Made by a program: the position numbers and the translations under genes. DNA of 32,000 nt. It comes from Nostoc punctiforme PCC 73102. Lineage in GTDB: Bacteria; Cyanobacteriota; Cyanobacteriia; Cyanobacteriales; Nostocaceae. Below the pieces are notes generated by a model. That model was given only the letters and a program-made list of their open reading frames with translations, did not search any database and was not told the DNA's origin. This document shows positions 1 to 32,000 of this stretch, in pieces. Numbering within the stretch: position 1 is the first letter of the stretch; every line of letters begins with the position of its first letter. The DNA lies in contig NC_010628.1 in NCBI RefSeq assembly GCF_000020025.1, positions 4,440,001 to 4,472,000 of the forward strand. The letters are read 5' to 3'.

Positions 1-35
1 TAAATTACACATTAAAGTCTTAAAGGAGATTGTCG

Positions 36-815
36 ATGCAGCTTCTCGAATGCCCTCCTGTTGCAGTCATTGCTGGAGAAAATGCGGTTCACGTTTCTCA
101 ACTACCTTCTATATGGCAAGACATTGCTAGAGGAAGCACGAGTGTCGGACTTTCTCATCCCCAAAGCTATGTTGAGATGGCACAGTTGTTCCTGTATAAA
201 TTAGAGTATGGCGATGTTGATTTGTTTAGCGATCGCCCCCAACTAGCTCACTTGATACCATCATTCTCCCAGCTATTTACACAACTAGCATGGGAAACCC
301 TAGAATTTTTTGGGCAAGACTTTCTCAAAGACAGCTATCCAAACTTTGCAAAAATTCTCCGTGATGTGGAGTCAAAGGGGACAGAATATGCTGATGAAGT
401 AAAAGTGGCTCACATTGGCATAGATTTATTCAACGAGTTTGGTTATGAACTACCTGCCAGCTTTTATCATGTGCATCTAGCACCAATTTACCGCGAGCAT
501 GTTTTTGAAGAACGCGCCTTAAGATTTGATCGGCGCGATATTGAACACAAACGTGCTTGGGATGCCATACTCCATGCAGGTAAGGTGTTTGCGATTCAGA
601 TGAAGGTGCAAAGTATTGCTTCTAAATACGGTTTTACTTATCAACACGGCTGTGGTTGTAACTCTCACTTATCTTCCATTGATGTATCTAGTGGCGCGTT
701 TGAATATGAATTGAGTCCCGAAAAGCGCCAGCGATGGATTCGCAGTTTCATTTGGACTGCTTGGTATGAGTATGCCTTTTTTGCGATCGTCCCAAATACG
801 AGTTATTTAGTCTAA
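36..815 (+). CDS. conserved hypothetical protein, family not recognised
   Basis: Long ORF (the track starts it at TTG 30). ATG at 36 lies 7 nt after AAGGAG (23-28), so 36 is the likelier start. I can assign no diagnostic motif; there is a Cys/His cluster HGCGCNSH near the C-terminus. Confidence 0.55.
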   Translation: MQLLECPPVAVIAGENAVHVSQLPSIWQDIARGSTSVGLSHPQSYVEMAQLFLYKLEYGDVDLFSDRPQLAHLIPSFSQLFTQLAWETLEFFGQDFLKDSYPNFAKILRDVESKGTEYADEVKVAHIGIDLFNEFGYELPASFYHVHLAPIYREHVFEERALRFDRRDIEHKRAWDAILHAGKVFAIQMKVQSIASKYGFTYQHGCGCNSHLSSIDVSSGAFEYELSPEKRQRWIRSFIWTAWYEYAFFAIVPNTSYLV

Positions 816-853
816 TACCCATTTGCAAAAAGAATGCGAGAAATAGACCATTT

Positions 854-881
854 GTAGAGACGCGATGAATCGCGTCTTTAC
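854..881. repeat. small dispersed hairpin repeat (AGACGCGA-TGAA-TCGCGTCT core); possible bidirectional terminator between convergent genes
   Basis: 8-bp perfect stem at 858-865/870-877, extendable to about 12 bp (854-881). A near-identical hairpin recurs at 21859-21878. It lies between the stop of the 36..815 ORF and the stop of ctaE. Confidence 0.7.
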
Positions 882-949
882 CCAAGGATGTGTTGCAATC
901 ATTAATTGAATTGAATGAACAGAGGGAGAAATTACTCCCTCATTCTCAT

Positions 950-1630
950 TTACTGCCAAACGTAGATGAGGATAAACAAAATAATCCAGATAACATCGAC
1001 GAAGTGCCAGAACAACGAAGTCGCGTTCACGCCGAAGTGTCCTGTGTCGTAGTTGCCAGGGATGAAAGAACGTACCAAAATAATCGACTGCAACAGAATG
1101 CCGGTGAAAACGTGCAAACCGTGGAAACCTGTTAGCAGGTAAAATGTTCCGCCAAATACCCCTGTGGTGAAGCCAAAATCGAGGCCGTTCCATTCAATCG
1201 CTTGCCCAACCAAAAAGTAAGTTCCCATCGCCATTGTTGTCAAGAGAAACAGGCGAAATTTCACTAAATCATGGCGTTGCAGGGCGCGTTCGGCTAAGTA
1301 AATTACAAAGCTACTAGCGACAAGAATTACTGTGTTGATTGCCGGTTCTTTTACTTCTAACCCGGAAACACCAACTGGTAGCCAGTTAGGAGTTGTTGTT
1401 TTGTAGATTGCATATCCGGCGAAAAAGCTCAAGAAAATGACGCTTTCAGACAGTAGAAAGACAATGAAGCCAAACATCTTGTTGCCTTCTTCGTCGTGCG
1501 TATGTTCTGCGGCTGCGTGGTGCAATTCATCTAAATTGATATAACTGTCCATTGGTGGAGTTTTGCTTTTAGCTTGAGGGTTGAATTTAAAACGCAAAGG
1601 AGACATAGTTCGTTGCGCTACGGTGTACAC
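950..1630 (-). CDS. ctaE: cytochrome c oxidase-type terminal oxidase subunit III
   Basis: Heme-copper oxidase subunit III signature (FGFIVFLLSESVIFLSFF ... LTGFHGLHVFTGI ... WHFVDVIWI) with multiple TM helices. Last gene after ctaC-ctaD. Start is uncertain: GTG 1630, ATG 1606 or ATG 1552. Confidence 0.9.
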   Translation of the reverse strand: MYTVAQRTMSPLRFKFNPQAKSKTPPMDSYINLDELHHAAAEHTHDEEGNKMFGFIVFLLSESVIFLSFFAGYAIYKTTTPNWLPVGVSGLEVKEPAINTVILVASSFVIYLAERALQRHDLVKFRLFLLTTMAMGTYFLVGQAIEWNGLDFGFTTGVFGGTFYLLTGFHGLHVFTGILLQSIILVRSFIPGNYDTGHFGVNATSLFWHFVDVIWIILFILIYVWQ

Positions 1631-1654
1631 ACAAGTCTTTTGACCTTACCTTTA

Positions 1655-1738
1655 TTGCATCAACTTGCAAGTTTGTTGCATTGACTTGCAAGTTTGTTGT
1701 ATCGACTTGCAAGTTTGTTGCATCGACCTGCAAAAATT
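1655..1738. repeat. 4 x 21-bp tandem repeat in the ctaD-ctaE spacer; three copies carry the perfect 10-bp palindrome ACTTGCAAGT
   Basis: Units at 1655-1675, 1676-1696, 1697-1717 and a degenerate 1718-1738. Palindromes at 1663-1672, 1684-1693 and 1705-1714, exactly 21 bp apart. Confidence 0.9.
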
Positions 1739-1800
1739 AACTTACCCTAAGTTACGGAGTAACCTAAAAGATTTGTGTGTATACGGTAGGATAGCCTGGG

Positions 1801-3462
1801 TTATTCTGAGAGGTTAGCTGTCAAGGGTTCCGATTTACCGTAGCCATAGGGTTCAGAGATGATGATGGGAGTTTCTTCAAAGTTTTCTACTGGGGGGGGT
1901 GAAGAAACCATCCACTCTAGTCCGATCGCTCGCCAAGGGTTAGCGGGTGCTTTCTCGCCTTGCATCCAAGAAATCACCATGTTGAATATGAAGGGTAAGG
2001 TGGACATTCCTAAGAGGAATCCGCCCAAACTAGCGATGATATTCCAGAATTGATACTCTGGGGCGTAGGAAGCAACTCGGCGTAACATGCCTTGCAATCC
2101 CAAGGGGTGCATAGGTAAAAAGTTGAGGTTAGTACCGATGAAGGCTAACCAGAAGTGAATTTTACCCCAGCTTTCAGAGTACATGCGCCCGGTCATTTTG
2201 GGGAACCAGTGATAAATGGCAGCATACAAGCCCATTGTCACCGTACCGTAGAGGACATAGTGGAAGTGTCCCACTACAAAGTAAGTATTATTAACGTGGA
2301 CATCAACGGGCACTGAGGAAAGCATGATGCCTGTGATGCCAGCGAAGACAAACATGATTAATCCACCCAAAGCAAACAGCATGGGGGTATTTAACCGCAG
2401 TTTACCGCCCCAAATAGTTGCTACCCAAGCAAATACTTTAATTCCTGTGGGGACAGATACAAACATCGTCGTCAGCATGAAAATCAACCGCATCCAGCTG
2501 GGTGTACCACTGACATACATGTGGTGTACCCAAACAATACCGCTAACTACTGCAATCAAGATGGATGAAACGGCAACTACTTTGTAACCAAATAAGGGTT
2601 TACGTGAATAAACTGGAAAGATTTCCGAGAAAATGCCGAAGATGGGCAAAATAATCACGTAAACGGCGGGGTGGGAGTAGAACCAGAAATAATGCTCAAA
2701 CATTACTGGATTACCACCCTTGGCGGGGTCGAAAAAGGCAGTGCCTGCTGTGAGATCGAGTAGCAGCATTACCGCACCAGCTGTCAATGCAGGTAGTCCG
2801 AAGAGTTGAATAATCTGGGCGCTAAATACTGCCCAGACAAACAAGGGCATTTTGAAAAAGCCCATTCCTGGGGCCCGCATCTTCACAATTGTGGTGACAA
2901 AGTTCACTGCCCCCATAATTGAGGATACGCCGGATATTGCCACCGCTAAGAGCCAGAGAACTTGACCATTAATCAAGTTACCTGTGGGATTCTGAAGACT
3001 GACTGGCGGATAAGACCACCAACCGGCCTGGGCTGGGCCACCAGGGACAAAGAAGCTACCCATCATGATAATTCCGACTACTGGCACCATCCAAAAGGCG
3101 ACGGCGTTGAGGCGGGGAAATGCCATATCTCGCGCCCCAATCATCAGGGGTACTAAATAGTTGGCAAAACCAACCAGTGAGGGAAATGTCCACAAAAACA
3201 GCATCACAGTGCCGTGCATGGTGAACATACCGTTGTAGACGGTGCGATCTACTAAATCTGATTCGGGTGTCATCAGTTCTCCCCGCATCACCATCGCAAA
3301 GATACCGCCGATGAGAAAGAAGAAAAATGAGGTAACAAGATACTGGATACCAATTACCTTGTGGTCAGTACTAAAGCTGAAGTATTCTTTCCAGCTAGTT
3401 GGAGATTCGTGGTTATGCTTCTCATTAGGGAGAAGAATACCTTCAATAGGAACATTAGTCAT
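1801..3462 (-). CDS. ctaD: heme-copper terminal oxidase subunit I
   Basis: 553 aa, 12-TM type with canonical subunit I motifs (WFYSHPAVYVIILP, VWVHHMY, GHFHYVL). Confidence 0.97.
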   Translation of the reverse strand: MTNVPIEGILLPNEKHNHESPTSWKEYFSFSTDHKVIGIQYLVTSFFFFLIGGIFAMVMRGELMTPESDLVDRTVYNGMFTMHGTVMLFLWTFPSLVGFANYLVPLMIGARDMAFPRLNAVAFWMVPVVGIIMMGSFFVPGGPAQAGWWSYPPVSLQNPTGNLINGQVLWLLAVAISGVSSIMGAVNFVTTIVKMRAPGMGFFKMPLFVWAVFSAQIIQLFGLPALTAGAVMLLLDLTAGTAFFDPAKGGNPVMFEHYFWFYSHPAVYVIILPIFGIFSEIFPVYSRKPLFGYKVVAVSSILIAVVSGIVWVHHMYVSGTPSWMRLIFMLTTMFVSVPTGIKVFAWVATIWGGKLRLNTPMLFALGGLIMFVFAGITGIMLSSVPVDVHVNNTYFVVGHFHYVLYGTVTMGLYAAIYHWFPKMTGRMYSESWGKIHFWLAFIGTNLNFLPMHPLGLQGMLRRVASYAPEYQFWNIIASLGGFLLGMSTLPFIFNMVISWMQGEKAPANPWRAIGLEWMVSSPPPVENFEETPIIISEPYGYGKSEPLTANLSE

Positions 3463-3475
3463 GGTTACTTTCCTT

Positions 3476-4408
3476 TCAACCAGGTGAATTGACTAGAGGA
3501 GGTGCAGCAGGTGGAACTGTAACCCAACCAGTTTGGACTGATTGATTGGATGTTTGGGCATACTCAGAAGCCGCCTGATTTTTTGCTATGGATGGCTTTT
3601 GGGTTGCAGCTTGTGCTAGCCACTGCTGATAATCTTCAGGAGATTCGACAACTACATTCGCCTGCATCGTCGCAAAGTATGTACCGCTATATTGAGAATC
3701 GGTCAATCGGTATTTACCAGGGCGGATGGGAGTAAATTCAAAGTCGATCGCATGGTTGGGAATAATATCCTGCTTGAGGCGAAATGCAGGTATATAAAAG
3801 CCGTGGAGAACGTCTTGCGATTTCAATGCTAAACGTATCCGGCGATCGCTAGGTAAATGCAATTCGGTACTGGTAATATCTCTTTCTGGGTAATGAAAAA
3901 CCCACGCCCACTGTTTAGCTAGTACGTCGATTTTTTCTACAGGTTCCGCTAAAGCATTAGCTGGCGAATCTTTTGGTTCTGCATAAGCCGATTCCATTCC
4001 CAATGGATTATGCAGGTGAACTATTTCCGATGGGCCTTGAATCCCCATTTGTTCGTAAACTTGGTAGCTGTAGCCCGCAATCCACAAAACTAACAGAATT
4101 GGAATTGCTGTCCAGACAACTTCTAAGGTGATATTACCTTCAATTGGGGGGCCGTCGGTGAAGTCATCTTTGATTGCTCGATGGAAGATCACAGAATACA
4201 TTAAAGTACTTGTTACTCCCAAGAAGATGAAAGAACCGAGGGTTACTAAGAAGCTAATCAAATCATCAATTAGTAGGGATTCGGCTGCTGCTTGGGGGGG
4301 AAGCCAGGAGTAAGCCTGCTGCCCGATCCAGAGACTTGTAACAGTCACTGCGATCGCGCCTGTAAGCAGCGTCAAAATATTTAAAATCTTCTGGATTTTC
4401 ATGGTCAC
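3476..4408 (-). CDS. ctaC: terminal oxidase subunit II lacking the CuA centre (ARTO / quinol-oxidase-like CtaCII type)
   Basis: Two N-terminal TM helices plus a cupredoxin-like domain (DVLHGFYIPAFRLKQDIIP). Where CuA oxidases have C-x-E-x-C-G-x2-H-x2-M, this protein reads D-S-Q-Y-S-G-T-Y-F-A-T-M, so both Cys and the His are absent. Its stop is 13 nt before the ctaD start. Confidence 0.92.
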   Translation of the reverse strand: MTMKIQKILNILTLLTGAIAVTVTSLWIGQQAYSWLPPQAAAESLLIDDLISFLVTLGSFIFLGVTSTLMYSVIFHRAIKDDFTDGPPIEGNITLEVVWTAIPILLVLWIAGYSYQVYEQMGIQGPSEIVHLHNPLGMESAYAEPKDSPANALAEPVEKIDVLAKQWAWVFHYPERDITSTELHLPSDRRIRLALKSQDVLHGFYIPAFRLKQDIIPNHAIDFEFTPIRPGKYRLTDSQYSGTYFATMQANVVVESPEDYQQWLAQAATQKPSIAKNQAASEYAQTSNQSVQTGWVTVPPAAPPLVNSPG

Positions 4409-4431
4409 TTGTACTGAGCGAAGTCGAAGTA

Positions 4432-4508
4432 TTGGTCATTAGTCATTGGTCGTTAGTCATTGGTCATTGGTCATTGGTCATTGGTCATTAGTCAGTGGTC
4501 ATTGGTTA
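4432..4508. repeat. STRR-type heptamer tandem repeat (TTGGTCA)n, 11 units
   Basis: Units TTGGTCA/TTAGTCA/TTGGTCG etc. lie head to tail from 4432. It sits in the intercistronic spacer between the second DUF2231-like gene and ctaC. An inverted degenerate partner (CAAATGA CAAAGGA CAATTGA CAAATGA) follows at about 4520-4547. Confidence 0.9.
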
Positions 4509-4547
4509 GTAACTTTAAACAAATGACAAAGGACAATTGACAAATGA

Positions 4548-5165
4548 CTATTTGAGTATTGTGTTTAGGTCTTGGTGCGATCGCAGCAAATTATCTGCTG
4601 TATTGTGTACGCCAAACTCGGCAGCCATTTGCGCCCCTAGTGTCCCGTGGACGTACAGAATGAACATGATTGCTATGCCTGCTAACAGATAGATCCATTG
4701 CACTTCTCTATCTGTCTGTTTATATTCTTGTTTGGCCCAAACGAAGCGCTGCCATGCTCTCCAGATGGTCAAGACAACAATCAGCGCTAATAAGAACACA
4801 CCACCTACACCATGCCAAAGCATAGTTTCCATTGCCTGCAATCCCCAGGCGCTTTTTATATCAGCTGGTGGTGTTGCCAATAGCATTTCATAAAAGCCTG
4901 CTGCCACTGTGAAAAATGTGATGATGCTGGCAGCTAGCATGTTGTACCAGCCAACATCAAATAAGTTGGAACGTTCCACAGTAATTGCTAAAAATTTGAA
5001 GACCCATTTTTCAAAGGGGAACAGAACACCGACAATATCAAAGGTCATTCCAATGATGAACAAACCTATTGTCAGATGGACTAAGTTGGGATGAATGGGA
5101 ATTGTGTAAGGTAATCCGTTTGCGCCTAAAGAGCCGCTCAATTGATCGATTAATTCTGAGTTCAT
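4548..5165 (-). CDS. DUF2231-like integral membrane protein (paralog 2), co-operonic with the oxidase genes
   Basis: Preferred start is ATG at 5165 (MNSELIDQ...), not the track start at 5225. ATG 5165-5163 overlaps the upstream TGA 5164-5162 as ATGA. N-terminal motif IHPNLVHLTIGLFI and about 4 TM helices. Confidence 0.75.
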   Translation of the reverse strand: MNSELIDQLSGSLGANGLPYTIPIHPNLVHLTIGLFIIGMTFDIVGVLFPFEKWVFKFLAITVERSNLFDVGWYNMLAASIITFFTVAAGFYEMLLATPPADIKSAWGLQAMETMLWHGVGGVFLLALIVVLTIWRAWQRFVWAKQEYKQTDREVQWIYLLAGIAIMFILYVHGTLGAQMAAEFGVHNTADNLLRSHQDLNTILK

Positions 5166-5662
5166 CGCAACAGACCATCCTTTACTGCTTCCACAACTGG
5201 CACTGTATGCAATCCATACACCCAAACAAGTTCATCTCCGAGATATACTTGCAAGCCAACTATCAGGGTCAAAATTAACCCGGCTCCCAAATAATAAATT
5301 GATATTTTTTGTGGGTTACGGGCACGAATTACATAGCGCCAAGCTGTAATCGCGGTGATGATTCCTGAAAGCGACCAACCAATTAGCGTATGCAAATTTA
5401 GTACCGATTTAGCGAGGCTATAAGGTTGTGCTAAACCCGCTTCAAACTGACCAAAAAGGATCGCCACGAAGATAGCGATCGTGGCAACTAACATGTTCCA
5501 CCAACTCACCTCAAAAAGACTGGATTTACCAGTAAAATAGCCAACTACGTCACAGAAAAAGGAAAACAACACCATCGCAATTACAAAGTGGACAACGATG
5601 GGATGAATCGTATCTGGATAGGGTAAATTGTGGTCGTTCAATGATGTAAAATACTCAAGCAT
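5162..5662 (-). CDS. DUF2231-like integral membrane protein (paralog 1), first gene of the oxidase operon
   Basis: 166 aa. Motif IHPIVVHFVIAMVLF and about 4 TM helices. Same layout as the downstream paralog; ATGA overlap implies translational coupling. Confidence 0.75.
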   Translation of the reverse strand: MLEYFTSLNDHNLPYPDTIHPIVVHFVIAMVLFSFFCDVVGYFTGKSSLFEVSWWNMLVATIAIFVAILFGQFEAGLAQPYSLAKSVLNLHTLIGWSLSGIITAITAWRYVIRARNPQKISIYYLGAGLILTLIVGLQVYLGDELVWVYGLHTVPVVEAVKDGLLR

Positions 5663-6295
5663 TGTCTTCTCCTGGACATATCTACCGCACTGTGGTCAAA
5701 CTTCCATGATTGATAGATACTTACTAATATCACCACAAGTATCCATCGATAATTGACCGGAATATGTTCAATATGTGCGCGGTGCAATACGCTTAATCAT
5801 GTCTTAGCTTTTTGCAGCTAAATCTAATGAGCTTGCCGACAGGGAATAATTTTGATTGCGATTAACTTCCTCATGCCAATAGTCTGCAACAGCAATTCTT
5901 GATGGAGCTAAACTAAATCGCTGCTGTTTATTGATTTGCTTAACCTATCCTTTAGCTTAAGTAAATTTTTATGAATTGTCAAAACAATAATAATTAAAAT
6001 TTTAAAAGTTCGTTATTTAGCAAAAAAGTATTTTTATAATGTAGCGATTCTGGCATTGATAAATATTTTAAAAACCCTCAATGTTAATATTTTTCTGTTA
6101 AGTATTTCACAATGATAAAATCTTTAATTGTAATATCGATGACAAAAATATATAATAATTTTGATTAGTTGGTATAAATACGAATCAAGGTAAGTTAGTA
6201 TTTGTGGTTTACGGGAGAAAGCTGAAAAGATTTTATGAGCCATAAAGTCACACTAAGATTGAAACTCGCATTCTACAAATGTGAGGACGAAACAA

Positions 6296-6868
6296 GTGTC
6301 GTTTAAAATTGTGGTGATTGGTACTTCTTTAGGCGGATTATCAGCATTAAAAATTATTCTGGGGAAGTTACCAGCAGACTTCATAGTGCCGATCGCGATC
6401 GTGCAACACCGTCACAAGGAATCTAACAGCACACTCCAGGAATTATTGCAAGAGTCTACTTCACTGCCGATTCGAGAAGTGGAAGACAAAGACGAAATAC
6501 TACCAGGACATATCTACATAGCTCCAGCAGATTATCACTTACTGGTTGAACCAGGTCACTTTGCTCTTTCGACTGATGAGCCAGTTTCTTATGCCAGACC
6601 ATCTATTGATGTGTTGTTTGAGTCAGCAGCCGATGTCTACACTGAGCAAGTTATTGGTGTAATATTGACAGGAGCAAATCAAGATGGTATGCAAGGTCTT
6701 AAGAAAATAAAAGCGCGGGGAGGAATAACTATCGTACAGGACCCTACTACAGCTGAGAGCGATATTATGCCAGAAGCAGCAATTTCTGCTGTTACAGTAG
6801 ACTGGATTTTGACACTCTCAAACATAGCTTCCCAAATGGTCAAGCTCTGTCACTCATCACGGAAATAA
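6296..6868 (+). CDS. CheB-like protein-glutamate methylesterase, catalytic domain only (no receiver domain)
   Basis: Motifs IVVIGTSLGGLSAL (Ser), IVQHR (His), GANQDGMQGL (Asp). The track starts it at GTG 6281, but GTG 6296 lies 8 nt after GAGGA (6283-6287). It ends 4 nt before the next gene. Confidence 0.85.
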   Translation: MSFKIVVIGTSLGGLSALKIILGKLPADFIVPIAIVQHRHKESNSTLQELLQESTSLPIREVEDKDEILPGHIYIAPADYHLLVEPGHFALSTDEPVSYARPSIDVLFESAADVYTEQVIGVILTGANQDGMQGLKKIKARGGITIVQDPTTAESDIMPEAAISAVTVDWILTLSNIASQMVKLCHSSRK

Positions 6869-6872
6869 ACCC

Positions 6873-8927
6873 ATGCAGATGGAACCCAAAGTAAACATCC
6901 TTCTAGTGGATGATAAACTAGAAAATTTGCTAGCACTAGAAGCAATCCTGGAAAAACTGGGAGAGAATTTGGTGAGAGCGACTTCTGGCGAAGAAGCTTT
7001 GAGGTGTCTGCTACATCAAGACTTCGCAGTGATTTTGCTAGATGTCCAAATGCCAGGGATGGATGGCTTTGAAACTGCAACCTTGATTCGTAATCGGGGG
7101 CGATCGCGTCACACTCCAATTATCTTTCTCACTGCCTTCAGCACCAGCGACCAAATGCTATTTAAAGGCTATGCCTTGGGTGCAGTTGATTATTTGCTCA
7201 AACCATTAGACCCCAATATTTTGACTTCTAAAGTCACAGTATTTGTAGAACTATTTAAGAAAACAGAAGCTATCAAGCAACAAGCAGCGCAGTTGGTAGC
7301 CATGAATGCGGAACTCAGGCAAAGTGAAGAACGATTGCGATCGCTAAGTACCTGTTCACCCGTCGGCATTTTTGAAATTGATACTGAAGGAGGATGTAGA
7401 TATACTAATCCTCGCTATCAAATAATTTGTGGTTTGAAGGCGACAGAGAGTTTAGAAAAAAGCTGGCTAGAATCTGTTCATCCAGAAGATAGAGAACGAG
7501 CAGTTGCTAGTTGGTCTAACTACATTTGTGAGGGTCGTGACTACTCTGAAGAGTTTCGCTTTCAAACTGCTCAAGGCATCATTCGTTGGGTTCAGGTTCG
7601 CTCATCACCAATGCTTTCCGGTCAAGGGGAATTGCTGGGATATGTAGGCACTCTCGAAGATATTACTGAACGCAAGCAAGCAGAAGAAGTCCGCGCTCAA
7701 GTAATTAGAGAACAGACCGCAAGGCAAGAAGCAGAAGCAGCAAATCGGATGAAAGATGAGTTTCTTGCCGTTCTCTCCCACGAACTTCGTACACCTCTCA
7801 CCTCGATGCTGGGTTGGTCAAAAATTCTCCGCTCTAAGAAACTTGACGACAAAGCCACTTCCCGCGCCCTAGAGGCCATTGAACGCAATGCTATATCTCA
7901 GATGCAACTAATTGAGGATATCTTAGATGTATCTCGGATTATCCGTGGACAGTTGCGATTAAACGTCTCTGCGGTGAATCTCATCTCAGTGATGGAGGCA
8001 GCTTTAGAAGCAGTGCGTCCGCTAGCAGAGCCAAAAGAGATTCAATTAAATACTGTCTTAGATACTTCAGTCGGTTCAGTTTATGGCGATCCAGCGCGGT
8101 TACAGCAAATAGTATGGAATCTCTTAACTAATGCCATTAAGTTTACCCCCAAGGGCGGCAGAGTCGAAGTGAATCTGTCAATAGTCTATGGTGAAGAACA
8201 ACAAACAACTCAAAAATATGCCCAAATTCAAGTTATCGATACGGGTATAGGCATCAGTTCTGAGTTCTTACCGAAAGTATTTGAGCGTTTCCGACAAGCA
8301 GACAGCACCACAACGCGATCGCACAATGGACTAGGGCTAGGACTAGCGATCGTCCGTCATTTAGTGGAACTGCATAAAGGTACAATATTTGCCCAAAGTC
8401 CAGGTAGTGGACAGGGAGCAACCTTTACTGTGAGACTACCACTGCTACAAGACAATAGAGGGAATAGAGGGAATAGGGAAAATAGAGAAGCCGCAGAAGG
8501 AATTTCTTCCTCTGTGGCATCGACACCGCTTGCTGGATTAAAAGTTTTAGTTGTAGATGACGAAGCAGATACCCGTAACTTTCTCAGTTTTATGTTTGAA
8601 GAGTATGGAGCGATCGCCACTGCGGTAGCATCAGTTGATGAAGCATTAGCAGTACTTGAGCAAGCAAAAGCAGATATCCTGATTAGCGACATCGGTATGT
8701 CGGAGCAAGATGGTTATACACTAATTCGGAAACTGCGCTCTTTAGAACCAGAAAAAGGTGGATGTATGCCAGCGATCGCTTTAACAGCGTACACGCGAGA
8801 AGAAGACCGCTTAGAAGCGCTTGCAGCAGGGTTTCAGCAGCATTTATCTAAGCCAATAGACCCCACTAAATTGATTGCTATGGTTGCCAGTGTATTAAAG
8901 CTATCTGTTCAAGTTCCAGTAAGTTGA
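6873..8927 (+). CDS. hybrid sensor histidine kinase, REC-PAS-HisKA-HATPase-REC
   Basis: N-terminal receiver (ILLVDD...DVQMPGMDG...KP). PAS region followed by coiled TERKQAEE. H-box LSHELRTPL. G-boxes DTGIGIS and GLGLGLAIV. C-terminal receiver (VLVVDDE...SDIGMSEQDG...SKP). Confidence 0.95.
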   Translation: MQMEPKVNILLVDDKLENLLALEAILEKLGENLVRATSGEEALRCLLHQDFAVILLDVQMPGMDGFETATLIRNRGRSRHTPIIFLTAFSTSDQMLFKGYALGAVDYLLKPLDPNILTSKVTVFVELFKKTEAIKQQAAQLVAMNAELRQSEERLRSLSTCSPVGIFEIDTEGGCRYTNPRYQIICGLKATESLEKSWLESVHPEDRERAVASWSNYICEGRDYSEEFRFQTAQGIIRWVQVRSSPMLSGQGELLGYVGTLEDITERKQAEEVRAQVIREQTARQEAEAANRMKDEFLAVLSHELRTPLTSMLGWSKILRSKKLDDKATSRALEAIERNAISQMQLIEDILDVSRIIRGQLRLNVSAVNLISVMEAALEAVRPLAEPKEIQLNTVLDTSVGSVYGDPARLQQIVWNLLTNAIKFTPKGGRVEVNLSIVYGEEQQTTQKYAQIQVIDTGIGISSEFLPKVFERFRQADSTTTRSHNGLGLGLAIVRHLVELHKGTIFAQSPGSGQGATFTVRLPLLQDNRGNRGNRENREAAEGISSSVASTPLAGLKVLVVDDEADTRNFLSFMFEEYGAIATAVASVDEALAVLEQAKADILISDIGMSEQDGYTLIRKLRSLEPEKGGCMPAIALTAYTREEDRLEALAAGFQQHLSKPIDPTKLIAMVASVLKLSVQVPVS
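8454..8490 (+). repeat. in-frame short tandem repeat (AATAGAGGG-like) encoding NRGNRGNRENRE in the kinase-receiver linker
   Basis: AATAGAGGG at 8454-8462 and 8463-8471, then degenerate AATAGGGA / AAATAGAGA. It lies between the HATPase and REC domains. Confidence 0.8.
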
Positions 8928-8989
8928 TTTTGACTGGGAAATGGGAGAAAATTCAAAATTAAAGAACTTCTGCCTCCTCTTTGCCCCCA

Positions 8990-9361
8990 TCAAGAGGAAA
9001 CTACGGCATTCTTTCTCAGTTCGTCTAAAGAAACCACTTCCAAAGCTCTAGCATGGGTTGCAGAGAGAATGACAGGTGGAGCAACACCTGCTTCGAGAGC
9101 TTCTTGCCAGCGAGAAGCACACAAACACCAGCGATCGCCAGGCTTCAATCCAGGAAAATTAAAATCAGGAACAGGTGTGCTTAAGTCGTTCCCCCGCAAT
9201 TTCGTGAACTCTAGGAATTCTACGGTCACTTCGGCACATACGACGTGCGACCCAAAATCCTGACCACCTGTGCGACAAAAACCATCGCGGTAAAACCCAG
9301 TCATGGGAGAAGTACAGCAGGCTTCTAGGTTTCCACCAATTACATTTTTAGCTTCTATCAT
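8990..9361 (-). CDS. DUF2237 family protein
   Basis: 123 aa. Typical DUF2237 pattern GGNLEACCTSPMTGFYRDGFC ... GDRWCLCASRW. Confidence 0.8.
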   Translation of the reverse strand: MIEAKNVIGGNLEACCTSPMTGFYRDGFCRTGGQDFGSHVVCAEVTVEFLEFTKLRGNDLSTPVPDFNFPGLKPGDRWCLCASRWQEALEAGVAPPVILSATHARALEVVSLDELRKNAVVSS

Positions 9362-9646
9362 CGTTAATTTATTGCACTTAATTTTTCACTCTGATATAAG
9401 CCTATATTGACACTTTCCTTGTTAAATAAAAATCGCTATCCCTAATTAATTCAGAAAAGCAGGGAATTCTATAACTACTACTCATAACCAAGTTGTCAAT
9501 CTTACGGTTATTAAGAATAGAGCAATATCCCAGTAGAATCTCTAGGCGCAGACATAATTGTCATTGTGGTAATTAAAGTTCTACTAAGTTATAAAGGTTT
9601 GATGTACTACTCAAAAGCCCTATCTTTAATCAGATTTTTATTGCTC

Positions 9647-9704
9647 TTTGCGATCGCCTACGGCTGGCGGGTACGCCATCGCGCTTGCTAAACCTAGTAA
9701 CAAG
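9647..9704 (+). repeat. dispersed repeat copy A (HIP1 + GGCGGGTACGCCATCGC core + CTAAAC-tail)
   Basis: Shares a 17-bp identical core (9666-9682) and flanking similarity with 10691-10751, in the same orientation. Confidence 0.75.
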
Positions 9705-9990
9705 TATCTTTTTACCGAAAGTCTACTGCGATTGGGGGTAAAGCGAAAAACCCAATTATTAAGTATAAATTACTAAATTAGTTATGCTCGTAATACTTAA
9801 AAATAGTAATTAACTTTATCTAAATTTGAAATTAATTCAGCTAAACTACTCTAGATTTTTTGAAAAGCTTTAGCTTATAAAACATAGTAGTAGTAGGAAT
9901 TGGATTGAGCCAGGATAAATGTCAGAATTGATTCAAATTTTATTCCTTTAATTTTTACCCATAATTTTTTGGCTTTCAGGAGTTCAAATC

Positions 9991-10659
9991 ATGCCGAAGC
10001 TAAGATTACAATCATTCTTTTACTCAGGAATTTTATTGTTAAGTACAAGTATCCCAAGTGCAGCACAATTCCAACCGTTGCTGATTTTTAATGCTCCGCC
10101 AACACCAGTTAATGGAAATGGCTATGATATAACTTCTGACATAATGGCAGATGATTTTTCATTTCCCCAAAATGTTACCTTACAAACAGTTAGTTTTTGG
10201 ACTACAGACCAAAACAATTTAAGCGGATGGGATGGTACTCTTAAATACTACATCTTTGCTGACATAAATGGTAAACCTAGTTCGGTTCCTTTATACCAGG
10301 CAAATGTTTTCAATGTAAGTGTGAAAGATACTGGTAAAAAAGTTCTACAGACATTTACAGAAAATCAATTTAGTTTCACTTTTCCTACTCCAGTTAAATT
10401 AAAGGGTAATACAAAATATTGGTTAGGTATTCATCTGAATAATACCTATGTTATGAAACATATCTTTTGGGAAACTACAGATCAAGCTTTTGGCATACCA
10501 TCATATTCTGCTTATCAAGGAAATTTGAATAATTGGCTGCTTAATTATAATAGCAATCTAGCATTTAAAATCAACGCTATACCTACTCAGGAAAGGGTAG
10601 CGCTGAGGAAACAATCTGCTAGCAATAGTCAGGAATTATTGGTTTTCTCAACTAAATAA
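9991..10659 (+). CDS. secreted hypothetical protein (signal peptide, beta-rich, Asn/Thr-rich)
   Basis: ATG at 9991 is preceded by CAGGAG. The N-terminus MPKLRLQSFFYSGILLLSTSIPSAAQ looks like a signal peptide. Codon usage is very AT-rich compared with neighbours. Family not recognised. Confidence 0.6.
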   Translation: MPKLRLQSFFYSGILLLSTSIPSAAQFQPLLIFNAPPTPVNGNGYDITSDIMADDFSFPQNVTLQTVSFWTTDQNNLSGWDGTLKYYIFADINGKPSSVPLYQANVFNVSVKDTGKKVLQTFTENQFSFTFPTPVKLKGNTKYWLGIHLNNTYVMKHIFWETTDQAFGIPSYSAYQGNLNNWLLNYNSNLAFKINAIPTQERVALRKQSASNSQELLVFSTK

Positions 10660-10690
10660 AACTTGTCAGCAACCAATTTAATCATCACCC

Positions 10691-10751
10691 ATTTGCGATC
10701 GTTCTTAATACGGGCGGGTACGCCATCGCCCTTCCTAAACTTGGTAATAGG
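10691..10751 (+). repeat. dispersed repeat copy B (partner of 9647-9704)
   Basis: Core GGCGGGTACGCCATCGC at 10713-10729. Flanks TTTGCGATCG... and ...CTAAACTTGGTAA parallel copy A. Confidence 0.75.
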
Positions 10752-10836
10752 TTTACTGCTGAAATTATAATCCGCCGAGGATCACTCAAGATTCCCACTC
10801 AAGGTATAAGTAAAACAAATCCATGCAGGATATAAG

Positions 10837-10867
10837 CCGCATTCTCAGGTGGAATCGCGGTTTTTTT
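10837..10867 (+). terminator. intrinsic terminator-like hairpin + T7
   Basis: Stem CCGCATT / AAT(C)GCGG with a 9-nt loop, followed by TTTTTTT (10861-10867). About 180 nt downstream of the 9991..10659 ORF. Confidence 0.6.
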
Positions 10868-11150
10868 ATTGATAAGTTTCCCTTAATTACTGTGGTTGTG
10901 AGCGGGCTTGTATCAAGTAAGTACACAACTGCAAGGGTTGTGCGTATTATGTGACAAAATGAGGATTTTGACCAATGGAGGATCAAAGCAATACAAACGC
11001 GGCAAGACACAAGCGTTTGTGGAAGATATTGCAAGGAAGATGAGTTGTACTTTCCTGAAACCATAGAGTGTGGCTTATCTACACCTTGCAAGATTTCAGG
11101 AAGCGAAAATTTTTTTTAGAGTTCCACAATTACTAAAGTGAAGTTCCAAT

Positions 11151-11176
11151 AAAAACCCCTGGTAGTTAGCCAGGGG
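11151..11176 (-). terminator. strong minus-strand intrinsic terminator (possible 3' end of an unannotated sRNA)
   Basis: Minus strand reads CCCCTGG-CTAACTA-CCAGGGG followed by TTTTTATT. On the plus strand no U-tract follows. There is no credible CDS upstream on the minus strand. Confidence 0.6.
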
Positions 11177-11268
11177 TAATGCAAGTCAGTACTTTTTCGC
11201 ATGGAATGTATCCTACTCAAATACCATAGCAACGGCCTAATTTATAGATATGCCATTTTGCCAAACAG

Positions 11269-11306
11269 AAAAAGCCCCCAGTGGTAAGCCGAGGGTTAAT
11301 TTTTTT
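11269..11306. terminator. terminator-like hairpin, better on the minus strand (G-U pairs) with U-tracts on both sides
   Basis: Minus strand: CCCUCGG-CUUACCA-CUGGGGG then CUUUUUC. On the plus strand the hairpin has C-A mismatches but is followed by TTAATTTTTTT. Confidence 0.45.
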
Positions 11307-11424
11307 GGAATAGCGGTAATCTACAAAGCTATTATTCCCAGATCAATAGGCAATACAATCAGAATTTCTACATAATATCTAGTTGCTTACTTTTAAATAA
11401 GCAAAGCTGATGAGTTTCATCAGG

Positions 11425-11453
11425 TTTACAAAAGCGAGATAGTTGATTAAAAA
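11425..11453 (+). promoter_or_regulatory. candidate psbA promoter (TTTACA -17 nt- TAAAAA)
   Basis: -35-like TTTACA at 11425-11430, a 17-nt spacer, then -10-like TAAAAA at 11448-11453, about 80 nt before the psbA ATG. A perfect inverted repeat CTGATGA-GTT-TCATCAG (11407-11423) abuts the -35. The TSS was not determined. Confidence 0.4.
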
Positions 11454-11533
11454 ATGTAAAGCATTGTAAAGTGTATTCACAGGCAAAGACAAACGAGCCT
11501 GATTCATAAATCACTAACCGCACTTATAAAACA

Positions 11534-12616
11534 ATGACAACAACCTTACAACAGCGCTCAAGCGCCAACGTATGGGATAGATTCTGTGAGTGGATCACCA
11601 GCACCAACAACCGGATTTACATCGGTTGGTTCGGCGTAGTCATGATCCCCACCTTACTAGCCGCAACTGCTTGCTTCGTAATCGCCTTCATCGCCGCACC
11701 TCCAGTAGACATTGATGGTATCCGCGAACCAGTAGCAGGTTCCTTGATTTACGGAAATAACATCATCTCCGGTGCAGTAGTACCTTCCTCCAACGCTATC
11801 GGCTTGCACTTCTACCCAATTTGGGAAGCAGCATCCTTAGATGAGTGGTTGTACAACGGTGGTCCTTACCAATTGGTAATTTTCCACTTCCTGATTGGCG
11901 TATTCTGCTACTTAGGTCGTGAATGGGAACTATCCTACCGCTTAGGTATGCGTCCTTGGATTGCGATCGCATATTCTGCTCCAGTAGCAGCAGCAACCGC
12001 AGTATTCTTGGTATACCCCATCGGACAAGGTTCGTTCTCTGATGGTATGCCTTTAGGAATCTCAGGAACATTCAACTTCATGATCGTGTTCCAAGCAGAA
12101 CACAACATCTTGATGCACCCCTTCCACCAACTAGGTGTAGCTGGTGTATTCGGTGGAAGCTTGTTCTCTGCAATGCACGGAAGTCTAGTAACTTCTTCAC
12201 TAGTTCGTGAAACCACCGAAACCGAGTCCCTTAACTACGGTTACAAATTCGGTCAAGAAGAAGAAACCTACAACATCGTTGCAGCTCACGGCTACTTCGG
12301 TCGTCTAATCTTCCAATACGCTTCTTTCAACAACAGCCGTTCACTGCACTTCTTCCTCGCAGCATGGCCTGTAATCGGCATCTGGTTCACCGCCTTGGGT
12401 GTAAGCACAATGGCGTTCAACTTGAACGGTTTCAACTTCAACCAATCAATCATTGACTCTGAAGGTCGTGTGATTGCAACTTGGGCGGATGTAATCAACC
12501 GCGCTAACCTCGGTATGGAAGTAATGCACGAGCGTAACGCTCACAACTTCCCTCTAGATTTGGCATCTGCACAATCTGCTCCTGTTGCTCTTTCTGCTCC
12601 TGCTATCAACGGTTAA
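11534..12616 (+). CDS. psbA: photosystem II reaction centre protein D1
   Basis: 360 aa and unmistakably D1. Y161, D170, H190, H332, E333, H337, D342 and A344 are all present, with a 16-aa C-terminal extension. E130 indicates a D1:2 / high-light type isoform. Confidence 0.99.
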
Positions 12617-12650
12617 TTTTCAAACATTAACTCTATTAGCTAAATAATAA

Positions 12651-12682
12651 AGCGCCCTCCCAGCTCGCGAGGGCGCTTTATT
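12651..12682 (+). terminator. psbA intrinsic terminator
   Basis: Stem GCGCCCTC (12652-12659) / GAGGGCGC (12669-12676), followed by TTTATT. About 35 nt after the stop codon. Confidence 0.8.
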
Positions 12683-12889
12683 ACTTATATGTATTCTTCT
12701 TGTTTCGCTTTCTGAGTATTATGAGTAAAAAAAGATAAAGGTCTAAATAATCTTCGCTGAATTGCCCTTACATTTCGTACTTAATGCGTCATAGCATTTC
12801 TTTGTGAGGCTGCACCAAACCCTTTTAACTTCTTTCTTTGTGTCCTTTACGTCCTTTGCGGTTCGTTTCTCTTTCTTCTGTCTTGTACT

Positions 12890-14629
12890 TAGGGCTTGCT
12901 GAAAAAAAAGAAAAGGTTGCAGTCTCTAGATTCTCAGACCAAAGAAGTATATTCAGGTGCAAGACAAGAAGGTAAAATAGCCCAAAATCCTTGCATCACA
13001 GTGGTTCGTCGCAGCATAGTGTATCATTATTAACTATGTACTGAAAAGAAGAATCAACTCCAATTCCAGCAGAAAGTTTTGAGCTTCCATTTGAGGGAAA
13101 GTTATCATCAGATAATCGTTGGGTAATTATGGCCGATTTAATACCCTGGACAGAATTTGAGTCGGAATATTCTGCCGGATTCTCCGCAGAGATAGGGGCA
13201 CCAGCAAAGTCATTTCGGATGGCGTTAGGTGCATTAATAATTAAAGAGAAACTAGGTATAAGCGACAGGGAAACAGTAGAGCAAATCAAGGAGAATCTTA
13301 TTTACAGTACTTTATAGGGATGTCATCTTATAGTAACAAAACTCCATTTGACGCATCCATGTTAGTACATTTTCGAGAAAGAATCAGTGCAGAACTAGTC
13401 AATAATGTGAATCAAGAAATGGTTAAGAAGATGCTAGAGTTAGCATCTTCTATTGACACCGAAAAAAAAACAGAAGACGCTCGCGAACTCGCTAACGCTG
13501 CGCTATCGACAGAAAAAGCAGCAGAACAAGGTAATACGCTAAGAAATCGAGGGAAATTAATATTAGATGCGACTTGTGTGCCTAGTGATATCAGCTATCC
13601 AACAGATTTAAACCTATTAAATCAAGCGAGAAAACAGACAGAAAGAATAATTGACTTGCTTTATGAACAGATAAAGGGAATATTAGAGAAAAAACCAAGG
13701 ACTTACCGAGAAATAGCTAGGAAAGACTACTTAGAAGTAGCTAAAAAACGTCGTGTATCTCAAAAAGAGAGGAGAAAAGCGGTTAAAAAACAACTCCAAT
13801 ATATTAAAAGAAACTTATCCTATATTGACCAGCTAATTGTAGCAGGAGCATCTCTAAAAAGTTTAACTAATAGACAATATAAGATGTTGCTGGTAGTCGC
13901 AGAAGTATATCGTCAACAACTATGGCTGTATGAAAATAAAAAGCAGAGCATTGATGACCGTATTGTAAGTTTAAGCCAACCACATATCCGTCCAATTGTC
14001 CGAGGAAAAGCGGGTAAAGCCGTGGAATTTGGCGCTAAACTATCTGCTAGTTACTTTGATGGATATGCATTTTTAGACCATATTAGATGGGATAACTTTA
14101 ATGAATCAGGAGACTTAAAAACACAAATAGAATCCTTTAAAAACTACACTGGATATTATCCAGAATCTGTTCATGTTGATAAAATTTATCGCAAAGCGAG
14201 AAAACCGATCTTGGTGCAAAGAAAGAGGTATTAGAATCAGTGGAGTTCCTTTAGGAAGACCGCCAAAAAATGTGAGTAAAGAAAAAAAGAAGCAAGCTTT
14301 ACAAGATGAGAGGATTCGTAATTGTATTGAAGGCAAATTTGGACAAGCTAAAAGAAGATTTAGCTTGAGTAGAGTAATGGCGAAACTTCCTCATACAACT
14401 CTAACTGTGATTGCTATTACTTTTTTAGTCATGAATCTTTCTACTCACCTGTCACGGTTTTTTTGTGCCTTTTTATGTCTATTTTGGAAAAATAGACATT
14501 TTTTAGCGATTGACATAACCAAGCATTATGATTTTGCTAGCTATAGGCAACAAAAACTTATCTTTGACCTTGCTTAAATAACTAGTCACCCAAAAGAATG
14601 CTTTTTTATGACTTTTTCAGCAAGCCCTA
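12890..14629 (+). mobile_element. IS5/IS1182-like insertion sequence, decayed
   Basis: 17-bp perfect terminal inverted repeats TAGGGCTTGCTGAAAAA at 12890-12906 and 14613-14629. It encloses a fragmented DDE transposase reading frame. ACTTA occurs next to both ends (12887-12891, 14629-14633) but is offset by 1 nt, so the target-site duplication is uncertain. Confidence 0.8.
13036..14577 (+). pseudogene. IS5/IS1182-family transposase pseudogene (one nonsense and two frameshift lesions)
   Basis: The frame opens ATG TAC TGA (stop at 13042-13044) and then continues as ...PAESFELPFEGKLSSDNRWVIMADLIPW. There is a frameshift near 13297 (GAGAATC-TTATTTACAGTACTTT should read ENPYLQYF) and a second near 14193-14195 (extra A in CGCAAAGCG). 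The track splits it into 13129..13317, 13320..14234 and 14173..14577. Confidence 0.8.
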
Positions 14630-14734
14630 CTTAAATATGGTTTAGCGTATCTTTATACAGAAATGGTATAAGTCCTAATTGCAAAAAAGGGTATACAGGA
14701 GCTAGCAAGAATTTTTCCCAATGCCCAATTCTGT

Positions 14735-17700
14735 CTAAGTCCGTCCAACAAGGCTAGCGACTACTGTAGCCAACTCAGCCGCTTCAATAGGTTTGGGTAA
14801 ATGTAGCTGGTAACCTTCTTGTATAGCTCGCATCCGATCCTCTGCCCTAGCATAAGCTGTCAATGCTGCTGCGGGAATATTTCCCCCTTGTTCTGGCGAT
14901 CGCGATCGCAATTTGCGGATCAAAGAGTAACCATCCTCATTGGGCATACCAATGTCACTGACTAAAACATCTGGTTTCCATTCTGTAATTACCTGCAATG
15001 CTTCTTGAACTGATGCCACTGCTTTAACTTCGGCTTGGCACTGTTCGAGAACTGTGGTGATAAATTCACGGCTATCGGTTTGGTCATCTACAACCACTAC
15101 CCGCACACCAAGCAGGGAGACGAAGTGAAGAGGAGAAGAGGCAACGGGGAGAGGCTGCGAGACTGTGAATAGATGACTTTTCAAAAGTGGCAACTTGACT
15201 GTAAATGTTGCTCCTTGATCTTTTCCTGGACTATCTACCTGAACAGTACCACCATGTAATTCTACTAAATGAAGCACGATCGCTAATCCTAGTCCTAATC
15301 CACCGTAAGATCTAGTGTTAGAACTATCAGCTTGACGAAAGCGATCGAAGACGTAGGGGAGAAAATCAGGGCTAATACCAATACCTGTATCAATCACCTG
15401 AATTTGGGCATATTTCTCTGTTATATGTTGTTTTTCTTCGCCAGTTACCACTGACAATTGCAACTCTACCTGTCCACCTGTCGGTGTAAATTTGATGGCA
15501 TTAGATAACAGATTCCAGATAATTTGCTGCAAACGCTCAAAATCACCGGAAACTAGGAATTGGGAATTTTCGCTGCTGTCCTTTGAACGTTGATTGCTTT
15601 GGGATTCCGCTTCTCTTGATTCAACATTTTCGTGATTAATTTCTAATCCCAAATCTGAATTTGGCGCGATTGTTACCACGGGGAGTATCCCCAGTGGCGT
15701 ATTTCGCGTTTCTTTTGAGGAAATGATGGAAAATCTTAAATCGATTTCCTTGGATTGAGCGGCTAGGCTAACAGTCTCTAGGGTCGACTCAATCATCGGA
15801 ACCAAATTACAAGTACTGACATTGAGGTGTAACTTGCCTCTAATCATCCGCGATATATCGAGTAAGTCTTCAATTAGCTGGGTTTGCGCCTTAGCATTGC
15901 GCTCAATTGTCTCCGTAGCCTTAGCCATTTGGCTTTCACTCAGCTTGCTTCGTTGCAGGAGTTGCGCCCAGCCCAAAATTGCATTGAGGGGCGATCGCAA
16001 TTCGTGAGACAATATCCCCAGAAATTCGTCTTTCATACGGTTCGCCTCTTGTAACTGCTCAGTTTGTTTTTGCAAAAAGGCAATTAAACTAGCCCGTTCC
16101 ATTGCGATCGCTATTTGGTCGCATACTGCTTGCATCATCCCCTTTTGATTTTCCGTGAAGCTTAACCGAGTGCGGCTGCCAAAAGAAAGAGTACCCAACA
16201 GCCGTCCTTGGGCGAGCAATGGGTATGCATAATAACCAGTAATGCCTAATGAGCGAATCAATTCTGTTTGCGGGTCGGTAGATTGCTGCACATTCTCTAC
16301 AGCTATGGAATGGCGTGAGAGCGCTACAGTACCAGAAACCCCTTGACCAAATGGCAAGTACTCAATTTCCTTTGCCAGTTCTTGAGAAATACCACTGTAA
16401 GACCCTAGTCGCATTACTTGGGAGTTATCCTCAACCAAATAGTTCAAATAAACATCTAAACCAATTTGCTCTCTTAGTTTTCGGTAGACGCTATCGATTA
16501 GTAGTACTGGTTCTTGGCTTGAGAGTAAATCGTTAGCTGTGTCAAATAGTAGCTTTAGTCTTTTGTAACCTAACGAGAGTGCTTTTTCTGCCTGTTTGAG
16601 GTTGCTAATCTCTTGGAACACCAAGATACAGGTAGCCGGATGACCGTGCATTGCTGGCAAGGTATCAGCAAATATCAGTAGAGAGCGCACACCAGAGGGA
16701 GTATGCCAGTCTACTTCTAATCCATTGAGACGTTCACCAAGGGCAACCCGCACTCCTGGCATTTGTTCATTGGGAATGCGATCGCCTGCCGCATCTGTAT
16801 AGTGGTAAACTGTGTGATAATTTTCTGCTGGTACACCTTTAGGAAATTCGCCCCCAGCTAATTCATTAGCAGAACGATTTGCAAAAGTTACCCGCGCCGT
16901 TCCTGGTTCGATAAACAGCAAGGGTCTTGGCATCAGATTTAATACATCTTCCAGCCATTTTTGCTGATTTAGAAGTATTTCTTGTGCCTGTTTGCGCTCC
17001 GTAATATCTAAAAATGCCCCAACACTTCCTCTAGTTTTACCCTCTTCATCAAACAGAGGTGCAACGTACTCTAACAGGTTGACAATTTTTCCATTTTCAT
17101 GAACTACCTCAAGTTCACAATCCACAACTTCGACACCATGAGCAGCAGAGTATTGCATTGGCAGTTCCTCTTCTGACAGTTCTCTTCCCTCTCGGTAGAT
17201 TTTAAAGCTTGTGGATTTTTCATCACTAGGAACATTGAGAGAGCCATTTGTATTTGAAGATATCCCCAACTGCTTGGCAAAAGCAGGGTTTACCTTGATA
17301 TTTTGGGATAGTGGATCTTCGGCAATGCCAATTCCAATGGGAATTACCTCCAACAAAGTTTGTAACTCAGTAATGCGGCGCTGTAGATCCTTGTTTAGTT
17401 GTAAGATTTTTTCTTTAGCCTGCTTTTGTTCGCTAATGTTACGAGTCACAGTTGCTAAGGCAATTGGCTGACCTGTGTTGTTGTCTGTAACAGTGAAGAT
17501 ATTGTAATCAACTGGTATTGGTTGACCTGTTTGGAGATGCCGAAAGCAGAATTCTCCCTGCCAGCGCCCTTCTGATAGTACAGTCGGCAGTATATATTTT
17601 TGAAAATAGGCTTTGTCTTTGGGCATGAAGTAATCTAATACTACTTTTTGCCTCACTTCTTCAAGGCTAGCAAGTCCTACCAGTTTTTGACCTGCATCAT

Positions 17701-19135
17701 TTATATAGAGTAATTGACCCTCAAGGGTGGCGATACCGATAAAGTCAGAGCTATTTTCTACCAGCGATACTAATTTTTGTTGCTCTGCTTCTGCAAGCTT
17801 ACGTTCGCTTAAGTCGAGGATAAATGCTACTGACTCTTCCCGTTTTTCTCCTAACAGCACGTAACCAACTAAAACTGGGATGCGGCTACCATCCTTGCGA
17901 ATATATTCTTTCTCGTAGGGCGTACAAGTAGCGTTAGTGTTTTTTTGTGCTTCGGCGACACCTCGCAGATCCAAGTATAGATACTCTGGTGGTGTGATAT
18001 TGCTCCAACTTAATCTACCCTCTGACAAATCCTCCTGAGTGTAACCAATCATCCTGAGAAATTCGTCGTTTGCTTCCTGGATACCGCCATACACATCGCC
18101 AAACAGAATACCAATAACGTTAGAATCTACGAAACTCCCCAGTTTATCCTGGTAGGTTCTTAGTGCTTCCCGAGCAAGATCGCGTTGATGGCTGAGGCGT
18201 TCAATAACCCTGGCACTTTGCCAAATCAAAATAGTAAAAATCACAATCAGGACGATCGCAAACACCGATACTGCAAAAGCCGGATCATATTGTCCTGCGC
18301 GTTGACCTTCAATAATTACCCACCCTAATACAAAAGGTACTGCGATCGCGGCAACCAACAAACGACGTGCAAGTAAGCCACCATAAGTATCACTTGTAAC
18401 TACCCTCATTAAGCCCTGTTCTGCCCGCGCCCACAGAATACCTATACTTAGCAAAATGAACAACACCGCTGTATGTAAAGCCATCGATGTTGTATAAGGG
18501 GCAAGTCCGTAAAGAACTTTCACTTTGTAGACATAGCCCATGAGCGCCTGCAAGGAAATTAAAGTAGCGATCAGAGCGATAATTTGAGCAGACCAATAAC
18601 TACGGTGGTTTTTTGGATTAATCAGAATCTGTAGGGCAACGCTGACTAGCATAAAGTTGAATGCTGTGTTTACCCCCATTCGCCCCGGATACAATGTCGT
18701 CATACTAGTTGGCGAATCCAGGAACAGCATCTCATCAATACCCAGATTCCAACCGAACAGATATTCACAAAGTGTAAGTGCAGCAATTGTGGTGACAGCT
18801 ATTGCACAGACCCTGGAAATTACCAGAGTAGGGAAGTCGAGAAGTCGAAAGGTCGAAGGGTGAGGATAGTTTTGAATCGTTCTTTTCCCCTTATTCCCTG
18901 CCTTTAAAAACAGCCACAATGATAAACCAGACAGCACAAAACACAACGCTGTATTGACTTTCATCGTGGCAAGACTACTAGGGAAGCCGCGCTTGAGAAC
19001 TTCAATTCCAAGCCACCAGCCAATTAGCACCAAGCTGCCAACCAAGATGGGTATTACACTTGCGAATTTTGCCACAAGTAAATTTCTTGGGATTTTGAAT
19101 ATACCTTGCAGCCGCAAGCGGTTAACGTTTAACAT
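14735..19135 (-). CDS. large hybrid sensor histidine kinase: polytopic membrane sensor - multiple PAS - GAF - HisKA - HATPase - REC
   Basis: 1466 aa. The first ~310 aa hold about 8-9 hydrophobic helices. Repeated PAS-like segments each end in (S/T)ERK(Q/L)AE. A GAF-like region precedes the H-box LSHELRSPL. The HATPase domain (DTGIGIS, GLGLGLAIV) has a long Ser/Glu-rich insertion. C-terminal receiver (VVVVDDQ...SDIGMPNEDG...PKP). Confidence 0.95.
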   Translation of the reverse strand: MLNVNRLRLQGIFKIPRNLLVAKFASVIPILVGSLVLIGWWLGIEVLKRGFPSSLATMKVNTALCFVLSGLSLWLFLKAGNKGKRTIQNYPHPSTFRLLDFPTLVISRVCAIAVTTIAALTLCEYLFGWNLGIDEMLFLDSPTSMTTLYPGRMGVNTAFNFMLVSVALQILINPKNHRSYWSAQIIALIATLISLQALMGYVYKVKVLYGLAPYTTSMALHTAVLFILLSIGILWARAEQGLMRVVTSDTYGGLLARRLLVAAIAVPFVLGWVIIEGQRAGQYDPAFAVSVFAIVLIVIFTILIWQSARVIERLSHQRDLAREALRTYQDKLGSFVDSNVIGILFGDVYGGIQEANDEFLRMIGYTQEDLSEGRLSWSNITPPEYLYLDLRGVAEAQKNTNATCTPYEKEYIRKDGSRIPVLVGYVLLGEKREESVAFILDLSERKLAEAEQQKLVSLVENSSDFIGIATLEGQLLYINDAGQKLVGLASLEEVRQKVVLDYFMPKDKAYFQKYILPTVLSEGRWQGEFCFRHLQTGQPIPVDYNIFTVTDNNTGQPIALATVTRNISEQKQAKEKILQLNKDLQRRITELQTLLEVIPIGIGIAEDPLSQNIKVNPAFAKQLGISSNTNGSLNVPSDEKSTSFKIYREGRELSEEELPMQYSAAHGVEVVDCELEVVHENGKIVNLLEYVAPLFDEEGKTRGSVGAFLDITERKQAQEILLNQQKWLEDVLNLMPRPLLFIEPGTARVTFANRSANELAGGEFPKGVPAENYHTVYHYTDAAGDRIPNEQMPGVRVALGERLNGLEVDWHTPSGVRSLLIFADTLPAMHGHPATCILVFQEISNLKQAEKALSLGYKRLKLLFDTANDLLSSQEPVLLIDSVYRKLREQIGLDVYLNYLVEDNSQVMRLGSYSGISQELAKEIEYLPFGQGVSGTVALSRHSIAVENVQQSTDPQTELIRSLGITGYYAYPLLAQGRLLGTLSFGSRTRLSFTENQKGMMQAVCDQIAIAMERASLIAFLQKQTEQLQEANRMKDEFLGILSHELRSPLNAILGWAQLLQRSKLSESQMAKATETIERNAKAQTQLIEDLLDISRMIRGKLHLNVSTCNLVPMIESTLETVSLAAQSKEIDLRFSIISSKETRNTPLGILPVVTIAPNSDLGLEINHENVESREAESQSNQRSKDSSENSQFLVSGDFERLQQIIWNLLSNAIKFTPTGGQVELQLSVVTGEEKQHITEKYAQIQVIDTGIGISPDFLPYVFDRFRQADSSNTRSYGGLGLGLAIVLHLVELHGGTVQVDSPGKDQGATFTVKLPLLKSHLFTVSQPLPVASSPLHFVSLLGVRVVVVDDQTDSREFITTVLEQCQAEVKAVASVQEALQVITEWKPDVLVSDIGMPNEDGYSLIRKLRSRSPEQGGNIPAAALTAYARAEDRMRAIQEGYQLHLPKPIEAAELATVVASLVGRT

Positions 19136-19404
19136 TTGGTGTTCTCTAACCGCATCTATCTAGCGTAGTAAAGTGCCGTATTCCTTACGGTTTAATCATC
19201 TATGCCTTTGTATTTTATGCTACCCCTTGACTTACTTTTCATCTACCCAGAAGCATATTTTTTATTGAACAATTTAGAGTAAGAATTAATAATGCAAAAA
19301 ACCACCTTTGTGAGGATTTCAGAATTGCAGGCTATGTCGTTTACCCGATCTAACTTTCCGATCGTAAACAGCCGTATAATCGAGAACTTGTAGCTTCAAT
19401 ATAA

Positions 19405-19839
19405 CTACTTGTTTGATTCTGTTCGCAAGTCTTGTAATAGCCCTTGCAAAAACTTACCCCATTCTGCCGCCAAAGGGATTTCGGTAAATGGAACACGCAC
19501 CGATTTATTAGATTCGGAAAAGAGAAATTCTAGCTCTATAGAACGACCTTTCTGCGGTATATTATCAAAATCTACTGATTTCTCATCTACTAGAAAGTTA
19601 ATTTGCTTAATATCAAGCAAAGAGAATGTTTCTAGCTTAATAGGTCCTTGAGGCGTGGGTTTTCCCCAAGTCAAATTATTGTCTTTTTGACCTAATACAG
19701 CATAAATATCGTACTTAGCCCGTTCAAACTGTTCTGCCCAAGCGCGATAGGCTTCAACTTTTTGATACTCCTTCGAGCCTTGCCAAGCCAACCAGAAAAA
19801 CATTACTAATAGCGGCAACCACAAAAGACCACGTTCCAT
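19405..19839 (-). CDS. hypothetical protein with an N-terminal membrane anchor
   Basis: 144-aa ORF with one N-terminal TM helix (LLWLPLLVMFFWLAW). Family not recognised. Confidence 0.55.
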   Translation of the reverse strand: MERGLLWLPLLVMFFWLAWQGSKEYQKVEAYRAWAEQFERAKYDIYAVLGQKDNNLTWGKPTPQGPIKLETFSLLDIKQINFLVDEKSVDFDNIPQKGRSIELEFLFSESNKSVRVPFTEIPLAAEWGKFLQGLLQDLRTESNK

Positions 19840-19960
19840 CGTTTCAAAAAGTCCTGAGTAATGAAGTGAGACTTGTAACTAAAAGTGCAAAATCCACCAA
19901 CAAAGGATGGAGATAAGTTATGGTAGTGAGCAAACTGGCAAAAAGCGGTGATGAGTTAAT

Positions 19961-21814
19961 ATGAGAAAGCTTATATTATTGTGCTTGTTTGTCATTGGGC
20001 TGGGAGCTGCCATATTTGGTTTCCTGAATTTCCAGGGAATGGCAGTTAAAGGAGAGTTTGAGACGATTTTGCTTGATTTTCGGGAAGATATTCCATCAGA
20101 TGTGGTGCAACAGAATCTCCAAGCGATCGCCAAACAATACAACGTTACACCCCAATTAGACAACAAGTTTTCAGAAAAAGATCGTGTTTATATTGTCAAA
20201 GGAGATCGCCAGCGACTCCAAGAACTGAAAAAATCTCAGTTCGTCCAAGCTACAGAATTCATTGAGCCAAATTACATCTATACAAAGATTCCACAACCAG
20301 GTGAAAAAGCTTGGTTAGGAGAATTTTTAAGACCCAAAGAAAATGATGATGAGACAAGCCCATCATTAACTGGCCCCAATGACCAATATTACAGCAAGCA
20401 GTGGAACTTGCACAAAATTGGTATTGAAGGCGCATGGAGTCAAACCAAAGGCAGTGGCATTACAGTTGCGGTAATTGACACCGGGATTACTAAGGTGCGC
20501 GACTTATATGAGACAAAATTCGTCAAAGGCTATGATTTTGTTAACGACCGAGAAGAAGCCAAAGACGATAACGGCCACGGTACCCATGTTGCCGGAACTA
20601 TTGCTCAAGCCACAAATAACAAATATGGCGTAGCTGGAATTGCTTATGAAGCCAGTCTGATGCCGTTAAAGGTACTAAGTTCTTATGGCGGCGGTACAGT
20701 TGCCGATATAGCCGAGGCGATTAAATTTGCTGCTGATAAAGGCGCAGATGTGATTAATATGAGCTTGGGCGGTAGCGGTGAAAGCAAGTTGATGAAAGAA
20801 GCGATCGAGTATGCCCATAGAAAAGGTGTAGTTATCATTGCCGCAGCTGGGAATGAAAATACCAATGGCGCAAGCTATCCAGCCCGATATCCTTATGTAA
20901 TAGGCGTTTCGGCAATTGGCCCAGATGGCGAAAGAGCGCCCTATTCTAACTTTGGTGCTGGGGTAGATATCTCGGCTCCAGGCGGTAGTGAAGCTGGTAA
21001 GATTCTCCAAGAAACTATCGACGAAAATGGCGAAGGGGTATTTCTGGGCTTCCAGGGTACAAGCATGGCTTCTCCCCACGTTGCTGGTGTTGCAGCATTA
21101 ATCAGAGCTGCTGGTATCAAAGAACCAGATGAAGTTTTAAAAGTCCTCAAGCAGTCGGCGCGAGTTATCCAAGATGATGGTTTGAACTATTATGGCGCTG
21201 GACAACTCAATGCAGAAGCAGCAGTCAGACTAGCTTTCGGAGGACAAATCAGTTTTCCAGACTTCTTTCGGTGGTTACGCGATAACGGCTATCTTAACCC
21301 TGGCTTTTGGATTGATGGTGGTGCAGTGGCACTATTACCCAAGATTTTAATGGTAGTTGGCTCTTATCTACTGGCTTGGTTTTTACGGGTTTACTTCCCC
21401 TTTACTTGGAGTTGGTCTTTATCTAGTGGACTAATCGCTGGCAGTTCCGGGTTATTCTTCCTCAAGGGAATCTATATTTTTGATCTTCCCCAATGGCCTT
21501 TCCGGGTTTTGGGCAGTTCAATTCCCGAACTAGGTAATACCCTCCAGGGAACTGATGCGTTGAATCCCCTATTTGCCAGTGTACTGATTCCCATTTTGTT
21601 AATGGCATTGCTGCTGGGAAATCCTAGTTGGAAATGGTTTGCCATTGGTTCAACATTAGGTATAGCAGCCTGCTTGACAGTAAGTGCATTTTTAGATCCA
21701 GCCGTTTGGGGTTTGGGAAGTGGCAACATATCACGCCTCTTCCTCATCGTTAATGCCCTAATCTGCTATGGACTGGCTCGTTTAGCATTGAAAAACGAAG
21801 AAAAAATCGCATAA
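19961..21814 (+). CDS. S8 (subtilisin-like) serine peptidase fused to a C-terminal polytopic membrane domain
   Basis: Signal-anchor N-terminus. Catalytic motifs VAVIDTGI (Asp), HGTHVAGT (His), GTSMASPHVAG (Ser). The last ~170 aa contain about 5 hydrophobic helices. Confidence 0.9.
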   Translation: MRKLILLCLFVIGLGAAIFGFLNFQGMAVKGEFETILLDFREDIPSDVVQQNLQAIAKQYNVTPQLDNKFSEKDRVYIVKGDRQRLQELKKSQFVQATEFIEPNYIYTKIPQPGEKAWLGEFLRPKENDDETSPSLTGPNDQYYSKQWNLHKIGIEGAWSQTKGSGITVAVIDTGITKVRDLYETKFVKGYDFVNDREEAKDDNGHGTHVAGTIAQATNNKYGVAGIAYEASLMPLKVLSSYGGGTVADIAEAIKFAADKGADVINMSLGGSGESKLMKEAIEYAHRKGVVIIAAAGNENTNGASYPARYPYVIGVSAIGPDGERAPYSNFGAGVDISAPGGSEAGKILQETIDENGEGVFLGFQGTSMASPHVAGVAALIRAAGIKEPDEVLKVLKQSARVIQDDGLNYYGAGQLNAEAAVRLAFGGQISFPDFFRWLRDNGYLNPGFWIDGGAVALLPKILMVVGSYLLAWFLRVYFPFTWSWSLSSGLIAGSSGLFFLKGIYIFDLPQWPFRVLGSSIPELGNTLQGTDALNPLFASVLIPILLMALLLGNPSWKWFAIGSTLGIAACLTVSAFLDPAVWGLGSGNISRLFLIVNALICYGLARLALKNEEKIA

Positions 21815-21842
21815 ATGGGGAATGGGGGAACAATTCTTGATA

Positions 21843-21887
21843 CTCCTAACTCCTGTACAGACGCGATTAATCGCGTCTCTCCTAACT
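21843..21887. repeat. small hairpin element (AGACGCGA-TTAA-TCGCGTCT) flanked by a 9-bp direct repeat CTCCTAACT
   Basis: Hairpin at 21859-21878. CTCCTAACT at 21843-21851 and 21879-21887. The hairpin core is the same as at 858-877. Confidence 0.8.
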
Positions 21888-21927
21888 GCCTACTTCCCCA
21901 CTCAGCACTCACAACTCAGCACTGTTT

Positions 21928-22152
21928 ATGAGCATTACACTTACAGGTACAATCGAACGCCGTGATATAGGCACAGGCGCATGGGCGTTAGTTACAGAAG
22001 AGGGCGTTACTTACGAAATCCTTAAAGGGGCTGACAAAAACTTACTCAAAGCCGGACAAAAAGCAAAAGTAAAAGGACAGGTGCGTGAAGATATCATGAC
22101 TATTGCCATGATTGGCCCTGTCTTAGAGGTCAAATCTTTTGAAGTAATTTAG
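21928..22152 (+). CDS. small hypothetical protein (74 aa)
   Basis: ORF with an ATG start and a Lys/Gly-rich, probably beta-type sequence. No family recognised. Its stop overlaps the stop of the convergent gene. Confidence 0.45.
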   Translation: MSITLTGTIERRDIGTGAWALVTEEGVTYEILKGADKNLLKAGQKAKVKGQVREDIMTIAMIGPVLEVKSFEVI

Positions 22153-22472
22153 TTCTGATTACCTGTAGAATCCAGAACCTCTTGCAGACGGCTTCTAAAT
22201 TCCCCTTTGGGATGACCTCCTTTTACTTCACCCACAATCTGAAATTCCCCTTCTGGAGAATTGCAGATGATGTAAGTAGGCCATCCCATTTCTGATTTAT
22301 CGGGATACTGAGTTAATAAAATCTTGCGATACTTGCGGTAAGCAGTCGTATCCTGCATTTTCACATCAATAAATTCTAAACCCAGTTCTTCAGCCACCTT
22401 TTTGTCGTAAAAAGACATTTTATGGCAGATGCCGCACTCTTCTGAAGAGAACTTAATTACAGCTAAACTCAT
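22149..22472 (-). CDS. thioredoxin-fold protein (CxxC)
   Basis: 107 aa. A CGIC motif near the N-terminus, followed by a thioredoxin-like pattern (WPTYIIC...G). Confidence 0.7.
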   Translation of the reverse strand: MSLAVIKFSSEECGICHKMSFYDKKVAEELGLEFIDVKMQDTTAYRKYRKILLTQYPDKSEMGWPTYIICNSPEGEFQIVGEVKGGHPKGEFRSRLQEVLDSTGNQN

Positions 22473-22988
22473 GGGTTGGCGACTCTTTGATTCTAAGCAA
22501 AGTTTTTTAGCATAATGCCATGAAATATTACCATATAGCTGGTTATTAGTGTCAACTTAAAGCTGAAACCCTTATCCAGTATCTTTTCCTGCGTCCTTGC
22601 TTCTATGTTTTTTGGGAAGAAGAGCCTTCAGGACTACATTCCCAGGTTGAACATACAAACAAGAAAGATACACATGTAGTTACCAAGGAAACTCTGACTC
22701 GGAAGCTGAAAGCAGTGATTGCTGGCAGACAAATAATTAAACGCCAAAATATAGAAAAAAAATTAAGAATATGATTAAATATCATAGCAATCATTTTGAT
22801 GTGGCATCTCTAGCTCACAATAAAAAGAAAGGGATTCAGGAATTGAGTGAGCAAGTTATGTTCTATCCTGGCAGCAGGAAGATACTCAAGGTCTACCAAA
22901 AGTGACAACCAGAGTAGTGGTGCATTCTAGTTATGTCAGTAGGAAATGCTAGGGCGATGTTTAACGACAAGCCGCTACGCGTTTATGC

Positions 22989-23050
22989 AAAAAAACCCCT
23001 GATGAGCATTAGCCAATCAGGGGAGTTAGTTATCAGGGTGCATCTACCAA
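22989..23050 (-). ncRNA. nsiR1: NsiR1-like sRNA, copy 1 (intact)
   Basis: Minus strand: TCCGGA (23084-23079), then about 30 nt, then body GGTAGATGCACCCTGATAACTAACT. Hairpin CCCCTGAT...ATCAGGGG (perfect 8 bp) and a U7 tail (A-run 22989-22995 on the + strand). The 5' end is approximate. Confidence 0.8.
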
Positions 23051-23078
23051 TTAAATGTTCTTAGGTTTAACATCATAT

Positions 23079-23084
23079 TCCGGA
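23079..23084 (-). promoter_or_regulatory. DIF+-type TCCGGA motif of copy 1
   Basis: Palindromic TCCGGA about 30-35 nt upstream of the conserved RNA body. The same position recurs in copies 2, 7 and 9. Confidence 0.65.
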
Positions 23085-23118
23085 TAAATTTGGATAAAGG
23101 CTAGTTATTTTTTAAAAT

Positions 23119-23179
23119 AAAAAACCCCCAGATGATGTTAGTCTACTAGGGGAGTTAGTTATCAGGGTGCATCTACCAA
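23119..23179 (-). ncRNA. nsiR1: NsiR1-like sRNA, copy 2 (intact)
   Basis: Same organisation as copy 1. TCCGGA at 23208-23213, identical body, hairpin + U6. Confidence 0.8.
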
Positions 23180-23207
23180 TTAAGTGTTCTCACGTTTAAC
23201 ACCATAC

Positions 23208-23213
23208 TCCGGA
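23208..23213 (-). promoter_or_regulatory. DIF+-type TCCGGA motif of copy 2
   Basis: TCCGGA at the conserved distance from the copy 2 body. Confidence 0.65.
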
Positions 23214-23246
23214 TAATTTGGACAAAGGCTAATTATTTTTTAAAAT

Positions 23247-23306
23247 AAAAAACCCCCAGATGATGTTAGTCTACTAGGGGAGTTAGTTATCAGGGTGCAT
23301 CTACCA
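23247..23306 (-). ncRNA. nsiR1: NsiR1-like sRNA, copy 3 (body and terminator intact, promoter region altered)
   Basis: Body and terminator match copy 2. The upstream motif reads TCCGGG (23335-23340). The spacer to the next unit is longer (155 bp period) and carries extra sequence (GGCTATGCCTACG-type dispersed repeat). Confidence 0.65.
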
Positions 23307-23401
23307 TTAATGTTTTCTAGGGCAGCGAGTATCTTCCGGGGAAAATGGCAAAAATCAGGGTTGACGGCCATGTCTAGGAAGGGCTATGCCTACGTAACTA
23401 G

Positions 23402-23462
23402 AAAAAAACCCCCAGTGGGTTTTAGCCAACCAGGGGAGTAAGTTATCAGGGTGCATCTATTG
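23402..23462 (-). ncRNA. nsiR1: NsiR1-like sRNA, copy 4 (variant promoter motif)
   Basis: U7 tail, hairpin and body GCACCCTGATAACTTACT are conserved. The upstream motif on the transcribed strand is TCCGGT (23497-23492), and the 5' part of the body has diverged. Confidence 0.6.
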
Positions 23463-23538
23463 ATCATCTTTTCTAAAGTAAATGGGTAGCTACCGGATAA
23501 AATAGCAGAGGTTGAAGTTATTGTTGTTTGCTCACCAG

Positions 23539-23600
23539 AAAAAAACCTCAAAGTTGTTAACCAACCAGAGGAGTTAGTTATCAGATGTTGGTTTCAAGTG
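23539..23600 (-). ncRNA. NsiR1-like unit 5 (degenerate, probably non-functional)
   Basis: The A7 run and TAACTAACTCCTC segment are retained, but the GCACCC core is lost and the hairpin is weakened. The nearest TCCGGT-type motif (23718-23723) is about 180 bp away. Confidence 0.35.
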
Positions 23601-23743
23601 AAGCTAAAGTCTTTCAGAATCTCGTTTATCTGTAAATGATACTCATAGGGGTACTGGCGCGAATTTAGGAGGTGCTAGCCTATATGAGGATTAAAAGAGA
23701 TTCTTAAAGAGCAATCTACCGGATAAATTGACGCTCACCAGAG

Positions 23744-23803
23744 AAAATCCTCAGTGGGTGTTAGCGAACTAGGGGAGCTAGTTATCAGGGTGCATCTATC
23801 AAT
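23744..23803 (-). ncRNA. NsiR1-like unit 6 (body intact, weak terminator, no TCCGGA)
   Basis: Body GATAGATGCACCCTGATAACTAGCT is present. The U-tract is only 4 nt and the hairpin is imperfect. No TCCGGA lies within the following 60 bp. Confidence 0.4.
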
Positions 23804-23869
23804 TAAATAACCAGTGCATTGCCTTAAAAATTTGATGCGTCAGAAATGATTGCTGCTAAATTCCTTCAT

Positions 23870-23931
23870 AAAAAAACCCCCAGTGGGTGTTAGCCAACCA
23901 GGGGAGCTAGTTATCAGGGTGCATCTACCAA
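23870..23931 (-). ncRNA. nsiR1: NsiR1-like sRNA, copy 7 (intact)
   Basis: TCCGGA at 23960-23965, full body, a hairpin with G-U pairs that work only on the minus strand, and a U7 tail. Confidence 0.8.
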
Positions 23932-23959
23932 TTAAGTGTTCTAGGTTTAACCACCATGC

Positions 23960-23965
23960 TCCGGA
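23960..23965 (-). promoter_or_regulatory. DIF+-type TCCGGA motif of copy 7
   Basis: TCCGGA, then a 16-17 nt spacer, then TAGAAC (-10-like), then the TTGGTAGATG body start. Confidence 0.65.
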
Positions 23966-23992
23966 TAAATTTATTAGAAAGGCGTGTCTACG

Positions 23993-24052
23993 AAACTCTA
24001 GTAGATATTAACTGAATTAGGGGAGTTAAAAATCAAGGGACATCTATCTAGT
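23993..24052 (-). ncRNA. NsiR1-like unit 8 (decayed copy)
   Basis: It aligns with copy 9 along its length, but the hairpin arms no longer pair, the U-tract is lost (GAAAC on the + strand) and TCCGGA is replaced by TTTTTTGG. Confidence 0.3.
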
Positions 24053-24131
24053 AATCAAGTATTCTAGGATTAAGCACTATTTTTTGGTAAAGAATATCTG
24101 CGTTAAAAGTTGCTGTTGTTTGCCAAAATTG

Positions 24132-24193
24132 AAAAAAACCCCTAGTAGGTGTTAGCCAACTAGGGGAGTTGAAGATCAAGGTGCATCTACCAA
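24132..24193 (-). ncRNA. nsiR1: NsiR1-like sRNA, copy 9 (intact variant, closest to hetF)
   Basis: TCCGGA at 24222-24227. Body variant GCACCTTGATCTTCAACT. Perfect 8-bp hairpin CCCCTAGT/ACTAGGGG and a U7 tail. It lies 140-240 nt upstream of the hetF start on the opposite strand. Confidence 0.75.
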
Positions 24194-24221
24194 TTAAGTG
24201 TTCTAGATCCAAGTAATCCGA

Positions 24222-24227
24222 TCCGGA
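24222..24227 (-). promoter_or_regulatory. DIF+-type TCCGGA motif of copy 9
   Basis: TCCGGA at the conserved distance from the copy 9 body. Confidence 0.65.
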
Positions 24228-24330
24228 TAAAGTTGTAAAGGCAGAAAAAGCAAAACAACACCGAATCAGAAACATTCAGGGGTGGGATGCATCTAAATTA
24301 TCAGAGGGAGCAAATCGACTTGAAACTTTC

Positions 24331-26874
24331 GTGTTTCAAACCAGATTTAGGAGGCGGACAGGAGAAGTTGTGACCCAGGAATTTCACATTTCCGTAACCC
24401 CAGTAGGGCAAAATGACTACTTGGTGCGGACGGAACAAGTCGCGCCTGGGGTACCATTGGCAGAAGAATTGGTGACTTGGCCTGTAGCTGATTGGTTAAT
24501 AGCTGCTGGGCATTTGATGAATGACCCGTTGAAATCGGTGTTGCAGGGAGATCCATTTACCTCTGGTGGGCACGAAAGCAATATCGCCAGAAACTCTGTT
24601 AACTTGGTGGCGTTGGGTCAACAATTTTATAACGCCTTATTTCAAGGCACTCTCAGAGATAGTTGGATTACTGCCCAAGGTATTGCCCAGAATCACCAAC
24701 AAGTACTACGCTTACGCTTGGGGCTAAAGGACACTAGGTTAGCTCGTTTACCTTGGGAAGTGATGCACGCAGGCGATCGCCCTCTGGCTACTGGGCCTTA
24801 TGTGGCTTTTTCTCGCTTCCAAAGTGGCATTTTGGGGGGTTCTCCTTTGCGATCGCGCAATACTTTCACAACACGAGAACAAGGTGGCGTGAAAGTATTG
24901 ATGGTAATTGCTTCTCCCTCAGATCAAGCCCGTCTTGACTTACAGAAACAGGAAGCGATTAAACTGCAAGCGGAACTTCACCGTCAAACATCACGAGTTG
25001 CTGAAGGTAACAATCGTTTCCCAGAAATTGAACTTACTGTATTAGACCAACCAGGACGGGAAGAACTGACGCAAGCCCTAGAACAAGGCAGATACCAAGT
25101 TCTTCACTACTCTGGTCATAGTAACTTAGGCGGCAATGGCGGAGAAATTTATCTTGTTAGTCGCAGAACTGGCTTAACGGAAATCTTGAGTGGAGACGAT
25201 CTGGCAGGTCTGCTCGTCAACAATAATATTCAAATGGCAGTGTTTAATTCCTGCTTGGGGGCGTACACAGCTGCATCCGATCCTTCTGGAGATACGGGTG
25301 AACGTAATCTGGCAGAAAGTCTCGTGAAGCGTGGAATTAGAAGCGTTTTGGCTATGTCAGAACGTATTCCTGATGAAGTGGCATTGACACTCACACAATT
25401 GTTTTACCGCAACTTGAGTCAGGGATATCCCGTAGATTTGTGCGTTAGTCGGGTACGCCAAGGATTAATTTCTGCTTATGGTTCTCACCAGATGTACTGG
25501 GCATTACCGATTTTATATCTCCAGCCAGAATCTGACGGTTTTCTCAGTGAAGAAATTGAGGTATCCGAAACAACAGACTTGCGGGATCAGTATAATTCAC
25601 CTTTAGGAATAACTTCCACGATGTACTCTGCGATCGCAGATGATAACGATATGCCTTTAGGAATGGAAGAAATGATTCCTGCTGGTTTAGCGCGCGACTC
25701 TTCTGGGTTAGACTGGCTGGGTGAGGATACTTGGGGCGATCTCGTTGATGAAATTGAGTATGATGACCCAAGTTATGAAGAAGATTCTGCGATCGTTTCG
25801 GATTTGTTTCGTCAGCTAGATAACCAAAAAGCTACAACTGAACCGGATCAACAAATTCTAGAAAATAATTTTCAGCAAAGCCAGATTTCAGAAGAGATGA
25901 CTTCTCTGGAAGAAGAAGGAGATTTATGGAGAGAAATCCCGGCACCGCCACCTCCAATTACTGGTAAATTTCAAGGAAATCAGCAAAATTCTGAGTTTTC
26001 GCGTAGGCATAGCCCAACCCAGGCATCGCAACCAGCCGCACCAAGACATCGTACCCAACGCCGCAAGTTGTGGTCAATTGTGGGTATTGTGGGAATCAGT
26101 GCCTTAGTAGCTGCGATCGGTTTAAATTGGTGGTGGCAAAATCGATCCCAGATGGCAAATCTACCAAACATCCCAGCAATTTCCACCGATTCTTTATCTA
26201 TCCAAAAACAGCAAAATATCGATTTAGAAACAGCAACCACTGGAATTGTCACTACTAGCGCTACGCAAAAATTGAGCCAGGGAGATTTACAAGGTGGGTT
26301 GTTGGCTGTAGAAGAATTACTCAATCGTGGCGCACTAGCTGCGGCGGAAACTGCCCTTAAACTTATTCCAAATAAGCAAGTTGACGATCCATCTGTCAAC
26401 TTTTATAAGGGAAGATTAGCTTGGCAGTCTATCGGGACTGGAGACAATAACTATAGCGTCGATGATGCCCGCCGTTACTGGGAAACTGCTGCAAAAGCTA
26501 AACCAGAATCACTTTTGTATAATAACGCTTTAGGATTTGCCTACTACGCAGAAGGCAATCTAAATCGAGCCAATGACTCTTGGTTCAAAGCTTTGAATTT
26601 AGCTCTCAAAGAACAAAATACAGATTCAAAGACGGCAGTTCCTGAAGATGCTTTAACTTCTTATGCTGGTTTAGCTCTGGGACTGTATAAATCTGCACTT
26701 AGCCAATCTAGTGGGAAGCAGACACAGTATCTGAATGAAGCGATCAAGTTGCGGCAAATGGTTCTCAACTCTGATTCAGTAAATTTCCAGGTTGATAAAT
26801 TAGCTAAAAATTGGCTGTGGACGGAGAAGGCGATCGCAGATTGGCGATCGCTCCTTCAGGAAAAAGGTGAATAA
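24331..26874 (+). CDS. hetF: CHAT-domain (caspase-like) protease HetF, heterocyst differentiation protein
   Basis: CHAT His/Cys dyad context (VLHYSGHS and AVFNSCLGAY). Then an acidic low-complexity middle region, one TM helix (LWSIVGIVGISALVAAIGLNWWW) and a TPR-like C-terminus. It sits directly downstream of the NsiR1-type array, as hetF does in Nostoc PCC 7120. The true start may be GTG 24370 (MTQEFHISVTPVG) rather than GTG 24331. Confidence 0.85.
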   Translation: MFQTRFRRRTGEVVTQEFHISVTPVGQNDYLVRTEQVAPGVPLAEELVTWPVADWLIAAGHLMNDPLKSVLQGDPFTSGGHESNIARNSVNLVALGQQFYNALFQGTLRDSWITAQGIAQNHQQVLRLRLGLKDTRLARLPWEVMHAGDRPLATGPYVAFSRFQSGILGGSPLRSRNTFTTREQGGVKVLMVIASPSDQARLDLQKQEAIKLQAELHRQTSRVAEGNNRFPEIELTVLDQPGREELTQALEQGRYQVLHYSGHSNLGGNGGEIYLVSRRTGLTEILSGDDLAGLLVNNNIQMAVFNSCLGAYTAASDPSGDTGERNLAESLVKRGIRSVLAMSERIPDEVALTLTQLFYRNLSQGYPVDLCVSRVRQGLISAYGSHQMYWALPILYLQPESDGFLSEEIEVSETTDLRDQYNSPLGITSTMYSAIADDNDMPLGMEEMIPAGLARDSSGLDWLGEDTWGDLVDEIEYDDPSYEEDSAIVSDLFRQLDNQKATTEPDQQILENNFQQSQISEEMTSLEEEGDLWREIPAPPPPITGKFQGNQQNSEFSRRHSPTQASQPAAPRHRTQRRKLWSIVGIVGISALVAAIGLNWWWQNRSQMANLPNIPAISTDSLSIQKQQNIDLETATTGIVTTSATQKLSQGDLQGGLLAVEELLNRGALAAAETALKLIPNKQVDDPSVNFYKGRLAWQSIGTGDNNYSVDDARRYWETAAKAKPESLLYNNALGFAYYAEGNLNRANDSWFKALNLALKEQNTDSKTAVPEDALTSYAGLALGLYKSALSQSSGKQTQYLNEAIKLRQMVLNSDSVNFQVDKLAKNWLWTEKAIADWRSLLQEKGE

Positions 26875-27013
26875 AAGTAATATGTTGTGGTGGTGCGATC
26901 GTTTGCACACCAAAAACTTTACTTTCAGCATCCCTAATCAAGACAAACCTTGCATCTAAGAGCAAAGACACCGTTTTCACACATCACTACCGAGAGAAAA
27001 TCTTCTCTATCTT

Positions 27014-27259
27014 TTACCGAGAGATTGCTGCTGCTTTGATCTTCTTACAGATACCCACCCAAGCTTTATTCTCTTGTGCTGGGTTCAGGCTGTCTAAAGG
27101 TTGATTGGGAGGGTGCGCTGATTGATACTTTTCAATTTCTGTTTCTTCATAGCTGCTAAAACTCAACGGTATCCAAATAATAGTGAGTCCTTTGGCTTTT
27201 GCCGCATTCAATAATGGGGGTAACCCATTCTCGTGAATAAAGTCTGATGCTAGAAAGTT
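27014..27259 (-). pseudogene. TIR-domain protein remnant (C-terminal part only), truncated at the IS boundary
   Basis: ...(D)FLASDFIHENGLPPLLNAAKAKGLTIIWIPL... is the typical central/C-terminal TIR pattern. The frame has no proper start: the track Met is a TTG inside the IS inverted repeat. The N-terminal half of the domain is missing on the far side of the IS. Confidence 0.6.
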
Positions 27260-28609
27260 CAAGGGGCGACAATGGTTGCTAAACCGAGCCAGATAAAGGT
27301 TTAGAAGGCACAGACCCTTTGAAAAAATGGGCTATTCTGGAGTGCTTATTGAGAATGAAATATGCAGGTGTCACAGACCCGCTTCTAGAGATCTATTTTA
27401 TGGTAAAAAAGAACGGTCTCGTAAATTGAACAAGACCGTCATCATAATGTTGCCCTCATTCTATCAAAAGTTTTTAGAGAAATACCTGAGTCAATCACAG
27501 TTAATAACTTTGAAGATGTTGGTGTGGTTGTTACAAAATCAAAAACAAGTCAGATTAGAAAGGCTGGCTGCAACACTACCTTTACCCATACAGCAAAATA
27601 GTCGGAGGCGACACTTACAAAGACTCCTAACGCTGAATGCTTTGAGTGTAGTGTTACTGTGGTTTCCCATAATTGAAGAGATACTTGGTAAGCAAATCAA
27701 AGCTGGCTCACAAGTAATTATTGCACTAGATAGAACACAATGGAAAGAAAATAATGTGCTAATGGTAAGTGTAATTTACCAAAAAAGAGCATGGCCAATA
27801 TATTGGTACTTGTTAGAAAAAGATGGTTGCAGTAACTTCCAAGAGCAACAAAAAGTTTTACGCCCAGTGATTCGCTTGTTAAAAAATTACAAAATAGTGA
27901 TTATTGGCGATAGAGAGTTTCATAGTATAGAATTAGCGGAGTGGTTACACAGGAAGAATCTCAGCTTTGTATTCCGTCAAAAAAAGGACACAACCTTCCG
28001 AGAGAAAAGACAAAAATTTCAGCCTTGAAGCAGCATTGATATTTATCCAGGAATCCGCCAGTTTTATTTGGGTATCAATTTGACTCAAAAACGAGGGTTT
28101 GGCAGATTTAATTTAGCAGTATATTGGAAAAGAAAATATCGCAATAAACAGGAACCAGAACCTTGGTATTTATTAACTAATCTGCCTGATTTAGAAACTG
28201 CTGCTCAAATCTACGGAGCGCGTTTCGGCATTGAAGCTATGTTCCGTGATTGTAAAACAGGTGGTTATAATCTCGAAGGTTCTAAAGCTAATCCTGATAG
28301 ACTTGTGCGTTTAATTTTCTTAATTGCTTTAGCCATGACAAGTGCTTGGTTACACGGACAAAGAACTAAATTGCAAAAACAAGAATCTTATATTTGTCGC
28401 ACTCAAGAAAAAAGTCGAACTTCTAAACGACATAGTAATTTTTGGATAGGTTTATATGGTCAAAATTGGATAGTCGCTTGGAATGAATGTCAAGCATGGG
28501 TTGAGGAACTGGTCGCTTCCATTCGCAATAAGCAGAGCTTTTATCTCAGGGGTTTAAGGGCTATGAAGCTTATACAGAAAGCACTTTAGCTCCATTGTCG
28601 CCCCTTGAA
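27258..28609 (+). mobile_element. IS4/IS701-like insertion sequence
   Basis: Terminal inverted repeats TTCAAGGGGCGACAATGG (27258-27275) and CCATTGTCGCCCCTTGAA (28592-28609) enclose one transposase frame. If the ends are instead 27259/28608, AGT flanks both sides as a possible 3-bp duplication. Confidence 0.85.
27447..28589 (+). pseudogene. IS4-family DDE transposase interrupted by a single in-frame TGA (28026-28028)
   Basis: Track ORFs 27327..28028 and 28068..28589 are in the same frame, separated only by a TGA and 13 sense codons. DDE context ALDRTQW, IGDREF, GIEAMFRDCK. The likely start is ATG 27447 (MLPSFYQKF). Confidence 0.8.
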
Positions 28610-28618
28610 GTCTTTTAC

Positions 28619-28685
28619 ACTCGTGAATGAGTCTTTAATACTCGTGGACGAGTCTCTGATACTCGTGGACGAGTATTAAAGACTC
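28619..28685. repeat. 3 x 21-bp tandem repeat of a mini-hairpin (ACTCG-TGGA-CGAGT) nested in a larger 16-bp inverted repeat
   Basis: Units start at 28619, 28640 and 28661. The outer arms GAGTCTTTAATACTCG (28629-28644) and CGAGTATTAAAGACTC (28670-28685) are perfectly complementary. Confidence 0.85.
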
Positions 28686-28706
28686 TTTTACTTCTTTAGC
28701 CGTTTT

Positions 28707-29330
28707 TTACGCGACTTCTCCAGCCCGAAAAATCTGTTCAGCAGTTAAATTCAACTCTGGGAATGCTAGCGAGTGAATGCGGTCATTTCCCCTAAATTGC
28801 CTAACTTGATACTCACCTTCAATTAATTGATAAATCGAGATAGTTGGTTTTTTAGGATTGCCAATAAACCGCCTACCACCTAAACCTAAATAGTCTACAA
28901 TCCAATATTCAGGTATTCCAACCTCTTCGTATTTACCTGCTTTGGTAAAATAGTCGTCTCGCCAGTTGGTACTGACAACCTCAATTACTAAAGGAATTGA
29001 TGCCGCTTGGCTTACAGTAGATTCTTTTTTCCACACAGGTTCATTTTCTAAATTAGAGTTATTCAACAACAATACATCTGGTGAGTAAGCTGCTTCGCTC
29101 TGATTCGGTTTAATGAATGCTGTTTTGGGGATGAAATAAGGTAGTTTTAAACGTTTGTATTCTGTAACTATTTCCCCAACTAAAAATCCAACAATTTGTT
29201 CATGTTCACCTGTGGGAGGAGCCATTTCAACAATTACTCCGTCATGCAGTTCATAACGTCGTTGTGAGTTTTCTGGATACCGAGCGATAAATTCATCAAA
29301 GGTTACTTGTTTGGTTAAGGCTTGAGTCAT
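28707..29330 (-). CDS. Uma2-family (DUF820) putative endonuclease
   Basis: 207 aa with the characteristic pattern F..F.....RYEL.DG.I.EMAPP...H ... PDV ... IEVVS ... D...K...Y...GI.EYWIVD. Confidence 0.85.
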   Translation of the reverse strand: MTQALTKQVTFDEFIARYPENSQRRYELHDGVIVEMAPPTGEHEQIVGFLVGEIVTEYKRLKLPYFIPKTAFIKPNQSEAAYSPDVLLLNNSNLENEPVWKKESTVSQAASIPLVIEVVSTNWRDDYFTKAGKYEEVGIPEYWIVDYLGLGGRRFIGNPKKPTISIYQLIEGEYQVRQFRGNDRIHSLAFPELNLTAEQIFRAGEVA

Positions 29331-29414
29331 ACTTTGCCCTCTGCTTTATGTCAAATTTGACCCCTCTCCAAACCTTTCCCCGACACGGAGAGAGGCTTAA
29401 TCAGCGAACTGAGG

Positions 29415-30239
29415 TTAAACTTTTGCCGCCGCAGCACCTGGTAAATTGACTTTCAATCGCTTAAACATCGCTTCTCTTGCTTGTGCAGCAAGGCTGTCGT
29501 CAAAAGGTTTTAAGGTAATTTCTTGCTGATACTTTAGCCGCAGCGCTGTTTGAATTAACCAATCGGCGACAAAAGGATTTTTCGGTAACAATGGGCCGTG
29601 GGAATAAGTAGCGATCGCATTCTGATAAAATGCTCCTTCTGTGCCATCTTCACCATTATTTCCCAAACCGTACACCACGCGCCCCAAAGCTTCCACTTTT
29701 CCCAGTTTGGTACGTCCACCGTGATTTTCAAAGCCTACCAAATATGGTGTAGTACCCGTCATCTCTCGCAAATCTTGCGCTAGGCGTGAAGCTGTCACTT
29801 CAATTACCAAGTTCCCAATACAGCGCTTAGTATTTTCACCAGGATGCACGGAAACTAAATCGAGTATTCCTAAACCATCAATCCGTTGTCCTAAGCCTGG
29901 TTCATAATAATGTCCCAGTAATTGGGGGGAACCACAAGTAAATACTCCTGGTGTACCATTTTCGATTTTCTCACGCATCGCATCAGCTTTTGCACCTTGC
30001 AAATCACGCATGACAATTTCTTGCTGACGATCTTGTGCGCCACCACCAACGATGACATCTACAGTTTTAATATCTGCGGCTGTGGCATTTTGATCTAGGG
30101 GTAACACTTTAACATCATATCCCCGCCATTGAGCGCGACGTTCTATAGTAATTACATTACCGCGATCGCCATAAGTACTCATCAGCGTCGGGTACAACCA
30201 ACCTATTGTTAATTCTAAATTTTGAGAACTCATATTCAT
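29415..30239 (-). CDS. gatD: glutamine amidotransferase subunit GatD of lipid II isoglutaminyl synthase (CobB/CobQ-like GATase)
   Basis: Immediately downstream of murT. Nucleophile context GVFTCGSPQLLG and a His context ATYSHGPLLPKNP, as in GatD-type amidotransferases. Confidence 0.8.
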   Translation of the reverse strand: MNMSSQNLELTIGWLYPTLMSTYGDRGNVITIERRAQWRGYDVKVLPLDQNATAADIKTVDVIVGGGAQDRQQEIVMRDLQGAKADAMREKIENGTPGVFTCGSPQLLGHYYEPGLGQRIDGLGILDLVSVHPGENTKRCIGNLVIEVTASRLAQDLREMTGTTPYLVGFENHGGRTKLGKVEALGRVVYGLGNNGEDGTEGAFYQNAIATYSHGPLLPKNPFVADWLIQTALRLKYQQEITLKPFDDSLAAQAREAMFKRLKVNLPGAAAAKV

Positions 30240-30300
30240 AATTCGTAATTCGTAATTCGTAATTCGTAATTTGATTGGGTATTGGGAACTGGGGAATGGG
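30240..30300. repeat. composite heptamer repeats: (AATTCGT)x4 then 4 degenerate NAWTGGG heptamers
   Basis: AATTCGT units at 30240-30267. GATTGGG TATTGGG AACTGGG GAATGGG at 30273-30300. It lies in the murT-gatD intercistronic spacer. Confidence 0.9.
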
Positions 30301-30338
30301 AAAAAATTTATCTAAATCCTTACTCCCCACTGTCCAAT

Positions 30339-31676
30339 TTAAAGAATTTTACGACCAGTAAGAACTTCTCGCACTTCTAGCATGGCTGAGTAGGTGGGCA
30401 GAATGTGCAGAGTTTCATTCTCTGGTGTATGCTCTAATGCAGTTGCGATCGCTTGTCGCAAATCTTCTTCGACTATTAAATTTATGCTACTCTCAGGGGA
30501 CTTTTGGCTGTAACGTAGACGTAGTGCCATATCGTAGACGCGATCGCCACTCACTACTAAAGTCCCGCCACGTTCGACTAATTTCTCAGTATCCACGTCC
30601 CAAATCCAGGATACATCAGTGCCATCGGGCGTGCGATCGTTCAAGACTAGCAGTGTGATTTTATCTGTGCTTTGAGTAACCACGCGAATGGTTTCATTCG
30701 TTCCCACAGGATTTTTTGATAATAATATCCGCACTCGTTTACCGTTAATTACTAAATCTTCTGCACGGCCAAAGGCAGCTTGAAAGGTATTAATAGTATC
30801 TCTGATTGTTACTTCATCAACTCCTAACTCAATAGCCGCAGTAGCAGCAGCTAAAGTATTATATTTGTTGTACAAACCAACCAGAATTTGTGACCATTCA
30901 CTACTTTCTAGAGTCGGTTTACTTTTAGTGAAACCACACTTGGGACAAGTGAAATCTCCCAAATGAGATAAATAGACACCCTTATAATCTAGAGAATGTC
31001 CACATTTGGGGCAATAGATAGAATCAACAGCGTGAGGAATTGCTTCTAAATAATGTTCTGGTTCATTCAAGCCAAAGAATAACACCCGTTGCGGTAACTG
31101 CTGACCAAGGTTAGATAAAGTTGGGTCATCAGCATTAGGAATTACCACCGTTTCTGTTGGTAGGGTAGAAATAACTTTTGTCCAACGTTTACTAATTGTA
31201 TCTACTTCGCCGTACCTATCAAGCTGGTCGCGGAACAAGTTTAAACAGAGAATGATTCGCGGCTGGAGTGGCTTTAATACTCTTGGGACAATATTCTCAT
31301 CTACTTCCAAAATGGCGTAATCAGTATTTAGCGTGCCTAGTAAGTTGGTGCTTTCTAACAGCGCCGTCATCAAGCCATTTTCTAGATTTGCACCTGTAGA
31401 ATTATGAGTGACGCGAAAACCCTTGTGTTCTAGGATTGTGCATAAAAGCAGCGCTGTAGTAGTTTTGCCGTTAGTACCAGCAATTAAAATCACTCCGTTT
31501 TTAACTTGCTGACTCAATAATTGTAAAAGTCGGGGTTCAATGCGACGAGCAATCGAGCCTGGTAATACACTAGCAGCACCCAGACGGAGCGATCGCACTA
31601 TAAACGTCACACTTTTTGCCACTGACACCGCGAAACCCAATCGCAGCCTGTCTATGAATTGAATTTTGTTTCCCAC
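30339..31676 (-). CDS. murT: Mur-ligase-family subunit MurT of lipid II isoglutaminyl synthase
   Basis: P-loop AGTNGKTTT. Cys4 ribbon CPKCGHSLDY...CPKCGF, typical of MurT. C-terminal DUF1727-like region (LLSKNPVGTNE). GTG start at 31676. Confidence 0.88.
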   Translation of the reverse strand: MGNKIQFIDRLRLGFAVSVAKSVTFIVRSLRLGAASVLPGSIARRIEPRLLQLLSQQVKNGVILIAGTNGKTTTALLLCTILEHKGFRVTHNSTGANLENGLMTALLESTNLLGTLNTDYAILEVDENIVPRVLKPLQPRIILCLNLFRDQLDRYGEVDTISKRWTKVISTLPTETVVIPNADDPTLSNLGQQLPQRVLFFGLNEPEHYLEAIPHAVDSIYCPKCGHSLDYKGVYLSHLGDFTCPKCGFTKSKPTLESSEWSQILVGLYNKYNTLAAATAAIELGVDEVTIRDTINTFQAAFGRAEDLVINGKRVRILLSKNPVGTNETIRVVTQSTDKITLLVLNDRTPDGTDVSWIWDVDTEKLVERGGTLVVSGDRVYDMALRLRYSQKSPESSINLIVEEDLRQAIATALEHTPENETLHILPTYSAMLEVREVLTGRKIL

Positions 31677-31848
31677 ATCTGTACCCTAGTCTTCTGGCGT
31701 TGCTAATTGAAAGTATTTAATTGCAAATTTAATATGCGTGAGTTTAGCGAATCCTGACTGAAAAAGCCAGCCTCTTAATTTTGAGGCAAGAAATGAGAGG
31801 CGGGGGGTAGGGGAAGCAGGGGAGGCAAGGGAGAGTTAAAATCTCTTT

Positions 31849-32000
31849 CATCCACCTCAGAACTCCGTTCATCCACCTCGGAACTCCGTTCATCCACCTC
31901 GGAACTCCGTTAATCCATATCAGAACTCCGTTAATCCATATCAGAACTCCGTTCATCCACCTCGGAACTCCGTTAATCCACCTCGGAACTCCGTTAATCC
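31849..32000. repeat. 21-bp tandem repeat, at least 7 units, two sequence variants, truncated by the window end
   Basis: Units start at 31849, 31870, 31891, 31912, 31933, 31954 and 31975. Variant A is CATCCACCTCGGAACTCCGTT and variant B is AATCCATATCAGAACTCCGTT. Confidence 0.9.

Follow-up and report, generated by a model that had tools for sequence, protein, structure and literature searches.

A head-to-tail array of nine units on the minus strand, opposite hetF at positions 22988–24230 of the window (the whole 32-kb stretch of DNA that was analysed), is very probably the locus that encodes NsiR1 in a Nostoc. According to published work NsiR1, an sRNA of 60 nt that depends on HetR and is specific to heterocysts, is encoded upstream of hetF by tandem copies, each equipped with its own promoter, in every heterocystous genome inspected (PMC4030482, PMC9045159). 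In PCC 7120 the sRNA is expressed early after nitrogen step-down (PMC4030482, PMC9045159). The array is real and well preserved, yet it is ordinary biology that has already been described: NsiR1, its tandem layout, the DIF1 promoter and the link to hetF were published between 2010 and 2022, and the Rfam model finds the array directly. A previous reading of the DNA from its letters alone (the sequence-only reading) had considered the array to be probably known biology, an expectation borne out by the published tandem NsiR1 copies upstream of hetF.

The same reading had proposed beforehand a covariance-model search for NsiR1, which confirmed the identity. Rfam cmscan of the whole window returned seven matches to RF02399 (NsiR1) at or above the gathering score of 39 bits, all of them on the minus strand; within the 32 kb no further Rfam family came up to its own gathering score. 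The matches are full length (model positions 1–60), score 46.0–74.5 bits (E values from 3e-13 to 3.6e-6) and correspond to the bodies of units 1, 2, 3, 4, 6, 7 and 9 below. By their computed ends the intact bodies measure 62 nt, that is, the Rfam consensus plus a 2-nt insertion. An eighth, 5'-truncated copy (unit 5) scored below the threshold with the covariance model (19.6 bits, E 0.91) and was recovered by nhmmer (E 8.8e-7). The ninth, decayed copy (unit 8) gave no Rfam match at E≤10 and was found only by nhmmer and a repeat finder. The ninefold repetition noticed previously therefore stands. The units are as follows.

22988–23084, minus strand: unit 1, most distal from hetF; TCCGGA at 23079–23084, extended −10 AAGAACATTTAAT, body 23049–22988 (Rfam 66.3 bits), terminator with an 8-bp-plus stem and a U7 tail (fold −19.6 kcal/mol, z −2.9)
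23117–23213, minus strand: unit 2; TCCGGA at 23208–23213, body 23178–23117 (72.1 bits), U6 tail
23245–23340, minus strand: unit 3; CCCGGA (one mismatch) at 23335–23340, position −34, body 23306–23245 (72.1 bits)
23401–23497, minus strand: unit 4; TCCGGT (one mismatch) at 23492–23497, position −35, body 23462–23401 (59.3 bits), intact terminator with two G-U pairs
23538–23723, minus strand: unit 5, decayed; TCCGGT at 23718–23723 and a −10-like block, seed and terminator left at 23585–23538
23740–23801, minus strand: unit 6; body sequence retained (23801–23740, 46.0 bits), tail UUUUCUCU
23869–23965, minus strand: unit 7; TCCGGA at 23960–23965, extended −10 TAGAACACTTAAT, body 23930–23869, U7 tail
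23996–24048, minus strand: unit 8, decayed (24048–23996); lacks promoter motif and terminator tail, nhmmer E 3.3e-4, repeat-finder family D4
24131–24227, minus strand: unit 9, adjoining hetF, NsiR1.1-type; TCCGGA at 24222–24227, body 24192–24131 (67.2 bits), U7 tail

Distances between the 5' ends of successive units are 143, 119, 129, 204, 135, 156, 128 and 129 nt, so that the period of 125–155 bp estimated previously is roughly right, although the values of 119 and 204 nt fall outside it. Tandem Repeats Finder, which is unsuited to counting the units of this array, reported a period of 128 with 2.3 copies (93% matches, 23019–23314); it undercounts because the spacers have diverged. The best family match is unit 7 (74.5 bits), and a copy at its position (440–456 nt from the hetF start) is found in most Nostoc loci. 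The bodies of units 2 and 3 are identical, a sign of recent duplication, and unit 4 has lost the small 5' hairpin because its body begins with CAAUAGAUG. In unit 5 an unrelated stretch of 103 nt (23598–23700) stands in place of the first ~13 nt of the body; the same replacement is shared by the comparison loci L001–L009 and L012, at the same place only. Upstream of unit 6 there is neither a DIF motif nor an extended −10 (the hexamer at −35 is ATCAAA), and its terminator stem is broken by four non-standard pairs, with one more in the 5' hairpin, so that it folds without a terminator. Judged by these features, six units of the window (1, 2, 3, 4, 7 and 9) look functional, unit 6 is probably promoterless and decaying, and units 5 and 8 are fossils, to which one plausible vestige can be added (see below). 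A match to the Rfam family is accordingly no guarantee of an active gene, since unit 6 exceeds the threshold with neither a promoter nor a good terminator.

The published NsiR1 promoter consists of a DIF1 motif, TCCGGA, at about −35 and an extended −10 that begins at −13 and ends at the start site (PMC4030482, PMC6133370). Exact TCCGGA sites occur four times in the 32-kb window, all inside the array; in each of them the T precedes an RNA start by exactly 35 nt. Because this number equals chance expectation (4 versus 4.25), it is the placement of the motif and not its count that carries the signal. Among the seven intact copies the motif is exact at −35 in four, reads TCCGGT in unit 4 and CCCGGA in unit 3, and is missing from unit 6; a DIF1-type motif of their own (at −34/−35) together with an extended −10 is thus found in six of the seven. 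The statement that each good unit carries TCCGGA consequently holds for 4/7 copies in its exact form and for 6/7 when one mismatch is allowed, but not for unit 6. Of the 426 intact copies in the window and 80 further Nostoc species loci combined, 273 have an exact TCCGGA whose T falls at −35, 68 more have TCCGGT and 41 have CCCGGA in this place; the 92 degraded copies of the same loci all lack TCCGGA. A conserved block at −13 to −1 across the Nostoc copies agrees with the published extended −10 (PMC6133370). A simple sigma-70 promoter scan yielded nothing useful, including no plus-strand site at the expected hetF promoter, and a simple terminator scan gave one site only. These negatives carry no weight, because DIF1 promoters and interrupted stems lie outside the consensus rules of such scans.

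The 3' end of six of the seven copies consists of an interrupted 8- to 11-bp stem and a U6–7 tail; the terminator of unit 6 is degraded. The hairpin arms quoted in the sequence-only reading for copy 1 (CCCCTGAT/ATCAGGGG) and copy 9 (CCCCTAGT/ACTAGGGG) are complementary as described and differ by two compensatory pair swaps. Copies 4 and 7 were thought to form their stem on the minus strand only. On that strand each has a continuous 8-bp stem including two G-U pairs, and the minus strand is indeed favoured (−14.5 versus −11.3 kcal/mol for copy 4; −15.7 versus −14.5 kcal/mol for copy 7), but the plus-strand stem, interrupted and weakened, still folds. Covariation, presented previously as an argument for selection on RNA structure, turned out to have been overstated: among 99 distinct copies, changes on both sides are confined to 3 pairs and 7 cells, a level reached by 20 of 500 shuffles, and across species the 3 pairs with two-sided changes are no excess over the 2.6 expected (247/500 shuffles). 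Compensatory covariation is therefore weak. Most individual copies fold no better than shuffled sequences (z −0.1 to −0.5 for units 2, 4 and 7). The case for structure rests instead on conserved complementarity, the terminator arms pairing in 87% of cells as against 40–61% in slid controls (99 distinct copies), and on the strand bias of G-U pairs. A U-G pair at position 31:50, present in 81/99 and 196/214 distinct copies of two sets, fixes the transcribed strand, since the opposite one would have a C-A mismatch at this place.

Alternatively, a single promoter or a few could drive a long read-through RNA that spans the array and is then cut into units, with no unit-wise initiation. Unit 6, with a good body and no promoter motif, would require read-through from unit 7 to give any RNA, and units 5 and 8 lack a complete promoter-to-body unit. 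Against this stand the DIF1-type motif at −34/−35 and the extended −10 of six of the seven intact copies, the hairpin and U6–7 tail with which 6/7 of them end, the restriction of the motif to intact bodies across the genus (0/92 degraded copies) and the promoter that each NsiR1 copy has to itself in PCC 7120 (PMC4030482); we regard read-through as very improbable. Still less probable is a non-coding DNA feature devoid of sRNA function, be it a stack of terminators insulating hetF, a set of protein-binding repeats or a decaying remnant. It would be in keeping with the clear decay of 3/9 units (5, 6 and 8), with copy numbers of 5–11 in different species and a change of one unit at ~97% identity, and with the weak covariation. 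Conservation within the units, however, is highest in the seed and in the unpaired 5' part, regions that do not vary among the seven copies of the window and that neither a terminator nor an insulator needs; the promoter motif, moreover, keeps a fixed distance, and the proximal copy is invariant in 81/81 loci.

Readings of the region as a small protein gene or as a CRISPR-like array have hardly any probability left. A mechanically called ORF of 75 aa (24048–24275, minus strand) overlaps units 8 and 9, and repeats do alternate with unique spacers. The ORF has no Pfam match and spans promoter, sRNA body and terminator, while the repeats are ~62 nt long, have their own promoter and terminator and belong to NsiR1, the only family to reach the Rfam gathering score in the window. 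Both readings were rejected on the NsiR1 matches and the absence of a Pfam match for the ORF.

The divergent gene and its leader region comprise the following features.

24370–26874, plus strand: hetF, encoding a CHAT-domain protease and cell-division protein of 834 aa, GTG start; divergent from the array
24101–24369, plus strand: putative hetF 5' leader, antisense across unit 9 and the vestige; start placed by analogy
24088–24095, 24320–24339 and 24360–24364: hetF leader elements, respectively a −10-like TAAAGAAT, a conserved hairpin and the Shine-Dalgarno sequence AGGAG
24240–24296, minus strand: putative vestige of a tenth unit, within the hetF leader; lacks a promoter motif

The divergent gene, recognized previously by its CHAT-protease product, is hetF: the protein contains a CHAT domain (Pfam, 4.4e-26) and matches the NCBIfam equivalog NF045509, 'cell division protein HetF', with 1471.5 bits (cut-off 1200 bits), aligned from ORF residue 15. 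Its GTG start is conserved in 15/15 diverse Nostoc loci, among which the leader hardly varies. The hetF start site was placed solely by analogy with that of PCC 7120, which lies at −256, inside nsiR1.2 (PMC8406250). By the same analogy unit 8 would occupy the place expected of the hetF promoter, and unit 9, whose body extends from −239 to −178 relative to the hetF GTG, would be antisense to the hetF 5' UTR. hetF is a published target of NsiR1, with an antisense mechanism as related second-hand in PMC9045159 and PMC11797042. One study saw a hetF transcriptional fusion change little when nsiR1.1 was removed (PMC8406250), a result that is compatible with translational regulation and lends it no support.

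The window was compared with 80 GTDB species representatives (81 loci in all); the 76 best carry Nostoc titles, while 4/80 (L007, L067, L072 and a fourth) are labelled otherwise. All 80 Nostoc species have copies on the minus strand upstream of hetF, 5–11 in number (median 7). Unit 9, which has a private seed (CCTTGATCTTCAACT), has its 5' end 178 nt from the hetF GTG and is near-invariant in the Nostoc alignment A3. In 81/81 loci the proximal copy lies 178–190 nt from the hetF GTG and has exactly the unit 9 seed and an exact TCCGGA, and this seed was found at none of 345 positions elsewhere in the arrays; the proximal copy matches NsiR1.1, the published hetF-antisense copy. The seed of unit 8 (CCTTGATTTTTAACT) is similar to the proximal type. 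Non-proximal copies share the conserved seed CCCTGATAACT(A/C)(A/G)CT. The closest locus is that of Nostoc sp. LEGE 12450, with HetF 97% identical and flanks syntenic and ~97% identical; together with the Nostoc titles of the best loci, this makes the host a Nostoc, a heterocyst-forming cyanobacterium. Arrays of the closest relatives have 10 units as compared to nine here, the difference being one distal unit of 129 bp. Copy number thus differs by one unit between strains that are ~97% identical, and such single-unit changes fit a birth-and-death turnover that takes place distally in the array.

A tenth, vestigial unit had been suspected at about 24244–24300. Gapped alignment of 24240–24296 to unit 1 supports it (score 36.5 versus 17.9±3.6 for shuffled sequences, 0/1000 as good, this being the best of the three references, units 1, 7 and 9), but the covariance-model and HMM searches missed it. 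Shuffles were as good in 14/1000 cases with unit 7, in 207/1000 with unit 9 and in 18/1000 with an ungapped local alignment. The alignment to unit 1 spans a 5' box (TAGATGCA), a hairpin (CCCCTGAAT/ATTCGGTG) and a U-rich tail, all kept in the vestige; ~10 nt of the seed are missing. A tenth vestige is therefore plausible, not proven. It is tempting, though improbable, to go further and regard the ~270-nt hetF leader as built of antisense decayed NsiR1 (part of unit 8, all of unit 9 and the vestige), with the vestige serving as a second pairing site for all trans-acting siblings. Pairing of the mRNA at 24275–24296 with NsiR1 nt 4–17 is predicted at −19.3 kcal/mol (11/500 shuffles as good), which would place the site 75–95 nt upstream of the GTG, beside the conserved hairpin and the Shine-Dalgarno sequence. 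Such a site, if true, would explain both the partial repression of hetF by non-proximal copies and the invariance of the leader in spite of the divergence of HetF proteins to ~80% identity.

Family membership, the tandem head-to-tail layout divergent from hetF, the DIF1 TCCGGA at −35, the extended −10 and the hairpin and U-tail terminator are all as in NsiR1 of PCC 7120 (alr3546 region). The two loci also share two classes of copies, one with a divergent seed proximal to hetF (NsiR1.1-like) and a group of similar siblings (NsiR1.4-like), and have nearly the same hetF geometry (start site at −256 there, proximal body at −239 to −178 here). However, PCC 7120 has 12 tandem copies, including a block of seven identical ones, whereas the present locus has nine units, about six of them functional-looking, and bodies are identical in units 2 and 3 only. 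Further differences are the RNA of 62 nt by sequence (2-nt insertion relative to the Rfam consensus), the two intact one-mismatch motifs (TCCGGT and CCCGGA), the 103-nt replacement and the lost promoter. Sibling sRNAs of E. coli, Pseudomonas, Bacillus and Sinorhizobium (PMC9045159) resemble NsiR1 in having near-identical genes with additive or partly different targets; they usually come in 2–5 copies that are often dispersed, whereas NsiR1 forms a long tandem array, one member of which is also cis-antisense.

An intact unit comprises a DIF1-class promoter (at −35 either TCCGGA or a variant with one mismatch, then the extended −10 TAGAACAnTTAAT), a predicted RNA of ~62 nt whose 5' hairpin has 3 bp and whose seed, at nt 14–26, is single-stranded, and an intrinsic terminator. 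While the anatomy of the units, their family membership and strand, the identity of hetF and the genus-wide conservation of the architecture were established here, the expression pattern, transcript ends, hetF start site and targets are taken from the literature on PCC 7120. By that analogy the promoters would fire, in a HetR-dependent manner, only in cells becoming heterocysts, and the many copies together would produce a burst of sRNA. The unit 9 RNA, antisense to the long hetF 5' UTR, would inhibit hetF translation and, according to the PCC 7120 papers, thereby affect HetR accumulation. The other copies, with their different seed, would act in trans to repress a hetP-like mRNA (alr3234 in PCC 7120), leading to earlier commitment to differentiation, and may act partially on hetF as well.

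ORF-based pipelines overlook the NsiR1 locus. Contigs end inside the array in 13 of the 80 species and in all 22 Logan contigs with an identical HetF protein, because the repeat breaks short-read assemblies. The practical value of the present finding lies in annotation, and there is little in it for discovery. For the genus, one locked antisense copy combined with a variable pool of siblings is the architecture of the locus in 81/81 Nostoc loci.

On the minus strand, a unit recurs along 22988-24230. When the whole window was searched against Rfam with gathering thresholds, NsiR1 (RF02399) was the sole family returned. The seven matches, all on the minus strand and all full length, scored 46.0-74.5 bits (E = 3e-13 to 3.6e-6; gathering score of RF02399, 39 bits), and the NsiR1 identity proposed in the sequence-only reading is thereby borne out by covariance model. 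A profile HMM made from these seven copies matched an eighth copy (unit 5, 23585-23538; E = 8.8e-7), which lacks the first 12 model positions and was also seen in a permissive Rfam scan of 22500-24900 (19.6 bits, E = 0.91), as well as a ninth, badly decayed one (unit 8, 24048-23996; E = 3.3e-4). A general repeat finder, independent of the profile searches, yielded eight-copy families whose union is the same nine units. The array is real; Tandem Repeats Finder reported only the three youngest units (23019-23314, period 128, 93% matches). Numbered from the most distal (unit 1) to the one adjoining hetF (unit 9), successive units lie 143, 119, 129, 204, 135, 156, 128 and 129 nt apart (5' end to 5' end), roughly as the earlier estimate of 125-155 had it for most spacings, but not for those of 119 and 204 nt.

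The gene divergent from the array encodes a Pfam CHAT domain (4.4e-26) and matches the NCBIfam equivalog NF045509, 'cell division protein HetF', with 1471.5 bits (cut-off 1200); it is hetF, and the placement of the array opposite a CHAT-protease gene was correct. Since the NF045509 alignment starts at ORF residue 15, the true hetF start is the GTG at 24370, and the mechanical ORF start at 24331 lies upstream of it. This GTG and the upstream AGGAG Shine-Dalgarno sequence (region 24360-24372) are kept in 15/15 aligned loci. Between about -270 and the GTG, the sequence hardly varies among species with HetF protein identity down to ~80%. The hetF leader also contains a conserved 7-bp hairpin, TTGAAAC/GTTTCAA (24320-24339), ~30-50 nt 5' of the start. 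The body of unit 9 occupies -239 to -178 from the GTG, decayed unit 8 comes next, and a -10-like TAAAGAAT is conserved at 24088-24095; the geometry therefore matches that of PCC 7120, in which the hetF start site is at -256, inside nsiR1.2 (PMC8406250). By analogy, we infer a corresponding position for the hetF start site in the window.

The bodies are 62 nt long and align without gaps, with invariant positions 4-13, 15-18 and 25-31 that take in the greater part of the 5' box UAGAUGCACC and some of the single-stranded seed. TCCGGA occurs four times in the 32-kb window, always inside the array; as chance alone gives ~4.25 sites per window, their number is uninformative and the signal is their placement. 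The claim that each good unit carries TCCGGA is exact for units 1, 2, 7 and 9, with the T precisely 35 nt upstream of the body start, whereas units 4 (TCCGGT at -35) and 3 (CCCGGA at -34) have one mismatch each and unit 6 has no DIF-type motif, its -13 to -1 block also being unlike that of the other units. Heterocyst-specific expression requires DIF1 (the TCCGGA motif) and the extended -10 (-13 to the start site) together (PMC6133370). At the 3' end, a stem followed by U6-7 closes 6/7 intact bodies; unit 6 has four non-standard stem pairs, the tail UUUUCUCU and a predicted fold without a terminator. Judged by motif, -10 block and terminator, units 1, 2, 3, 4, 7 and 9 are apparently six functional genes, unit 6 is a promoterless decaying copy, and units 5 and 8 are fossils.

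Unit 5 retains a TCCGGT motif and the -10-like block, and ~13 nt of its body start are replaced by an unrelated 103-nt stretch (23598-23700), which on the minus strand lies between this promoter and the NsiR1 seed and terminator. Ten related Nostoc loci share the replacement at this very position, and it occurs nowhere else; it is therefore an old lineage-specific lesion rather than a mobile element. If the promoter still fires, the product would be a chimeric RNA of ~150 nt carrying the NsiR1 3' half.

A HetF scan with one genome per species gave 80 loci, of which 76 carry Nostoc titles; the top hit, Nostoc sp. LEGE 12450, has 97% HetF identity and syntenic flanks that match the window at ~97% identity. 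With a covariance model made from the array copies of the window, 573 matches were obtained in the 80 loci, and among the matches listed all were upstream of hetF and on the opposite strand. Complete loci contain 5-11 copies (median 7). The three closest genomes have ten units versus nine in the window, the difference being one distal 129-bp unit, as expected from unequal recombination within a tandem array. The motif is TCCGGA with the T at exactly -35 in 273 of the 426 intact copies, TCCGGT at this position in 68 and CCCGGA in 41, and -13 to -1 is filled by the conserved block tAGAACAtTTAAT; TCCGGA is found in 0/92 degraded copies. Promoter and body are therefore retained or degraded jointly, a pattern that self-contained genes under selection would be expected to show. 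The array interior coincides with a contig end in 13/80 species representatives (HetF-bearing loci L012, L015, L016, L023, L026, L029, L030, L039, L041, L058, L065, L067 and L077), and all Logan contigs with an identical HetF protein (22/22; L081-L083) end ~460 nt upstream of hetF. The NsiR1 repeat systematically breaks short-read assemblies, and copy numbers from draft genomes are therefore lower bounds.

The copies fall into two classes. In 81/81 loci the hetF-proximal copy has its 5' end 178-190 nt from the hetF start, an exact TCCGGA and the seed CCTTGATCTTCAACT, which occurs in 0/345 copies at other array positions; the seed of the latter is CCCTGATAACT(A/C)(A/G)CT.

The hairpin arms quoted earlier were confirmed (copy 1, CCCCTGAT/ATCAGGGG; copy 9, CCCCTAGT/ACTAGGGG) and are two compensatory swaps apart. 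In a set of 99 distinct copies drawn from 22 loci, 86.9% of cells in the terminator and 5' hairpin are paired, against 39.7-61.4% in controls with the 3' partner shifted by 1-3 columns. Double changes amount to just 3 pairs and 7 cells, the number of pairs being no better than in shuffles; within the window, double-sided changes occur in three pairs, with 18/500 shuffles equally high. Since pairing is far above the shifted controls and double changes are few, the helix is real and conserved, but covariation is weak evidence for structure, and weaker than had been implied. The stem in copies 4 and 7 was said to work only on the minus strand, which is too strong: that strand gives a continuous 8-bp stem, whereas the interrupted plus-strand stem still folds (-14.5 vs -11.3 kcal/mol for copy 4, -15.7 vs -14.5 for copy 7). 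The transcribed strand is better fixed by the U-tail after the stem, the one-strand Rfam matches, and the pairs 31:50 (U-G, nearly fixed in 81/99 distinct copies of one set and 196/214 of another) and 32:49 (frequently G-U), both of which turn into C-A mismatches on the plus strand.

A tenth, vestigial unit had been claimed at 24244-24300. Neither the covariance model nor the profile HMM matched it, and ungapped local alignment was marginal (18/1000 shuffles as good). Gapped alignment to unit 1, in contrast, scored 36.5 against 17.9±3.6 (0/1000 shuffles), with the 5' box TAGATGCA, a 10-nt seed deletion, the hairpin CCCCTGAAT/ATTCGGTG and a U-rich tail in order; the similarity to unit 7 was weaker (14/1000) and that to unit 9 not significant (207/1000). 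A fossil NsiR1 unit is a plausible reading of this segment. For the complementary stretch of the hetF leader, pairing with NsiR1 nt 4-17 is predicted (-19.3 kcal/mol; 11/500 shuffles as good); speculatively, this stretch might offer a second site for trans-acting siblings.

Other features of the window are as follows.

1651-1733: 21-bp-period tandem array, 4.0 copies
4431-4506: heptamer tandem repeat, ATTGGTC x10.9
14735-19135 (-): hybrid PAS histidine kinase with response-regulator domain, 1466 aa, flanking the locus
19961-21814 (+): subtilase (Peptidase_S8) fused to DUF5942, flanking the locus
21928-22152 (+): 74-aa ORF, downstream of the array
22149-22472 (-): 107-aa ORF with a CxxC (CGIC) motif, downstream of the array on the minus strand
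27260-28608: segment missing from the otherwise syntenic LEGE 12450 locus
27327-28028 and 28068-28589: two adjacent ORFs inside that segment, each partially matching the DDE_Tnp_1 transposase
28609-28685: 21-bp-period tandem array, 3.7 copies, starting at the exact point where synteny with the related locus L001 resumes after the insertion sequence
30234-30271: heptamer tandem repeat, ATTCGTA x5.4
31850-32000: 21-bp-period tandem array, 7.2 copies of ATCCACCTCGGAACTCCGTTA, extending past the window end

The 107-aa and 74-aa ORFs have no Pfam or NCBIfam match and are strongly conserved, with median identities of 96% and 95% in ~30 Nostoc loci. The segment 27260-28608 has the appearance of an insertion sequence specific to this strain, with its transposase split in two.

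NsiR1 is a HetR-dependent sRNA of ~60 nt induced in differentiating heterocysts; PCC 7120 has 12 tandem copies upstream of hetF, each with its own promoter and a DIF TCCGGA around -35, and several tandem copies are present near hetF in all heterocystous genomes examined (PMC4030482). NsiR1.1, the hetF-adjoining copy, is antisense to the hetF 5' UTR and inhibits hetF translation, and NsiR1.4, comprising seven identical central copies, represses the hetP-like alr3234 and, partly, hetF (PMC9045159). As the sequence-only reading had supposed, each element in its description has a counterpart in this published system; the array is a textbook, already known member of the curated NsiR1 family in its canonical genomic context.
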